Notes under the pieces: model-generated
Told to the model about the DNA's origin: nothing
Database searches by the model: none
Seen by the model: only the letters and a program-made list of their open reading frames with translations
In this document: piece after piece, positions 1 to 64,000 of the stretch
Numbering within the stretch: position 1 is the stretch's first letter
Layout of the letters: every line of letters begins with the position of its first letter
From: an uncultured Gammaproteobacteria bacterium
GTDB taxonomy: Bacteria > Patescibacteriota > Microgenomatia > UBA12405
Assembly (NCBI GenBank): GCA_964503465.1
Contig: CAZCYZ010000001.1
Coordinates: 17,583-81,582, forward strand
Reading direction: 5' to 3'
Length of the DNA: 64,000 nucleotides
Made by a program: the position numbers and the translations under genes

Positions 1-951
1 ATTTCCACCAGTATTAAAAAAGACCCCGTTGACGCTGTTTTCAAATTCGAAAACAATCAGGTTCTCGATTTTCAATCCGCTCAGAATGGTTACACCATTA
101 TTGTAGATCAAACCAATCTTGATCTCTGTCAGTCTTTGGGTAAACTTATCGATTCTCCCGACAAAACCCTGTCCATTACTCTCCCTTTAAGTTTTACCCC
201 TCCAAAAATCACCAACTCCGATGTTAATAGTCTTGGAATCAAGGAGCTTCTTGGTCGTGGTACTAGCAGTTTTTCTCACAGCACCGCCATTCGTAATTTT
301 AATGTCGAAAAAGGTGCCTCAATTGTCAATCGTCTTCTTGTCGCTCCTGGTGACGAGTTCTCTTTCCTTAAGGCCCTGGGAGATGTTACTCTCGAAGCAG
401 GATATAAGAAAGCCTATGTCATCAAAAAAGGTAAAACCGAACTTGATGTTGGCGGTGGAATTTGTCAGGTTTCGACTACTTTCTTTCGTGCCATTCTCAA
501 TGCCGGTCTCGATATCACTCAACGCAAAGCTCATGCTTATCGGGTTCAGTATTATGAAGAAGATACCAAACCTGGTTTTGATGCCACTGTATTCATTCCC
601 AGCCCCGACTTAAGATTTATCAACGATACTGGTCATTATCTTCTTATTCAAAGCCAATATGATGGCAAAAATAAAAAATTGGCCTATGAAATTTATGGCA
701 CCTCCGATGGTCGTACTGTTGAAGTTAGTAATTATCGCCAATGGGATTACGCCCCTCCTCCTCCGGATATTTACATCGACGATCCAACTCTTCCCCCCGG
801 TAAGGTAGTTAAGGACGAATCTCGTATTCCCGGTCTCAAGACTTCATTTGATTGGAAAGTTAGTCGCAATGGTGAAACCATTCATCAAAAAAGTTTTGTC
901 AGTAACTACGTCCCTTGGGCTGCCGTCTACCGACGAGGCCCATCGCTATAA
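1..951 (+). CDS. VanW-domain protein, 5' end outside the window
   Basis: Frame 1 is open from nt 1 through the annotated ORF 136..951. The motif LDVGGGICQVSTTFFRA is typical of the VanW family. Confidence 0.6.
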   Translation: MSTSIKKDPVDAVFKFENNQVLDFQSAQNGYTIIVDQTNLDLCQSLGKLIDSPDKTLSITLPLSFTPPKITNSDVNSLGIKELLGRGTSSFSHSTAIRNFNVEKGASIVNRLLVAPGDEFSFLKALGDVTLEAGYKKAYVIKKGKTELDVGGGICQVSTTFFRAILNAGLDITQRKAHAYRVQYYEEDTKPGFDATVFIPSPDLRFINDTGHYLLIQSQYDGKNKKLAYEIYGTSDGRTVEVSNYRQWDYAPPPPDIYIDDPTLPPGKVVKDESRIPGLKTSFDWKVSRNGETIHQKSFVSNYVPWAAVYRRGPSL

Positions 952-2025
952 TTCTGCTCTCGGGTCCCTGTCTAATTTTCCAATATTTCCTACATATTCT
1001 TCTCTCATTGCCTTGTAGTATCCCGCCACTCCAATCATCGCCGCATTGTCGGTGTTTAGCCATTTTTTTACTGGCATATAAATTGGCAATTCCATCTCCC
1101 TAGCTAATCTTCTCAATTTTCTTCTCAAATCCAAATTAGCCATCACTCCGCCACAAGCCAACAAACTTTTTGGTTTATATCCCTTAACTGCTAATTTATA
1201 TTTCCGTAATAATTGCTCAAACACCGCCTCCTGAAAACTGGCCGCCAAATTTTCTAAATTTTTGCCAATCTTATCTTTTGGCCAATCTTTGATTTGGTAA
1301 TAAAATGATGTCTTCAGCCCCGAAAAACTATAATCCAATGTTTTTTTGTCAGCCATTGGGTGGGGGAGAGGCAAAAAATTTTTGTCTCCTGTCAATGCCA
1401 ACCTCTCAATCACTGGACCGCCCGGGTATCCCAACCCCAGCAATTTACTCGCCTTGTCCAATGCCTCACCCGCCGCGTCATCCAATGTCTCCCCAACCAC
1501 TTCATATTCGCCAACTTTTCCCATCAAAATAATTTTGGTATGACCCCCAGACACCGTCAACACTAGTCCTGGTAGGTCTATTTTTCTCTCCGGCAAACCC
1601 TTAGAATTTTTTACCCAATTACTCAATATATGCCCTTCTATGTGGTTAACCGCTACTAATTTTTTATTATATTTAATCGCCAGTTTTTTGGCTGTATCCA
1701 CTCCCACTCCCAATGCCGGCGCTAATCCCGGTCCTACCGTCACCGCAACCACATCGACACCCATCATTAAAAAATCCAATTCCCCTCCTTTTCTCAAGGG
1801 AGGGGTTAGGGGTGGGTTTTGTCTTATTTTTGATCTTTTTAGTGCTTCCAATATCACTGGCATAATTCTTTCGCTATGGGCTCGCTTGGCCAAGTCAGGT
1901 ACCACCCCTCCCCACTTTTTGTGTAAATCAATCTGTGACGATATTACTGATGACCACAATCGGTCATTGTTCAACACCGCCGCCGCGGTATCATCGCAAC
2001 TCGTTTCTATTGCCAAAATTCGCAC
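946..2025 (-). CDS. tsaD: tRNA N6-adenosine threonylcarbamoyltransferase TsaD (Kae1/YgjD family)
   Basis: N-terminus MRILAIETSCDDTAAAV. Motifs VTVGPGLAPALGVG and GGVMANLDLRR are present. There is an extra insert of ~15 aa (RQNPPLTPPLRKGGELDF) relative to canonical TsaD. Confidence 0.85.
   Translation of the reverse strand: MRILAIETSCDDTAAAVLNNDRLWSSVISSQIDLHKKWGGVVPDLAKRAHSERIMPVILEALKRSKIRQNPPLTPPLRKGGELDFLMMGVDVVAVTVGPGLAPALGVGVDTAKKLAIKYNKKLVAVNHIEGHILSNWVKNSKGLPERKIDLPGLVLTVSGGHTKIILMGKVGEYEVVGETLDDAAGEALDKASKLLGLGYPGGPVIERLALTGDKNFLPLPHPMADKKTLDYSFSGLKTSFYYQIKDWPKDKIGKNLENLAASFQEAVFEQLLRKYKLAVKGYKPKSLLACGGVMANLDLRRKLRRLAREMELPIYMPVKKWLNTDNAAMIGVAGYYKAMREEYVGNIGKLDRDPRAEL
1781..1820. repeat. 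Dispersed G/C-rich imperfect-palindrome repeat, copy 1, in-frame inside tsaD
   Basis: Sequence tcccctccttttctcaagggaggggttaggggtgggtttt. It shares the tcccctccttttctc and caaggga(r)gg...gggttt blocks with the copies at 2888, 3068 and 23601. Confidence 0.6.
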
Positions 2026-2089
2026 TGCTGTATTATCTCAATAAAGTAAAAAAATACCATCATTCCCCAGTTTGTGGTATTTTTAAAGT

Positions 2090-2677
2090 ATGAAATCCTC
2101 CTCCCAAAGTTACCTTTATTTAATTTTTGCCATCGTTCTTCTTACTATTTCCATTATCGGTGTCATCAGTCTTTATCGTCGTTCGTCTTCGCCATCAGTT
2201 GCCGCTCCAACTCCCACGTCCTCACCGCGTGGCTATCCTTCGCCCAGTTACGATTTTGAAACTGCTTCTGTTTCCCCCACCATTACCTCCGGTCTTTCCA
2301 TGGACGAAATTGAACCCACCCCCACCCACCAGCAATACACTGGCGATACTTTTCAGCTCAAATACCCTTCTTATCGAAAATTAACCATCGAAAATGAAAC
2401 CAGTGGCAAACGTTATGTTTTCTACTCCAATATTGGCAATATCACTCTTCATTCTGGTTCTGCCTGGTCCTGGACCCACCCCAGCCGTCAATTTAGCTCT
2501 ACTCTGCTTGTTGCCGATCAGCCAACTTTCCGCTATGACACTGCCACTCAAACTATCATCGATTTTCAACAAGGCGATCAACTGTTTACTATCCAATGCG
2601 TTCATAACGGTAAACCTACCCTCAAAACCGAATGTGACCAGTTTGTGGCTAGTTTTCAGTTCTCAAACAAAAACTGA
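2090..2677 (+). CDS. Hypothetical membrane-anchored protein with Pro/Ser/Thr-rich linker
   Basis: N-terminal hydrophobic helix (YLYLIFAIVLLTISIIGVISL) followed by a PT-rich low-complexity region. No recognisable catalytic motif. Confidence 0.4.
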   Translation: MKSSSQSYLYLIFAIVLLTISIIGVISLYRRSSSPSVAAPTPTSSPRGYPSPSYDFETASVSPTITSGLSMDEIEPTPTHQQYTGDTFQLKYPSYRKLTIENETSGKRYVFYSNIGNITLHSGSAWSWTHPSRQFSSTLLVADQPTFRYDTATQTIIDFQQGDQLFTIQCVHNGKPTLKTECDQFVASFQFSNKN

Positions 2678-3773
2678 TCTTTCTTGTCTGTTCGTCCACA
2701 TACTCAAAATTCACTGCTACGTATTTAACCTTCTTTTTTAACTGCGCCAGGTATTTCCTTCCCATATTTTCCGGCCATTCAATACACGCCACCGTCTTTT
2801 CTCCAAACTGTCCCAAAAAATTTATTTCTTCCAATTCTCTCTCGCTCGAGATTCGATACAAATCAAAATGCAAAAACTTCAACAATTCCCCTTGCCCTGT
2901 CAAGGGAAAGGGGTTAGGGGTTAGGGTTTTATATTCATTAAAAATCACAAAAGTCGGACTGACAATCTTCTCTTTTACTCCTAGCATTTTCCCCAGCCCT
3001 CTAGCAAACACCGTTTTACCGCACCCCAAGTCCCCACTCAACCCAAAAACTAACGGTTTAACTTGTGTCCTGTCAAGGGAAAGGTGGTACGAAGTACCAA
3101 AGGGTTTCTTTAATAAGAAACCCGCCACCTTTTCCGTCTCTCTTACCGACTTTGATATCAAGCTTTTACTATCCCCAGTTGTCAAATCTCCTCGTCTTAA
3201 CACCTCTATTTCTGGCTTGGTCGTATCAATTACCGTTGATGGTTTGTTTCTTGAAAGTTTGCCCACATCAACTATCAAGTCAATCATCCCTCTCTTCTTT
3301 TTTGACAAAGTTCTTAGAAAACTTTTTATCGAATAATGCGGTGTTCTACCTGATAGGTTAGCCGAAGTTGCCGTTATTGGCCCATCTAATACCCCAACCA
3401 AATCACTAATATATTTATTGTCCGGAATTCGTATCCCCAATGTTCCATTTTCTGCTTCTATTCCTTTGGTTACTCGGTGTTTTCCCTTCGATACTACCGT
3501 AAACGGACCAGGTAATAAATTCTTGTATATTTGTTCTGCACTTTCGGACAGCTCAACAAATTCTTGAGCCATCTTTTTATCCGCCACTGCTATCGATATC
3601 GCCTTTCCCGTCCACCTGTTTTTAAATGCCAACAGTTTATCAACTGCCAATTTATTAGTCGGGTCAACTGCCAATATATACACCGTGTCACTTGGGTACA
3701 CCACCAATCCACCGTCTTTAATCACCCTCATTGCCTGCTGAATATTTTCGTCCATTGTTTCCGATTTTACCAT
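2649..3773 (-). CDS. Fusion protein: L-threonylcarbamoyladenylate synthase TsaC/YrdC-Sua5 domain (N-terminal) plus TsaE/YjeE P-loop ATPase (C-terminal)
   Basis: N-terminal half has YrdC motifs (VVYPSDTVYILAVD, ATSANLSGRTP). C-terminal half has the TsaE Walker A GDLGCGKT, SPTFVIFNEY and HFDLYRI. It contains two in-frame copies of the dispersed repeat. Confidence 0.75.
   Translation of the reverse strand: MVKSETMDENIQQAMRVIKDGGLVVYPSDTVYILAVDPTNKLAVDKLLAFKNRWTGKAISIAVADKKMAQEFVELSESAEQIYKNLLPGPFTVVSKGKHRVTKGIEAENGTLGIRIPDNKYISDLVGVLDGPITATSANLSGRTPHYSIKSFLRTLSKKKRGMIDLIVDVGKLSRNKPSTVIDTTKPEIEVLRRGDLTTGDSKSLISKSVRETEKVAGFLLKKPFGTSYHLSLDRTQVKPLVFGLSGDLGCGKTVFARGLGKMLGVKEKIVSPTFVIFNEYKTLTPNPFPLTGQGELLKFLHFDLYRISSERELEEINFLGQFGEKTVACIEWPENMGRKYLAQLKKKVKYVAVNFEYVDEQTRKISFCLRTEN
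2888..2930. repeat. Dispersed repeat, copy 2, in-frame inside the TsaE domain
   Basis: Sequence ccccttgccctgtcaagggaaaggggttaggggttagggtttt. It encodes the extra peptide TLTPNPFPLTGQGEL between the conserved NEY and HFDLYRI motifs of TsaE. Confidence 0.65.
3068..3106. repeat. Dispersed repeat, copy 3, at the TsaC/TsaE domain junction
   Basis: Sequence tcctgtcaagggaaaggtggtacgaagtaccaaagggtt. It has the same cctgtcaagggaaagg core, in a different reading frame (encodes HLSLDRT), followed by a tggtac-gaa-gtacca hairpin. Confidence 0.55.
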
Positions 3774-3787
3774 GCTAAAATCATTTT

Positions 3788-4228
3788 ATGAGGCGGGTAC
3801 TTCTTGTTGTTTTAACTCTAATTCTCGGTCTTAACCTTTATTTCCATTTTTTTATTTCCGATCCAATTACCCGGGCCAAAATTCGCACCCTTTCCTTATC
3901 TCGTGGTGATCGCTACTACTACACTCTTCACCTCTGGTATCTTCTCACTGATATCGGTGATTGGGATTCAGCCTCCAAGCTCGAAATTTTTCTGGATCCA
4001 GCCGACACCGCTTATAATTTAGCCCAAAACTCTCCTTCCGCTCTCAAGAAACGTCTTAACAATCTCACTGCCAAGTCCGATAAAAGTGTCGAGGATTGGA
4101 TCGAATTGGCCCAAGTTCAAATTCGTCTAGGGAAAACTGTCCCCGCCATCAACTCACTTACCCAAGCCCAAACTCTCGATCCGATTCGTGACGACATCAG
4201 CAAAATGTTATCCGAGCTTCGTCGTTAA
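3788..4228 (+). CDS. Hypothetical protein with N-terminal transmembrane segment
   Basis: ORF with a hydrophobic N-terminus. No recognisable domain. Confidence 0.35.
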   Translation: MRRVLLVVLTLILGLNLYFHFFISDPITRAKIRTLSLSRGDRYYYTLHLWYLLTDIGDWDSASKLEIFLDPADTAYNLAQNSPSALKKRLNNLTAKSDKSVEDWIELAQVQIRLGKTVPAINSLTQAQTLDPIRDDISKMLSELRR

Positions 4229-4908
4229 CTTTCCTTCTTCTCTTCTTCGGGGGGTTTTTCTCCCTCTGTGGCTTCAGCGGAGTCAGGGGCTTTCTGTTCT
4301 GTTGCTGGTACATCGCCCGGAGCCACTGTTGGTTCTTCAATTACTTCTTCCTTTGGTTCTTCCAGTTTTACCACCACCTGATCGGCTGCGGTTTTTATTT
4401 CTACCCTACTCTTATCTACCACCAAATCTGCCACCGTTACTTGTTGATCCAAGTTTTCCAACTTCGAAATATCCACCTCGATTTTTTCGGGAAGATCAGC
4501 CGGCAAAGCTTCCACTTCTACTTCTTCGGTCACCTCAATTAGTACATTTCCCGCTTTTACTGCTGGTGACTCACCCACAAACTCAATTGGCACTGTCGCT
4601 GTAATCTTTTCTTTCAGGTTTACTTTATAACCATCAATGTGAATTAAGTTACCTTCCACTGGATGATACTGGGGATTTCGAAATAATACCGGATAAGTTT
4701 TTCCATCAACCTCCAAGTCAACTAATCCCGATTCTCCTACTTCGTCAAAAACTTTATTCAACTCTTTAGTGTCTACCTGAATCGACAAAGCCTTAAAGTC
4801 GTTGCCATACACTGTTGCCGGCGTAATCCCTGCTGTTCGCAAGTGCTTTACTTTTTTCCCCAGCACGTTTCTAACTTCAGCTTTAAGTTTTGGATTTATT
4901 TTTGCCAT
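4225..4908 (-). CDS. rplY: 50S ribosomal protein L25 (general stress protein Ctc form) with acidic C-terminal tail
   Basis: MAKINPKLKAEVRNVLGKK...ITPATVYG...VDLEVDGKTYPVLFR matches the L25/Ctc N-terminal and beta-barrel domains. The C-terminus is Glu/Pro-rich. Confidence 0.8.
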   Translation of the reverse strand: MAKINPKLKAEVRNVLGKKVKHLRTAGITPATVYGNDFKALSIQVDTKELNKVFDEVGESGLVDLEVDGKTYPVLFRNPQYHPVEGNLIHIDGYKVNLKEKITATVPIEFVGESPAVKAGNVLIEVTEEVEVEALPADLPEKIEVDISKLENLDQQVTVADLVVDKSRVEIKTAADQVVVKLEEPKEEVIEEPTVAPGDVPATEQKAPDSAEATEGEKPPEEEKKES

Positions 4909-5205
4909 AATTTTTTTAGTCCACTCCGCCGGCCTTCATTTTCATTACAGCCTTTGGCACCATTAATTGGATGTTAGTATAGCACGAACCAGCAGATTCA
5001 TTCCCTGGTAAATCTGCCTCCATCCCTGTGGCTTACGAGGTTTAGGTGGCTCCCATAGATTCTCCAGAGCTATTTGATTTCGACGATTCTCGTCATCTGT
5101 CGCCACCCCGGGAGGTAAAGCCCTTAATGGATCATATTCCTTCTTTTTATGAAACAAAAAATTCATTAACTCCAATTATATCAATCAATTGCGATATAAT
5201 TATTC

Positions 5206-5577
5206 ATGGCCTCAATCAGCATCAAAACCTCCAAAATTATTACTAAATCAGGCAAAGTTCCTCTCCCCCTGTCCCATCTCATCAAAGACGATAACCAAAA
5301 CGGCCTCCCCGATTTTATTGAAAACAGTATCAAGAACGCTTCCACCGATTCCTCTTTAGATATCGAAATTAATGGCAAAAAGTATACCAATTGGGATCAG
5401 GTTCCACCGGAGGATCGTCTTCAGTTTAAGGATATTATTCCTCCCAAAACTTTAACTCAGCCAGAAGTTACTTCTTCCAACTCTGGCCAACCATTAGTCA
5501 ATATCAGTTTCCGCCGTTTGTTTCTTCTACTTCTGGTCCTTGCCGTTGTTTTATCCCTGGCCGTCCGATATTTCTAG
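5206..5577 (+). CDS. Hypothetical protein with C-terminal transmembrane anchor
   Basis: ORF followed by a strong intrinsic terminator. C-terminal hydrophobic helix LFLLLLVLAVVLSLAV. Confidence 0.3.
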   Translation: MASISIKTSKIITKSGKVPLPLSHLIKDDNQNGLPDFIENSIKNASTDSSLDIEINGKKYTNWDQVPPEDRLQFKDIIPPKTLTQPEVTSSNSGQPLVNISFRRLFLLLLVLAVVLSLAVRYF

Positions 5578-5684
5578 TGTTATACTGCCCTAATGTTTAA
5601 TATCTTCAAAACTTGGTGGCACTTCAACTAGCCTCAAGCGGGAGATATTAACTGATCAAATAAAGTAACTTGTTTTTTAATACG

Positions 5685-5709
5685 GCTCCCGCAAGGGAGC
5701 TTTTTGTTT
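5685..5709 (+). terminator. Rho-independent terminator (GNRA tetraloop hairpin plus T-tract)
   Basis: ggctcccGCAAgggagc perfect 6-bp stem with GCAA loop, followed by tttttgtttg. Confidence 0.55.
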
Positions 5710-5781
5710 GGGAGCGTAGTGCAAGGGTTAGCATACTTGTCCCCAAAACAAGTGATTCGGGTTCAAGCCCCGCCGCTCCTA
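5710..5781 (+). tRNA. tRNA-Trp (anticodon CCA), non-canonical C at position 33
   Basis: Manual fold: acceptor gggagcg/cgctcct (one G-U), D-arm gtgc-aagggtta-gcat, anticodon arm cttgt-CCCCAAA-acaag, 4-nt variable loop, T-arm tcggg-ttcaagc-cccgc. No encoded CCA. Confidence 0.55.
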
Positions 5782-5886
5782 CTATGACCAAAGAAAAATT
5801 TATCAAACCAACCGAGTTGGTTGTGCCGTCTACTATGGCGGATTTATTTATTAAGCCTTCTCACCGGAGGTTACTTTGGCCGTCCT

Positions 5887-7245
5887 ATGATTAATCTTTT
5901 TGGCATCACTATCGAGGCTCCATCGGGCAACGATGGTCAGTATTTTGACCATCTTTTAACTACTGTGGCCAAAAAAGATAACGAACGACAACTCTTAAAA
6001 CGCTTTCTTTTGACCAACTCTCGACTTGAAGAAATCACTGCCAGCGCTCAAGAATCAGCCAGCCAGCACTCTGATATCGACCACTTGAAACCCCAGGCCA
6101 TTGAATTTTATTTGTCGCAACTAAAACAAACCGGTCTTTATGAACAGGCGGTTCTTCGGCTTATTAGCCGCGACCACCTTTTTCGATCTGCCCCATATGC
6201 CGCCCAAATTCTTGCCGGAAAGTCTCCAGAATTACCAAATTATTACCCCAGTGATCACAAAAAAGCCGAAATTTTGGTTGTCGGTGCTCTAATTTCAGCC
6301 ATCAGTTTGCCGGAATGTCGCCAGTATCTAGCCCGTCATTTGGTTAAATCGCGGATCCAAGAAATTGCCAAGAATATGTTTTTTGCTATCAACCGTGGTC
6401 TTAACCCAGAACAAGTCACTACCTTCGTCTCAATTATTTACCAGTTGGAGAAAATTCAAGCCGCTCCAACCCTTGGCAATTTAAGAGAAGTTCTGCTTAA
6501 TGCTATTCTCTCCTCGTCTCCGGTGGAACTGGTCCACATCAAAAGTATTCGCTTCACCTATCCTGGCGGATCGAACTTAAGGGTGATCGAGGATACTGCC
6601 CCAGTAGAACAACTTACTGTCGACCAAGGTCATCGACTTTATCCTTCTGAAGAAGTCATTTTTAGCCGTTTGAATGCTGTTGCCTCTATTTTTCGAACGC
6701 ATGGTTTATCAGTTAATACCTCAATTATTGTTTCCGATCATGATCTTCAGTATTGTTTTCCTTCTCAGCAGGGGATTGTTCCGTCGTCAGATGTTTCTCT
6801 CGCCCACCAGTCTGTTAATCGATACATTAGTTACCTTCGACAACATCATCCGGAATGCCAAAACATTTATACCCTAACCGAATATCTCCAGTTGAGCCAT
6901 GCGGTTGATAGGTACGACCAACTATTTTCCATGCTCGTTTTTCAAGGTCATGGTGGGGGTGGTCAACACGTCTCTGAGAAAATATTAGAAATGCGGGTTA
7001 ACAGCCAATTTGAACACTATCGAGACATGTTTGGTCCAGGTTATACTCGAGAATTGGCCCGTTTTACCGCCATCAGACAAATTGCCAATGTTCTTGCCCT
7101 ATCGGCTGTCTTTGAAACATTTCCAACTATTCCAATCTTAGTTATTGATTCTCGCGGTTTTGAAGATCAACTCATTGGTGGCTATAACCCCAAATCAGTA
7201 GCCAAGTTCTTTACCAAACTCAAAGATCCGGTGGTTAAATGTTAA
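5887..7245 (+). CDS. Hypothetical protein (start uncertain; the annotated ORF starts at 5821)
   Basis: Long ORF lying between tRNA-Trp and trpS. No motif I can assign (contains GHGGGGQH). The start was chosen at the internal Met after the tRNA. Confidence 0.4.
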
Positions 7246-7261
7246 AATCAATTCAACCAAT

Positions 7262-8713
7262 ATGCCCGAACCAATAGTCGAAAGATATAATCAGGAGCTC
7301 ATTCAGCTTGGGATTGAGTTTAAAAACCTCGAACATCCTCCCATCAAGGAAGTCTTTGACTGTATGCGTTTTCTTGGTCTTCCTATTTCCGAAGGTTTTT
7401 CCACCTTAGTTATGAAGGCCGACAATCGTTATGTTGCTATCATTCGTCGCGACGATTGTCAGCTTAATATTAACCGAGCTTGCCAGGTTGTTGGTTGCAC
7501 CAAATTAACTCTTGCCTCGCCTGATGAGTTTGAAAAACTCACCCATCTTCCCTCTGGCGCCGCCCATATTCTGACTGGTCTACCCACTTATCTCGACCAA
7601 AAACTTTTTGACAAAGAATATTTAATTGGTGGCTCCGGTAGTCTTTCAATTAGTAACCGCTATCGCTCCGCCGACCTCAAAAAAATTCCCAACTCCCAAA
7701 TTGTCGACATTACCACCATCAAACAAAAGCTTCGTATTCTTACTGGTGACCGCCCTACCGGACCACTTCACTTGGGTCATTACGTTGGCACCCTTGCCAA
7801 CCGTGTTCGTCTTCAGGACCAATATGATTGTTTCTTTATCATGGCTGATCTCCACACCTTGACTACCGATTTTTCCAAAGCCAAAACTTCAACCATCAAC
7901 GATCGGGTTAGGGGATTGGTTCTCGACTATTTATCTGTCGGTATTGATCCTCGAAAATCCGTTATCTATCAGCAGTCTCGCGTCCCCGAAGTTACTTACT
8001 TATCAACTCTTTTTACTAATCTCATTACTGTCCCTCGAGCTCTACGTGTTCCTACCCTCAAAGATGTCATGCACGACCTTCACATCGAGCAGCCAAGTTT
8101 GGGACTTCTCAACTATCCAGTTTTACAGGCAGCTGACATTTTAATGGTCAAAGCCAGCCTTGTTCCAGTTGGCAAAGATCAGCAAAGTCATGTCGAAGTC
8201 ACTCGTGAGATCGCCCGTGATTTCAATAAAGCTTATGGTGAAGTTTTCCCTATCCCTGAAGCCATGATTGGTGATGTTGGCACCTTGGTTGGCACTGATG
8301 GCCAAGCCAAGATGAGTAAAAGTATTGGTAATTGTATTTATCTCTCTGACACCGCCGATACAGTTACCAAAAAAGTCATGAGCATGTATACCGACCCCAC
8401 CCGTATTCGTCCAACCGATCCTGGTCACGTCGAAGGCAATCCAGTTTTTATTTATCACGACGCTTTTAATCCAAACAAGGGGGAGGTGGCCGAACTCAAA
8501 AGTCGTTACCAAAAGGGGACTGTTGGTGATGTTGAGGTCAAGCAAAAACTTGCCATTGCCATCAATCAATTTCTAGATCCTATTCGTGTTCGTCGTGCCG
8601 AATACGAAAGCAAAACTGATCTTTTGGATCAGATCATTGATGATGGTTCTACTCGTGCTCACCTTGAAGCTCAAAAAACACTTGCAGAAGTTCTAAAGGC
8701 CATGGGGATTTAA
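7262..8713 (+). CDS. trpS: Tryptophan--tRNA ligase with N-terminal YbaK/ProX-like aminoacyl-tRNA deacylase domain
   Basis: C-terminal ~330 aa has [16 protein letters not shown] (HIGH-type), ADLHTLTT and KMSKS, matching the TrpRS pattern. N-terminal ~155 aa resembles the YbaK deacylase domain (FDCMRFLG...TLVMKAD...[10 protein letters not shown]...SGAAHIL...YLIGGSGS). Confidence 0.8.
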
Positions 8714-8718
8714 TCTCA

Positions 8719-9864
8719 ATGATTAGCCGCAATATTTTTCTTTCCTATCTTCTCTCATTCCTTCGAACCACTTGGTTTTGGCTTGGTATTTGGGTTTTCT
8801 ATTATCTTCGTTTTACCAACTATGCTGGTATCGGTCTTATCGAAACAGTTTTAATTGTCACTATGACTATTTTCGAAATCCCCACCGGTGCCATTGCCGA
8901 CCTTCTTGGTAGGAAAAGAACTCTCTTCGTTTCATTTTTTCTCCAGGCTATCTGCCAGTTTTGGATGGCCTATACCGGTAACTTAACTGGTCTTTGTCTG
9001 GCAGTTTTTATCGGTGGCCTTGGTGGCACCCTCTATTCCGGCACTATGGACGCCCTCGTTTTTGATAGCCTTAAACAAAACAAGCTTGAATCAAAATATA
9101 GCCGTGTTTTGGCACACAGTCAGACCATTCAGCTTATCTCCATGACTATTTGTGGTGTCATTGGCGGTTTTCTCTACCGTTTCGATCCTCGCTTGCCATT
9201 TGTCCTGTCCGGGGTTTGTTACTTGTTGGCCACCGGTATCACTGTTTTCCTAGTTGAACCGTCCGTTGATACCGATCAGTTTTCCTTTTCCAATTATTTA
9301 TTCCAAATGAAACAGGGATTTTCTCAACTTTTTAACCAATCAATCAGATCATTCATCGTCCTCCTTCTTGTCATCGGTGGTATTTTTGTCATTTCCTCCG
9401 AAATGCTTGATAGCATTTTGGGTTATGAATTCGGCTTCACTGACATTCAGTTGGGAGTTTTTACATCAGTCGTTTTTTTAATTTCTGCTCTGATCTCCCA
9501 ATTTGCTTCTAAAGTCAAAAACATTATTGTCATTATCCTCCCCGCCGCCATTGTCTACCTATTATCTCCGGTTTCTGGAGTTTGTCTTGGTGGTCTGTTG
9601 CTTGTAATCCGTCAGATCAGTGATACTTTTTTTCAGAATTATTCCTCTGATTTTATTAATCAACATATCGAATCAAAATACCGTGCCACCACTATCTCCA
9701 CTTTTAATATGGTCAAAAATATTCCCTATGTTTTCACCGCCGTGTTTCTCGGCGCCTTTATGGATAGTCTTGGTGCCACTACCTTTGCTTTCACCCTCGG
9801 CTTGGTGTTAATGGTTGTCATCATCGTATCGGTTAGTCGCAACAAGCTCAACCTTAGGTCATAA
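8719..9864 (+). CDS. MFS-type transporter
   Basis: About 12 predicted TM helices. MFS-like motif GAIADLLGRKRTL after TM2. Confidence 0.6.
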   Translation: MISRNIFLSYLLSFLRTTWFWLGIWVFYYLRFTNYAGIGLIETVLIVTMTIFEIPTGAIADLLGRKRTLFVSFFLQAICQFWMAYTGNLTGLCLAVFIGGLGGTLYSGTMDALVFDSLKQNKLESKYSRVLAHSQTIQLISMTICGVIGGFLYRFDPRLPFVLSGVCYLLATGITVFLVEPSVDTDQFSFSNYLFQMKQGFSQLFNQSIRSFIVLLLVIGGIFVISSEMLDSILGYEFGFTDIQLGVFTSVVFLISALISQFASKVKNIIVIILPAAIVYLLSPVSGVCLGGLLLVIRQISDTFFQNYSSDFINQHIESKYRATTISTFNMVKNIPYVFTAVFLGAFMDSLGATTFAFTLGLVLMVVIIVSVSRNKLNLRS

Positions 9865-9903
9865 CCTTCAGTTTCTTTCCAGTTTTCCATTTATAATGAA
9901 TGC

Positions 9904-10335
9904 ATGTCCACTTGTCCTCGCGGCCTAATCAACGATCCCTACCCTGGTTCTTGCAGCCAATACGTTGATGTCAATCAGGATCAACTTTGTGATCTGTCCC
10001 AAGTCACTACTAGTGACTCTTCACCTCCACCAGTTACTGATTCTGTCCCACCTTCCATGTCCTTTGACTACACCCTAATTATTCTTTTTTTTATTCCTAT
10101 TTTCATTTACTTCTTTACCTCCAAGTTCAAACTTTTTTGGAATGTCATTCTTTTAATTACTTTTATCCCCACCGTCATTAGTTCTCTATTCTATGTTTTT
10201 AATATTTTCAATCCAACTATCAATCAACTCCATCTTTATTTTGGCACCGCCTTTCTAAGCATTTCTTTCTGCCATGTCATTTGGCATCTGCCTTACTGGC
10301 AAGGGATAATCAAAAAAATCTTCTTGGGAGTATAA
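9904..10335 (+). CDS. Hypothetical membrane protein with Cys-rich N-terminus
   Basis: ORF with an N-terminal CPRG...C...C...C region and hydrophobic helices. Its 3' end overlaps the next ORF in another frame. Confidence 0.3.
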   Translation: MSTCPRGLINDPYPGSCSQYVDVNQDQLCDLSQVTTSDSSPPPVTDSVPPSMSFDYTLIILFFIPIFIYFFTSKFKLFWNVILLITFIPTVISSLFYVFNIFNPTINQLHLYFGTAFLSISFCHVIWHLPYWQGIIKKIFLGV

Positions 10336-10682
10336 TTTTCTTCATGCACTGGATCTATGCCCACCTGATAGGGGACTATCTTCTCCAAAATGACTGGATG
10401 TCACAGAACAAAAAACTTGCCTCCTGGCCATGTTTTGTTCACACCATTACCTACCTAATTCCCTTCATTTTTACCCCACTTGCTTGGTGGCAATTAGTTC
10501 TTATTTTTCTTCAACATTTTTTTCAGGACCGCTTCCAATTTGCTTATTGGTTCCTCCGTCTTAAGGGATCACCTGATTTTGCCATGCCTCCCACTGCCCC
10601 TTGGTCCCTCATTGTTATCGACAATATCTTTCACATTCTCTTTGTCGCCTTCATTGCCTGGTTGCCACAAGTGTTTCTCTAG
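10281..10682 (+). CDS. Hypothetical membrane protein (DUF3307-like HxxGDYLLQ motif). The real start is probably at Met 10344
   Basis: HWIYAHLIGDYLLQ motif and several hydrophobic helices. The stop codon immediately abuts the tRNA-fragment locus. Confidence 0.3.
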   Translation: MASALLARDNQKNLLGSIIFFMHWIYAHLIGDYLLQNDWMSQNKKLASWPCFVHTITYLIPFIFTPLAWWQLVLIFLQHFFQDRFQFAYWFLRLKGSPDFAMPPTAPWSLIVIDNIFHILFVAFIAWLPQVFL

Positions 10683-10740
10683 TGGGCATGCATGGAGTCG
10701 AACCATGGACCCCTCCGACGTCACGTCGGAGTGCTCTAAC
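10683..10740 (-). pseudogene. Partial tRNA (3' portion: palindromic anticodon-arm position, T-arm, acceptor 3' strand) of a paralog of the adjacent tRNA-Ile
   Basis: The reverse complement reads gagcac-TCCGACGTGACGTCGGA-ggggtc-catgg-ttcgact-ccatg-catgccc-a. No acceptor 5' strand or D-arm is present. The T-arm is identical to tRNA-Ile at 11006..11082. Confidence 0.5.
10705..10740. repeat. 36-bp perfect direct repeat, copy A (contains a 17-bp TCCGACGTCACGTCGGA near-palindrome)
   Basis: atggacccctccgacgtcacgtcggagtgctctaac is identical to 11092..11127. Confidence 0.8.
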
Positions 10741-11005
10741 TAACAAGTTTGCAATAACCATCACGGATTATTTTATCCAGTACAATTTTAGACTTTAATT
10801 TTTTCAGTCTAAATTCGACACTTCTTGCTGCCCGTAAACTTTGACACTTTTGACTAAACACTATCCTCCACGGAATTCCGCTTTTAGTGGCTCTTACTAA
10901 TCCAAGATTATGTTGTTTATTCAATCGTCTCTCTGGATCATTCGAGCTACCTACATAATATTTCCCAGTCAAACCACTCTTTAGGACATAAATATATCCC
11001 ACCAT
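10736..11005 (-). CDS. GIY-YIG nuclease family protein (UPF0213/YhbQ-like, ~89 aa)
   Basis: GYIYVLKSGLTGKYYVGSSNDPERRLNKQHN is a GIY-YIG motif with the conserved Arg and His-Asn. The start was set at the second Met so that it does not overlap the tRNA. The stop codon lies inside direct repeat copy A. Confidence 0.65.
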   Translation of the reverse strand: MVGYIYVLKSGLTGKYYVGSSNDPERRLNKQHNLGLVRATKSGIPWRIVFSQKCQSLRAARSVEFRLKKLKSKIVLDKIIRDGYCKLVS

Positions 11006-11082
11006 TGGTGGGTGTGCATGGATTCGAACCATGGACCCTCGACTTATAAGATCGATGCTCTAACCAACTGAGCTACACACCC
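11006..11082 (-). tRNA. tRNA-Ile (anticodon UAU) with encoded CCA
   Basis: Reverse complement GGGTGTG-TA-GCTC-AGTTGGTTA-GAGC-A-TCGAT-CTTATAA-GTCGA-GGGTC-CATGG-TTCGAAT-CCATG-CACACCC-A-CCA is a full cloverleaf. Confidence 0.7.
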
Positions 11083-11091
11083 AAATTTTAA

Positions 11092-11127
11092 ATGGACCCC
11101 TCCGACGTCACGTCGGAGTGCTCTAAC
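11092..11127. repeat. 36-bp perfect direct repeat, copy B
   Basis: Identical to 10705..10740. Confidence 0.8.
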
Positions 11128-11144
11128 CACCAAGCTACATGCCC
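11093..11144 (-). pseudogene. Partial tRNA (5' portion: acceptor 5' strand, D-arm, palindromic anticodon-arm position) with its own TATAAT promoter
   Basis: Reverse complement gggcatg-ta-gctt-ggtggtta-gagc-ac-TCCGACGTGACGTCGGA-ggggtccat, then diverges. Upstream (minus strand) is ttgatataattcc 13 nt before the tRNA 5' end. Confidence 0.5.
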
Positions 11145-11260
11145 AATACTATGGAATTATATCAATTGTATCCTTCTGGTAGTATAAGTCGGGTGACTTA
11201 ATCCAAGAGAACTTTTATCGCCGTAGGCGAAATATAAATAAAGCGGATAATCGGAACAAA

Positions 11261-11304
11261 GTGACGATATAAGATCGGTGCTCTAACCACCAAGCTACAT
11301 GCCC
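11261..11304 (-). pseudogene. Chimeric partial tRNA (same 5' acceptor/D-arm as 11093..11144 fused to an Ile-like cgatcttata anticodon region) with a duplicated promoter
   Basis: Reverse complement gggcatgtagcttggtggttagagcac-cgatcttatatcgtcac. The upstream flank ttggtataattcc duplicates the promoter-like flank of 11093..11144. Confidence 0.45.
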
Positions 11305-11325
11305 AAAATTAAGGAATTATACCAA

Positions 11326-11580
11326 TTATCGACCTACAATAGCTCTCAGCACTCGCTTTTCCGCTGTAATTAAATTTCCCCCTTCCAACTCCTGCATATC
11401 AGTTCTTACTGTCTGCCATGCTTCTGTCCTGGCTTCCCTCGCCCCCCAGAACTTTCTGGTTCGTTCTGCAGGTTGTCCTATCACTTTTCCATTCTTGTCA
11501 ACTCCTTTGGCGGCCCTGCTCAACTGTTCATTAACTGCCCGAAACTTAGACAGATCACTCTCTAACTTATCACCAGGCAT
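11326..11580 (-). CDS. Hypothetical protein
   Basis: 84-aa ORF between the tRNA fragments and tRNA(CAU). No recognisable motif. Confidence 0.3.
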   Translation of the reverse strand: MPGDKLESDLSKFRAVNEQLSRAAKGVDKNGKVIGQPAERTRKFWGAREARTEAWQTVRTDMQELEGGNLITAEKRVLRAIVGR

Positions 11581-11607
11581 ATTAGTTATAAAAAATTAAC
11601 TTTTAAG

Positions 11608-11681
11608 TAGCAGGGGCGGGATTTGAACCCGCGACCCCAGCGTTATGAATGCTGTGCTCTAACCAACTGAGCTACCCTGCC
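11608..11681 (-). tRNA. tRNA with CAU anticodon (Met, or Ile2 if lysidinylated)
   Basis: Reverse complement GGCAGGG-TA-GCTC-AGTTGGTTA-GAGC-A-CAGCA-TTCATAA-CGCTG-GGGTC-GCGGG-TTCAAAT-CCCGC-CCCTGCT-A. Confidence 0.7.
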
Positions 11682-11759
11682 AAGAATACGAAATTATATC
11701 AACTCACAGCCTTCTTGACTATTTAATCCGTCCCTATGATAAAATTCCCTGAATCTACC

Positions 11760-11829
11760 TGCGGGGTAGTGTACGGCTGCACGTGAGGCTCATAATCTCA
11801 CAGACCTGGTTCAACTCCAGGCCCCGCAA
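11760..11829 (+). tRNA. tRNA with CAU anticodon, 70 nt (Met/fMet candidate), U1-A72 first pair and short D-loop
   Basis: tgcgggg-ta-gtgt-acggct-gcac-g-tgagg-CTCATAA-tctca-caga-cctgg-ttcaact-ccagg-ccccgca-a. It is convergent with the other CAU tRNA. Confidence 0.55.
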
Positions 11830-12184
11830 ATAATTCCCACCACTGTTTCCAAGCTGGCTTCTTTACTACCTCGTTAACTTTGGGGTATAGGTTGAGATTT
11901 TTATCCTCCGGTGGCAACACCAACCAGTAATCATTCGATCCCCCAAGTCCCAGCTTGTCTCTGGCCTCTTGCTCCAAATACGCGCTACTGGTTGAATACT
12001 TAATCCTTTGGGTTAATTTTCGGTTTTCTTCAATCAACTTGTCAATTTTATCCTCATTTTCGGCTACTTTCTTGGTGGCTTCCCACAAATTCCCCCACTG
12101 TCTTATAAGGTTGACCCATATTGATATAGTTACCACCAATAACACCCAATCCAAAATTGACCTAAATAACCCTTTCTTCATCAT
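11830..12184 (-). CDS. FtsB/DivIC-like septum formation initiator (the annotated ORF extends to 11798 and would overlap the tRNA)
   Basis: N-terminal TM helix, coiled-coil (KIDKLIEENRKLTQRI) and EQEARDKLGLGG motif typical of FtsB/DivIC. Confidence 0.45.
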
Positions 12185-12220
12185 TAGCTTGTAGATTGTC
12201 CTAATTTATGTTACTATAAG

Positions 12221-13093
12221 ATGTTTATGCCTGACCTATCATTAGAAAATGCCCTTGGCCTCTTCAGTAATCAACTAGCCAAAAAGGGTAAATCCAACAA
12301 TACCATTGTAGCCTACAAAGGTGATATCAACCAGCTCGCTGCCTATCTCCGTAGCCAGAATATTACCACCATTGATGCTATCGCTCCCAGCCATCTTGAC
12401 AGCTTCAAAAAGCACCTCATGGACAATGGCTACACTGCCAAATCAGTCTCCCGCAAATTAAACTCCATCAAAAATTTCTTCTCTTTTCTTAAGTCTGAGG
12501 GGGTTATTGTCTCCGACCCTTCCAGTACCATCAAACACCCCAAGTACGAAAACGATCTCCCCAAAGTTCTCAAACCCATCGAATATCGCTCTCTTCGTGA
12601 CGCCTGTAGAAATGACCTCCGAGCCACTGCCATCGTCGAGCTTATGCTTCAGGCTGGTCTTCGGATCAAGGAAATCGAAAACCTCCGTCTCGAAGATGTC
12701 AAAGACACCGAAGTCAACATTACTGCCTACGAATCTCATCCTGCCCGCAACGTCCCCCTCAACAACTCTGCCAAATCATCCCTTAAGCGCTATCTCGACG
12801 AGGGCCGTTTTGATTCAAAAGCTAAAAACGTTTTCGTCACCAAAACTGGTCGTCGTCTTTTGGCTCGAAACATTCGTTCCCTTCTTAATCGCTATTTTGA
12901 CAAAGCCGATATTAAGGACATTAAAGTTAATGACCTTCGCAATACCTTTATCGTTTTCCAGCTCAAATCCGGCGTTCCCATTGATGTTGTCTCTCAAGTT
13001 GTTGGTCACAAGCGTATCAGCACCACCGAAAAATACCTCGAACTCATCGATTCCAAAGAGGAATCCAAGGGCATCAAACTAAAAGAGCTTTAA
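12221..13093 (+). CDS. Tyrosine site-specific recombinase (XerC/XerD or integrase family)
   Basis: N-terminal SAM-like core-binding region. C-terminal catalytic motifs LRATAIVELMLQAGLRIKE, NDLRNTF, VGHKRISTTEKYLEL (R..H-R-Y). Confidence 0.8.
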   Translation: MFMPDLSLENALGLFSNQLAKKGKSNNTIVAYKGDINQLAAYLRSQNITTIDAIAPSHLDSFKKHLMDNGYTAKSVSRKLNSIKNFFSFLKSEGVIVSDPSSTIKHPKYENDLPKVLKPIEYRSLRDACRNDLRATAIVELMLQAGLRIKEIENLRLEDVKDTEVNITAYESHPARNVPLNNSAKSSLKRYLDEGRFDSKAKNVFVTKTGRRLLARNIRSLLNRYFDKADIKDIKVNDLRNTFIVFQLKSGVPIDVVSQVVGHKRISTTEKYLELIDSKEESKGIKLKEL

Positions 13094-13117
13094 TTTAATA
13101 ATTAAATTAACCACAAA

Positions 13118-13438
13118 ATGAGCCAACGATTTGTCATTGAGGCCGACAATACCAAATATCCTGCCGCCGTTGTCCGTGCGGCCATTGAAGCTGCCGAGCG
13201 GTACGATGTTTTGCAACGCCCTACTCAAGTTACTTTTGTCCCTGCCCACGATTTTGGTGACGGCAGGTTTGTTGTCCGAGTCACAGTTGATGGCACCGCT
13301 ACGATTGTTCACGACCATTTCCGTTCAGATGGTACTCCAATTGCTAGGGGTACGAGCAGAGTATTGCGAGCCGGAGAAACAAGTAAGTCTCCTGTTCTTG
13401 TTAGTTTCTCCCCCCGGCTCTCTATTTCCTCTAGATAA
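13118..13438 (+). CDS. Hypothetical protein
   Basis: 106-aa ORF with ordinary composition. The overlapping 13131..13658 ORF is low-complexity and probably spurious. Confidence 0.3.
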   Translation: MSQRFVIEADNTKYPAAVVRAAIEAAERYDVLQRPTQVTFVPAHDFGDGRFVVRVTVDGTATIVHDHFRSDGTPIARGTSRVLRAGETSKSPVLVSFSPRLSISSR

Positions 13439-13677
13439 TCAACCCCAAAGGAATCTAAAAGTAGTTACTATGCCCAAAGATCATCTCAAACCCACTCCCG
13501 ACCAAATCCTTCAAAGGCTCACCGTTTTATCTGGTGAAGCCGAAAACAAGTACCTGATGACCAAAGACAAAAAATGGTCTCGTGCCGCCAACAGTATCAA
13601 TCGAGCAGCACAAAAAATCAGCGCAAGTCCCGAATTCCAAGCTCAACGTCCCAAATAATTTTATAATCCCATTTTTA

Positions 13678-14211
13678 TCATCTCATAGCCCCGTAGGCCC
13701 TATCTCGATTCTCCCACCATAAAAGTTCCATAAAGATATTTCTTTTATCTCCTGGGTCAAAATTTGCCTCTAACCACCCTGAGTTATTTTCAACATTTTC
13801 ACTTCCTATCCCCTCCGCCATCCGTCTTAACGCTTCCGCAAAGAACGGTAATTGACCAGCTATACGTATGTCAGGTTCAACCATTGCGTATCTTGCTATG
13901 TCCTGCAATACGAGTGCCGTTGCATCTTCCAAACTCGCCACCGTAGTCACTTCGGTAAACATCTCTGCTGGTAATCTCTGGGCTAATTCCATTCCCCTTT
14001 CCCCAATTTTCCCTACCAACTCCTCGCGACTTGCTATCTTTGACAATTGTCCTCCCCATAGTCCTATGACACCGTTTTCAAATCCTCGCCATCCAGCGTA
14101 AACCCCAGCCTGGGTGGCATATCCGGGAACTCTATCCAAAAAATTTGTAACCGCTACTAATTCTGCAGATTTTGGAGGAAGTCTGTCTTTTGGTGGTTCG
14201 ACCATAATCAC
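13678..14211 (-). CDS. Hypothetical protein (same strand as, and closely spaced with, the downstream ATPase gene)
   Basis: 177-aa ORF with no recognised motif. It sits 31 nt from the start of the 14243..16573 gene. Confidence 0.35.
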   Translation of the reverse strand: MIMVEPPKDRLPPKSAELVAVTNFLDRVPGYATQAGVYAGWRGFENGVIGLWGGQLSKIASREELVGKIGERGMELAQRLPAEMFTEVTTVASLEDATALVLQDIARYAMVEPDIRIAGQLPFFAEALRRMAEGIGSENVENNSGWLEANFDPGDKRNIFMELLWWENRDRAYGAMR

Positions 14212-14242
14212 AGCTTAGCTTATAATCAGCCAAAATACAATC

Positions 14243-16573
14243 CTACAACCTCGCTCGCTTAGCAATTTCACTTTCTACAATCGCCCTTGGCCGGCCGTAT
14301 TTTAATGACGATAATTTCTTAATCATCTCAGCCATTTTGGGGTTCCCTGGTTTCTTTTTCTCCGCCGCCGCCACGTTAATCGAAAATGGTTTTTGTGGTG
14401 TTCCCTTTAGAAGTGTCTTCATATAAATTTCTCCCGTCCCCAAATTTAACAAATCATTCTCTCCAAACTCTGGCGAAAATTGTTTTACCAGGAATCCTGC
14501 ATCCGAAATCCCCACTCTAAAGCTAGCAATTGTTCCCACATTTCCAAAAACGGCATTTTTCACTTCGTCATCCATTTGGGAAATAAACTGGTTGGCCACA
14601 CACAAATTCAAATGATATTTTCGTGCCTCGCTCATAATCACCGCAAAGTCCTGAGTGGCAAAATTTTGAAATTCGTCCACATATAGATAAAAATCTCGCC
14701 GCTCTGCTTCCGGCGTGTCTTGTCGACTCATGGCCGCAATCAAAATTTTGGGAATCAACACCAACCCCAAGAAGGCCGAATTCTCCTCCCCAATTGTCCC
14801 TTTTGCAAGGTTAATTATCAAAATCTTTCCCTCATCCATTGCCTTCCGGAAGTTAAATGACGAAGTCGACTGACCGATTATGTTCCTCATCATCGTATTG
14901 GTAATAAATCGTCCAAACTTTGACACTATATAATCCAGTACTTCCGACTTGTGAAACTCGTTCGTTTGGGCAATCTGATCAGTCCAGTAACGTTTGACCA
15001 TTGGATCAGTTACCTTGGGTAGCATTGCCTGAACATATGATGGATCAGTCAAACATCGTACCACCTCAATAAACGTTGCCCCGGGCTCCATCATCACCGT
15101 CAACATAATATTTCTAATTGCATGTTCAAACCTGGGGCCAACAATCCCCGTTTTATACGGGTCGTACAGTTTATACATCAAGTTAATAATCGAACTTGTC
15201 ACAAAATCTTTTTGCTCGTCTCGATCACATTCCATTACATTAAAGCCCATCGGTCTCTCTGTCATTGACGGGTCAAAATAAATTACATCCTCAACTCTTT
15301 CCGGCGGGATTCGTTCCAGAATACTCTCGTAGGTGTCGTGTGGATCCACAAAGCAAACTCCCTTCCCGGCCTTAATATCCTGTAACGCCATATCGGCCAA
15401 CAGCCACGATTTACCCACTCCCGTTTGTCCCACGATATAAAAATGTCTTTGCCTATCAGTTTCCAGCATGCAAAACTTTTTTGTCACTCCACGGTACAAA
15501 TTATCTCCAATGTACAAGCCCTCCTGCGGGCTATCCACTGGTGCCGCCGCCTTTTTTGCCTTAAGCCAATAAATATTTGGTGTTTCAATTGTCTTGTTTG
15601 GGAAGTGGTAAATTGAGGCCAGTTCGTCGGTTGATAAAATTGTTTTGTTTTTCCACCAAAAAATTACTGGATATTTATAAATAAAATCTGTCATAAACAA
15701 ATGCTTTATCCTTATCTTCCTTCCAGACAATTTGTTCCATGGCGATTCAAGTTGACCAAAACAAGCCTTGATATTTCCAATATTCATTTTGGCCACTTCA
15801 GCCGATGGAGCGCAGGACACAATTCTGATTGCCGTCTCAAAACCAACCTTGCTACACTTTACCTCTACTGCCTCCAATTGTCTTGCGTCTACTTTATAAT
15901 TAGCCTTTTCAGGATTCGCTTCACTCTTTTTGGTTCCACTAATAAACCCTCGTCCACTTTTGGCCCACTCCCCATCAGTTGGTGATATCACCAACTGTAT
16001 CGCTACCGATTCACCCCTATCAAGTTTGGACAACGCTGAGGTAATCGATGATAACGGGTCAGTTGGAATTTCTTTATAAGTTTTTAGTGGATAAAACGGA
16101 GTTTTTTTGAGTCCTAGCCAGGCATATTCTACTTTCCCAGTTTCGGGGTAAATATTGGGTTCATCTACCACCCGTACGTCTGCTCCGGTGTAGGCACTAT
16201 AAATTTGTTTTTCCACCATGTCCTGATACTTTTGCGGCACACTAATATAAAAACGGATATCTTCGGCCGTCCCTACAATTTCCAGGGAGGCACTTTCTTG
16301 AGCCAAAAATCTTTGCAAAAACTTGAATCTAGCCGATTTGTACATACTCCCCAGGGAACTTAGTATTTGCTCCATCGCATCCACCTTCACCTCGTTGTCG
16401 TGTGGTAATGCTACTAATAGAGTCACTAATCCTAATGATTTCTTCTCTCGGTCTTTCCACCTATACCACAAGACCAAAGCATACCCCAATCCTCCCAACA
16501 ATATTCCCACCAGTGTTAATCCCATTAGCATCCAGATTAAGTTAGTCACCACCTGTTCTACTGTCTCAATCAT
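14243..16573 (-). CDS. Membrane-anchored P-loop ATPase of the VirD4/TraG-VirB4/HerA (AAA_10/DUF87) superfamily
   Basis: N-terminal TM helices. Walker A HFYIVGQTGVGKS, Walker B-like FYLYVDEFQNF. Length 776 aa. Domain order resembles type IV coupling/translocation ATPases. Confidence 0.55.
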   Translation of the reverse strand: MIETVEQVVTNLIWMLMGLTLVGILLGGLGYALVLWYRWKDREKKSLGLVTLLVALPHDNEVKVDAMEQILSSLGSMYKSARFKFLQRFLAQESASLEIVGTAEDIRFYISVPQKYQDMVEKQIYSAYTGADVRVVDEPNIYPETGKVEYAWLGLKKTPFYPLKTYKEIPTDPLSSITSALSKLDRGESVAIQLVISPTDGEWAKSGRGFISGTKKSEANPEKANYKVDARQLEAVEVKCSKVGFETAIRIVSCAPSAEVAKMNIGNIKACFGQLESPWNKLSGRKIRIKHLFMTDFIYKYPVIFWWKNKTILSTDELASIYHFPNKTIETPNIYWLKAKKAAAPVDSPQEGLYIGDNLYRGVTKKFCMLETDRQRHFYIVGQTGVGKSWLLADMALQDIKAGKGVCFVDPHDTYESILERIPPERVEDVIYFDPSMTERPMGFNVMECDRDEQKDFVTSSIINLMYKLYDPYKTGIVGPRFEHAIRNIMLTVMMEPGATFIEVVRCLTDPSYVQAMLPKVTDPMVKRYWTDQIAQTNEFHKSEVLDYIVSKFGRFITNTMMRNIIGQSTSSFNFRKAMDEGKILIINLAKGTIGEENSAFLGLVLIPKILIAAMSRQDTPEAERRDFYLYVDEFQNFATQDFAVIMSEARKYHLNLCVANQFISQMDDEVKNAVFGNVGTIASFRVGISDAGFLVKQFSPEFGENDLLNLGTGEIYMKTLLKGTPQKPFSINVAAAEKKKPGNPKMAEMIKKLSSLKYGRPRAIVESEIAKRARL

Positions 16574-16920
16574 TTTTCCTCTTTAAACACTACCTCTCCC
16601 TTTTTAATTTTAATCAATCGCCACACAAAGGTCGACAACCATCTCCCCGCTTCTTCAATTTTTTTCTTAAATCCATCACCAAAAGCCTTCCTGGTTACTG
16701 GCAGTACTATTTTTGGATTTTGCGGTTGTGTTGGGGTCAACAACGGCTGACCGGTGTCATCAGTCACCGTTGTTGTTTGAGCCTTTTCCACTTTTCTCAT
16801 CCAGGTTTCCACTTCTGGTGGCAATTTTTCCTCATCTCTAATCTTGTCAAGATCCCTAATCTCAAATTCTGGTTTCGTTACTTCTACTGGCGTCGTCAAT
16901 CTTTCTTTGCTTTCGGTCAT
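16570..16920 (-). CDS. Hypothetical protein, translationally coupled (4-nt overlap) to the ATPase gene
   Basis: 116-aa charged protein. ATGA overlap with the downstream gene. Confidence 0.35.
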   Translation of the reverse strand: MTESKERLTTPVEVTKPEFEIRDLDKIRDEEKLPPEVETWMRKVEKAQTTTVTDDTGQPLLTPTQPQNPKIVLPVTRKAFGDGFKKKIEEAGRWLSTFVWRLIKIKKGEVVFKEEK

Positions 16921-16941
16921 ATCAAACAGTATAGGCTAACA

Positions 16942-18117
16942 ATGCTACAATTTCACTACATGCCTTCTACTTTTAGTTCTATTCGATCCATTGACAATAC
17001 TCGTCGTCAGGCCCCATTTATCACCATCCTTCTTGTGGCTTTGTTAATTGTCATCGCAATCTGGTTTTTCCGTGGTGGCAGTTTCCGTCTTTACGCTAGT
17101 GCTTTTTTTGGTCTTTACTTTATTACTCGTCAGGTTTGGGTTTCTGTTTTGCTCATCGGCATTTTGCAAAACATTATTTTTCTTCCTCTTCGCTTTATCG
17201 GTCTCAAACTTTCTACCTCACTCAAACAATTCGAAGATGAACTCGAGAATGTCAAAAGTGAAAGCCAGCAATATTTTCTCTTCACTCAAAAAGTTCGCCG
17301 TGGTGACCCAGCTATTGTCTTTTTTATTTTCAACTTTGTTGTTAATGCTATTGCTTTTTTTTCGGCCGGTCGTATCTTCTTAATCGATTTTTATTCCCAA
17401 GAACTTGATTCCAGTTATCTTTACAGTTTTATTCCTTACCCCCAATATCCCCTACAAGGAACCAACTTTTATTTTCCATTTTTTAAAATCACTAACACTG
17501 TTTCTCTACCCTGGTCCAAAATTCTTCTTATCTGGTTAGTTATCAGTCTTGGCTTTGCTATCCCTAAATTTCTTTGGCGCTTTGTTAAACCACTATTGTG
17601 GAGGAATCAACAAGTCTTAGGGGCCCGCATTAACTATAATCGTCTTTTGTTAATCACCGGCGGTTTCAGTGGCACTGTTTTTGTCCTCTCACTTTTCCTG
17701 CTTCGTCATATCCCTGTCGGATTTGAGGGTTGGCTTCTTATGGCTGATCTTACCCGTCAAAACACTACTATGAATTTCATTACTGCCATTGGTACCTTCA
17801 TCACCACTCTCCATGCCGGTTACACCCACAGTTCTTTAGTTGCCTCAGAAGCTCGCCACAGTGCTATACCCGAAAACATCATTTCCCGTGTCTTTCGCAG
17901 TCAAATGCGTCAATCTTTCAAAAATGCTCTTATTTTAGGTATTGGTGCTTTCTTGGTTACTAACCACATTCCTTGTGCCTTCGAGCTTTCTGTTGCCACT
18001 TTCGAGGTCCTCTATATTCTTTCTCCCTACACCTTCAACCGTCTTCTCCCCAAACCCGCTCCGGTAGTTACCGCCACCGAGACCGAATCAAATATTTCCA
18101 CCAAAAAAACCGACTAA
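16942..18117 (+). CDS. Polytopic integral membrane protein (start uncertain)
   Basis: More than 8 predicted TM helices. Divergent from the ATPase cluster with only a ~20-bp spacer. No motif recognised. Confidence 0.4.
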   Translation: MLQFHYMPSTFSSIRSIDNTRRQAPFITILLVALLIVIAIWFFRGGSFRLYASAFFGLYFITRQVWVSVLLIGILQNIIFLPLRFIGLKLSTSLKQFEDELENVKSESQQYFLFTQKVRRGDPAIVFFIFNFVVNAIAFFSAGRIFLIDFYSQELDSSYLYSFIPYPQYPLQGTNFYFPFFKITNTVSLPWSKILLIWLVISLGFAIPKFLWRFVKPLLWRNQQVLGARINYNRLLLITGGFSGTVFVLSLFLLRHIPVGFEGWLLMADLTRQNTTMNFITAIGTFITTLHAGYTHSSLVASEARHSAIPENIISRVFRSQMRQSFKNALILGIGAFLVTNHIPCAFELSVATFEVLYILSPYTFNRLLPKPAPVVTATETESNISTKKTD

Positions 18118-18123
18118 ACCACC

Positions 18124-19194
18124 ATGACACATCAAGATTTTGTTCAAATACTCAAAGATTATCGATCCTTGGTTTGGCCCATTATTGATAAGGCCTTGCC
18201 AACAATTATTGATTTTGATCCGTTTTGTCGTCCCAGCCCCAAATATCAGCCCCTTATCGATTACCACGCCAAGATGATTGAAGTTTATCCACAACGAATG
18301 GGAAAATATTTCCGTCCCGGAATGGTCATCCTTACCGGGGAAGCTATGGGTGCCCCCCGCCATCTATTGTTAAACACCGCCGCCGCACAACAATTATCCG
18401 AAGAATGGATTCTGATTCACGATGATGTTGAGGACGATTCTCGGGAACGTCGTGGCGACAAGGCCCTTCATCATCTCTATTCCAAAGAGTTGGCCATCAA
18501 CATTGGTGATGCCATTCATGTCCTTATGTGGACCACCCTGCAACAGAATCGCCATATTCTTGGTATCGATAAAACCTTTGCCATTATGGATGAATTTACT
18601 CGCATGCTCAATCGCACCGTTTTTGGTCAAACTACCGAAATCAAATGGACCCAAGAAAACAAAAAAGACCTTTCCGACGAGGACATCCTCCTTATTCTTG
18701 AGGGTAAAACTGGTTATTACACTGTTGCCGGACCCATGCGGGAAGGCGCCATTATTGCCGGCGCAACCCCCCAGCAGTTAGAAAAAATTTATTACTTTGG
18801 CAAGCTCACTGGTTATTTATTCCAAATAAAGGACGATCTTCTTGATCTTACTTCCGATTTTCAAGGACTCAAAAAACAAATTGGTAACGACATTTTTGAA
18901 GGTAAACGAACTATTATGTTAGCTCACCTTCTTTGTCATGTTTCCGGGCCAGACCAAATCAAGCTCGATACTATTCTAGCCAAAAGTCGCTATCAAAAAA
19001 CTCAAGACGAAGTTGACTGGGTTATTTCGATTATGGACAAGTATGGCAGCCTGGCTCACGCCAACGAACTTATGCACCGGTTTGCTTCTGAAGCTAATGA
19101 TTATTTTACCAAAGAAATGAGCTTTCTTTCTCATCAACCAGCCAGAGGTTATCTTGAATTTTTACCCGAGTTTCTTCTCCATCGCGATCACTAA
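18124..19194 (+). CDS. Polyprenyl diphosphate synthase (IspA/GGPPS family)
   Basis: Two aspartate-rich motifs: LIHDDVEDD and FQIKDDLLD. Confidence 0.8.
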   Translation: MTHQDFVQILKDYRSLVWPIIDKALPTIIDFDPFCRPSPKYQPLIDYHAKMIEVYPQRMGKYFRPGMVILTGEAMGAPRHLLLNTAAAQQLSEEWILIHDDVEDDSRERRGDKALHHLYSKELAINIGDAIHVLMWTTLQQNRHILGIDKTFAIMDEFTRMLNRTVFGQTTEIKWTQENKKDLSDEDILLILEGKTGYYTVAGPMREGAIIAGATPQQLEKIYYFGKLTGYLFQIKDDLLDLTSDFQGLKKQIGNDIFEGKRTIMLAHLLCHVSGPDQIKLDTILAKSRYQKTQDEVDWVISIMDKYGSLAHANELMHRFASEANDYFTKEMSFLSHQPARGYLEFLPEFLLHRDH

Positions 19195-19907
19195 ATCAAC
19201 TCCCAAAAGTTAGCACAAATAGTCTTGATTTTCCCCAGCTCAACCTTGTTTGCTTTAAGTATTCTTACTTCCTCCTCCGCTTCCTTTTTGGCTAGTTCAA
19301 TTGATCTCATTTTATAGTTTATTTTCCCTTCTATTTCTCCCCTAACTGCCCCAATTAATTCCTGGTTAGTTTGCAAATAAGCCTCAACTCCACCTTTAAC
19401 ATCAATTTCGCTTTTCAGAAAGACTCTCCAAGCTTTTACTTGATAAGCCGAAAAATCACGTATTGTCTCCACAAAGCTTCCATACGTTCCGCCGCAAGCC
19501 CAAGAATAAGCCACTGCCCTTTGAAAACTCATTTCACTCTTGTCTGCCAACGACAATATTTCCATTAATGTGTTACCCTTACCCTCTAGAATTTTTTCAT
19601 CATGATTCTCAATTACCTCTACTATTTCTTCAGTTTTTTCAACCAGTTCAGTTTTAGCCAACAACCCCCTGGCAATCATCGCCGCTGTTGTTTCATGTTC
19701 TTCCTGTCCGCCACCTTTAGCCGGTCGATATATATCATGTAGCATTCCCGTTGCCCAAGCCAACATCGGATCAAAATTGTGCCCCCTCGCCACCTCTTCA
19801 CACTTCTTGGCTACTTTCCACAAGTGTCCATATGCGTGTCCCAATGTCGGCGGATTATCAATTAAATAGGTAATTACCAAATTATTTAATCCCAATTTCA
19901 AGTCCAT
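19191..19907 (-). CDS. HD-domain phosphohydrolase
   Basis: GHAYGHLWKV...GMLHDI contains the H...HD motif. Confidence 0.55.
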   Translation of the reverse strand: MDLKLGLNNLVITYLIDNPPTLGHAYGHLWKVAKKCEEVARGHNFDPMLAWATGMLHDIYRPAKGGGQEEHETTAAMIARGLLAKTELVEKTEEIVEVIENHDEKILEGKGNTLMEILSLADKSEMSFQRAVAYSWACGGTYGSFVETIRDFSAYQVKAWRVFLKSEIDVKGGVEAYLQTNQELIGAVRGEIEGKINYKMRSIELAKKEAEEEVRILKANKVELGKIKTICANFWELI

Positions 19908-19924
19908 ATCTGTTAAATTATACT

Positions 19925-21115
19925 ATGTCCCTGCTCTATCTTTTCTCCCCGATGATTTTTTTCTGGGCCCTGTTTGATGGCATTATTTCTTTTATCACCC
20001 CCATCTTTATTACCGATGTCGGTTTCACCAATACCGAAATGGGTTTAATTATCGCCTTTTCCTCTGTCGCTGGTGCCATCTTTGACTTTATTCTAACCAA
20101 AGTTATTCCCACCACCCACTACCGCCGTCTTTTCATCTTTGTCTTCATTCTCTGCTTCTTTCACCCATTTGTTCTCTTTTTTGCCAAATCCGCCCTAGTT
20201 TTTCTTTTTGCCATGGCTATTTGGGGACTTTATTATGATCTTGATAGTTTTGCCCAGTTCGATTTTATTGCCCGCCATTCCCGTCCAAACGAACATTGCA
20301 AGAACTCTGGTATTGTTACTGTTTTCAAATCCCTTGGCTATTTGCTTGCCCCGGTTTTAGCCGGTTTAGTGGTTACTACTCATCGCACCTTCAACCCTTT
20401 GGCTTTCGCCCTCCTCTACCTATTCGTTGCTTTCCTTTTCTTTGTTGTTCTCTACCGTCTTACCGCCTCTGCCTCGCATCTTCAACCCATTACCCATCAC
20501 CGTCGCCCCAACATTTTTGCCGAACTTGGCCTATGGCGACGTGTTGGTATTATCCTTTTACCAGTCCTTTTGTTTAACACTGGCACCTACATCTTTGAAG
20601 CTACTTTCTGGACTATTGGCCCACTATTTGCTGGTAACTTTACCGAGTTTTCCGACTTTTCTGGTATCTTCATGATGCTCTATGGTTTACCGCCATTGTT
20701 AACTGGTTGGTTTGTCGAGAATTTTACTTCTCGTTTTGGCAAAAAACGTACTGCCTACATTTCTTTCCTCTTGGGTAATTTTTTTCTTATCCCCTTTGCT
20801 TTTGTTAATTCTCCCTACATTATTCTTGTCCTTGTCTTTCTGTCTTCTGTCGTTAACTCGTTTGCTTGGCCAGCCATCAAGGGAGCTTATGTTGACTACA
20901 TCAACGAATCCCACCAATATGAAAACGAAATTGTTGGTCTTAACGATTTTTCTACCAATATCGGTTATGTTATTGGTCCTATCATGGCTGGTTTCCTCTC
21001 TGATCGTATCGGCATCGGTGGTAGTTTCGCCGCCATCGGCCTTTTCAACATTGGCCTAGTCATTTTCCTTTTTGGTTTTACCCCTCGTCATATTAATATC
21101 AACTTAACCAATTGA
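19925..21115 (+). CDS. MFS-like membrane transporter
   Basis: About 12 TM helices with MFS-like topology. Confidence 0.45.
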   Translation: MSLLYLFSPMIFFWALFDGIISFITPIFITDVGFTNTEMGLIIAFSSVAGAIFDFILTKVIPTTHYRRLFIFVFILCFFHPFVLFFAKSALVFLFAMAIWGLYYDLDSFAQFDFIARHSRPNEHCKNSGIVTVFKSLGYLLAPVLAGLVVTTHRTFNPLAFALLYLFVAFLFFVVLYRLTASASHLQPITHHRRPNIFAELGLWRRVGIILLPVLLFNTGTYIFEATFWTIGPLFAGNFTEFSDFSGIFMMLYGLPPLLTGWFVENFTSRFGKKRTAYISFLLGNFFLIPFAFVNSPYIILVLVFLSSVVNSFAWPAIKGAYVDYINESHQYENEIVGLNDFSTNIGYVIGPIMAGFLSDRIGIGGSFAAIGLFNIGLVIFLFGFTPRHININLTN

Positions 21116-22191
21116 CCGTCAAACTAACCAAAGCTATTCTTCTTCAACTTTCTGGTATTCTTGGAGCCGGAATTTTTGTTCTTCCTCATGTTTTCCAGCA
21201 ATCAAATTTTAATTTTGCCATTCTTGGCCTTGTTCTCGTTACTCTTCTCATTTCCCAAATCAATCTTTTCTATTCTGATATTATTAACAATACTCCCGGT
21301 GACCATCAACTTTCCGGTTATGCTCACATTTACCTTGGTTCCGTCTGCAAATTTATCACCCTGATTAATTTTCTTCTTTTAGAAATCGGTTCTCTGGTCG
21401 CTTATATTATTCTCTTTTCCCAGTTTTTAACTCATCTGTTCCCGTCTCTCTCGTTTTTGCAGTCTTCGACTATTTTTTTTACTATGGCTATTATCTTTCA
21501 TCTAAATCGCCTCAAGTTTTTTGGTCGCTATTACCAAATCATTCCCATTTCCGCTGCTATCATTATCTTTATTCTTCTCACCTCCGCTCTTTCCCTTCCC
21601 AAATTACCAGCTACGATTTATCATCCACCATCCTTTTTGTTTTTTGGCTCATTAGTTTTTGCCCTAACTGGTTTTACCATCATTCCCGAAGTCGAAGAAA
21701 TTCTTCGTCCTCATAAAAAATATCTCAAAATTGTTTCTTTGGTTGGTTTGTCTCTCGCGGCCATTTTTTACCTTCTTTTTTCCTATGCTGTTAGCAAACT
21801 TTCCTTTCCCCATATTTCCGCCGACGCTGTCACTGGTCTTGGCATCAATTTCCCCATTTTGGCCTCTCTTCTTTCCCTACTTGGTCTTTTTCTCGTTTTT
21901 CAAGCCTCGCTTAACCTGCTTTTAGTTTTTAAGGAAACTTTCTATCGTGATTTTAATCTTTCTCTTCAGTCATCCTATTTAGTTTCTATTCTTATTTTCC
22001 TTGGTTGTTTTCTTCTTCACCAAATTTCTTTGGTTACCATCATCTCACTTACCGGTTCGGTTACTCTCTTCGTCTCCGCTCTTATTATCTGTCTTATCCG
22101 CCTCCGCATCAGCCACACACCTCAAATTATTTTTCGCACTCTTCTTGTTCTTGTCGTCTTCCTCATCGGCCTTATTTCCGAATTTTTCTAA
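21112..22191 (+). CDS. Amino acid permease-like membrane protein (APC superfamily)
   Basis: Polytopic. N-terminal LQLSGILGAGIFVLP resembles the APC consensus. Confidence 0.45.
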   Translation: MTVKLTKAILLQLSGILGAGIFVLPHVFQQSNFNFAILGLVLVTLLISQINLFYSDIINNTPGDHQLSGYAHIYLGSVCKFITLINFLLLEIGSLVAYIILFSQFLTHLFPSLSFLQSSTIFFTMAIIFHLNRLKFFGRYYQIIPISAAIIIFILLTSALSLPKLPATIYHPPSFLFFGSLVFALTGFTIIPEVEEILRPHKKYLKIVSLVGLSLAAIFYLLFSYAVSKLSFPHISADAVTGLGINFPILASLLSLLGLFLVFQASLNLLLVFKETFYRDFNLSLQSSYLVSILIFLGCFLLHQISLVTIISLTGSVTLFVSALIICLIRLRISHTPQIIFRTLLVLVVFLIGLISEFF

Positions 22192-22219
22192 GAATAGTAT
22201 CGAAATTTTTGTATAATCA

Positions 22220-22543
22220 GTGAACATGACAAAAACTACTCGAGGAATTTTGTTCGGTGCTCTAGCCGGTCTTATCGACCTGATTCCTATGATTCTTCAA
22301 GGTCTCACCCTCGATGCTGATTTGTCGGCATTTTCTCTGTGGGTCATCTCAGGTTTTTTAATTGCCACCACTAATCTTCCACTTAAAGGTCCAGTCAAGG
22401 GGGTAGCTATTTCTTTTTTAGTCCTTATCCCGTCAGCTGTACTTATTGGTTGGCAAGAACCATTCTCTCTTCTGCCCATCACTATCATGACTCTAATTCT
22501 TGGTTCGATTCTTGGATACCTAGTGGATAGAAATAACGTTTAG
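22220..22543 (+). CDS. Small membrane protein
   Basis: 107 aa with 3 predicted TM helices. Confidence 0.3.
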   Translation: MNMTKTTRGILFGALAGLIDLIPMILQGLTLDADLSAFSLWVISGFLIATTNLPLKGPVKGVAISFLVLIPSAVLIGWQEPFSLLPITIMTLILGSILGYLVDRNNV

Positions 22544-23568
22544 ATTTTCCCGTATCTCTTTAGCCCTATCTTAATTATCTTTCCAATTATTTCATCATAG
22601 TTTATTCCCGCAGCCATTGCCGATACTACTAGTTTTGACTCATCAGGCGGTGGCAACAGTCCTACCGGGCAATTAATTTCCAGTACATACAATTTTCCCT
22701 CCAGATCCATTCTCATATCAACTCTACTCCAATCTCGACATTCAATTGTTTTAAAAGCCATTTTCGCCAGCATTTCAATCACTTCTTTTAATTGACCATC
22801 CACTACTGCTGGACAAATAGTCGAATCAACTCTATTAGGATTGTTTGGCATATCGTGTATCCATTTCACTTCGTAGCTGTCAATCTTCTCCATTTCCGCT
22901 GGTAGCCCGCTAAAGTCAGATTCGACAATTGGTAACACTTCCAAATCATTCCCATTCCCCAATACTGGTACGGTAAACTCTCGTCCTTCCAAAAATCTTT
23001 CCACTAACGCCGGCTCCTTAAATTTACTAATACTTTCTCTTACCCTTTCTCTTAGTTCGTTTTCATTTCTCACCACCGAATTATTTCTTATCCCAGCACT
23101 CGATCCCTGTCCGTTGGCTTTAACAATTAGTGGGAACGTTAAATCGTCATTTAATCTCTCATTTTCGTCCTCAAACACCTGCCACCCTGGAGTTGGTATT
23201 TTGTAGTAATGCCAGATTTCTTTGGTTCGGTATTTGTTCAAAATCAGTGCCGCCGACATTGGTGACGGTCCCGAATAGGGGATTTTCAATATCTCGGCTA
23301 TCATTGGCACGTGAGCCTCTCTATCAGCACTATCGGTTATCGCCTCGGCAAAATTAAAAATAAAATCAATCGAGCTTCTTTCACTTCTTAATTTTTGATA
23401 CAAATCCTCATTAGCCTCCAGTGGTAACACTTCAAAGTCGTTTTTTCTAATCGCATTTGTTATCGCCTCAATCGTTTTCGGAGTATCAAATTCTGCCTGA
23501 AATTCCGCCTCCGGTTGGTTGAAATCTACCCTATTCTGTTTGAGATTGTAAACAAATGCAATTTTCAT
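22540..23568 (-). CDS. ATP-grasp enzyme (D-alanine--D-alanine ligase-like)
   Basis: MKIAFVYNLK N-terminal domain, and an ATP-grasp core LIVKANGQGSSAGI...ALVERFLEGREFTV...LEINCPVGL. Confidence 0.6.
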   Translation of the reverse strand: MKIAFVYNLKQNRVDFNQPEAEFQAEFDTPKTIEAITNAIRKNDFEVLPLEANEDLYQKLRSERSSIDFIFNFAEAITDSADREAHVPMIAEILKIPYSGPSPMSAALILNKYRTKEIWHYYKIPTPGWQVFEDENERLNDDLTFPLIVKANGQGSSAGIRNNSVVRNENELRERVRESISKFKEPALVERFLEGREFTVPVLGNGNDLEVLPIVESDFSGLPAEMEKIDSYEVKWIHDMPNNPNRVDSTICPAVVDGQLKEVIEMLAKMAFKTIECRDWSRVDMRMDLEGKLYVLEINCPVGLLPPPDESKLVVSAMAAGINYDEIIGKIIKIGLKRYGKI

Positions 23569-23600
23569 AATTCAGTATAGCCCATTCATCATTTATTTAG

Positions 23601-23652
23601 TCCCTCCTTTTCTCCCCCTGCCCTGTCAAGGGAAGGGTCGGGGAAGGGTTTG
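23601..23652. repeat. Dispersed repeat, copy 4 (intergenic, upstream of dnaG)
   Basis: tccctccttttctccccctgccctgtcaagggaagggtcggggaagggtttg. It shares the tccctccttttctc block with copy 1 and the ccctgtcaagggaa block with copies 2 and 3. Confidence 0.6.
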
Positions 23653-23668
23653 ATGTTAAAATTACCCA

Positions 23669-25447
23669 GTGTCGACCCAGGTTGAAGAAATCAAACAAAA
23701 GCTTGACATTGTTAATATTATTTCCCGTTATGTTCCAATCAAAAAACGTGGTCGCCATTTTGTGGCTCCCTGTCCTTTCCACTCCGAAAAAACTCCTTCT
23801 TTTATAGTTTCCCCCGAACTTCAAATTTTTAAATGTTTTGGTTGTGGAAAAGCTGGTGATATTTATAATTTTATTCAAGAATTCGAACGGGTTGATTTTG
23901 GTGAAGCCCTAGAAATTTTGGCCAAAGAAGCTGGTATTACTCTTGAACGTAGTTCTCAATCTTCCCCCGAAGTCTCCCGCCGCAAACGTCTTCTCGACCT
24001 CCACTCTCAGGTTCAAAAATTCTATCACTATCTGCTAACGTCCCACCCCTTGGGTAAACCTGCTCTTGAATACGTTCTCAAACGGGATATTACTTTGTCG
24101 ACTATCAAACTATTTGGTATCGGTTTTTCTCCCGCTAATTCCTCTCTTCTGGTCAATCATCTTCTCAAAAAAGGTTTCAAGGATTCTGAACTTATCGTTT
24201 CTGGAATTTTTGGTCGCAGCCAATACCAATCTCGTTTTTATGACCGTTTTTCCGGCCGTCTCACCTTTCCGCTTTCCGACCCTCGTGGTCAAATCCTTGG
24301 TTTTTCTGGTCGTCTTCTTCCCGGAGCTAAAAGTGATTTAGCCAAATACATCAATTCCCCCGAAACCGATCTTTATCACAAAAGTCAAATAGTTTTTGGC
24401 CTTCATCTGGCTAGGGAATCAATTAGACTTGCCGGCAAAGTAGTTGTCACCGAGGGGGAGTTTGACATGATCGCCCCCTTTCAGGCCGGTATTACTAATA
24501 TTGTCGCCCTCAAAGGCACTGCTTTTACTCTCGATCAGCTCCAGCTTCTTCGTCGTTACACTAACACTTTGGTTTTGGCTCTCGATTCCGATTTTGCTGG
24601 TTCCGCCGCCGCCAAAAGAAGTATCGAGCTAGCCGATTCTCTTGATTTTGATATTCAAGTTTTAGATCTTGGTGGCCGTTACAAAGATCCCGACGAAGCC
24701 GTTCGTGCCGATCCAGATTTTTTTAAAAATCAATTAAATAACCCTTTACCAATCTGGGATTTCTTCATCAATTCTGCCATTAAAAACTATGGCACCGATA
24801 CTGTTACCGGCAAGCGTCAAATATTAAGCGACGTTCTCCCCTCACTTGTCAAAATTACCAATTCCGTTATTCGTTCTGATTATTTTCACAAACTAGCTAG
24901 GTTAATTAATTCTGATTATGACTCGATAGTTCAAGAATCGGCCAAATACTCTCCCAGCCAAACCAAGTCTGCCACCCCAGTTACCACTAAGCCCGTTCCT
25001 GTTTCTCAAGTTGAAAAGCTTGAAGAATATCTCTTAAGTCTTGTTTTGAGCGCCAAAAAACCTCAAGTTTTAGCCAACCGTCTTCGGTCCGATCTCGTAA
25101 ATTTCACTACTACTCGATTCAAAAATCTTGTTGCCCAATTATTGGCTACCGCCAATTTCGACATCGCCACTTTTGGCTCCAACCTTCCTTCCGAGCTCCA
25201 GCCCACTTTTCAGCACCTTTATTTAGCTGGCACCAGTCAGGATTTAGAGTCCAAGGTTCGTCGCCGGGAAATCGCCCAAACCCTGCAACAACTACGGATA
25301 ATTAGTCTCAAAGATCGACTAAACTCACTTGGGGCTCAAATTGCCAACCGCGAATCTGCTGGTCCCGACGTTGATTTTTCCGATCTCGAAACAGAATATA
25401 ATCAACTTCTTTCAAAACTTTCCCAGTTACAATTAGAAAAATACTAG
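23669..25447 (+). CDS. dnaG: DNA primase DnaG
   Basis: CHC2 zinc finger [11 protein letters not shown]...[23 protein letters not shown]...LALDSDFAG. Confidence 0.85.
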
Positions 25448-25467
25448 ATTCTACTGTAGAATACACC

Positions 25468-26553
25468 ATGTCTTCCTCCCTCGACTTTACCAAGATTCGC
25501 CAGCATCTGGTTACTCTCGCCAAAAAGCTTCATTATCTTACCCACGACGAAGTTCTTAAATTAGTCCCCGAGCCGGAAAAATATATTGACGATGTTGACA
25601 ATCTTTTTGATTATCTTTTTGACAAGGGTATCGATGTTTTCGATAAAGTTGAGTCTCAAGAGCTCATTATCAGTGCTGGGTCAAAGACCAATAGTGCCGA
25701 TCTCATGGCTCTTCTAAGCCAAAAAAATAGTGTCGACTCTGTTCGGATGTATCTTAAGGAAATTGGCAAAATCGACCTGTTAACTTTTGCCGAAGAAGTT
25801 TCTTTAGCCCAATCAATCGAACGAGGTTCACCTTCAGCCCGCGAGCAACTCATTAACGCCAATCTTCGTTTGGTTGTCTCTATTGCCAAAAAATATATTG
25901 GCCGTGGTCTAACTTTTCTTGATCTAGTCCAGGAAGGTAATCAAGGCCTAATGCGAGCCGTCGAGAAATTTGATTGGAAAAGGGGATTTAAGTTCTCCAC
26001 TTATGCGACCTGGTGGATTCGTCAGGCTATTACTCGAGCTATCGCCGATCAGGCCAAAACCATCCGTATCCCAGTTCACATGGTCGAGACCATCAATAAA
26101 GTCTACAAAGCCACCAGGGCCCTAACTCAGCGTCTTGGTCACGAACCTAGCACCGATCAAATTGCCCAAGAAGTTGGCATCACTATCGATAAGGTTGAGG
26201 AAATTTATCGTATTTCTCAAGATACTACTTCACTAGCTACCCCGGTGGGGGACGACGAAGATTCATTTCTAGGTGATTTTATCGAAGACACCACCCAACC
26301 TTCTCCCTATGATGAGACCAGCAAAGAGCTACTTCGCGAATCAATCGAGGAAGTACTCGGGAGTCTTGACGAACGTGAAGCCAAAGTGCTAGCTCTTCGT
26401 TTTGGACTTCTGGGCGAAACCCCCAAAACTCTTGAAGAAGTTGGCAAAATTTTTAATGTCACTCGTGAACGTATTCGTCAAATCGAAGCCAAGGCTCTTC
26501 GTAAACTCCGTCATCCCAGCCGTCGCAAGAAATTACAAGACTATCTCGAATAA
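25468..26553 (+). CDS. rpoD: RNA polymerase sigma-70 factor RpoD
   Basis: Regions 2-4: [58 protein letters not shown]. Classic dnaG-rpoD gene order. Confidence 0.9.
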
Positions 26554-26973
26554 TTCCCCATTTCCAAATTCCTTTTTCTCCCCGCTTATCACGTAAGTTA
26601 TCATTGCCAGTACTATCTTGTGGCTAATAATTAGTATCGTTTCGCTGTCTTTATGGTCATGTTTCACATCGTCTACAAACCTGGTCACTCTCCTCTTTAC
26701 CCCTTCGAACTTCTCTTTCTTTGTTTTTGGTGCTATCAATTGGCACATATAAATCGACTGACTATCGTCCTTAACCCTCAAGATTTCGTCTAATGTTTGT
26801 TCACATCTATTAGTCGGCGAGCAATAAATCACCCCAATTTGCTTCCTGATTAATTTTTTTGCCGTTTCTACCGCCTGTCCCACCCCCTGGGCCGTTAGGT
26901 TATTTTCTTCAGCCCTTACCTTATAACCTCTGTTTCTGGCACTTTCTCCGTGTCTTACCAATATTAATTTCAT
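26533..26973 (-). CDS. Histidine phosphatase family protein (phosphoglycerate mutase-like)
   Basis: LVRHGES catalytic RHG motif and a conserved His in IISHKIVL. Confidence 0.6.
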
Positions 26974-27026
26974 CCCAAATTATACCATTGCCAATTTTGG
27001 TCAGCACGTCTACAATTTGCTTAATT

Positions 27027-27377
27027 ATGAAAATCAAATTCACCGTCCTGTCCGCTCTATTTGTTGTTCTTTGTGCTTTGGTTATAAAGTTTAGTCCTCA
27101 AATCGTCACCGCCACTACCGCTCTGTGGTATGACACTGGTACCAAAATCTATAGTCTATCGGCCAACAAAGTTGGTGTCGGTACTTCCAATCCTACCCAG
27201 CAACTTGAAATCAATGGTGGCGTTCGTCTCAATACTAGTACCGCCAGACCCTCTTGCACCACTTCCGTTCGCGGCACCCTTTGGTTTACTTACGGGGTTG
27301 GTACTTCTAAGGATTCTCTCTATCTTTGCGCTCAAGCCGCCGGAACTACTGTTCCTAGCTGGAAAACTATCTACTAG
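27027..27377 (+). CDS. Small secreted hypothetical protein
   Basis: Signal-peptide-like N-terminus MKIKFTVLSALFVVLCALV. Motif VGVGTSNPTQQLEINGGV, as seen in fibre-like repeat proteins. Confidence 0.35.
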   Translation: MKIKFTVLSALFVVLCALVIKFSPQIVTATTALWYDTGTKIYSLSANKVGVGTSNPTQQLEINGGVRLNTSTARPSCTTSVRGTLWFTYGVGTSKDSLYLCAQAAGTTVPSWKTIY

Positions 27378-27991
27378 CAAGACTGCAGTTCTATTCCTAG
27401 TTTTTTTAATTCCTCACCAAACTGTCCAAAGTTTTCGTACACAAAAGCGTTTATTCCCAACTCCTTTGCTCCGGACAACTTATCTTCGCTGTCATCAGAG
27501 TAAACGATTTCATTCGCTTCACATCCAGATCTTTTTATCAATTCCTCAAAAATTCCTTTTTCTGGTTTTAATACCCCAGTCTCGTAAGAGAAAACTGCCG
27601 TGTCAAAATTACTTAGAAATCTAAATCTTTTGTCCAGCCCATCTACTCTGGCTGGAAAATTATTCGAACAGGCTAATATTCTATAGTTATTGTTTTTTAG
27701 CTTATTTATCATTCCTATCACTTCTTCATTCACCTCATACCCCTCAATTAATAGTTCAACTACTTTTTCCCAATTTCCATCTATTTTCCATTCGCTAATG
27801 GCCCATTTCCAAAACTGTTCGTCACTCCAACGACCAGTTTTGTATAGGCTATTCATCTCCTCACTCTTCAAAAACACTCGTCTTGTCTCATCCTCACCCA
27901 CCCCATATTTTTCACTTAAATTTTTTATAAAATTCTCCTTTCCATTTAGAAAATACACCCCATCCAGGTCAAAGGTTATGGCTTTAATCAT
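27374..27991 (-). CDS. HAD-superfamily hydrolase
   Basis: MIKAITFDLDGV motif I (DxDG), and a later GINAFVYENFGQ region. Confidence 0.65.
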   Translation of the reverse strand: MIKAITFDLDGVYFLNGKENFIKNLSEKYGVGEDETRRVFLKSEEMNSLYKTGRWSDEQFWKWAISEWKIDGNWEKVVELLIEGYEVNEEVIGMINKLKNNNYRILACSNNFPARVDGLDKRFRFLSNFDTAVFSYETGVLKPEKGIFEELIKRSGCEANEIVYSDDSEDKLSGAKELGINAFVYENFGQFGEELKKLGIELQSC

Positions 27992-28012
27992 GGGCTATTC
28001 TACCACTGAGAC

Positions 28013-28279
28013 TCATTGAACTATGTCACTTTCAAATACCACTCCGGGTACTGTTATCTGTCCTATTATGTCAATAGTCTCCAGTCTGTGCCCCGTTCCC
28101 CTGGTGGTTGGGCTTCGTGGGTGATTCAGATGGCTGTTCACCGCCATTATTATCGACGCCCTGTCAGTTAGTTTCCCATAGTCATCAGCGATTACTCTTT
28201 GACAAGTAACACAATGTATTCTTCTTTGTGGTCTCCGTTCTTTGTTTTCATCTCCCATAGGTCGTATATTAGCAGACAA
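28013..28279 (-). CDS. Hypothetical protein (possible JAMM/RadC-like remnant)
   Basis: 88-aa ORF. AVNSHLNHPRSPTT weakly resembles the HxHP..S JAMM motif. Confidence 0.2.
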   Translation of the reverse strand: MSANIRPMGDENKERRPQRRIHCVTCQRVIADDYGKLTDRASIIMAVNSHLNHPRSPTTRGTGHRLETIDIIGQITVPGVVFESDIVQ

Positions 28280-28410
28280 ATGTACAAATTAGTGGCTTTT
28301 GGGTCAGTGTTATTCTATAATCAATCCTAACTTTTGCACCTTTTACAACCCACATTACTTCAGTTTTAGTTTAAAACTTCAAATTTTAAATTAAAAATTG
28401 AATAAATATT

Positions 28411-28462
28411 CCCCTGTAGCTCTCCGCCAGCTGGCGGACGGTAGAGGCTCGCCTGTTAAAAT
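28411..28462 (+). pseudogene. Partial tRNA-Asn (5' portion to anticodon loop) with a 16-bp palindrome inserted in the D-loop
   Basis: cccctgtagctc-TCCGCCAGCTGGCGGA-cggtagag-g-ctcgcctgttaa, then diverges. The intact tRNA-Asn is 310 bp downstream. Confidence 0.5.
28416..28444. repeat. 29-bp perfect direct repeat, left copy, containing the 16-bp perfect palindrome TCCGCCAGCTGGCGGA
   Basis: gtagctctccgccagctggcggacggtag is identical to 28718..28746. Confidence 0.85.
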
Positions 28463-28467
28463 TAAGT

Positions 28468-28746
28468 GTGTATATCGTTTACGCGATTTACCACCCAAAA
28501 TCAGGAAAAATCTATATAGGTCAAACAGTCGACCTAGGTAATAGATTAAGGGAACATAACGATCCTAACTGCCAGCGCCATTTATATACCAAGAGGATCG
28601 GGATCGGCTGGGAAGTTCTTTATAAGGAAACTCAGCCGACCAGACAGCTTGCCTTAAAGCGAGAAAAACAGTTAAAAAGTTATCAAGGCAGATTGTTCAT
28701 TAAAAAACACATTACAGGTAGCTCTCCGCCAGCTGGCGGACGGTAG
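28468..28746 (+). CDS. GIY-YIG nuclease family protein (UPF0213/YhbQ-like, 92 aa, GTG start)
   Basis: VYIVYAIYHPKSGKIYIGQTVDLGNRLREHN matches GIY-YIG with the conserved Arg and His-Asn. The C-terminal 9 codons are encoded by the right direct repeat, and the stop is the last triplet of that repeat. Confidence 0.65.
   Translation: MYIVYAIYHPKSGKIYIGQTVDLGNRLREHNDPNCQRHLYTKRIGIGWEVLYKETQPTRQLALKREKQLKSYQGRLFIKKHITGSSPPAGGR
28718..28746. repeat. 29-bp perfect direct repeat, right copy
   Basis: Identical to 28416..28444. It is followed by a degenerate anticodon-stem-like sequence ggcaccgcctgtaat. Confidence 0.85.
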
Positions 28747-28772
28747 GGCACCGCCTGTAATACTCAATACAT

Positions 28773-28845
28773 TCCCCTGTAGCTCAGTCGGTAGAGCGCT
28801 CGCCTGTTAAGCGATCGGTCCGTGGTTCGAGTCCACGCGGGGGAG
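28773..28845 (+). tRNA. tRNA-Asn (anticodon GUU)
   Basis: tcccctg-ta-gctc-agtcggta-gagc-g-ctcgc-CTGTTAA-gcgat-cggtc-cgtgg-ttcgagt-ccacg-cggggga-g is a complete cloverleaf. No encoded CCA. Confidence 0.8.
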
Positions 28846-28947
28846 CAAGCAAAATATATCCTAAAGATACGTAACAAATGTTTCTATGGTATGGCAAGAG
28901 TGACAAGTATATAATGTGGTTAATCAATAATTAAATTACTCAAATCC

Positions 28948-29973
28948 ATGTCTCCTCAAAAAGAAAAAATAGTTACCTCAGAACCGGATCTTCCAATTGA
29001 TCGTTTACGTTTAGCCTTCCGCCTTCAAGAAAGAGTCGAAGAAATCGACCAGGCTTTAGAAATAGCGGCACGGCCAAAGGATGTTTTAGGATTCGATGGT
29101 GCCCAGCCCGCCACCTTAAACGAGTTTCATCAACTTCGTGAAGCATATCAAGCGAGGTTGGATCAATCTCTCGCAAGTATGGATCCTTCTACTCGCGAGC
29201 AGTATGAGGCTATTTCTACGGCACGTCAGACTGCCAGAGAGGAAGAAGATAGTAGGGTACAAGCCTATCTAAAAGACCATTTTGGTGTCGATTGGGTCGA
29301 AACAGGTAGAACGCGGTTTGAGTGGAAACGTGAACATCCCCTTAATGTTGATACCGAATTGAATCCTGGTCATACCTGGGAGCAATATGAGGTAACACCA
29401 GAAGTCATGGCTGAAAAGGCTAGATTGTCTATGGAATTGTCACTCGTCTTATATGTCAGCCAACTTGCCACCGATCCCAGAGATCGTGTTGCATTTGATT
29501 TGAGCCAAGAAGCCTCTCAGGATTTACAGCGTATTTCTAAATGCCTAATGATACAAACGAATCGCATGCTGACGACTAATGGTGAGCAAAGAGACAGAAT
29601 CAGGCGGTTTGAAGATGTTGCCTGGAACTTTCGCAGAGAGACTGATGGGTTTTATCGGGCATTCGAACAAATCGCCGGAGATTCTATTTTCGAACCATAC
29701 AAGAAAGAGGAACCTCCAACAGAAGGCACCAAAATTGAGGAAGAACCTGCAGAAGTTAAATTCTATACCAGAGAATGTCCTCACTGTCAGGTTCAGTTTC
29801 ATAGCCGAAAAGCCGAGGGAAAATGCTACAATTGCACCCTTGACGAAATTACCCACGGGAATCCTCCCGAGGAAGGTGACTTTAACTCTGCCGGCATTAT
29901 ATCCGGTACACTCACAGATGAAGAGTGGAAAAATCTTCAAGCCGATCTGGCTGCAGTTGAGCTGGGTAGATAG
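28948..29973 (+). CDS. Hypothetical protein with C-terminal zinc-ribbon (CPHC...CYNC)
   Basis: 341-aa ORF. Higher GC than the flanking genome. C-terminal CxxC...CxxC. Confidence 0.4.
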   Translation: MSPQKEKIVTSEPDLPIDRLRLAFRLQERVEEIDQALEIAARPKDVLGFDGAQPATLNEFHQLREAYQARLDQSLASMDPSTREQYEAISTARQTAREEEDSRVQAYLKDHFGVDWVETGRTRFEWKREHPLNVDTELNPGHTWEQYEVTPEVMAEKARLSMELSLVLYVSQLATDPRDRVAFDLSQEASQDLQRISKCLMIQTNRMLTTNGEQRDRIRRFEDVAWNFRRETDGFYRAFEQIAGDSIFEPYKKEEPPTEGTKIEEEPAEVKFYTRECPHCQVQFHSRKAEGKCYNCTLDEITHGNPPEEGDFNSAGIISGTLTDEEWKNLQADLAAVELGR

Positions 29974-30036
29974 TTCTGCTCCCATTCTTCCATCCAAATG
30001 CTATTCTATCGGTGAGTTTTTGTGGATATAACTGTT

Positions 30037-30070
30037 TCGAATGTTCTCCATCTCGTGGAGCATTGTGACC
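30037..30070. promoter_or_regulatory. Conserved palindromic upstream motif, copy 1 (tttcgaatgttctccatctcgtggagcatt)
   Basis: Near-inverted repeat AATGTTCTCCA / TGGAGCATT about 100 bp upstream of the 30141 start. A second copy lies at 30615..30648. Confidence 0.45.
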
Positions 30071-30140
30071 TCATATTTATAAATAAATCTGTGGCGATAT
30101 ATGTTTGAATTGAAGTTGCTAAACAGTTTATAATCACCTT

Positions 30141-30590
30141 ATGAAAGATGAATCATTAGTAATTACTGATTGGGATATGGATTATGCCGATCTCTCGCAG
30201 AGGGATGAGTATGAGGAACTTAAAGCCCAAATTACTGAAGTCTACGGTACACCAGAACGTGATTCAGTAGATTGGCAAGCGTGTCTTGATGCCACGCTAC
30301 TTGCCGTTTACCGTTCAGAAGTATCTCGTTGTCAAAGTCATGTTGTATCACCACCTGGATCAGAGACGGAAGAAGTCAGGCCGGCTGTTTTGGAGTCACA
30401 TCTTCGCATCGCTGAACAAAGATTAGCGATACACCTGGATCGTGTTGATCAAAGATGCTTGCAACCAGAATATGATACCGCTTTCGAACTTGCTGGCAAA
30501 AAATTAGACAAAGTATCCGAAGGTAATCCATACGCTGATATGTTTGTTCTTGCTCACTTAGGTGCTGGGTCGGTTCAGTTGGTAAGATAA
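30141..30590 (+). CDS. Hypothetical protein
   Basis: 149-aa ORF. TATAAT hexamer ends 6 nt before the ATG (tataatcaccttATG). Confidence 0.4.
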   Translation: MKDESLVITDWDMDYADLSQRDEYEELKAQITEVYGTPERDSVDWQACLDATLLAVYRSEVSRCQSHVVSPPGSETEEVRPAVLESHLRIAEQRLAIHLDRVDQRCLQPEYDTAFELAGKKLDKVSEGNPYADMFVLAHLGAGSVQLVR

Positions 30591-30614
30591 TCTAGAATTT
30601 GGAGAGCAGTAATT

Positions 30615-30648
30615 TTTCGAATGTTCTTCGTTCCGTAGAGCATTAAGT
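30615..30648. promoter_or_regulatory. Conserved upstream motif, copy 2 (tttcgaatgttcttcgttccgtagagcatt)
   Basis: Shares TTTCGAATGTTCT...GAGCATT with copy 1. Lies ~120 bp upstream of the 30769 start. Confidence 0.45.
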
Positions 30649-30768
30649 AACACCAAAAATTCTAAAATCATTCCACTCCTCGAGCCAGCAAAATATTTCC
30701 GAAGAATACGTACATTAACTCATGACACATAGTTTAGTAGAAGTGTTGTTCACTGCTATAATCATCCT

Positions 30769-31602
30769 ATGAACATAACCGCCGACACCAAAGTCATTGC
30801 TCGTCTTCATACCAAACCCAGTCCCAGAGGTCTTAATATCTATAATCCATTCTTTCAAGAATCTAATCTCAATGCTGTCTATCTACTCTTTTTTAACCCT
30901 GACCCGGCTCCTCTTATTTCAGCCATGCGTGGGTTTAATATCGCCGGAGCCATCACAGCCGGATTTGAGTCGGATGACAGACTTCCATCTCTTTTGGATG
31001 AAGTCGATGACGTTTCTGCCTACACGGGTCGAGTCGGGTTCATCACTAATAATGGTGGGAAATTAATCGGATCATCACAAGGTGGTCAGGGATTACTAAG
31101 ATCTATCCTCAAACATGGCCATATTGAAAATAAGAAACTTGTTATAGTCGGTTCTGGCAATATCGCCAAAGGATTGTTGTTTAACATAAAAAAACAGTTT
31201 CCTGATCCTCCCGAAGTAGTTCTAGTTAACCGCACAATTGAAAAGGCGCTATCCATTCAAAGAGATTTTTCATTTGTCACTTCCACCAAGTCAGTCACTG
31301 ATCTGTCTACCGAAACTGGTGATATTTTAGTTAATGCTACTGATATTGGTGGCAGTCAAGCTGACGATGTTTACACCGAATCAATCGTTGGCAACTTTCA
31401 GACGATAGCCGATGTCACTTTTGAAACCGAGAACACTAATCTGGTTAATCTGGCTAAGAAATTGAATAAACAATTCTCAACCGGCTGGGATATGTTTGCT
31501 TATCAAGGCCAGGTTATTCTCGAAAGTATCTTTCATACAGGCATTGATATTGGTTCGCTCAGAAAGCATGTTGTAAGTGGATTATCAGAAGTTGTTTCTT
31601 AG
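30769..31602 (+). CDS. Shikimate/quinate 5-dehydrogenase-like protein (AroE family)
   Basis: N-terminal substrate-binding domain resembles the AroE family. NAD(P)-binding region has VIVGSGNIAKG (Rossmann glycine motif) and VNRT...DILVNATDIG. Confidence 0.55.
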   Translation: MNITADTKVIARLHTKPSPRGLNIYNPFFQESNLNAVYLLFFNPDPAPLISAMRGFNIAGAITAGFESDDRLPSLLDEVDDVSAYTGRVGFITNNGGKLIGSSQGGQGLLRSILKHGHIENKKLVIVGSGNIAKGLLFNIKKQFPDPPEVVLVNRTIEKALSIQRDFSFVTSTKSVTDLSTETGDILVNATDIGGSQADDVYTESIVGNFQTIADVTFETENTNLVNLAKKLNKQFSTGWDMFAYQGQVILESIFHTGIDIGSLRKHVVSGLSEVVS

Positions 31603-31644
31603 TTTATGCCCGTGTAATTTAGGCATTCGATAGCTAATCAACAT

Positions 31645-32757
31645 ATGTCCGAGAATCCTCAGTCAATAGTCAGTCGAGAAAAACCACCAGTTGACCTATT
31701 GGCCGACGAAGTTGTCAGATTAAGAGAATCACTCGAAAGACGTGGCGAACAATTGGGTTTTTCCAACATCCTAGCTTTGTCTTATGTTGTCGAACTTTAT
31801 TCTAGCGTTAATGGTCAACAATCCCTAGTGGAGTGGTTTCGTGACCCAAAATCTGACGAAGAAATTTTTACTCTTCAACAATCAGTGGACTTAGGACATG
31901 TACTCGAAAATGCCAATAGGTTATCGGCCATTCATGGGATAACTCCTCCTCCGTTATCTACCGATCTTACTGTTCCCCAAGATCAATTGGCTATTCCCAG
32001 GACACCCGCCCAAGTTGATCAAGAGATTCTCGATGCTACTGAAACCTTACCCGGTGAACGTCTAATTACCCTTTTTCGCTATGTTGATACCGTTGGTTGG
32101 AGAGATGACACCCAGTCCATGGAGCCAGATGAGATTAGATCATTTATGGATGAACCGTCTAATCAGGTAATCAATCACGCTCGAGGCTTACGATTTCCCG
32201 TGGCAAGTATTGAGGACGCTCGAGGCATTAGACATGAATCGTTATTTGCTCTTAGCCAGCTAATTACATATCCAAGATTTGTTTTGGATAGAACTGATGA
32301 TGTTGTTTATTCCGGATTAGTCAATGAACCAAGACACCTTGACATCCTTCGTGAACACTTACTCCTCTCGGAAAGGGAGTCACTGGCTCGCTCTGTTCAA
32401 AGGGCTGACAAAGTTGTTGCTTTTACCTCCGCATCAGTTGGTAGTCAAGGTCTATGTAATTGGGGATTTTTTTGTATTGAAATGCAGGTCCCAGAGAGAT
32501 TAATTCTCAATGTTCGAGACTTGTGTATTCAGGGCGATGAAGTTATGGGTGACAACGATGGAGTTGATCCGGACACACGACAGAGACTATCACTCTCAAT
32601 TCATTCCTACCCACCTCCACTAGAAACTTATCAAAGTGTTGGCGGTATTCACCTAGACGAAATGGCTGTTCTTGGGGGTATTAGGCGAGAGTGGGTAAGG
32701 TCTGTCATCGACATTAGGGACCAATCAATTGTGTGGCAGAAATCGTCAGACAAGTAA
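31645..32757 (+). CDS. Hypothetical protein
   Basis: 370-aa ORF with no recognised motif. Confidence 0.4.
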   Translation: MSENPQSIVSREKPPVDLLADEVVRLRESLERRGEQLGFSNILALSYVVELYSSVNGQQSLVEWFRDPKSDEEIFTLQQSVDLGHVLENANRLSAIHGITPPPLSTDLTVPQDQLAIPRTPAQVDQEILDATETLPGERLITLFRYVDTVGWRDDTQSMEPDEIRSFMDEPSNQVINHARGLRFPVASIEDARGIRHESLFALSQLITYPRFVLDRTDDVVYSGLVNEPRHLDILREHLLLSERESLARSVQRADKVVAFTSASVGSQGLCNWGFFCIEMQVPERLILNVRDLCIQGDEVMGDNDGVDPDTRQRLSLSIHSYPPPLETYQSVGGIHLDEMAVLGGIRREWVRSVIDIRDQSIVWQKSSDK

Positions 32758-32842
32758 TTTTCTATCTACCCCTTGCTGTGTCGTTGTTCGTCCAAATATA
32801 ATACGATTATAGCCTATAACATGATATAATCCCATTCATATT

Positions 32843-33484
32843 ATGCCCGTAACTATTGAACAAGTTGGCCATGCTTGGGATGGTCTGACTGCCGAGGATC
32901 ATGCTTATGGTCAAATTGTCGCCACTGGTATGGCCGCTATCCTTGAATCGCGTGGATATGGTCATGATGCCGGGCCAATTTGGCAAACCATTGGTGTCAG
33001 TCAGGAAGTTCAACTTAGACTTGACCCACAGGAGACATTTACTAGGGCAATTGAGTTAGTTATGTTGAATGATGGTGGCGATCCCGACTCTCAACAGTTT
33101 GTTCAATGGCTTCAGGGCAATGGCCTTCAACAACTTACCGATCCTCGATTGACGCCTTACCTTGAACCTTATCTTGCTACTTCTGACAGCACCCCGTTTG
33201 TTAATCGACTTCTAAGTTTTGTCAATCATCCCATTCCTTATGATCAAATATCTACCAAGCACGACCTTGGCTATTTTCCTCAATGTTACCTAACCTTTAT
33301 TTCTGTCCTACTCGCTTCACGTCTTAGTGGTGCTGGCAACACCGAGTTGATTACTCGCCTTAGGGAAGCATCATCAGAATTACTCACTACTCCTGACTTT
33401 CAAAGAATTGTTGGTCTCTATGCTACTATTACCGACACTCGGCAATTTGCCGAACAATTATCAATCTCTACATTTAATGCCTAA
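32843..33484 (+). CDS. Hypothetical protein
   Basis: 213-aa ORF. A TATAAT lies 14 nt upstream of the ATG. Confidence 0.4.
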   Translation: MPVTIEQVGHAWDGLTAEDHAYGQIVATGMAAILESRGYGHDAGPIWQTIGVSQEVQLRLDPQETFTRAIELVMLNDGGDPDSQQFVQWLQGNGLQQLTDPRLTPYLEPYLATSDSTPFVNRLLSFVNHPIPYDQISTKHDLGYFPQCYLTFISVLLASRLSGAGNTELITRLREASSELLTTPDFQRIVGLYATITDTRQFAEQLSISTFNA

Positions 33485-34010
33485 AGATCGTTTATATGGC
33501 CTTCCCGTACGTACTAAGGTCGTCAAAATAACTCAAGGTTGGCACGGTCCGTTTAGTCATCAGGATCTCGGCGGTGGTCGAACAGATATGACCTTTGCTG
33601 TTGATTTTAGTGCCGAAGAAGATACCCCGGTTGTAGCCGCCAGAGCTGGTAAACCCAGAATTGTTGTCGATCATCACCAAAGCCACTACGAAGGTGATGA
33701 CCCAAAAATAGGTTTAGCCGTTAACACCACCAATCTGGTGATTATCGAGCATCGAGATGGCACCGAAGTGGAATATACAGTCTATTCTCACCTTAAGCCA
33801 GGCAGTGTGCCAGAAAAAGTTAAAAACGGACAAATGGTTGATGAGGGAGAACAAATAGGTCTATCTGGAAAAAGTGGTTGGGTTCCTGTGCCCCATGTTC
33901 ATTTCCAGGTTTTGTCTCGTAAATCTCCAGATCAAAGATTAAGAAGTCGCCCAGTACGTTTTAGGGGTTATAACGGTCCACTGGAAGACGATAAGATTAG
34001 AGGAAAATAA
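33480..34010 (+). CDS. M23-family (lysostaphin-like) metallopeptidase domain protein (start uncertain; the annotated ORF starts at 33408)
   Basis: HQDLGGGRTDMTFAVDF, GEQIGLSGKSGWVPVPHVHFQV. HxxxD and HxH are typical of the M23 family. Confidence 0.55.
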   Translation, partial: PKDRLYGLPVRTKVVKITQGWHGPFSHQDLGGGRTDMTFAVDFSAEEDTPVVAARAGKPRIVVDHHQSHYEGDDPKIGLAVNTTNLVIIEHRDGTEVEYTVYSHLKPGSVPEKVKNGQMVDEGEQIGLSGKSGWVPVPHVHFQVLSRKSPDQRLRSRPVRFRGYNGPLEDDKIRGK

Positions 34011-34044
34011 CATCCTTATAACATTTCAAATGCTATAATTACCC

Positions 34045-34350
34045 ATGACCATTGAAGCTACTAAACGCCAAATCGGTATATCTAGGGTCTTTGATGTCTT
34101 AGCCAAAGTCCATATTGAAAAACATTTACCAGGAGAGGTTCCGGTACTACGTCAACTACAGTGGGAAAACCCAGGGTCTGCCGATGCTAGATTGTTAAGT
34201 ACAGTTATTACCTTAAGACAACAAGGCAAAATGCCCGATGCTCGCACTATGTGGGCTGATGCAGAGAGAATGTACGATCTGCCTGTCGATAGACAAGGAG
34301 ATGCTTATCTTGCTTACCACCAGAGAGTATTTAGCGATCAATCAAAATAA
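34045..34350 (+). CDS. Hypothetical protein
   Basis: 101-aa ORF. TATAAT ends 6 nt before the ATG. Confidence 0.35.
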   Translation: MTIEATKRQIGISRVFDVLAKVHIEKHLPGEVPVLRQLQWENPGSADARLLSTVITLRQQGKMPDARTMWADAERMYDLPVDRQGDAYLAYHQRVFSDQSK

Positions 34351-34355
34351 TAATT

Positions 34356-34844
34356 ATGGCAAAAACTGAATTTGCATCTGAACTACGTCGATTAACTGAG
34401 AAACATGGACCAAAACTTGGCCTAAAGCCGAATGAAGTTGTTGGTGCGGTTATGGTTTGGCCGTCTAAAGCGGACATGCGACGATTTCAGGAAGGCATAC
34501 CGGAAGAATTATTAGCCCTCAAGGAGCTTAAGGCCGTTCAAGAAACTGGACAAGTCGTTGCTGAATTAAACGCTGGCAATATCCCACTTACTCGAGAACA
34601 AATTCAAAGGCTATCGCCACGAAGAGGAGTTGGAATTCGTATTCTTTGGAGTCTAAGTACTGGCGAGGATACTGCCACAATAAATGAAGAATTGGATGGT
34701 GGTACTAGACGAGGTATCAGAACTCGAGTTCTCACTGATACAGAAAAACAATCAGTCGGTATTCTCGATGACGTTGTTACCGTCACTACCCTTCGATTAC
34801 GTCCTGATAGTCCTATTCTTAGAAAAGTCAAACCAGCATCTTAA
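34356..34844 (+). CDS. Hypothetical protein
   Basis: 162-aa ORF, 5 nt after the previous stop. Confidence 0.35.
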   Translation: MAKTEFASELRRLTEKHGPKLGLKPNEVVGAVMVWPSKADMRRFQEGIPEELLALKELKAVQETGQVVAELNAGNIPLTREQIQRLSPRRGVGIRILWSLSTGEDTATINEELDGGTRRGIRTRVLTDTEKQSVGILDDVVTVTTLRLRPDSPILRKVKPAS

Positions 34845-34958
34845 AAATTTCATCCACACAATGACTGAAAAAACCCAATGGTTATTTGATAGAAGTAAAT
34901 TAATGCGTGGTGCATCTCCAGTTACTCTAGAGGTCGAACTTACCCCCCAGAACTGGCT

Positions 34959-35240
34959 TTGTTAGAAGAAATTCGGGCCCTCGAAGATAGTCCTGAAGTT
35001 GGCCACAGTGTTGCTTCGGGTTCTGGATATATGAGGCAGTATGAAACAGAAAAACGAGCCCCCTTTGGTTATCGTTTGACCAGACCAAGGGGAGAGGTTT
35101 TGGCTGACGCCAGAGCCAGTCGTGATTATCTTCGTCAAAATCTCGCGGGAATTGATAGACAGTCATCTGAATGTTCTACTCAAGTTAGGGGAATCATCTC
35201 CAGACTAAACAAAGTGCTTGGCGAGGAAGAAGATAAATAA
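34959..35240 (+). CDS. Hypothetical protein
   Basis: 93-aa ORF. Weak. Confidence 0.25.
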   Translation: MLEEIRALEDSPEVGHSVASGSGYMRQYETEKRAPFGYRLTRPRGEVLADARASRDYLRQNLAGIDRQSSECSTQVRGIISRLNKVLGEEEDK

Positions 35241-35301
35241 TCCGTCACCCACTTCCTCATACCTGTACTATTCATTCGGGGGAGCCCAGTATAATATACT
35301 C

Positions 35302-35727
35302 ATGAAACGTGTCATCTCTGCCGGTGGAATAATCACCAAAATAGAAAACGATCAGCTCAAGATTTGTCTTGTCCGATTAAGACCTCCAATGAAGGGTTAT
35401 GTTTTTCCCAAAGGTCATGTTGAATTGGGTGAAACTTATGAACAAACTGCCCTCCGAGAGGTGGCCGAAGAAACCGGATTGTCTAATTTAACTATCAAAC
35501 AGAAGTTGGGCGTTGTTCAAAGACAATCAACTGAAAACGACGGCACTCAAGTGACTAAGAATATTCATCTTTATTTGATGACTACCGATAGTTTTCAGCA
35601 TAACCAATCAGACGAAAGATATGAATGGTTTACTATTGACGAGGCTCTCAAAGCTCTTAATTTTATTGAAGAAAAAGAGTTCTTATTCAAAAACAGAGAT
35701 CAAATTTGCGACTCCGATCAGCTCTAA
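35302..35727 (+). CDS. NUDIX hydrolase
   Basis: Nudix box GHVELGETYEQTALREVAEETGL (GX5EX7REUXEEXGU). The start was taken at MKRV, with a TATAAT ending 8 nt upstream. Confidence 0.7.
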   Translation: MKRVISAGGIITKIENDQLKICLVRLRPPMKGYVFPKGHVELGETYEQTALREVAEETGLSNLTIKQKLGVVQRQSTENDGTQVTKNIHLYLMTTDSFQHNQSDERYEWFTIDEALKALNFIEEKEFLFKNRDQICDSDQL

Positions 35728-35750
35728 ATCTCCACCACTCCCCGAGCACC

Positions 35751-35787
35751 AAAAATCCCCTCCATCACGGAGGAGATTTTAGTTTTT
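35751..35787. terminator. Bidirectional intrinsic terminator
   Basis: aaaaa-tcccctcc-atcac-ggaggaga-tttt, lying between convergent genes. Confidence 0.45.
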
Positions 35788-35799
35788 GTAAACAGAACT

Positions 35800-36162
35800 T
35801 TACTGGCTGTTGTTCATTCCACAACCTCTACCACTCCCATTTCCTCGCCCCATTCCATATTTGGCTCTAAAAGCATTCAATAGGGTAGGGTCACCTTTTT
35901 GAGCCGTCAGTTGAGCTGTCGCAAACTCTTTGAAGTTAGATTCGTTGACGAATCGAGTGGCACCACGTCCGGCCATATTGGCGACCCAGGCTTTGTAATC
36001 ACCTTTTTGAAAGGCAGTCACGTTGACAGTGTGTCTGGCTTCTGTGTAATTAGGGCCACGAACTGTGGCATCACCACGATAAGCAAGAACCGGGGCAAAT
36101 GATTTAACAGCTACTAAGCCCAGTGCTATCGCGGCGATACCAAGAGCAATTTGAGTTTTCAT
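35800..36162 (-). CDS. Small secreted hypothetical protein
   Basis: Signal-peptide-like N-terminus MKTQIALGIAAIALGLVAV. Gly/Arg-rich C-terminus. Confidence 0.35.
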   Translation of the reverse strand: MKTQIALGIAAIALGLVAVKSFAPVLAYRGDATVRGPNYTEARHTVNVTAFQKGDYKAWVANMAGRGATRFVNESNFKEFATAQLTAQKGDPTLLNAFRAKYGMGRGNGSGRGCGMNNSQ

Positions 36163-36222
36163 ATAAATTGATTTGAATTATTAATATGACTTGCGCAGTC
36201 TATTAGTAATACAAACCAGGCC

Positions 36223-36900
36223 CTAGTTTTCTTTCATCATGTTTTGCCCCATGCCATTCCATGGTCTAACTTCATCTATAGAAAAACTGTTTGACCCAGT
36301 TTGGGTGCCGATTAGTTTTATCTCTTCACCAACCACCACCTGAACTCTACCTCTGATTAATGGATTTTGGCCACTAATATTCCATACTTTATTGTTAAAA
36401 TCCTTGATCTGAAAATTATTTGGACCAGTGATATTAATAATTTCACCAGACAAATAACCTTGTTCTGGATTGTTCCATACCATCATTCTCATTGGTACCA
36501 CTTGACGATACAAGGAGGACCGCAATTCTAGACTTCGATCCACTCTACTCGCGATACCAAGCTTAAAAATGGCTCCACCAATAATTAATCCAACAATCAT
36601 GATAAAAGTAATTACTTGCCACTTTTGGAAACGATAAGCCCTTTTCGTTTTTTCAAAAAATAGAAAAGATAATCCCAAAAATAATATGGCAATAAATAGC
36701 CACGGGTATGGCGTAATAATATTATCTGCCAGACCAAACCACGACACTCCTGTCCCTAAAACCAATAATCCTAGGCTAACAATAAAACCCAGCCACAAGC
36801 TCCATTTCTTCATCACAAACTCCCACCTGGGAATCGGCCTCAATTGTTGTTGGTTGATAAGCTTTAGTGATTTATCGCTAATATTTGTTTTCCTTTTCAT
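36223..36900 (-). CDS. Membrane protein, putative anti-sigma factor (start uncertain; the annotated ORF runs to 37002)
   Basis: Lies immediately downstream of, and overlapping, the ECF sigma gene. Short cytoplasmic N-terminus, then TM helices and an extracytoplasmic domain. Confidence 0.4.
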   Translation of the reverse strand: MKRKTNISDKSLKLINQQQLRPIPRWEFVMKKWSLWLGFIVSLGLLVLGTGVSWFGLADNIITPYPWLFIAILFLGLSFLFFEKTKRAYRFQKWQVITFIMIVGLIIGGAIFKLGIASRVDRSLELRSSLYRQVVPMRMMVWNNPEQGYLSGEIINITGPNNFQIKDFNNKVWNISGQNPLIRGRVQVVVGEEIKLIGTQTGSNSFSIDEVRPWNGMGQNMMKEN

Positions 36901-37453
36901 AGATTTCCTTAAATTGTATTTTTGCCCGGGAGAGTAGTGTCGCCACTGTTCCCATTGGCTTTTGTAAAATATCGCTAATTTCTGAATAGTCTTTATCTTC
37001 AAAGAATTTCAAGACAATAACCTCTTTATAATCTGGTTTTAATTTCTCTATTATTGCTTTGACGTAATCGTTAAAATGTTTCGTTATCGTTTCCTTTTCA
37101 ATATTGGTATCGGCTACCAACCAATCGACAAACTCATTATCATTTTCGATATCAATTTTCACCGACTGCTTATTCTTCTTCATAAAATTCACCGCTTGGT
37201 TGTGAACTATTCGATACAGCCAGCTGCTAAATTTCAAATTACAGTCACAATCATTTAGGTGTTGGTAAGCTTTAATAAATGATTCTTGGACAATATCAGC
37301 AATGTCATCATCCTTCAAATACGTAAATCTACGGACATAGTTCGCCAGTTTCTCTTCATATCTTCTCATTAGGCAATAAAAATACCGACTGTCGTCTATT
37401 GACAACACCACTAATTCCTTATCTTCTAAACCGTAGCATTGTTCATCAATCAT
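36878..37453 (-). CDS. ECF-type RNA polymerase sigma factor (sigma-70 family)
   Basis: Region 2 DIVQESFIKAYQHL...WLYRIVHNQAVNFMK. Region 4 YSEISDILQKPMGTVATLLSRAK. Confidence 0.75.
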   Translation of the reverse strand: MIDEQCYGLEDKELVVLSIDDSRYFYCLMRRYEEKLANYVRRFTYLKDDDIADIVQESFIKAYQHLNDCDCNLKFSSWLYRIVHNQAVNFMKKNKQSVKIDIENDNEFVDWLVADTNIEKETITKHFNDYVKAIIEKLKPDYKEVIVLKFFEDKDYSEISDILQKPMGTVATLLSRAKIQFKEIYEKENKY

Positions 37454-37578
37454 GGCTTATATATAGTATATATACAGTTAGCCCAATGATTTTCTTTCAC
37501 TCAAATCATTTATCTCTAACTTGCCGGGTGTAATATAATCACTCCATACCAATAATTATGTTATTTTAAAGCCAAAAT

Positions 37579-37839
37579 ATGAAAATCCAAGTTTTGGGCT
37601 CTGGTTGCCCCACCTGTAAGAGGCTTTATGAATTGACTCAAACTGCCGTTAAAGAACTGAATGTTGATGCTGAAGTTGAATATTCCACCGACATTTCAAA
37701 AATCATTGAACTTGGTGTTATGGAATCACCAGTTATGACCATTGACGGCAAAATAGCTCTTCTTGGTTCTGCCAGTTTAGAAAAAATCAAAGACATTATT
37801 ACCAAAAAACCTACTTGCACCTGTGGAGGTAAATGTTAA
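37579..37839 (+). CDS. Thioredoxin-fold redox-active disulfide protein (CxxC)
   Basis: MKIQVLGSGCPTCKRL resembles the small redox-active disulfide protein 2 family. Confidence 0.6.
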   Translation: MKIQVLGSGCPTCKRLYELTQTAVKELNVDAEVEYSTDISKIIELGVMESPVMTIDGKIALLGSASLEKIKDIITKKPTCTCGGKC

Positions 37840-38801
37840 TGGATATCTTTTACCCCGTTCAAATACTAGCCGATTCGATTGTCAGTAGAGAAACTTATTT
37901 TGGGTCAGCCTTAAATTTCTTTATCTACGACACCATTAAAATCGGGATTCTTCTGGTCTTTATCAATTACTTAATGGCTATTACCCGCTATTACTTTCCC
38001 ACGAATAAAGTTAGGGATATGCTTACCAAAAGACGCTGGTATGGCCTTGATTATCTTTTTGCCGCTTTCCTTGGAGTCGTTACCCCATTTTGTTCCTGTT
38101 CCTCAATTCCTCTTTTTATCGGTTTTGTCAGTGCCGGAATACCTCTGGGAGTTACTTTTGCTTTCCTAATTGCTTCACCTCTTGTCAATGAATCTTCACT
38201 GATTCTTTTTCCGGCTCTATTTGGACTCAAAACGACCATTATTTACAACCTTGTCGGAGTCATCGTGGCCGTAATCGGGGGCATGATTATTCAGAGACTA
38301 CATTTGGAAAAATACGTTAATCAGCAACTCTTAAAATTCAAATCACGTACCGACGTCGAAGCCGAAAGCGGTGGACAGAAAATAGAATTAAAAAAGTTCT
38401 TAAGCTACTGGTGGGCCGATGGCATCAAAATCACCAAAAGCATTTTTCCTTATGTTGTTTTAGGTGTTGCTATTGGAGCCATCATTCATGGATTTATACC
38501 TGCAACTTTAATTGAAAAATATCTAAGCTTTAAAGCCTGGTGGGTAGTACCAGTAGCAACATTACTAGGCGTTCCACTATACGCCAATTCAGTTTCAGTT
38601 ATTCCGGTAGTGGAGGTCCTAATTGGAAAGGGGATACCTATGGGAACGGCACTGGCCTTTATGACCGCCACTGTTACTCTATCTATTCCCGAAGCTTTGA
38701 TTCTCAAACAAGCCATGAAGTGGCAATTACTAGCCATCTTTTTTGGCATTACCATTCTCGGCATCATGTTGATCGGTTATTTGTTCAATTTTATATCGTG
38801 A
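37833..38801 (+). CDS. Permease of the DUF318 family
   Basis: Polytopic membrane protein with a conserved FCSCSSIPL-type motif. This family is typically adjacent to small thioredoxin-like genes. Confidence 0.55.
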   Translation: MLMDIFYPVQILADSIVSRETYFGSALNFFIYDTIKIGILLVFINYLMAITRYYFPTNKVRDMLTKRRWYGLDYLFAAFLGVVTPFCSCSSIPLFIGFVSAGIPLGVTFAFLIASPLVNESSLILFPALFGLKTTIIYNLVGVIVAVIGGMIIQRLHLEKYVNQQLLKFKSRTDVEAESGGQKIELKKFLSYWWADGIKITKSIFPYVVLGVAIGAIIHGFIPATLIEKYLSFKAWWVVPVATLLGVPLYANSVSVIPVVEVLIGKGIPMGTALAFMTATVTLSIPEALILKQAMKWQLLAIFFGITILGIMLIGYLFNFIS

Positions 38802-39280
38802 GTAAGTTTTATATTTTTGGCCCAATCGCATTTGCTATTGTCCTCGGCCTAACTATCTTCCAACCGTTTAGATCAACCAAAAAAGTCATTTTATCAGCCA
38901 AAGACCAACCACCAACTCCGATCCAGACAATTTCGACAACCCTACCTTCCGGTTCTGAAAAGATGGAGATCTTACACTTTCATGCTACCCGACAATGCAC
39001 TTCCTGTATCAACATCGGTAAATTTACTAAAGCCACCATCGAGGACAAGTTTCCCGAGGAATACAGATCCGGCAAAATTGTTTTCCGGGAAATCAACATA
39101 GACTTACCTGAAAACTATAAAATTGCCAACGATTATAAAGTCAGCGGATCAGCCCTTTACCTAAATGCCGTGAAAGATGGAACAGAAAATCATGAAGAAG
39201 ATACAACCGTTTGGCGATTAGTTACCCACGAAATCCAGCTCAAAAATTACTTTGAGGCCAGGTTGAGGGCATTACTCTAA
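38798..39280 (+). CDS. Membrane-anchored CxxC protein (thioredoxin-like), GTG start overlapping the upstream stop (GTGA)
   Basis: N-terminal TM helix, then HFHATRQCTSC. The start is inferred from the GTGA overlap. The annotated longer ORF 38540.. overlaps the permease gene in another frame. Confidence 0.4.
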   Translation: MSKFYIFGPIAFAIVLGLTIFQPFRSTKKVILSAKDQPPTPIQTISTTLPSGSEKMEILHFHATRQCTSCINIGKFTKATIEDKFPEEYRSGKIVFREINIDLPENYKIANDYKVSGSALYLNAVKDGTENHEEDTTVWRLVTHEIQLKNYFEARLRALL

Positions 39281-39982
39281 ATGGACTGGATAAATTATTT
39301 GATTGATAGCTACAACATCCCGCTGTTATCTGCCTTTTTGATTGGGGTAATGACCTCAATTAGTCCTTGTCCGCTGGCCACTAACATTACTGCCATCGCT
39401 TATATCTCCAAAGATATTAAGACAGTCAAAAATACTTTGCTAAATGGTCTCTTTTACACCTTGGGTAGAGGAATCAGTTATACACTACTCGCCACCTTCA
39501 TTTATTTCGGTCTTTCATCTTTTAAGGTTTCTTCTGTTTTTCAAGGTTGGGGAGATAAGGTCTTGGGTCCGGTTTTAATCACCATCGGTTTAGTTATGGC
39601 CGATATTACCAAAATCAATTTTAAAACCAATAATTCAAAGATTGAAAATATTAAGTTATGGTTAGCCAAAAAAGGTTATATTGGCTCACTTCTCCTTGGA
39701 ACGCTTTTTGCCATCGCCTTTTGTCCGTACAGTGGTGTTTTATTTTTTGGCGTTTTAATTCCTATGGTTTTGAAATCACCAGAAAGTCTTTTGTTGCCCC
39801 CAATGTTTGCTCTTGGTACTGGTTTGCCCGTAATAGTCTTTTCCTTTCTCATCGCTTTTAGTGTCAACAAAGTCAGTCAGGTATTCCTGAAAGTTTCAAA
39901 GGTGGAGGAAGTCATTCGAAAAATCACCGCCTCGGTTTTTGTTGTTGTGGGAATATACTACCTGAAGAATTTGTTACCTTAG
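39281..39982 (+). CDS. CcdA/DsbD-family thiol:disulfide interchange membrane protein
   Basis: Six TM helices. The SISPCPL motif in TM1 and the CPYSG motif are typical of CcdA. Confidence 0.6.
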   Translation: MDWINYLIDSYNIPLLSAFLIGVMTSISPCPLATNITAIAYISKDIKTVKNTLLNGLFYTLGRGISYTLLATFIYFGLSSFKVSSVFQGWGDKVLGPVLITIGLVMADITKINFKTNNSKIENIKLWLAKKGYIGSLLLGTLFAIAFCPYSGVLFFGVLIPMVLKSPESLLLPPMFALGTGLPVIVFSFLIAFSVNKVSQVFLKVSKVEEVIRKITASVFVVVGIYYLKNLLP

Positions 39983-40032
39983 ATTCCGTAAGCTATCTTT
40001 TTAATTTCGTCCAAGGTAAAGAGATTAGCAAC

Positions 40033-40635
40033 TTACGGCTTTCTTGCCAGTACCACCAGGTGATGTTCGCCACCAGACCCATCAACTTCTGCCATGATAA
40101 TTTCAAAACCCGCCATTTTTATTAGTTCAAGATTTTTGTCTTTCCCATAATGACTCCAGTGCATTGTTACTCCATAGAACTCTTCAGAACCTTCCCAATC
40201 TTCTGATCCCAAAGTTGCCAAAAACATCCCACTTCTCCTAAGAAACCCAAAAATTTTTTTAAAGATTTCTAAGTGTTCTTTCCTTGGAATATGAAATATG
40301 GCATAAAAAGATACCACTGCATCAAAAAAACCCGGCGGGAAAAAAGTTTTTGACATATCCTCAACGAGGTAAACCGCTTGTGGCACATTTATCTTAGCCA
40401 ATTCAATTTGTTTTTCTGAAATGTCAACACCGGTCACTCGATGTCCTTTCGAAATCAAGTATTCATCTATTGGAACTCCCGCCCCACAGCCCACATCCAA
40501 AATTCTCGACCCTTGTTTTAGGTACTTATTCAATTCATCCAAATATTTTTTATTTTTAAAAACATCTCTACCCAAACCATAACTATTGGCACATCGGTTA
40601 TACCCATCCTTAACCAACAGCCTCATATTTTTCAT
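40033..40635 (-). CDS. Class I SAM-dependent methyltransferase
   Basis: Motif I ILDVGCGAGVP. Confidence 0.7.
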   Translation of the reverse strand: MKNMRLLVKDGYNRCANSYGLGRDVFKNKKYLDELNKYLKQGSRILDVGCGAGVPIDEYLISKGHRVTGVDISEKQIELAKINVPQAVYLVEDMSKTFFPPGFFDAVVSFYAIFHIPRKEHLEIFKKIFGFLRRSGMFLATLGSEDWEGSEEFYGVTMHWSHYGKDKNLELIKMAGFEIIMAEVDGSGGEHHLVVLARKP

Positions 40636-40729
40636 GACTAATTATATCCTTCTATCACCTTCTAGTTTCCTTCAGGATAAAGTCATTGTCTATAAAATCA
40701 AAATCCTATTGGGTATTATTTACTTAATG

Positions 40730-41548
40730 GGTGTTATCAAAACACTTGCTAAGTCTTTGTCTATTGCCCTGTTAATTTTGATCCTCACCTCGCCAGTATG
40801 GATCAAAACCATTCCAACCAAAAATATTTCTTTCCTAATTGGTAGATCGTCAGTGATCGATAATTTACTTTGTCATTTTTCCAATAAAGTTAGTGGAAAA
40901 GCGCTGGATTCACTTGTTACCTCTGGTAGCTTGATCACTATGAATCGTTGTTTTAAGCCGGAGGATTTGGTTGTCGGGACTCTGATAATATTCCACGACA
41001 ATTCCGCTCCGCGTTTTGGTATTATCCGTCACCTAATTCCACTTGATCCAATTGTTTACAAAGTATCGGACGAAAAAGCCCCCGAATTGCTCCATGATGT
41101 GGTTAAAGAAGAAATAATCGGTATTACCAACAATATCGATATCAGTCAGTCAAAATATCAAGCCAAAAATCGAGTCGAATCTTTTATTCTTGACTCTACA
41201 GAGTTTTTGAAAGATTTATATTTAGCCAAAATACCCCGGAGCATGGGTCTGGAAATGGCCACTGTCGGAAAAACAAATAATTTCAATAATCAGCAGGACA
41301 AATTTTGCATTGTAATTTTTCCCAGGAAAAAACTGACCGGAGTTAATAGTGAAATTATCAACCAGCAAACAAAAAGTATTATTTCCTTGGGAAAAGATAT
41401 TGTTTTTGATACCGCTCCGTCACCAAACATCAATTGCTCAGAATTTGGCTCCGGCCAGGGAATGCTCAATTTATCTCCGGGCAATTACCAGTATCGTTTT
41501 CTAGTCAATCATCAAGTGCTGTTCACCATTCCTTTTGAAATACAATAG
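40730..41548 (+). CDS. Hypothetical membrane-anchored protein (possible S26 signal-peptidase-like; start uncertain)
   Basis: N-terminal TM helix. SGSLITM weakly resembles the SPase I SGSMxPT box. Confidence 0.25.
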   Translation, partial: GVIKTLAKSLSIALLILILTSPVWIKTIPTKNISFLIGRSSVIDNLLCHFSNKVSGKALDSLVTSGSLITMNRCFKPEDLVVGTLIIFHDNSAPRFGIIRHLIPLDPIVYKVSDEKAPELLHDVVKEEIIGITNNIDISQSKYQAKNRVESFILDSTEFLKDLYLAKIPRSMGLEMATVGKTNNFNNQQDKFCIVIFPRKKLTGVNSEIINQQTKSIISLGKDIVFDTAPSPNINCSEFGSGQGMLNLSPGNYQYRFLVNHQVLFTIPFEIQ

Positions 41549-41597
41549 TTTCCCGTCTTGTTGCTGAGTTGGTGTTCGACATGCTTGACATAATGTA

Positions 41598-42044
41598 ATG
41601 TATAACATACATTATTCTTGTATGAACAGAAAACAATATAAACAACTTCGGATAATTATTGCTTTCTTTGTCGGTATTATTGTTTCCCTTGCTCTTGTTC
41701 GTGACAGTTATCTTTTAGCCACCGCCGGCGTTCTTACTGGTGTTGTTTTTATGCTGTTAGTCCGTTCTCGGGCTAACATTAGAACTGACGAACGGGAACT
41801 AGTAGTTCAGGAAAAGGCCGCTCGGTCGACTTACGCTATTTTTACTCCCACTATTGGTATTGCTGCCTTTTTGTTACTACTTCCTTCTCGGGGCGGTCTT
41901 TCTGTTTTTAGTCGGGGGGAGTGGCTTTATCTTGAATCTTTGGGTATGGTCTTTGCCTATCTATCTTTATTCCTCATCACTGTATATGCCATTTCCTATC
42001 ATTTTTTCAACCAAAAATTTGGCGGTGATAGCGATGAAAAATAA
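41598..42044 (+). CDS. Small membrane protein (DUF2178-like) paired with the downstream XRE regulator
   Basis: Four TM helices. Its stop overlaps the start of the HTH gene (ATGAAAAATAA). Confidence 0.35.
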   Translation: MYNIHYSCMNRKQYKQLRIIIAFFVGIIVSLALVRDSYLLATAGVLTGVVFMLLVRSRANIRTDERELVVQEKAARSTYAIFTPTIGIAAFLLLLPSRGGLSVFSRGEWLYLESLGMVFAYLSLFLITVYAISYHFFNQKFGGDSDEK

Positions 42045-42225
42045 GCTTAGGGTTTTTCGAGCAATGCATGATCTAACTCAAGAACAATTAGCCGACAAAA
42101 TTGGCATTAGCCGCCAAACTGTCATCGCTATTGAGGCCGACAAATACCTGCCATCTCTGGGTCTGGCTTTTAAAATTGCTCAATTTTTTAAAGTCAAGAT
42201 TGAGGATATTTTTATCAATCAATAG
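42034..42225 (+). CDS. XRE-family helix-turn-helix transcriptional regulator (63 aa)
   Basis: LRVFRAMHDLTQEQLADKIGISRQTVIAIE is the canonical Cro/C1 HTH. Confidence 0.7.
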   Translation: MKNKLRVFRAMHDLTQEQLADKIGISRQTVIAIEADKYLPSLGLAFKIAQFFKVKIEDIFINQ

Positions 42226-42236
42226 GAGGTTTTACT

Positions 42237-42644
42237 ATGAACTTCAAAATCCTTAAACAAAACTTATTTTATTTTGTTGCCGTTAGTTTTAGTATCTTTT
42301 TGCTTTTTTTCTTCATCACCAGCGTTTGGATTGGTCATGAGGCCAAAAGATTATGTCAGGAGGCCAAGTGGGAATATGGTAAAACCGATTGTACCGAAGC
42401 TCTCATGGCCACGCTCGAAGATAAAAATCAGGGCTACAGGACCAGAAATCACGCCATTTGGGCTCTTGGTCAGTTTGGCGACAGTCGAGCCCTATTAACT
42501 CTTCAAAAATATTACACCGGTAATATTCCCAACCGAGAACCTCTAGACGACACTATTAGTCAGTACGAACTCAAAAAGGCCATCAATCTCACCAATGGTG
42601 GTGTCAACATTGCCGCTTGGGCCTGGCGATGGGGAGTCAAATAA
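42237..42644 (+). CDS. HEAT/PBS-lyase-like repeat protein with N-terminal TM
   Basis: ALMATLEDKNQGYRTRNHAIWALGQFGDSRALLTL matches the HEAT_2/PBS lyase repeat. Confidence 0.45.
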   Translation: MNFKILKQNLFYFVAVSFSIFLLFFFITSVWIGHEAKRLCQEAKWEYGKTDCTEALMATLEDKNQGYRTRNHAIWALGQFGDSRALLTLQKYYTGNIPNREPLDDTISQYELKKAINLTNGGVNIAAWAWRWGVK

Positions 42645-42674
42645 TCCTCTTTCAATTCCTGTTGCCCTCGCAAA

Positions 42675-43097
42675 CTAATCTATCTTATTGTTTATCAGGA
42701 GTACTCCTCCTATACCCAAGCCAACCAGGGCAACCGAATACACAACAATCGACAATATCACCAGCAACCATGGCCACCCAGATGGATCAACCTTGCCTGA
42801 CGCGAGTCCAGATAGAACAGCATATACTTGTCCAAGAATTAGTGACCCCAATGCCGCAGTAAAACATGAATTAATCAGTTTTTGATACCGCCGACACTTT
42901 TTTGCTCCGACAATCAGTAATATCCCGCCCAGCAATGCCATTGGGAAAAGTTCAGCTGGTAGTAGGTAGTCAAACAGGAGTCGTTGGTCAATAATAAATC
43001 TTGTCGCCGCAAAAATAACTGGGAACAAAATTGGTAGCCAGCAAAAAATTGTCCCAAGGATTATTAAAATTCTTATAAAGGTATTTGTCATTCTCAC
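42675..43097 (-). CDS. Hypothetical membrane protein
   Basis: Four TM helices. Confidence 0.3.
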   Translation of the reverse strand: MRMTNTFIRILIILGTIFCWLPILFPVIFAATRFIIDQRLLFDYLLPAELFPMALLGGILLIVGAKKCRRYQKLINSCFTAALGSLILGQVYAVLSGLASGKVDPSGWPWLLVILSIVVYSVALVGLGIGGVLLINNKID

Positions 43098-43182
43098 CTA
43101 TTAATGATATATCACTAATAAAGTCAATTATGAGCACGCCCGTGTTCACCCCGCCATTTGGTCACCTACAAATTGATATGTT

Positions 43183-43545
43183 TTGATGAACGATAAAGTT
43201 GCAAAATACATCCAAAAACAGCCACCTCTTCAAGCAGAAATATGCCGCCACTTAAGGCAGATGATTTTAGTCAATTTCCCCAAAATCAAAGAAACCGTTA
43301 TGTCAGAAGGTTTGTGGTATGAAGGGAAGTTTTATATAATTTCATTTGTTGACCATGTAAATCTGGGTGTAGGAATAAATGGACTAAACACAGAAGAATT
43401 GAAACAACTCGCAGGCAAAGGAAAGTTTATGAGGCATATTAAATTATTTTCCCCTGAAGATGTCAATCAAGAAAAATTGCTTCCACTGATGCGGTTGGTT
43501 TATAAAAAAACCAAATGTACCTGTCAAATTAGTTGGAAAGATTAA
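43183..43545 (+). CDS. DUF1801 (YdhG-like) domain protein
   Basis: KVAKYIQKQPPLQAEICRHLRQMIL is the family N-terminal signature. Confidence 0.45.
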   Translation: MMNDKVAKYIQKQPPLQAEICRHLRQMILVNFPKIKETVMSEGLWYEGKFYIISFVDHVNLGVGINGLNTEELKQLAGKGKFMRHIKLFSPEDVNQEKLLPLMRLVYKKTKCTCQISWKD

Positions 43546-46500
43546 AACCCCCTGACTTTTTTCAGCATATATCCCAATCCGCCAACCAGCAGTACCCCCC
43601 CCAAGAGAATAGTGTAGATTTTTGAACCCAAATATCCAGATCTGTTAATTTTATTATCTTTATCTATAGTTATTTGTTTACCACCAAGAATCGTTTCTTT
43701 CACGTTTTTAGAAGTAATCAAAACCTCTCCTTCCTCCGCCGCCGCATTAAATTTTCCCTCCCCGTTTACTAGTCTAAATTTGGTGTGGATATTTTGGATT
43801 ACAAAATATTCATCCTCCGGTAACTGGTGGTGAATAAATTTGCTTAATTTCTCCTCAAACAAACCCGACCAGTATCGATCAAATTTGATGGCGTAAACCG
43901 TCGCTGGGGAATCAAAATTAGCCGTCATCTGACCTTTGATCAACACTGGGTCGTGATTTGAATCAACGGCGAATAAGCTGTCTTTGGTGATCGATAGTAT
44001 CCCAAGTGAACTGTTAGTAAAAGGTTTAACTATATTAAATTTAATACTTACATCTGCCCTATAAATCGTCCCCGGGTCGAGGCTGGCATATCTTTTGTTA
44101 TAAACCGGAGTAAACTGTCCCCGTGAGTAAATTGAAATGCCATTTATCCAATCTGGCACTGGTGTTGGCGTATTTTTGCCAAGATTGTATTCCGATGCAT
44201 ATTCTCCTATTTGGTAGAACTCTACTTGGTTTAACTTAATTTGAGCAAAGTACATTCCCTTATCGTTGGCAAACACAAATCGAACATTTTTGTAAGGAAA
44301 ACTTGGTGTTTTCTCCACCCCGCCACTATCAAATACTTTCAACCCCAGCATCTTGTCACTCCCATCGCCTACTGTTGTCATGGCATACGTTCCACCATTG
44401 CTAATCGCCACACTTTTAAAATCATTGTCACTCTCCAGTTCCTTACTCCAACTTGATTGGCCAAAATAATAAAGCTTCTTGTGGGTTCGAACAACCACCG
44501 TACTATCATTGCTACTTGAATCGTACTTGGTTGCCGCTGTGTGCTCCGAAATATTTCCAATCGTTCGCACTTGTTGACCAGATATTGTTTTTTCACACAA
44601 ATTACCACCGCAGTCATCAATATAATTATTGTTTCGCAAAAAATAATCCCCACAATTAGCTGCATTCCGCTCAAAATTATCATCACCCTTCCCTTTCGTT
44701 TCATGTTGGGTGTATTTGTGCAATCCCTTGTCCAAGAGTAGGTAAGGACAAACATAAAACCCATCCGGGGACACTTCCATCGATATCGCGTTCTTTTTAT
44801 CCAAGGTGGTTGTTCCCAGCTCATTACCACTGGCATTAAATACCTTCACAATTCCCTCATGGTCGGTTGCCCCCATGCCAGGATTGACGTACAATCCCAC
44901 CGTTTCGCCATTATATGATGTATCAAGTCCGACATAACGCATTTGCTCCACCGAATAGGGGACGGGTACAATGTTTATTTGATTCCCGGATACAAAATCA
45001 AGGAAATGTAAATCTCTGGTTTTTGATTTGTTGTCACCCACGCTGACCACCAACAACTGACCATTTTTGCTTCCCACCATATTTCCAATTAGTCTTTCCC
45101 CAGTCCCCAAGTTTTTCTTCCACAAAAGTTTTGGAGTGACCAAATGTAGTCCATTATCATCAAGTCTCCCTCCTATTTTTTCTAACACAAATTCCAAATT
45201 GTTATTCTCCGGTACTGCGTTAACATCTTGTCTAATGGTTTTATAACCCGGAGCCGATACTACAAACTGATATCTCCCCGGTTGCAATTCTGGCATTGGC
45301 CCACTGCCATTAATATCCACCTCCTTTCTAAAGTCTGTGTTAACTGCTAAGACGTGACCATTAACCAGGTTTCCGGCCGTATCCTTAATTGTTACTCTAA
45401 ACAATACATCTTGATCTTTGAGGACAAAATTAACCGAGTTAAACAATAAGTATCCCTCCTTACAGGCCTTAAATTCATCACCAAACTTAAATTCAATTTG
45501 CCTAGTATCCGCCTTCGAGTATTCACTGTGGGTTGCCTTAATTATCTGTTTTCCCAACCTGTTTATCCCCTTTAGGTGAAAATAGCCAATATCACTGCTT
45601 TGAGTTTCTTGTCCACTGTCCGCCTTAATCGTCGCCATTTTGACTCGTTTCCCCAAAATATCATCAACTCGGCCATTAACCGACCCCAAGTAAATTGGTA
45701 ACCAAAAAGATCTTTGGCTTTGATTGCCCTCCTGGTCACCTACCACCAAGGTATATTCTTTAAGTTTGCCGCAATATAGGTTGGGGTCAGTTGATGGGTT
45801 AACTACCACTGTTGTTTCAAAATCTTTATAATTTTTTCCCAAAATATTTCCCTCTGTCTGATAGACTGGTGCTTTATCTTCAGTGTATTTCCCGTCATAT
45901 ATCTTAACCTTGGCCACGCCACTTTCCTCGCCGGTGTTCTTCACCTGGAAATTAACCAAGAAAGAGTCTAAAGTATCCTCCACTATTTTTTTGGTCAAAG
46001 TTGTTACTTCATATCTGGCCGGTGCTGGCCGTAGATCAATTTCCAACACAAACGTGTTGTTGTTTTCATATACTTCAGGAATTACCTGGCTTGGATCAAC
46101 TTTAAAAGTGATTCGATTAAGTTCCCCTGGAATCGGATTGTAGGACACCGCTTTTATCCAATAATTAGGAACATTATAATTTTTTGAATCAGAGTGCAAA
46201 TCCAAGCTTGACACCACCCAGCTTTTAAAGTTATGCAAATATTGGCCATTTAGTGATTCCTCAATCAAAAAATCTCCTACCGAATCTGAAAAACTTTTTG
46301 GTGGACCGTTCCTGGCTCCCACGTAAATCAAATGCTCAACCTTTTCCTTAAACAACTGCTGTTCGTTTGACATCATTCCATCTCGGTTGGGGGTATGGCC
46401 GGAAGATGCTTCCACCTCAATATTCCAAGCATAGCCCATGCCATTGTTCACCAACTTAAAATAAAGTTGTTTGGTTTTTTCATCATAGTACACCCCATGA

Positions 46501-46892
46501 AAACTACTTTCTCGATGACCCACCGACAAATCGGGTGCGTAAACATACTGATCCACTCCACAAGTTTGTTTGCAATCATTCTGATTGGGGACGATACAGC
46601 TCTCAATTAGTGGTTTACATACAAACATCGCCTTAAATGGCACGTCAATGTTATCGCCACTTTTAACCACGTCATATACTGATTTCAGAAAACTTATCGT
46701 CTTGACAATGGTATTTCCTTTTTCCTCGGTACAATTATCAGCAAAAACATCATAGCAATAAGTTCCCTGCCACACAAACCGATAAGCCAAGCACTGGGAA
46801 TAACAAGTTCCCTCACTTTGTTGATAGGCCCAACTTGTCCCCCGGAAAACAAAAACAAACACCAATCCAAATAGAACAAAATACTTTTTCAT
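43542..46892 (-). CDS. Very large (1116 aa) extracellular protein with signal peptide and C-terminal TM anchor
   Basis: N-terminal signal MKKYFVLFGLVFVFVFRGTSWA. C-terminal LLGGVLLVGGLGYMLKKVRGF. Internal carboxypeptidase-regulatory-like beta-sandwich (RVTIKDTAGNLVNGHVLAV...GRYQFVVSAPGY). Confidence 0.6.
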   Translation of the reverse strand: MKKYFVLFGLVFVFVFRGTSWAYQQSEGTCYSQCLAYRFVWQGTYCYDVFADNCTEEKGNTIVKTISFLKSVYDVVKSGDNIDVPFKAMFVCKPLIESCIVPNQNDCKQTCGVDQYVYAPDLSVGHRESSFHGVYYDEKTKQLYFKLVNNGMGYAWNIEVEASSGHTPNRDGMMSNEQQLFKEKVEHLIYVGARNGPPKSFSDSVGDFLIEESLNGQYLHNFKSWVVSSLDLHSDSKNYNVPNYWIKAVSYNPIPGELNRITFKVDPSQVIPEVYENNNTFVLEIDLRPAPARYEVTTLTKKIVEDTLDSFLVNFQVKNTGEESGVAKVKIYDGKYTEDKAPVYQTEGNILGKNYKDFETTVVVNPSTDPNLYCGKLKEYTLVVGDQEGNQSQRSFWLPIYLGSVNGRVDDILGKRVKMATIKADSGQETQSSDIGYFHLKGINRLGKQIIKATHSEYSKADTRQIEFKFGDEFKACKEGYLLFNSVNFVLKDQDVLFRVTIKDTAGNLVNGHVLAVNTDFRKEVDINGSGPMPELQPGRYQFVVSAPGYKTIRQDVNAVPENNNLEFVLEKIGGRLDDNGLHLVTPKLLWKKNLGTGERLIGNMVGSKNGQLLVVSVGDNKSKTRDLHFLDFVSGNQINIVPVPYSVEQMRYVGLDTSYNGETVGLYVNPGMGATDHEGIVKVFNASGNELGTTTLDKKNAISMEVSPDGFYVCPYLLLDKGLHKYTQHETKGKGDDNFERNAANCGDYFLRNNNYIDDCGGNLCEKTISGQQVRTIGNISEHTAATKYDSSSNDSTVVVRTHKKLYYFGQSSWSKELESDNDFKSVAISNGGTYAMTTVGDGSDKMLGLKVFDSGGVEKTPSFPYKNVRFVFANDKGMYFAQIKLNQVEFYQIGEYASEYNLGKNTPTPVPDWINGISIYSRGQFTPVYNKRYASLDPGTIYRADVSIKFNIVKPFTNSSLGILSITKDSLFAVDSNHDPVLIKGQMTANFDSPATVYAIKFDRYWSGLFEEKLSKFIHHQLPEDEYFVIQNIHTKFRLVNGEGKFNAAAEEGEVLITSKNVKETILGGKQITIDKDNKINRSGYLGSKIYTILLGGVLLVGGLGYMLKKVRGF

Positions 46893-47069
46893 CTTCTCTC
46901 TTCAACTCGAATTATAATCGAAGCCTAACCTTTTGTATAATTCATCAATGTGGACTTGTCCCGTCTGCCGTCGGCTCTTTGAAAAAGCCAAAGAATCCTA
47001 TCACCTAAAAGACAATTCATAATTTCTTAAAAAAGAATCGGCCATTTTCTTGTATCATTAATCTAACCG

Positions 47070-49400
47070 ATGAGAAAGTTATCAGTTCTATTTTTACCCC
47101 TACTGTATTTTCTTTGTTCAAAGTTTACTTTTGCCCAAAGTATTTCCAATATCAATATTGGTCCTAGCCTCGATATTGCCCGCTTCGACAGTTATACCAT
47201 TACTGCCGATGTTGCTGGATATTCTACTACCGATCCGGTTACTGTTCGCCTCACTCCGATCAATGGTGACGATATCGAGAATTGGAATTTTACTGCTGCC
47301 GGCATCGGTTTAACCCGAGACTTAACCTTTGATATGACCTATGTTTCCGGCACAACGTGGCAAAAAACCAACATCCGTCCAGATTATATCTATCCGGAAA
47401 TATATTTTGCTAATTCAACCATTACCTGGAACAATACCCCCTCCAATATTTCAGTCCGGCGCAACAACTATAGTCTTTTTCATGTATCACACGGTTTTTC
47501 CTCTGTTGCCGATATGAATTTTTGGATCGAGATTAACGCCGATGCCGTCGCTGCCAACTCAGCCGATTTGCAGGTGTATTTAGTCAAGAAAGGCAAAACT
47601 GTTTCCTATTTCAATTCTGACTGGCGACTAGGAGTTGGTAGTTCAGAGGTTGAATTGGTGGGAACAGTTAATCGCTTGGCCGACTTTAACCATACTCATA
47701 ACGCCAATTCATCCCACCACCTCATTACTCTCACCGCCAATACAGATGGTACTTTTGGTACCAACCACCTTGATATTTCTGAAGATTTCTGGCTCATTCT
47801 ATACAATAACTCACCCAATGTTGCCCGGGGGTGGAACCTTCGTTACCACAATTCTTCTCTTTGCACTTACCCTGATCGGTGGTATCTTGGTAATCAAACT
47901 GGCTGGACTACCACCGTCCAAGCTGGGTGTCCAGATGTTCATTTTCATCTAGCCAGAAGAGATGCCCAGGTTATGGATGGAGTTGGTGTTAATATTTCCG
48001 CCGGTTCTACCTCTGCTAGTCAAAGTTTTTACTACGGCCAACTTCCCAATTTAGCTCCAGTTCCTGGTCGTTTTACCCATCCAGTTGGCGGAGCTCACTC
48101 GGGAAATTTAGACATTACCTGGTCCTCGGCCTCCGATCCCAACGATGATGTTCTAACTTACAAAATATATCTGCTCAATGGCGGCGGAACTGAAGTTCAA
48201 ACTTTATCTTCGGGAACCACTGCCACCACTATCAGCCTAGACACCACCGGAATTACCAATGGGGAATACGGTCTAAAAGGTGAGGTCTGCGATCAGGCAC
48301 CCTTGTGTGTTTCATTTAACTCTAGTATCAATTTTTTTGTCAACAACGCTCAGGCCGAATTTTACACTGTTTCTTCAGCTAACTTAGCCTCAAGTAATTC
48401 AACACCCACCACCGCCCAAGAAGGGGATACTGTCACTTTAACTTTTACACTAAGCGGCCAGGTGTCTACCCCTGACGTAACTTTCTATTCTGCTGGTTAC
48501 CCAATAACTAATCCAATTACCACAACTAATACCTCCGGCAACACCTGGACAGCTTCTTTTGAAGCTGATACCAGCGACACCAATGGTGAAGTTTCCTTTG
48601 TGATTAGATCCTCCCAACTCGACGCCGAATATTATCAGACCACCGACAGTTCTTTTGTCACTATCGATAATCCAGTTCCTACCGCTACCCCTACTGCCAC
48701 CCCGACTCCGATCTTGACACCTACTTCTACTCCAACTCCAACCTCAACTCCGACCTTGACACCTACTTCTACTCCAACTCCAACCACCACTCCCTCCCAG
48801 AGTCCTACTTCTACTCCCACTTTCACTCCAACTCCAACCTCAACTCCGACCCCCACCCCAACCTCTTCTCCCTCCTCCTCAGCTACAGCCTCCTCCACCT
48901 CGTCTGTTGCCCTACCACCTTCGTGCTCTGACCTAAAACCTGCTACCAACCCTGATTTATTTCAAATTGTTGCCACCTCCAACCGGGCAATCTTATATTA
49001 TTTGCCTATTTCAGGCAAAAATACTTCTTACTACCTTGCTTACGGTCACCAATCGGGTAAACCACAATATGGTGCCATGATCAATTCCAGCCATTCTTCT
49101 GGCGTCCTGTCCTTTACTGTCAATTATCTTAAGCCAAACACTGTCTATTTTTTCAGAATCAGAGGTCAAAATGGTTGCGCCCCCGGTGACTGGAGCAATG
49201 AACTTAAAGTTAAAACACCACCACGAGGCAAAACCACCACTTTTTATAAGTACTTAAAATTTAATCCCTCACCTTTAAAAACCAAAAGCAGTTTTAAAAA
49301 TACATTTCCCCTCATTTCTCCAACCCCAACCTCCCCGCCTTCCGTTCATCCTACTTCGTCGCCTCAAATCAAAAAATGTTTCTTATTTTGGTGTAGATAA
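47070..49400 (+). CDS. Large secreted protein with Thr/Pro-rich linker and C-terminal fibronectin type III-like domain
   Basis: Signal peptide MRKLSVLFLPLLYFLCSKFTFA. PT-repeat linker. FN3-like LKPNTVYFFRIRGQNGCAPGDWSNE. Confidence 0.55.
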   Translation: MRKLSVLFLPLLYFLCSKFTFAQSISNINIGPSLDIARFDSYTITADVAGYSTTDPVTVRLTPINGDDIENWNFTAAGIGLTRDLTFDMTYVSGTTWQKTNIRPDYIYPEIYFANSTITWNNTPSNISVRRNNYSLFHVSHGFSSVADMNFWIEINADAVAANSADLQVYLVKKGKTVSYFNSDWRLGVGSSEVELVGTVNRLADFNHTHNANSSHHLITLTANTDGTFGTNHLDISEDFWLILYNNSPNVARGWNLRYHNSSLCTYPDRWYLGNQTGWTTTVQAGCPDVHFHLARRDAQVMDGVGVNISAGSTSASQSFYYGQLPNLAPVPGRFTHPVGGAHSGNLDITWSSASDPNDDVLTYKIYLLNGGGTEVQTLSSGTTATTISLDTTGITNGEYGLKGEVCDQAPLCVSFNSSINFFVNNAQAEFYTVSSANLASSNSTPTTAQEGDTVTLTFTLSGQVSTPDVTFYSAGYPITNPITTTNTSGNTWTASFEADTSDTNGEVSFVIRSSQLDAEYYQTTDSSFVTIDNPVPTATPTATPTPILTPTSTPTPTSTPTLTPTSTPTPTTTPSQSPTSTPTFTPTPTSTPTPTPTSSPSSSATASSTSSVALPPSCSDLKPATNPDLFQIVATSNRAILYYLPISGKNTSYYLAYGHQSGKPQYGAMINSSHSSGVLSFTVNYLKPNTVYFFRIRGQNGCAPGDWSNELKVKTPPRGKTTTFYKYLKFNPSPLKTKSSFKNTFPLISPTPTSPPSVHPTSSPQIKKCFLFWCR
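48712..48850. repeat. Imperfect tandem ~42-bp repeats encoding the TPTPTSTPT linker
   Basis: cttgacacctacttctactccaactccaacctcaactccgac is repeated about 3 times with decay. Coding, not CRISPR. Confidence 0.7.
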
Positions 49401-49402
49401 CT

Positions 49403-50896
49403 ATGTCTTTATTCATTTTTTTAGCTATTTTACCCTTTTCCCTTTTTTGTCTCCTTCTTCTTTTTCGTCCTAGCACCTCACTTTTAAAAATTTCTCTAAT
49501 CACCTTAGTTGTCACCGTTTTTATCGCCATCACTTTTTGGCACAGCCCTTTTGACATCATCTCTTTTTCGGCCACTCGAGGTTTTTTAATCTCACTTGAT
49601 ATCCTGGCCATTATTTTCGGAGCGATCTTATTTTTGGAAATCCTAAAAAAAATCAAAATTACCGACAACCTAGCTTTCCGCCTCGATGCTTTTTCGCCTG
49701 ATCTGCGGGTTCAAGTTATCATCTTGGCCTGGTTTCTTGAAATCTTTTTAGAAGGTATTGCTGGTTTTGGTACCCCATCCACCGTCGTCGCCCCAATGCT
49801 GGTCGCTTTGGGCTTATCCCCGTTTAAAGCCGTTGTTATTGCTTTGTTGGGTAACAGTGTTTCCGTTCCTTTTGGCGCCGTTGGTACTCCTCTTCGTCTT
49901 GGTCTTTCTGGTGTCAACTTACCACCAGCCTCCCTGGCTCCACTAACTGCTATTTACGGTTTTGTCGGCCTACTTATTCCCGCTTTTATGGCTTGGATTT
50001 TAGTTTCGTCAACCGACAGAAAGTTTATTTTATTTCGTCAGACCCTTCCTTTCGCTCTTTGGTCAGGTATCGCTTTTATCATTCCCGCTTATTTGGTTTC
50101 ATTCTTTGGCGTCGAATTCCCCTCCATTATAGGGCCAATTATTGGTCTAGTCTTGGTTGCCACCACCACTAAAGCCGGCCTTTTTTCTCTTGGTTCGGTG
50201 TATCGTCTGTCCCCCCGCAGTCTTAGACCCTCAACACTATTATCTTTTCAAAAAACTGTTTTTCCATATCTTCTTTTCATTATGCTTCTTATAATCGCTA
50301 AATTCTTATTGGGTACTATTTCAGTCCCAGTCCCGTCACTGTCTTATTCAATTAATATTTTTAATCCTGGTCTGGTCTTTATTCTCACTTCTATTATCAT
50401 CGCCGTTTTTTCTAAAATTTCAGTCTCCGATTTAATAATTATTGGTCGTCACGCCGCCAACAAAACCCTCGAGCCATTTTTGGTTGTCGCCATCATGTCA
50501 ATCATTGTTCAGCTTATGAATTATTCGAGCAACAACAGTTTTCCCCTTCCATCAATCACCCAAACCATATCAACAGTTTTTGAGACACAGTTGTTGCCAA
50601 TTGTTGCTCCGTTTGTTGGTGCTTTAGGAAGTTTCATTACCGGTTCGGCTACTGTCTCCGGTCTGATGTTTGCTCCATCTCTTTATTCATCAAGCTCTAA
50701 TCTTGGCCTGTCTTCCCCCAAAATACTCTCCCTTGCTATGGCCGGAGCCGGCATTGGCAATATGATTGCTCTTTCTGATGTCCTGGCTGCCAAAACTGTG
50801 GCTGACTCCCACACTTCTCTTCGTCAAATCATTTTGCAGATTTTGCCCTATTGCCTAATTTGTCTTGCTCTCATCTCTTTTATGGGTCTTGTTTAA
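49403..50896 (+). CDS. L-lactate permease (LctP) family transporter
   Basis: GIAGFGTPSTVVAPMLVALGLSP...VPFGAVGTP matches the LctP consensus. About 14 TM helices. Confidence 0.55.
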   Translation: MSLFIFLAILPFSLFCLLLLFRPSTSLLKISLITLVVTVFIAITFWHSPFDIISFSATRGFLISLDILAIIFGAILFLEILKKIKITDNLAFRLDAFSPDLRVQVIILAWFLEIFLEGIAGFGTPSTVVAPMLVALGLSPFKAVVIALLGNSVSVPFGAVGTPLRLGLSGVNLPPASLAPLTAIYGFVGLLIPAFMAWILVSSTDRKFILFRQTLPFALWSGIAFIIPAYLVSFFGVEFPSIIGPIIGLVLVATTTKAGLFSLGSVYRLSPRSLRPSTLLSFQKTVFPYLLFIMLLIIAKFLLGTISVPVPSLSYSINIFNPGLVFILTSIIIAVFSKISVSDLIIIGRHAANKTLEPFLVVAIMSIIVQLMNYSSNNSFPLPSITQTISTVFETQLLPIVAPFVGALGSFITGSATVSGLMFAPSLYSSSSNLGLSSPKILSLAMAGAGIGNMIALSDVLAAKTVADSHTSLRQIILQILPYCLICLALISFMGLV

Positions 50897-50897
50897 G

Positions 50898-51740
50898 TCA
50901 TCTGTTGAAGAAAATGAAGAACAATATCGAGCGCAGGGACAATACTACAGATTGAAATTTTGGTAATGGTTTAAGTGGCAATGACCACCGATCATAAATA
51001 TCTTGTAAGCTATTAGCAATCAACCGACCGCTACCCCCGCAAATATTAGTCGCTTCTAATGGCATTGAAAATTTGATTTTAAGTTTTGGTAGAATTTTCC
51101 CTAGTAGGGGAATAATCCGAAAGAAATCCCAAGAAGATGTTCCACTAACGTACGCCATCACCACTTTAGTTTCTTTTGGATATTTTAAATTCTTGATTAT
51201 ATGACCCACCCCGGGCAAAAAGTCCCGGCCATTTATTGATCCACCAGCTGGGAAAATTCCTACCAATGCTCCCTCGTTAATTCTTCTTGTTACCAAAGCC
51301 ATACTTTTAATATTTTTCCCATGAGCCACCTCTGGTGAATATTCAGGACTGAAATGCAATTTACCAAAAAGTCTTAGCCACAAGTTATTTTTGGACCTAT
51401 CACCAATTCGGTGCCCAATATACACCGGAATCAAATGTTTATTAATTGCTGGCAGAATCGATAACAAACTATGCATTACTACCAGGAATACTTTTCGTCT
51501 CGGTGGAATGGCCGCCAATAGCATCAATACCTCTATTTGGGCCGGATGATTACAAATCAATAACACCCGTTCATCTTTTAATACTTTTTTGGTTGTCTCT
51601 GGTAACTCAATCTCTAGTCCCGACGAACAATCTTCAACCACTCGTTTTAAAGTTGTTGACAATCCCTTCGATTTTAGCTTTCGGTTAATCGGCCGAAGAA
51701 TTCGTCGCAGGCCAATTGTAGTATAAAGTGATCTGGACAC
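50898..51740 (-). CDS. Acyltransferase (PlsC/lysophospholipid acyltransferase-like)
   Basis: LLICNHPAQIE (NHxxxxD/E-type block) and FPAGGSINGR (motif III). Confidence 0.45.
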   Translation of the reverse strand: MSRSLYTTIGLRRILRPINRKLKSKGLSTTLKRVVEDCSSGLEIELPETTKKVLKDERVLLICNHPAQIEVLMLLAAIPPRRKVFLVVMHSLLSILPAINKHLIPVYIGHRIGDRSKNNLWLRLFGKLHFSPEYSPEVAHGKNIKSMALVTRRINEGALVGIFPAGGSINGRDFLPGVGHIIKNLKYPKETKVVMAYVSGTSSWDFFRIIPLLGKILPKLKIKFSMPLEATNICGGSGRLIANSLQDIYDRWSLPLKPLPKFQSVVLSLRSILFFIFFNR

Positions 51741-51808
51741 CTGCTTATTCTATCATTGCCAATCGTCTCAATTGATCCTCTCCTAAAATACGACTAAAAT
51801 GTATTTAG

Positions 51809-53380
51809 GTGGACATCATTAAAATTCTTAAGAATCTAAAAGTTAAGGGTACTAATCAAGAAAGCCTATTAACTGGTTTGGGAGTTGAGCAAGTTGGGAA
51901 ATCAATTTACCTTTTTTACCGATTGGACACCGACCATTCAAGTGCTATTAGACTTGCCAGAAGTACCGATGGGGTTGAGTTTAATCTTGTAAAAATCCTT
52001 CAAGAAGAAAAATATCTCCGAAGTACGATTAGTCTTTCAATCAAAAAAGCTATTCGTTCCAGGATAGAGTATTTTGACTGCGGCCCTATTGAATTCGAAG
52101 GAGTAGTCAAGGTCAATGGTGGCAACTTGGTGGTCTATCACCATCGTAATTGGCCCACTGGTTACCAAGTTGGGGTGGCTATTATTAAAAACAACAAAAC
52201 TGTCTATCGGTCAGAATCACCCCTTTGGGAGTCCCCAACTAATTGGGACAATCAAGAAGTCAACTTTGTTGGCCTGGCCTATCTTGACGGCAGGGTGGTC
52301 GGCTATTGGCAGGTTGATGATCAAATTCAGGCAGTTTTTTATCCCAGTTTCAAGTTACGAAGTTCTTCAGTTGCCAAAAACATCAAAGTTGGTCTTAACC
52401 GAACTGACCAAAATCCAATTATCTCTCCCAATCCACAAAACAATTGGGAGTCATGCCAAACTTTTAACCCCGGAGTAATATTGCTTGATAACAAATTCCG
52501 TTTTCTTTATCGCGCCATTGGCGATGATGGTGTTTCTCGTTTAGGTTATGCCGTCTCCGACGATGGTTTTGATATTGGTGGCCGACTTCCTTACCCTGTT
52601 TATACTCACGAAGCCGATCAGTCATTACCTGCCACTTTTAATCTTTATCCTTCCGGTGGTAGTTGGGCTGGTGCCGAAGACCCTCGACTGGTTCGAGTCG
52701 GTAACGAAAATACTGTTTATATGACTTACACCGCTTGTAACCATGGTTTACGGGTCGGACTGACCTCGATTAGTGTCGATGACTTTATTAATGGCCGATG
52801 GAACTGGAAACCTCCAATTTGCATTTCCCCTCCTGGCCAAATCCACAAAAACTGGGTAATTTTCCCGGAAAAAATTCGGGGTCACTATGCTATCCTGCAT
52901 GCCATCACCCCCAAAATTCACATTGAATATTTTGATGATTTAGATTTTAAAAGTGAAAAATATATTGAAAAGAGTATTGATCCTCAACTAATCCCACCTC
53001 AAAACAGCAGTTGGGATCGACGACTCCGCGGAGCCGGCTCCCCACCCATCAAAACAGACCATGGTTGGCTCATGTTTTATCATGCCATGAATTACAAGGT
53101 TGGAGTTATGTTGCTTGACTTAAACGACCCCACCAAAATTATTTGTCGTTCCAAAGCTCCGGTACTAGAATCAGCCGAATTTTACGAAAATAACGGCTTT
53201 AAGCCTGGTGTCGTCTATGTTTCCGGTGCTGTCATTCAGGATGGAAAAATTTACGTTTATTATGGCGGTGCCGATTCGTATGTTTGCGCCGCTTCAGCCG
53301 ACTTGGACACATTTTTAAAACAATTAAGGTATTCCGAACCGCCCACTTTGGAACCGGCCAGGATTATTAAAATTATCTAG
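51809..53380 (+). CDS. GH130-family glycoside phosphorylase/hydrolase-like protein
   Basis: CQTFNPGVILLDNKFRFLYRAIGDDGVSRLGYAVSDDG and a C-terminal YVYYGGAD are GH130 (DUF377) hallmarks. Confidence 0.6.
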   Translation: MDIIKILKNLKVKGTNQESLLTGLGVEQVGKSIYLFYRLDTDHSSAIRLARSTDGVEFNLVKILQEEKYLRSTISLSIKKAIRSRIEYFDCGPIEFEGVVKVNGGNLVVYHHRNWPTGYQVGVAIIKNNKTVYRSESPLWESPTNWDNQEVNFVGLAYLDGRVVGYWQVDDQIQAVFYPSFKLRSSSVAKNIKVGLNRTDQNPIISPNPQNNWESCQTFNPGVILLDNKFRFLYRAIGDDGVSRLGYAVSDDGFDIGGRLPYPVYTHEADQSLPATFNLYPSGGSWAGAEDPRLVRVGNENTVYMTYTACNHGLRVGLTSISVDDFINGRWNWKPPICISPPGQIHKNWVIFPEKIRGHYAILHAITPKIHIEYFDDLDFKSEKYIEKSIDPQLIPPQNSSWDRRLRGAGSPPIKTDHGWLMFYHAMNYKVGVMLLDLNDPTKIICRSKAPVLESAEFYENNGFKPGVVYVSGAVIQDGKIYVYYGGADSYVCAASADLDTFLKQLRYSEPPTLEPARIIKII

Positions 53381-53382
53381 CT

Positions 53383-55281
53383 GTGATCAAGGTTCAAAGT
53401 TATATTTTCAATCCCATTATTTCCCCCAACAAAAAACGGGATTATGAAAATCAGGCAACATTTAATGGCAGTGTCATTGTTGATAATGGTCAATATTTTA
53501 TGGTTTATCGCTGTCTTGGTAACAACCTCTCCACTATTGGTTTAGCTCAAAGTACCGATGGCTATAACTTTACCAAAAGACGACAAATTTTAAAACCCCA
53601 ATATCCCTGGGAACAGTGCGGTTTGGAAGACCCAAGAATCACCAAAATCGGCCAAAAATTTTACATTTTTTATACCGCTATCAGTGACAATCCTCCTGGG
53701 CCCAATTCAATCAAGATTGCCGTCGCTGTCACTACAGATTTTGTTAATTTCGATAAACATCTCGTTACTCCGTTTAACGCCAAAGCCATGGCCTTGTTCC
53801 CCAAAAAAGTTAATGGAAAATATTTGGCCATATTAACTGCCAACACCGATCTTCCCCCATCCCATACCGCTCTGGCCTTTTTTGACTCCGAAGATGATAT
53901 TTGGTCGGTTGACTATTGGCGCCAATGGTATTCCACCTTAGCGGCAAAGGAGATTGTTTTAAGACGCCTTAACCGCGACCACACCGAAATTGGTGCCGTT
54001 CCAATTGAGACTACTGATGGTTGGTTGTTAATTTATTCTTACAATGAGGATTATTTTAATGGCAGCTATGGTACTTTTGGTATTGAAGCTATACTTTTGG
54101 ACAAAAATGATCCGCAAAAAATCGTCGGTCGGACCATCAGCCCATTAATGCTTCCCCAAGAAGATTATGAGCTAAACGGATTAATTCCCAATGTCATCTT
54201 TCCAACAGGTTCATTGGTCAAAAACGATGATCTTTATATTTACTACGGTGCCGCCGACAACTATTGTGCCCTGGCAACTACAAATCTTCAGGACTTATTG
54301 ACCGAAATCAAGAAACACCCAAGCCCAGCCCCCAAACTTCAAAGATTTATTGGTAATCCAATAATCTCCCCTAGTAATGTTCTTAGTTGGCAATCAAAAG
54401 CTACTTTTAATCCCGCCGCTGTCTTAGTAAACCACGAAGTCCATCTTCTTTACCGAGCCATGGGGGCCGACAATACTTCAGTTTTTGGTTATGCCAAAAG
54501 TAACGACGGATTTACTTTTACAGACAAACTCTCTCAGCCTATTTATTCCCCTCGTGAATCTTTTGAAATGAAGAAAATGGAAAATTGTTTCAGCGGTTGT
54601 GAAGATCCACGAATCACCATAATAGGGGATTATCTCTATATTTGCTACACTGCCTATGACGGCCAAACTAATCCCAAAATCGCCCTTTCTTCTATTTCTG
54701 TCGCCGATTTTGTCAATCAAAAATGGAATTTTTCCAAACCAATTGTAATTTCTGATCCCAATTCTGACAACAAGGATGGATGTTTGTTTCCCGAACTCAT
54801 CGATGGTAAATATGTCTTCCTCCATCGAGAAGGTGGTAAGGGTATCATGATTGACTACCTTGATGATTTAGATTTTGCTAATAATCGCCACCTAGAAGGT
54901 GAAATGTGTTTTGTGTTGGGTCAAAACCAGTGGGAAAACGCCAAAATGGGTATATCCGCTCCCCCCATCAAAACTTCTGCTGGTTGGTTGCTTCTTTATC
55001 ATGGTGTCAGTAGAAACGATCAACAATACCGGCTTGGAGCTATGCTTTTGAAACTCGATGATCCCAAAACTATCCTTGGTAAAACCCGCTACCCTTTGTT
55101 GGAACCTGAAATGGACTACGAAAAATCTGGTGAAGTCAACAATGTCGTTTTCCCTTGTGGTGCCATTGCCCGAGGAGATGAAATTCTAGTTTATTATGGG
55201 GGTGGGGATAAAGTGGTTGGGGTTGCTCGGGGGAATGTCATCGAAATCATTGATTCGATGTTTAGCCAATTATCTTCCTAA
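53383..55281 (+). CDS. GH130-family protein with two tandem GH130 modules
   Basis: N-module ATFNGSVIVDNGQYFMVYRCLG...YIYYGAAD. C-module ATFNPAAVLVNHEVHLLYRAMGADNTSVFGYAKSNDG...LVYYGGGD. Confidence 0.6.
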   Translation: MIKVQSYIFNPIISPNKKRDYENQATFNGSVIVDNGQYFMVYRCLGNNLSTIGLAQSTDGYNFTKRRQILKPQYPWEQCGLEDPRITKIGQKFYIFYTAISDNPPGPNSIKIAVAVTTDFVNFDKHLVTPFNAKAMALFPKKVNGKYLAILTANTDLPPSHTALAFFDSEDDIWSVDYWRQWYSTLAAKEIVLRRLNRDHTEIGAVPIETTDGWLLIYSYNEDYFNGSYGTFGIEAILLDKNDPQKIVGRTISPLMLPQEDYELNGLIPNVIFPTGSLVKNDDLYIYYGAADNYCALATTNLQDLLTEIKKHPSPAPKLQRFIGNPIISPSNVLSWQSKATFNPAAVLVNHEVHLLYRAMGADNTSVFGYAKSNDGFTFTDKLSQPIYSPRESFEMKKMENCFSGCEDPRITIIGDYLYICYTAYDGQTNPKIALSSISVADFVNQKWNFSKPIVISDPNSDNKDGCLFPELIDGKYVFLHREGGKGIMIDYLDDLDFANNRHLEGEMCFVLGQNQWENAKMGISAPPIKTSAGWLLLYHGVSRNDQQYRLGAMLLKLDDPKTILGKTRYPLLEPEMDYEKSGEVNNVVFPCGAIARGDEILVYYGGGDKVVGVARGNVIEIIDSMFSQLSS

Positions 55282-56050
55282 TTTCCTCAACTGTCTTTTT
55301 TGGTCGCTGCGCAAACACATTGTGTCCTGCCCCTTTTATGGTTACAAATTTAGTCACCATTGGGTTACTTCCTTTCTGAGCGTCAAATTCTCCATAAATA
55401 TAACTAATTGGGTTATGTAACTTAGTTAATATTTCAGGAAATTCTGTTTCAATTTCTTTTTTATAATCAGGGTCAGCCAAAGACACAGGATCCGTTACTC
55501 TTAAACTTGCTAGTAAGTTACTAGTGTCCTTTTCCTGACTTCCAGTGTTACCTCTTACCGTCGGAATCAATATATTTTCCTTCCCCCACTTGGTTGCCGC
55601 CATCAACCGTCTTATTTGATAGGGGATACAACTGGCTACCGTCGCCATCAATCCGGATATTTTTCCCGGAACCCCCACCAGAACCATCGTCCCCTTAAGA
55701 TTTCCATCAGCCGCCGTTTTAGCCGCCACTACCGTCCCTAGTGAAAAGGCAACAACTGGACTGTTCAATGTTTTTGTTTTTTTTAAGAACTCACCCAGGG
55801 CCTTGGTAAACAAATTGGTATCATGTTTTCTGCCATCTACTGTGTCCGATGCCCCAAATCCCGGCAGATCAAGCAAATATACTTGGTAATATTTAGCCAA
55901 TTCTTCCCCAAATTTACCCCAACAATCACTCGTCATTGACCCATGAACCAACACTATTTTTTGCCCCTGCCCCAACACCCGATAGTTCATCTTCCTTCCG
56001 CTAAAACCATATGTTTCTTGATACGGAAGTTTTTTTCGTGGCTCAAGCAT
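55262..56050 (-). CDS. Alpha/beta-fold hydrolase
   Basis: HG box (VLVHGSMTSD) and a GxSxG-type nucleophile elbow (AFSLGTVVA). Confidence 0.6.
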   Translation of the reverse strand: MLEPRKKLPYQETYGFSGRKMNYRVLGQGQKIVLVHGSMTSDCWGKFGEELAKYYQVYLLDLPGFGASDTVDGRKHDTNLFTKALGEFLKKTKTLNSPVVAFSLGTVVAAKTAADGNLKGTMVLVGVPGKISGLMATVASCIPYQIRRLMAATKWGKENILIPTVRGNTGSQEKDTSNLLASLRVTDPVSLADPDYKKEIETEFPEILTKLHNPISYIYGEFDAQKGSNPMVTKFVTIKGAGHNVFAQRPKKTVEEIRKIIG

Positions 56051-56355
56051 TATTTAGCCAGTATTTCTAGAATCTTGTCAAGCTTTGCGTTTATTGTTTC
56101 AAGCTGTGAACTTCCTCGTGAATCGTCCCTTCTCCTGCCTCCACCGCCACTTTTCTCGAAACATTGACTACATAGCACCGGTTTACCGCTAGTCGGTCTA
56201 AAAGGTACTCGGCAGTTTTTGCCACACTCACCACAAACTGCTTCAAACATCTGCCTATCGTCGTCCCGGCTTCCCCCAAAGCTTCTTTTCCCAAAACTTC
56301 GTTTCTTTCCAAAACTTTTGTTGTTATCAAAATATCCCATCCACCATGATAACAC
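56050..56355 (-). CDS. Zinc-ribbon protein with Arg/Gly-rich tails
   Basis: CGECGKNC...CSQC four-Cys ribbon flanked by KKRSFGKRSFGGSRDDDR and GGGGRRRDDSRG. Confidence 0.35.
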   Translation of the reverse strand: MLSWWMGYFDNNKSFGKKRSFGKRSFGGSRDDDRQMFEAVCGECGKNCRVPFRPTSGKPVLCSQCFEKSGGGGRRRDDSRGSSQLETINAKLDKILEILAK

Positions 56356-56426
56356 ACAATTCCCCTACACCCTAATTCAAGTTACATTTTCAGCAAAACT
56401 TCAGCCCTAGGTTATAATCTCTCATC

Positions 56427-57101
56427 ATGAGAATCTTAGTCGTCGAAGATGAACACCGTTTAGCCAATTCCATTAAAAAGGGCCTCGAACAGGAGCACTA
56501 CGCTGTCGACGTTGCCTACGATGGTCTCGACGGTTACGATCTGGCTGCCTCCGAGGATTATGACTTAATTCTCCTTGATCTAATGCTTCCTGGTATGGAC
56601 GGCCTAGCTGTTTGCCACAAGCTTCGTCAGCAACAAGATCACACTCCAATTCTTATCCTAACCGCCAAGGGTCAGGTCGAGGACAAAGTTACCGGTCTTA
56701 ATACCGGTGCCGACGATTACCTTACCAAACCATTTTCTTTTGACGAACTTCTGGCTCGAATTCGTTCTCTTACTCGTCGTCCCAAAAAATCCCTGGATCT
56801 CATTCTCACCCTTGACGATTTAAGTCTTAATACCATTACCTATGAAGTTTCTCGGGCTGGCAAACCAATCAAGCTTTCCGGTAAAGAATATTCACTTCTT
56901 GAATTCTTGCTCCGGCATCCTCGTCAGATTGTCAAAAAAGAACGTATTATTGGCCATGTTTGGGACTATGATTCCGACATCCTCCCCAACACTGTTGAGG
57001 TTTATATCAAAAACCTTCGCCGCAAAATTGACGACCCATTCTCCAAACTCCCACCGCTTATTAATACGGTTCGTGGTTTTGGTTACCGACTTGGTAATTA
57101 A
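56427..57101 (+). CDS. OmpR-family response regulator
   Basis: Receiver MRILVVEDE...DLILLDLMLPGMDG. Winged-helix output domain. TATAAT ends 10 nt before the ATG. Confidence 0.85.
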   Translation: MRILVVEDEHRLANSIKKGLEQEHYAVDVAYDGLDGYDLAASEDYDLILLDLMLPGMDGLAVCHKLRQQQDHTPILILTAKGQVEDKVTGLNTGADDYLTKPFSFDELLARIRSLTRRPKKSLDLILTLDDLSLNTITYEVSRAGKPIKLSGKEYSLLEFLLRHPRQIVKKERIIGHVWDYDSDILPNTVEVYIKNLRRKIDDPFSKLPPLINTVRGFGYRLGN

Positions 57102-57104
57102 TTT

Positions 57105-58100
57105 ATGTTTACTACTGCCCGTTTTAAGCTGACTGCCTGGTACCTGCTCATTATTATGTTTATTAGTTTTTTCTTTAGTGCCATTATCTTTCGTATGGTT
57201 AGTTTTGAAATTGAACGTTTTGCCAATCGTCAGCGTCTTCGAGTTGAGGGACCATTCTTTCAACAGGATTTTCTTCTCCCCGACATTGAGTTGATCAACG
57301 AAACCAAACAACGTTTCCTTACCACCCTTGGAATTGTTAATGGTGGTATTTTGATTATCTCTGGAGCTGCTGCTTATTACCTTGCCGGTAAAACCCTACA
57401 ACCCATCCAGGAAATGGTTGACGAGCAAAATCGTTTTATTTCCGATTCTTCCCACGAACTTCGTACTCCACTAGCCTCCCTCAAAACTGCTTTTGAGGTT
57501 AATCTACGTGATCGTCGGTTGACTCTCGCTACCGCCAAACAACTTATTACTGACAGTATTGACGAGGTTAATCGACTTCAATCACTTTCCGATGAGCTTT
57601 TAACCCTGGCTTCTTATCAAAAACCTAACGGCCATACCATTCTTACTGCTGTTGATATCAAACTTATTATTTCCGAAGCAGTTAAAAAAATTAAACCACT
57701 AGCCGCCAACAAGTCAATTACTCTAAAGTGTTCCCCCGTCAATTTGTCGGTTTTGGGCAACCGTCACAGCCTTGTTGATCTTTTTGTTATTCTCCTTGAC
57801 AATGCCGTCAAATACAGTCCTCCCAAAACTACTATTCACATATTCTCTCAAAGCCACCACCATCACCTTGATGTTTCAGTGTCCGATCAAGGTCCTGGTA
57901 TCGACCCCAAAGATATTCCTCACCTCTTTGATCGTTTCTATCGAGCTGATTCTTCTCGTACCCAGACTAATATTTCTGGCTATGGTCTGGGTCTCTCCAT
58001 CGCCAAAAAAATTGCCGATCAACATCATGCCTCAATCAAGGTTGACAGCCAATTAAACAAAGGTAGTACCTTTACAGTTAAACTTCAGCTGGCGGGCTGA
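57105..58100 (+). CDS. Sensor histidine kinase
   Basis: H-box SHELRTPLASL, N-box LLDNAVKYS, G-boxes DQGPGI and GYGLGLSIAK. Two N-terminal TM helices. Confidence 0.8.
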   Translation: MFTTARFKLTAWYLLIIMFISFFFSAIIFRMVSFEIERFANRQRLRVEGPFFQQDFLLPDIELINETKQRFLTTLGIVNGGILIISGAAAYYLAGKTLQPIQEMVDEQNRFISDSSHELRTPLASLKTAFEVNLRDRRLTLATAKQLITDSIDEVNRLQSLSDELLTLASYQKPNGHTILTAVDIKLIISEAVKKIKPLAANKSITLKCSPVNLSVLGNRHSLVDLFVILLDNAVKYSPPKTTIHIFSQSHHHHLDVSVSDQGPGIDPKDIPHLFDRFYRADSSRTQTNISGYGLGLSIAKKIADQHHASIKVDSQLNKGSTFTVKLQLAG

Positions 58101-58109
58101 CAATATCAT

Positions 58110-59273
58110 ATGCCACAAAAATACAAACTAATTGCTCTAGTAATCCTTTTAGTGTTAGGATTTACAGTCTATTTTCGTTTCTTTACTCCCAAAAAGGCTA
58201 CTTCACAGTACCAAACTTCAACTGTCTCCCGTGACAATCTTATTGCCACGGTCTCTGTCTCGGGTTCCGTTTCCAGTTCCAACAGTACTCTCATCACCAC
58301 CTCTGCCACTGGTGTCGTCACCAAAGTTTTTGTCAAAGACGGTGACACTGTTAAAACTGGTCAAAAAGTTGCACAAATTGAACTTGATCTTGTTGGTCAA
58401 CAAAATGCTCAATCAGCTTATTCTTCGTATCAGAGTGCCAAAAATTCTCTTGTCTCAGCCGAAAACGGCCTTCGGTCTGCCGAGGCCTCCCTGGCGGTCA
58501 CCTATGATCAGGTTAAAGGACACGATACCGATGAAACTCTGGCTCAAAAAGAAACTCGTACCAAAGCTGAAGTCTCCAAAGACAATGCCTATCTTGGTGT
58601 CGTCAATGCCAAAGCCAACATTTCTTCAGCCTGGCTTAAATATCAACAAAGCTCTTCCATTATATATGCCCCAATTTCTGGAACCATTTCTGGGTTAACT
58701 CTCCAGCCAGGAACAATTATTACCTCTACTAATGGCGCCAAAATTGCTAATGTCAAAACCCAAGCAAAACCACTTATTACTGCCAATTTAACCGAAGTCG
58801 ATGTTGCCAAAGTCAAACTTAATCAAAAAGCCACCATCACCTTTGATTCCATTACTGACAAAACCTTTACCGGTACTGTCTCCAGTATCGACACCGTCGG
58901 TGCAGTCAGTTCTGGGGTAACTTCTTATCCCATTGCTATTTCCCTTGATGTGGACAACAACAGTCTTTTCCCCAATATGGCCGCTACTGCCAAAATTGTC
59001 GTTGATACTCGCGATCAAGTTTTGGTTGTTCCTTCATCGGCCATCAAAACTACCAACGGTCAAACTACCGTTCAAACTTACAACAACCAAACATTAGCTA
59101 CAATTGAGATAGAATCCGGCCTCACTGATGGTTCTTACACCGAAATAATCTCTGGCCTTAATGAGGGTGATGTGATTATTACCTCCACTTCTACTTCCAC
59201 CCCCAGTCGTTCCCAGATGGGTTCTTCTCAGTCAGTTTTTGGTGGTGGTAATTTTATGAGAATGGGGCGTTAA
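58110..59273 (+). CDS. Efflux periplasmic adaptor (membrane fusion protein, MacA/HlyD family)
   Basis: N-terminal TM, coiled-coil, lipoyl/beta-barrel segments (IYAPISGTISGL). Upstream of the ABC ATPase and permease. Confidence 0.7.
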   Translation: MPQKYKLIALVILLVLGFTVYFRFFTPKKATSQYQTSTVSRDNLIATVSVSGSVSSSNSTLITTSATGVVTKVFVKDGDTVKTGQKVAQIELDLVGQQNAQSAYSSYQSAKNSLVSAENGLRSAEASLAVTYDQVKGHDTDETLAQKETRTKAEVSKDNAYLGVVNAKANISSAWLKYQQSSSIIYAPISGTISGLTLQPGTIITSTNGAKIANVKTQAKPLITANLTEVDVAKVKLNQKATITFDSITDKTFTGTVSSIDTVGAVSSGVTSYPIAISLDVDNNSLFPNMAATAKIVVDTRDQVLVVPSSAIKTTNGQTTVQTYNNQTLATIEIESGLTDGSYTEIISGLNEGDVIITSTSTSTPSRSQMGSSQSVFGGGNFMRMGR

Positions 59274-59275
59274 AT

Positions 59276-59980
59276 ATGGTAAAGGATTCTCTCATCCGCA
59301 TCGAAAAATTATCAAAAATTTATCGAACCGATATTTTGGAAACTGTCGCTTTGTCAAATGTCTCTTTTAAGATCGACAAAGGGGAATATGTTGCCATTAT
59401 GGGACCATCAGGTAGTGGCAAGTCGACTCTAATGCACATCTTGGGTGCCCTCGATCTTCCTACTAGCGGCAAATACTACCTTAATGGTCACGATGTTGGC
59501 TCACTTTCTGATGATCAATTGGCCGATATTCGTAACCGTCAAATCGGTTTTATCTTCCAGTTTTTTAATCTACTTCCTCGAACTACCACTGTCAAAAATG
59601 TTGTTTTACCAATGATTTATGCTGGTATTCCAGCTGATTTGCGCCTTCAAAGGGCCATCAAACTTTTGACACTCGTCGGATTGGGTGACCACCTCCATCA
59701 TCTTAGTAATCAACTTTCCGGAGGCCAACAACAACGTGTTGCCATTGCTCGGGCTTTAACCATGGATCCATCCATAATTTTGGCCGATGAACCTACTGGC
59801 AACATTGCCTCAGCTCAAGCCGAAGAAGTTATGTCCATCTTCCAAAAACTCAATGATAATGGCCATACCATTATTGTTATTACTCACGAACCTGATATTG
59901 CCGATCACGCCAAAAGAATCATTCTTCTTAAAGATGGCAAAATTGCATTCGATAAATATCAAAAACAAAAAAGAACATGA
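59276..59980 (+). CDS. ABC transporter ATP-binding protein (MacB/LolD-like)
   Basis: Walker [10 protein letters not shown], signature [15 protein letters not shown], Walker [10 protein letters not shown]. Confidence 0.85.
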
Positions 59981-61200
59981 AAATAGCCGAATTAATTTCC
60001 GAAAGTCTCGCCACTCTTACTCTTAATAAAGTTCGTACCGGTTTGGCGGCCTTGGGTATTGTTATTGGTATTGGTAGTGTTATTGCTTTAGTTTCTTTGG
60101 GTCAAGCCACCCAGAAATCCATTCAAAATCAAATCGAATCACTTGGATCAAACCTTTTAACTATCCAGCCCGGATCGATTAACCAAGGTGGAGTCCGTGG
60201 TGCCATGGGTGGTCGTACCACTTTAACTCTTGATGATGCTAAGGCTATTGCCTCTTCCGCCCAAATTACCACTATCAAAACTGTTTCTCCTGAAGTATCC
60301 AATCGTTCCCAAATCACCGCCGGCGGCAACAACACTAACACTCAAATTATTGGAGCCACCCCTCAATATGCCCAAGTTCACAAAGTTAGCATTAGTAATG
60401 GTTCTTTTATTTCCCAGTCCGACAATGATTCCATCAGTCGGGTAGCTGTGCTCGGGCCCCAAGTAGTTACCGATCTGTTTGGTGAAGGTAGTAATCCCAT
60501 CGGTCAATCAATCCGAATTAATCGTCAAAGTTTTGTTATTGTTGGAATTACTACCACCAAGGGCGGTACTGGTTTCAATAATCAGGACGATATTGTCTAC
60601 GTTCCTCTGTCTACTGCTCAAAAACAGCTTTTTGGTCAAAGTTATCTCGGTTCTATTGCCCTTGAAGCCAATAGTGCCGATATCATGACTGCTGCTCAAG
60701 ACGAAGTTGGATATTTTCTTTTAGCCCGTCACCAAATCTCTGATCCCACCAAGGCCGATTTTTCTATCATGTCCCAACAGGACATTATCAACACTGTCGC
60801 CAACACTACTGGCACCTTCACTACCCTGCTTTCTGGTATTGCCGCTATTTCCCTCATTGTTGGTGGTATCGGCATCATGAATATTATGCTGGTTACCGTC
60901 ACTGAACGTACTCGTGAAATTGGCCTTCGTAAGGCTCTTGGAGCCAAAAAGAAAACTATTACTCTTCAATTTCTTATTGAATCGGTTATTCTCACCTTTG
61001 TTGGTGGCATTATCGGAGTTATTGTCGGTATTATTGCTTCTTTTGTTATTTCCAGGTTAACCTCTTCATTATTTGTTATTTCCCCATTCTCTATTCTTTT
61101 GGCTTTTGCTGTTTCCGCCGCTATTGGCATTATCTTTGGTTGGTATCCCGCCAACCGTGCCTCAAATCTCCAGCCCATCGAAGCTCTAAGATATGAATAA
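59977..61200 (+). CDS. ABC transporter permease (FtsX/MacB-type)
   Basis: N-terminal TM, large periplasmic MacB_PCD-like domain, C-terminal FtsX four-helix bundle with ERTREIGLRKALGA. Confidence 0.8.
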   Translation: MKIAELISESLATLTLNKVRTGLAALGIVIGIGSVIALVSLGQATQKSIQNQIESLGSNLLTIQPGSINQGGVRGAMGGRTTLTLDDAKAIASSAQITTIKTVSPEVSNRSQITAGGNNTNTQIIGATPQYAQVHKVSISNGSFISQSDNDSISRVAVLGPQVVTDLFGEGSNPIGQSIRINRQSFVIVGITTTKGGTGFNNQDDIVYVPLSTAQKQLFGQSYLGSIALEANSADIMTAAQDEVGYFLLARHQISDPTKADFSIMSQQDIINTVANTTGTFTTLLSGIAAISLIVGGIGIMNIMLVTVTERTREIGLRKALGAKKKTITLQFLIESVILTFVGGIIGVIVGIIASFVISRLTSSLFVISPFSILLAFAVSAAIGIIFGWYPANRASNLQPIEALRYE

Positions 61201-61257
61201 TCAGTCTCTTTTCAGCTTGCTGGCTTATTATAATTTCAATTAGATATTCATCTAACA

Positions 61258-61734
61258 GTGGAAAAAACAAAAACCGATCAAAAAACCATTATTTTCGTTC
61301 TTCTTCTGGTTATTTTCTCCGGCATTTCCTTTTTTGCTGGTACTAAGTATCAGCAATCAAAAGTCCCCAATTTTGCTAATCGAGATTTTCGTCAGCAAAT
61401 GGGTGCTGGCCCCAACGGTTTCGGGAATGGTAATGGCGCTGCTAACCGTCAACGTTTTGGCGGTGGTCAAATTATGGGAGAAATTCTAAGCCAGGATGAC
61501 AAATCAATTACGGTTAAATTAGCCGATGGTAGTTCCAAAATAATTCTTTTTTCCAGCAACACCTCAATTAATAAAGCCTCAGAGGCCACTCAAACTGATT
61601 TAAAAGTTGGTGAAAAAGTTGCTGTCTTTGGTACCACCAACAGTGACGGTTCGGTTACCGCCCAAAACATTCAACTTAATCCAATTTTTCGTCAACCAAA
61701 CTTACCGCAAACTACCACTTCACCAATCCAATAA
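61258..61734 (+). CDS. Secreted/anchored hypothetical protein with DUF5666-like OB-fold segment
   Basis: N-terminal TM. KVGEKVAVFGTTNSDGSVTAQNIQLNP. Confidence 0.35.
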   Translation: MEKTKTDQKTIIFVLLLVIFSGISFFAGTKYQQSKVPNFANRDFRQQMGAGPNGFGNGNGAANRQRFGGGQIMGEILSQDDKSITVKLADGSSKIILFSSNTSINKASEATQTDLKVGEKVAVFGTTNSDGSVTAQNIQLNPIFRQPNLPQTTTSPIQ

Positions 61735-62278
61735 GACTTTTCCAGTTTTGACTCAAAAACCAGATAGTGGTTATGGCTATACTCGGGAACACCACCCAAT
61801 TTTCAAACCACTTTCCGGTTTTTATTCGCCAGCTTCTTATCGGCGGGATACCAAATTTCACCTTTAGAGGAAACAGTAGTGGCAAACCCTCCTCCGTTAA
61901 GCTATCAAGGATTAAATGGGATCCATAACCAATCATTACGGCCGCCACCACATACCCACTATCAACAAAGTTTGGGTTAAAAATTATCGGGATTAACCAG
62001 TTAATTAACTGATATACCAATACTACTCCCAGCGCCGAATGTGAAATCGTGCGATGCGACAAAAACAAATCTTTCACCACTTCTCCAATAAAATCGCCTC
62101 CCGGCAATAAATCCCACAATCGATTAGAAGCCTGGTCAATATCTGGCAGTAAAGCTCCGACAATATTGGCCACTACCACCACCAACACCGTCACTAAACT
62201 TATTTGTTCCAGGGGAAAATATATCGCTGCCACCACCAAAGACTCAAAGGCAAACAGGTCGTGAGTTCTTGACAACAT
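61712..62278 (-). CDS. Membrane-bound metal-dependent hydrolase (DUF457/YdjM-like)
   Basis: Conserved SHRTISHSALG and GYGSHLILDSLT His motifs, in a 4-5 TM protein. Confidence 0.5.
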   Translation of the reverse strand: MLSRTHDLFAFESLVVAAIYFPLEQISLVTVLVVVVANIVGALLPDIDQASNRLWDLLPGGDFIGEVVKDLFLSHRTISHSALGVVLVYQLINWLIPIIFNPNFVDSGYVVAAVMIGYGSHLILDSLTEEGLPLLFPLKVKFGIPPIRSWRIKTGKWFENWVVFPSIAITTIWFLSQNWKSLIGLVKW

Positions 62279-62661
62279 TACTTCACCTCAAACCAGTCTA
62301 TTGGTGTCCTGTCATCGGGTTCACCGTTATAGTTGACCAAAATTTCTTCTCCCTTTCTAATTGGTTTAATCGCTCGGTAAACCATACATCCAGTCTTGAA
62401 ATTTTGTTTCCAATCGGCGTTTGGTTCGTACGAGTGGTTATATACCGACCCATACCCCATTACCATCGCCGCTCCGCGGGTACTTCTCCAAGGATAAATG
62501 TATGTTCCCAAAATTGTTTTCTCGCAGTGTTTTCTCTCTTTAGTATTTAGCTTTATCACCGGACAACTTTCAATTATTTCACCTTCTTTAAAATCCTTTC
62601 CAGCAAATATTCCCCAACCTTTAAGCTTATTTATTCTTCTTGCTACTATTTTTAGTTTCAT
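62278..62661 (-). CDS. SET-domain protein (putative protein lysine methyltransferase)
   Basis: GWGIFAGKDFKEGEII, NHSYEPN, GEEILVNY are SET domain signature blocks. Confidence 0.7.
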   Translation of the reverse strand: MKLKIVARRINKLKGWGIFAGKDFKEGEIIESCPVIKLNTKERKHCEKTILGTYIYPWRSTRGAAMVMGYGSVYNHSYEPNADWKQNFKTGCMVYRAIKPIRKGEEILVNYNGEPDDRTPIDWFEVK

Positions 62662-62686
62662 TTTTCTAGTTTATCATTTCAAATCA

Positions 62687-63082
62687 TTATGGTCCGGTGG
62701 CAATCTTGGTAATTTTCCAATCATCGTTATCTTTGGTTAACTCTATCCATCTTACATTTACTCCCTCTGTCCAGAAACCTTCATTTATTATTCCCACTTC
62801 AATTTCGACTCGAAACAAATTATCTTTTTCCGGTTTAACGCTCAAAATCTTAAACTTAGTAAACTGCTCAAATTGTTTTTTCCATTCCTGTCTATCTTCG
62901 TCAGTAGCTATGTTGTCGCGACTGATCATGGCCACCACCTTGTCGATTTGTTTGGTACTTATTGCTTCTCCAAAGTTTCGAATCGTCTTTTCCTGGACAG
63001 ACAACAATGGGACAGCTGTTTTTTGACACCCGCCCATTACCCAAGTCAACCCGAACGCTAAAAAAACATTAACAAATTTCAT
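62687..63082 (-). CDS. Putative lipoprotein
   Basis: MKFVNVFLAFGLTWVMGGC is a signal peptide with a lipobox-like Cys. Confidence 0.4.
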   Translation of the reverse strand: MKFVNVFLAFGLTWVMGGCQKTAVPLLSVQEKTIRNFGEAISTKQIDKVVAMISRDNIATDEDRQEWKKQFEQFTKFKILSVKPEKDNLFRVEIEVGIINEGFWTEGVNVRWIELTKDNDDWKITKIATGP

Positions 63083-63114
63083 CCTGATCCAATTATAACT
63101 GTTACACTAATATT

Positions 63115-63696
63115 GTGAACGCCATTATCTATGCGTTTATCCTATTAGCCTCTATCAATCTTTTTGTTTTGGACTATTTTGTTTTTTCTAAGCCCGTCAC
63201 CCCATCGGTGCCAATTCCTTCTCCCACTTCAATCCCCACCCCCACCCAAATTGCCGTCAACCCCAGTCCTACTATCACTCCAACTGTCACTCTATCTACT
63301 AAACCTACCTCCATTCCCAAAACGTCAAAATCTGTCTCTTATTTTCCCATCCCAGGTAGCGGCAGCATCCTTTCCACCAAGTGGGCTGATGTTAGCGGCA
63401 CCGACTTTTACTTCGACACCAACGACTATCCTTCACTGGCGGAATCATATTTTAGTGCCAGCATCCGTCTCTTCAACGGTAATGGTACTGCTTTTGTTCG
63501 CCTTTTTGATGTTACTGCCGGCATCGAAGTCTGGGGCAGTGAAGTCAAAACCAATAGTCAAAGTTTTACTTTTGTTACCTCAGACAGACTCACTCTTCGA
63601 TCTGGCAACCATCTCTATCGAGTTCAAGCTAAATCCCTAACTGCTGATACCACTGTCTTTAATTCCGGTCAATTACGTCTTATCTCTTCACAATAG
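63115..63696 (+). CDS. Secreted hypothetical protein with PT-rich linker
   Basis: N-terminal TM/signal, then a PSPTSIPTPTQ linker, then a beta-rich C-terminus. Confidence 0.35.
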   Translation: MNAIIYAFILLASINLFVLDYFVFSKPVTPSVPIPSPTSIPTPTQIAVNPSPTITPTVTLSTKPTSIPKTSKSVSYFPIPGSGSILSTKWADVSGTDFYFDTNDYPSLAESYFSASIRLFNGNGTAFVRLFDVTAGIEVWGSEVKTNSQSFTFVTSDRLTLRSGNHLYRVQAKSLTADTTVFNSGQLRLISSQ

Positions 63697-63735
63697 ACGA
63701 GCAAGAGGCTGGCACTGGGATACCAGCCTCTTACA

Positions 63736-64000
63736 CTAATCATGGTTCCATCTTTTTACCCATAGGGCAGTTGCTATCAGCACTATTGCTGATATTGCCC
63801 AAATTTGGGTTAGTTCAAACCACCTAGTTAGCCACCCGGATATCAACAATCCTACTATTGCTCCGATTGACCCTGCCGCTGATTTTAGTGAGTTTTTGGT
63901 GTTTCGTACATTGTTTTCTACTCTCCTATTAAAGTAGCCCCACAAAATTGGACCAATACCTCCACGGCCAATCTCGTGCAACAAAAACACTCCCACCAGT
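63736..64000 (-). CDS. Membrane protein, C-terminal fragment (the ORF continues beyond the window end)
   Basis: No stop is reached upstream before the window edge. The product is hydrophobic. Confidence 0.3.
   Translation of the reverse strand, partial: LVGVFLLHEIGRGGIGPILWGYFNRRVENNVRNTKNSLKSAAGSIGAIVGLLISGWLTRWFELTQIWAISAIVLIATALWVKRWNHD

Follow-up and report, generated by a model that had tools for sequence, protein, structure and literature searches.

A strain-private pair of 30-bp motifs, tentatively operator-like, beside predicted leaderless promoters in a tRNA-Asn island of a Saccharibacteria-like genome

A small block of genes beside a tRNA-Asn gene contains two spacers that share a palindrome-like motif, and in each spacer the motif is followed by a gene with a near-identical TATAAT-ATG leader. 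The first-pass annotation of this DNA took the two features together, as a common operator at a conserved distance from a matched pair of promoters. The locus therefore raises the question of whether the motif and the leaders form such a unit and, if not, what the motif is. We addressed this question within the 64-kb stretch of DNA that contains the locus (the window), in public sequence collections, and in the literature. The features concerned are the following.

28948-29973, + strand: gene for a 341-aa protein, upstream of M1, with a conserved CxxC...CxxC motif at its C-terminus
30035-30064, + strand: motif copy M1, TTTCGAATGTTCT-CCATCTCGTG-GAGCATT
30129-30143, + strand: putative leaderless promoter of the 149-aa ORFan gene (TATAAT, 6 nt, ATG)
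30141-30590, + strand: ORFan gene for a 149-aa protein, between M1 and M2, with no homolog but itself
30615-30644, + strand: motif copy M2, TTTCGAATGTTCT-TCGTTCCGTA-GAGCATT
30757-30771, + strand: putative leaderless promoter of the 277-aa shikimate-dehydrogenase-like gene (TGcTATAAT, 6 nt, ATG)
30769-31602, + strand: shikimate/quinate-dehydrogenase-like gene (family match) for a 277-aa protein, downstream of M2

The resemblance between the two motif copies is real and non-random. Their full sequences, TTTCGAATGTTCTCCATCTCGTGGAGCATT for M1 and TTTCGAATGTTCTTCGTTCCGTAGAGCATT for M2, are identical at 25 of 30 positions and consist of an exact 13-mer (TTTCGAATGTTCT), 10 nt that vary, and an exact 7-mer (GAGCATT). 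This score of 25 is the best ungapped 30-mer match between the two spacers, and 300 shuffles gave a mean of 17.7 and a maximum of 21. The score of the local alignment of M1 and M2 was reached in 0 of 1000 shuffles, and blastn against the window gives the pair an E value of 0.001. The duplication described by the first-pass annotation is thus genuine, with the boundaries corrected from 30037-30070 and 30615-30648 to 30035-30064 and 30615-30644. The inverted-repeat core that had been described is likewise present, but it is imperfect: AATGTTCT and AGAGCATT match over 8 bp with one T.G position, in the layout AATGTTCT-N9-(A/G)GAGCATT. All five differences between M1 and M2 fall inside the central 10 of the 30 positions (P = 0.0018 under random placement, a post hoc test). 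The other 20 positions, made up of the 13-nt left block and the 7-nt right block that contain the 7-8-bp inverted arms, are identical, and the central 10 nt are 50% identical. The similarity of the two copies ends abruptly at the edges of the 30 nt, and the flanks are unalignable.

The leaders are as alike as had been claimed. TATAATCACCTTATGAA (30129-30145) and TATAATCATCCTATGAA (30757-30773) are identical at 15 of 17 positions; the six nucleotides between TATAAT and ATG are CACCTT for the 149-aa gene and CATCCT for the 277-aa gene, with no Shine-Dalgarno sequence in either. The promoter of the 149-aa gene also has a TTGAAT -35-like hexamer 18 nt upstream. The notion that such leaders are special to these two genes, however, did not survive comparison with the rest of the window. 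For this comparison, 59 gene starts were compiled from the ORF list of the window, each with 40-60 nt of upstream sequence. In these 59 upstream regions, -10-like hexamers form a sharp peak of 25 hexamers ending 5-6 nt before the start codon, and a GGAG, GAGG, or AGGA core at -18 to -4 is found in only 6 of the 59 genes. The leaderless layout is common to about two dozen genes of the window, and over the same 17-nt frame other promoter pairs reach 13-14 matches, with 15/17 at the top of a continuous distribution. Orthologs of the 277-aa gene, 63-82% identical and located in unrelated gene neighborhoods (contigs L002, L004, and L007), carry TATAATCA-N4/5-ATG. Their leaders read TATAATCATTTCATG, TATAATCAGCTTATG, and TATAATCAACTATG, and the same layout is found at many other genes of these contigs. 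Since the layout is genome-wide and is inherited in the 277-aa orthologs, the leaders do not link the two genes. We attribute their near-identity to a shared consensus and, for the 277-aa gene, to inheritance with the gene as well.

Both TATAAT-N6-ATG segments are very probably ordinary sigma-70-type -10 boxes from which transcription would begin at the A of the start codon, since the six nucleotides that follow TATAAT place this A at the expected +1 position. The proposal that initiation would occur at or next to the start codon is thereby supported at the sequence level by the TATAAT plus 6 nt, the genome-wide -10 peak, and the 277-aa orthologs. It is equally probable that this layout serves a large share of the first genes in this Saccharibacteria-like genome and its relatives. 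In the 'group C' genomes of GeneMarkS-2, the Pribnow box lies 6-8 nt from gene starts (PMC6028130). Both genes examined here have a -10 hexamer (TANNNT) about 5-8 nt before the start, with no Shine-Dalgarno sequence in the stretch that separates the two. The histogram peak and the related contigs show this pattern across the genome for the first genes of operons. The promoters resemble those of the group C Actinobacteria and Deinococcus-Thermus (PMC6028130) in the Pribnow box 5-8 nt before first-gene starts, in the absence of a Shine-Dalgarno sequence, and in the genome-wide pattern; they differ in that the host here is Patescibacteria/Saccharibacteria-like and in that the start sites here are predicted from sequence. 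Our literature search found no paper describing this layout for a Patescibacteria/Saccharibacteria-like lineage. For annotation, gene calling in this genome and its relatives should use a leaderless model, in which TATAAT 5-6 nt before ATG or GTG would be a mark of true starts and operon heads, not a gene-specific signal.

The spacing between motif and gene is not conserved. The distance had been put at about 100-120 bp, and only the first copy fits: from motif start to ATG there are 106 nt for M1 (ATG at 30141) and 154 nt for M2 (ATG at 30769), and from motif end to ATG there are 77 nt and 125 nt, respectively. Measured from the motif centers, the start codons are about 89 and 137 nt downstream; these distances differ by 48 bp, which does not correspond to whole helical turns. 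On its other side, M1 starts 61 nt past the stop of the 341-aa gene (29973) and M2 starts 24 nt past the stop of the 149-aa gene (30590). The two copies are 580 bp apart.

A search for further copies, which the first-pass annotation had proposed, turned up no other good copy in the 64-kb window and, in public collections, none in a comparable setting. In the window, no other site has fewer than four mismatches over the 20 conserved positions. The third-best site on either strand is the following.

34024-34053, + strand: possible degenerate third copy of the motif, TTTCAAATGCTATAATTACCCATGACCATT, matching 16 of the 20 conserved positions (4 mismatches)

This site lies in an island spacer in the same orientation as M1 and M2, 13 nt past the stop of an M23 peptidase gene, and overlaps the -10 box and ATG of a 101-aa gene. 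By our own estimate, about 0.15 sites with 16/20 matches are expected by chance in the whole window, and the site may be a degenerate third copy, an assignment that we regard as uncertain. The next matches have six mismatches; one of them is at 35165-35194.

Beyond the window, the exact motif pattern, which has 19 specified bases, gave 0 matches in 185,579 species-representative genomes and 0 matches in viral contigs. Three matches were found in JGI metagenome contigs, each of about 35% GC and with no flanking sequence in common with the window; the one that we checked falls within coding sequence, on a low-GC contig where a TetR-family gene is its neighbor. With a relaxed pattern, the 185k species genomes yielded 31 matches, compared with about 70 expected by chance according to our rough estimate. 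These matches are scattered across unrelated phyla (Acidobacteria, Bacteroidota, Planctomycetes, Proteobacteria, one archaeon, and others), with none in the Patescibacteria of this collection, and they are consistent with chance. The motif is absent upstream of the orthologs of the 277-aa gene, including one that is 82% identical, with only the -10 box in common with the M2 spacer, and it is absent downstream of the sole homolog of the 341-aa gene. With Rfam 15, the motif region had no match, a tRNA being the only hit in 27900-31700 even at E values up to 5, and at the gathering threshold the whole window yielded only tRNAs. Comparison of the island with phage records gave no match. As far as public sequence data show, the motif is private to this genome or strain.

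The genes around the motif belong to a block of about 7 kb that begins immediately after tRNA-Asn (28773-28846). In 2-kb bins, GC skew is about 0 at 28-36 kb and -0.2 to -0.3 in the flanks and the rest of the window, a contrast that marks the block at about 28000-36000 as compositionally foreign. Genes are mostly on the + strand both within 28000-36000 and outside it, despite the contrast in skew. An independent Logan assembly contig is identical to the window over 25879-36205 and breaks on both sides. The block also contains a second direct repeat, as follows.

28842-28873, + strand: repeat A, comprising the 3'-terminal 5 nt of tRNA-Asn and the 26 nt that follow
30682-30712, + strand: repeat A', in the M2 spacer, 37 bp to the right of M2

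A and A' are identical at 26 of 31 positions, a score that 0 of 1000 shuffles reached, and they bracket a 1.84-kb module that comprises the 341-aa gene, the 149-aa gene, and both motif copies. This repeat points to a history of insertion at the tRNA, and it may be a decayed att-like duplication left by such an insertion, with the integrase since lost. Immediately before the intact tRNA-Asn (28773-28846), an ORF for a 92-aa GIY-YIG nuclease (28468-28746) lies between two copies of the tRNA-Asn 5' half (about 28405-28465 and 28707-28767), each of which has a perfect 16-bp palindrome, TCCGCCAGCTGGCGGA, in place of the D-loop. Judged from its sequence, this region resembles an insertion of the homing-endonuclease type in which part of the tRNA gene was duplicated.

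Pfam and PHROGs assign a family to the M23 peptidase, a NUDIX hydrolase, and the shikimate-dehydrogenase-like protein of the block, but to most of its proteins they assign none. The 149-aa protein has no homolog other than itself among 5.8 billion proteins, and its AlphaFold2 model is uninformative (pLDDT 45). The 277-aa protein has many homologs, some of them named Saccharibacteria or Patescibacteria by their sources. The 341-aa protein has a single homolog among the 5.8 billion proteins, with 45% identity, in a Woesebacteria MAG (contig L012, 489-1508), and each of these two genes is directly downstream of a tRNA gene. The two proteins have in common a C-terminal CPxC...CYNC zinc-ribbon-like motif and the sequence ITHGxPPEEGDFN, and a tyrosine integrase is encoded about 700 bp beyond the homolog on L012. 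The same contig has a divergent tRNA-Met pair plus tRNA-Ile(TAT) (160-446 and 3463-3537), similar to the arrangement at 11006-11829 of the window, where a tRNA-Ile with anticodon TAT adjoins two oppositely oriented tRNA-Met(CAT) genes. Paralogy of the two upstream genes (341 aa and 149 aa) was considered as a cause of the repeated motif and rejected, with nothing significant in a BLASTP comparison.

The nearby HTH regulator that had been suggested as the partner of the motif did not emerge from the island, in whose proteins Pfam and PHROGs detected no HTH or other DNA-binding domain; most of these proteins are ORFans, and an unrecognized binder is possible among them. The nearest regulator candidates are an ECF sigma factor (36878-37453, - strand) and an XRE HTH protein (41854-42225). 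The ECF-type protein has the Sigma70_r2 and r4_2 domains. An ORF at 36223-37002 (- strand) overlaps its gene, has a weak Pfam match to DUF4131, and is possibly an anti-sigma factor; the pair lies just beyond the bidirectional terminator of the island at 35745-35790.

Three readings of the motif remain: an operator-like site, a hairpin in the 3' UTR of the upstream genes, and a neutral scar of rearrangement. We rank the operator-like reading first, with a probability of roughly 0.4; it holds that the 30-bp motif would be a strain-private cis element that a protein recognizes sequence-specifically on the DNA. Identity of the arms and flank, divergence at half of the 10-nt center, and unalignable flanks lead us to read the motif as a protein recognition site, and the TTTCG flank (5 nt), which is conserved in both copies and which the folds for the most part leave out of the stem, speaks for a recognition that reads the sequence and not the pairing alone. 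The pattern of dyad half-sites with a free spacer (0/20 against 5/10 differences, with one T.G) is that of a transcription-factor operator. The common operator originally proposed is favored by the identical arms and 5-nt flank around a diverged spacer; the distance to the promoter, however, is not uniform, given the 48-bp shift, and the motif has neither a further good copy in the 64 kb nor matches specific to the lineage in public collections, and it is not conserved at orthologous loci. The motif further differs from palindromic repressor operators in that its distance from the promoters is 77-125 bp, with no overlap, its left block is asymmetrically extended, and no cognate regulator was detected. 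The operator-like reading also has against it that there are two good copies only, that selection on the arms is argued from a post hoc pattern, that no DNA-binding domain was detected in the island, and that the strand-biased RNA fold fits an RNA hairpin at least as well.

If the motif is operator-like, it would occupy the long non-coding spacers of a small island, inserted beside tRNA-Asn, whose genes have promoters of their own, 77-125 bp upstream of promoters adjacent to the start codon and at no fixed distance or helical phase. Any regulation would then be exerted over a distance, for instance through pairing of the two sites across their 580-bp separation. A bound protein could alternatively form a roadblock to read-through from the upstream gene; promoter occlusion would not be its mode of action.

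It is possible, at a lower probability than we give the operator-like reading, that the motif acts in RNA, being transcribed in the 3' UTR of the upstream 341-aa and 149-aa genes as a modest stem-loop. Such a hairpin would either stall 3'-to-5' exonucleases or end or insulate the transcript against read-through, which would otherwise yield leadered copies of the next gene that lack a Shine-Dalgarno sequence. Both copies have the same orientation as the upstream gene and closely follow its stop codon (at 61 and 24 nt), the possible third copy follows the M23 peptidase stop at 13 nt, and the distance to the downstream start (21-154 nt) is more variable than that to the end of the upstream gene (13-61 nt). 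A conserved stem with a variable loop is also the pattern observed. The predicted RNA hairpins are more stable on the + strand (-8.6 kcal/mol for M1 and -8.1 kcal/mol for M2) than on the - strand (-5.8 and -3.2 kcal/mol), because the arm mismatch is a U.G pair on the + strand. The M2 fold has a z score of -3.0, but that of M1 does not exceed shuffled sequence in stability (z = -1.07), and the minimum-energy folds of M1 and M2 use different pairing registers. The copies show no compensatory changes, the conserved TTTCG flank is mostly unpaired, and no Rfam family matches; the stems are A/U-rich and lack a U-tract, so that they are not canonical intrinsic terminators. Less probable still, in our estimate, is that the motif is a functionless scar of local DNA rearrangement, with the tRNA-Asn island built up by successive insertions and duplications that left the motif pair behind, like A/A'. 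In favor of a scar, A/A' is an independent direct repeat (26/31) that brackets the same module and starts in the tRNA-Asn 3' end, the M2 spacer combines M2 and A' as a mosaic, the region stands apart in composition (GC skew near 0 compared to -0.2 to -0.3), the island genes are ORFans or close to it, the motif is confined to this genome, and tRNA-Asn is a visible hot spot with a GIY-YIG gene between tRNA-half copies. Neutral decay, however, should spread differences evenly, and those observed number 0 of 20 in the arms and flank and 5 of 10 in the spacer; moreover, the similarity is cut off sharply at the motif edges, and the conserved blocks are mutually inverted repeats, which a random leftover need not be.

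Two further explanations fare considerably worse. The direct copies could be att- or dif-like core sites for site-specific recombination around a cassette with the 149-aa gene, a reading suggested by inverted arms with a short spacer in direct orientation on either side of a small ORFan with its own promoter, and by the location in a tRNA-linked island. Like the cores of att, dif, and loxP, the motif has two inverted arms around a short center, and its direct copies flank a small module beside a tRNA gene. Tyrosine recombinases require identical overlap regions, while the arms may vary. The reverse is found here, with identical arms and 5 of 10 nt different in the center where an identical central overlap would be expected; in addition, the island proteins, searched with Pfam and PHROGs, include no match to an integrase or recombinase, Phage_integrase, or a resolvase, and no GC-skew switch marks a replication terminus or dif site. 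We therefore disfavor this explanation and regard it as very improbable. The least probable explanation, which we consider barely credible, is that the motif marks where a tiny leaderless ORF begins, or represents a decayed promoter, with an ATG inside the motif at 30041 and 30621. Each ATG is 7-8 nt after a -10-like hexamer (TATAAC or AGTAAT), an arrangement that resembles the leaderless pattern of the genome, but each hexamer is without one of the two most critical -10 bases, and the predicted peptides, MFSISWSIVTSYL and MFFVP, are conserved in neither length nor sequence.

We also compared the motif to known classes of elements. CIRCE, the operator of HrcA, has the form TTAGCACTC-N9-GAGTGCTAA and is found upstream of groE or dnaK. 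The motif is like CIRCE in its 8-9-bp inverted arms, its 9-bp spacer, and the combination of conserved arms with a free spacer; it differs in sequence, no chaperone genes flank it, and only the 8/9-N9-8/9 geometry is common to it and the CIRCE consensus. REP elements are present in tens to hundreds of copies per genome. Like REP palindromes and 3'-UTR stabilizer hairpins, the motif copies are imperfect palindromes after stops, in the orientation of the upstream gene and with no U-tract; unlike REP elements, there are only two, perhaps three, copies in 64 kb, all in one island. As with intrinsic terminators, both copies follow a stop codon shortly on the coding strand, but an intrinsic terminator was rejected, as the A/U-rich stems are followed by GUGACC... 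and AAGUAAC... where a GC-rich stem and U-run would be needed, and a consensus scan reports neither copy. A canonical terminator with a GC stem and T-run is found elsewhere in the window, at 35759-35773. An ECF-sigma promoter was rejected on inspection against the consensus, the spacing from GAAT to CGT being 11 nt and not 16-17, and on inspection none of the LexA/Cheo box, CodY, PadR, parS, dif, and CIRCE consensus sequences fits. Nothing about the motif departs from known kinds of elements.

A more specific version of the operator-like reading, which we think improbable, is that M1, M2, and the 34024-34053 site are the operator set of a candidate DNA-binding protein encoded in the tRNA-Asn island. 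One candidate binder would be the 341-aa zinc-ribbon protein, whose sole homolog is also encoded next to a tRNA gene, and the protein would control the leaderless promoters over a distance, either through a loop that joins the sites across 580 bp or as a block to read-through. If this were true, the set would provide a first cis-regulatory circuit to be defined for a mobile island in an ultra-small genome of the Patescibacteria. More generally, if the palindrome is a protein-binding site, it would be a rare handle on regulation in the Saccharibacteria, in which there are few recognizable regulators. As it stands, with two copies in one strain and no conservation, the palindrome matters locally only and offers little to build on.

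The match at 35165-35194, a possible degenerate copy with the left arm GAATGTTCT only, is in the same island and orientation as M1 and M2 and starts 137 nt before the start of the leaderless NUDIX gene at 35302. The spacers before the 213-aa and 101-aa genes (32800-32836 and 34016-34039) share CCT(T)ATAACAT...TATAAT and have a mutual inverted match of 24 nt at 79%. The spacer at 32800-32836 is itself partly self-complementary, with two TATAAT-like boxes on opposite strands.
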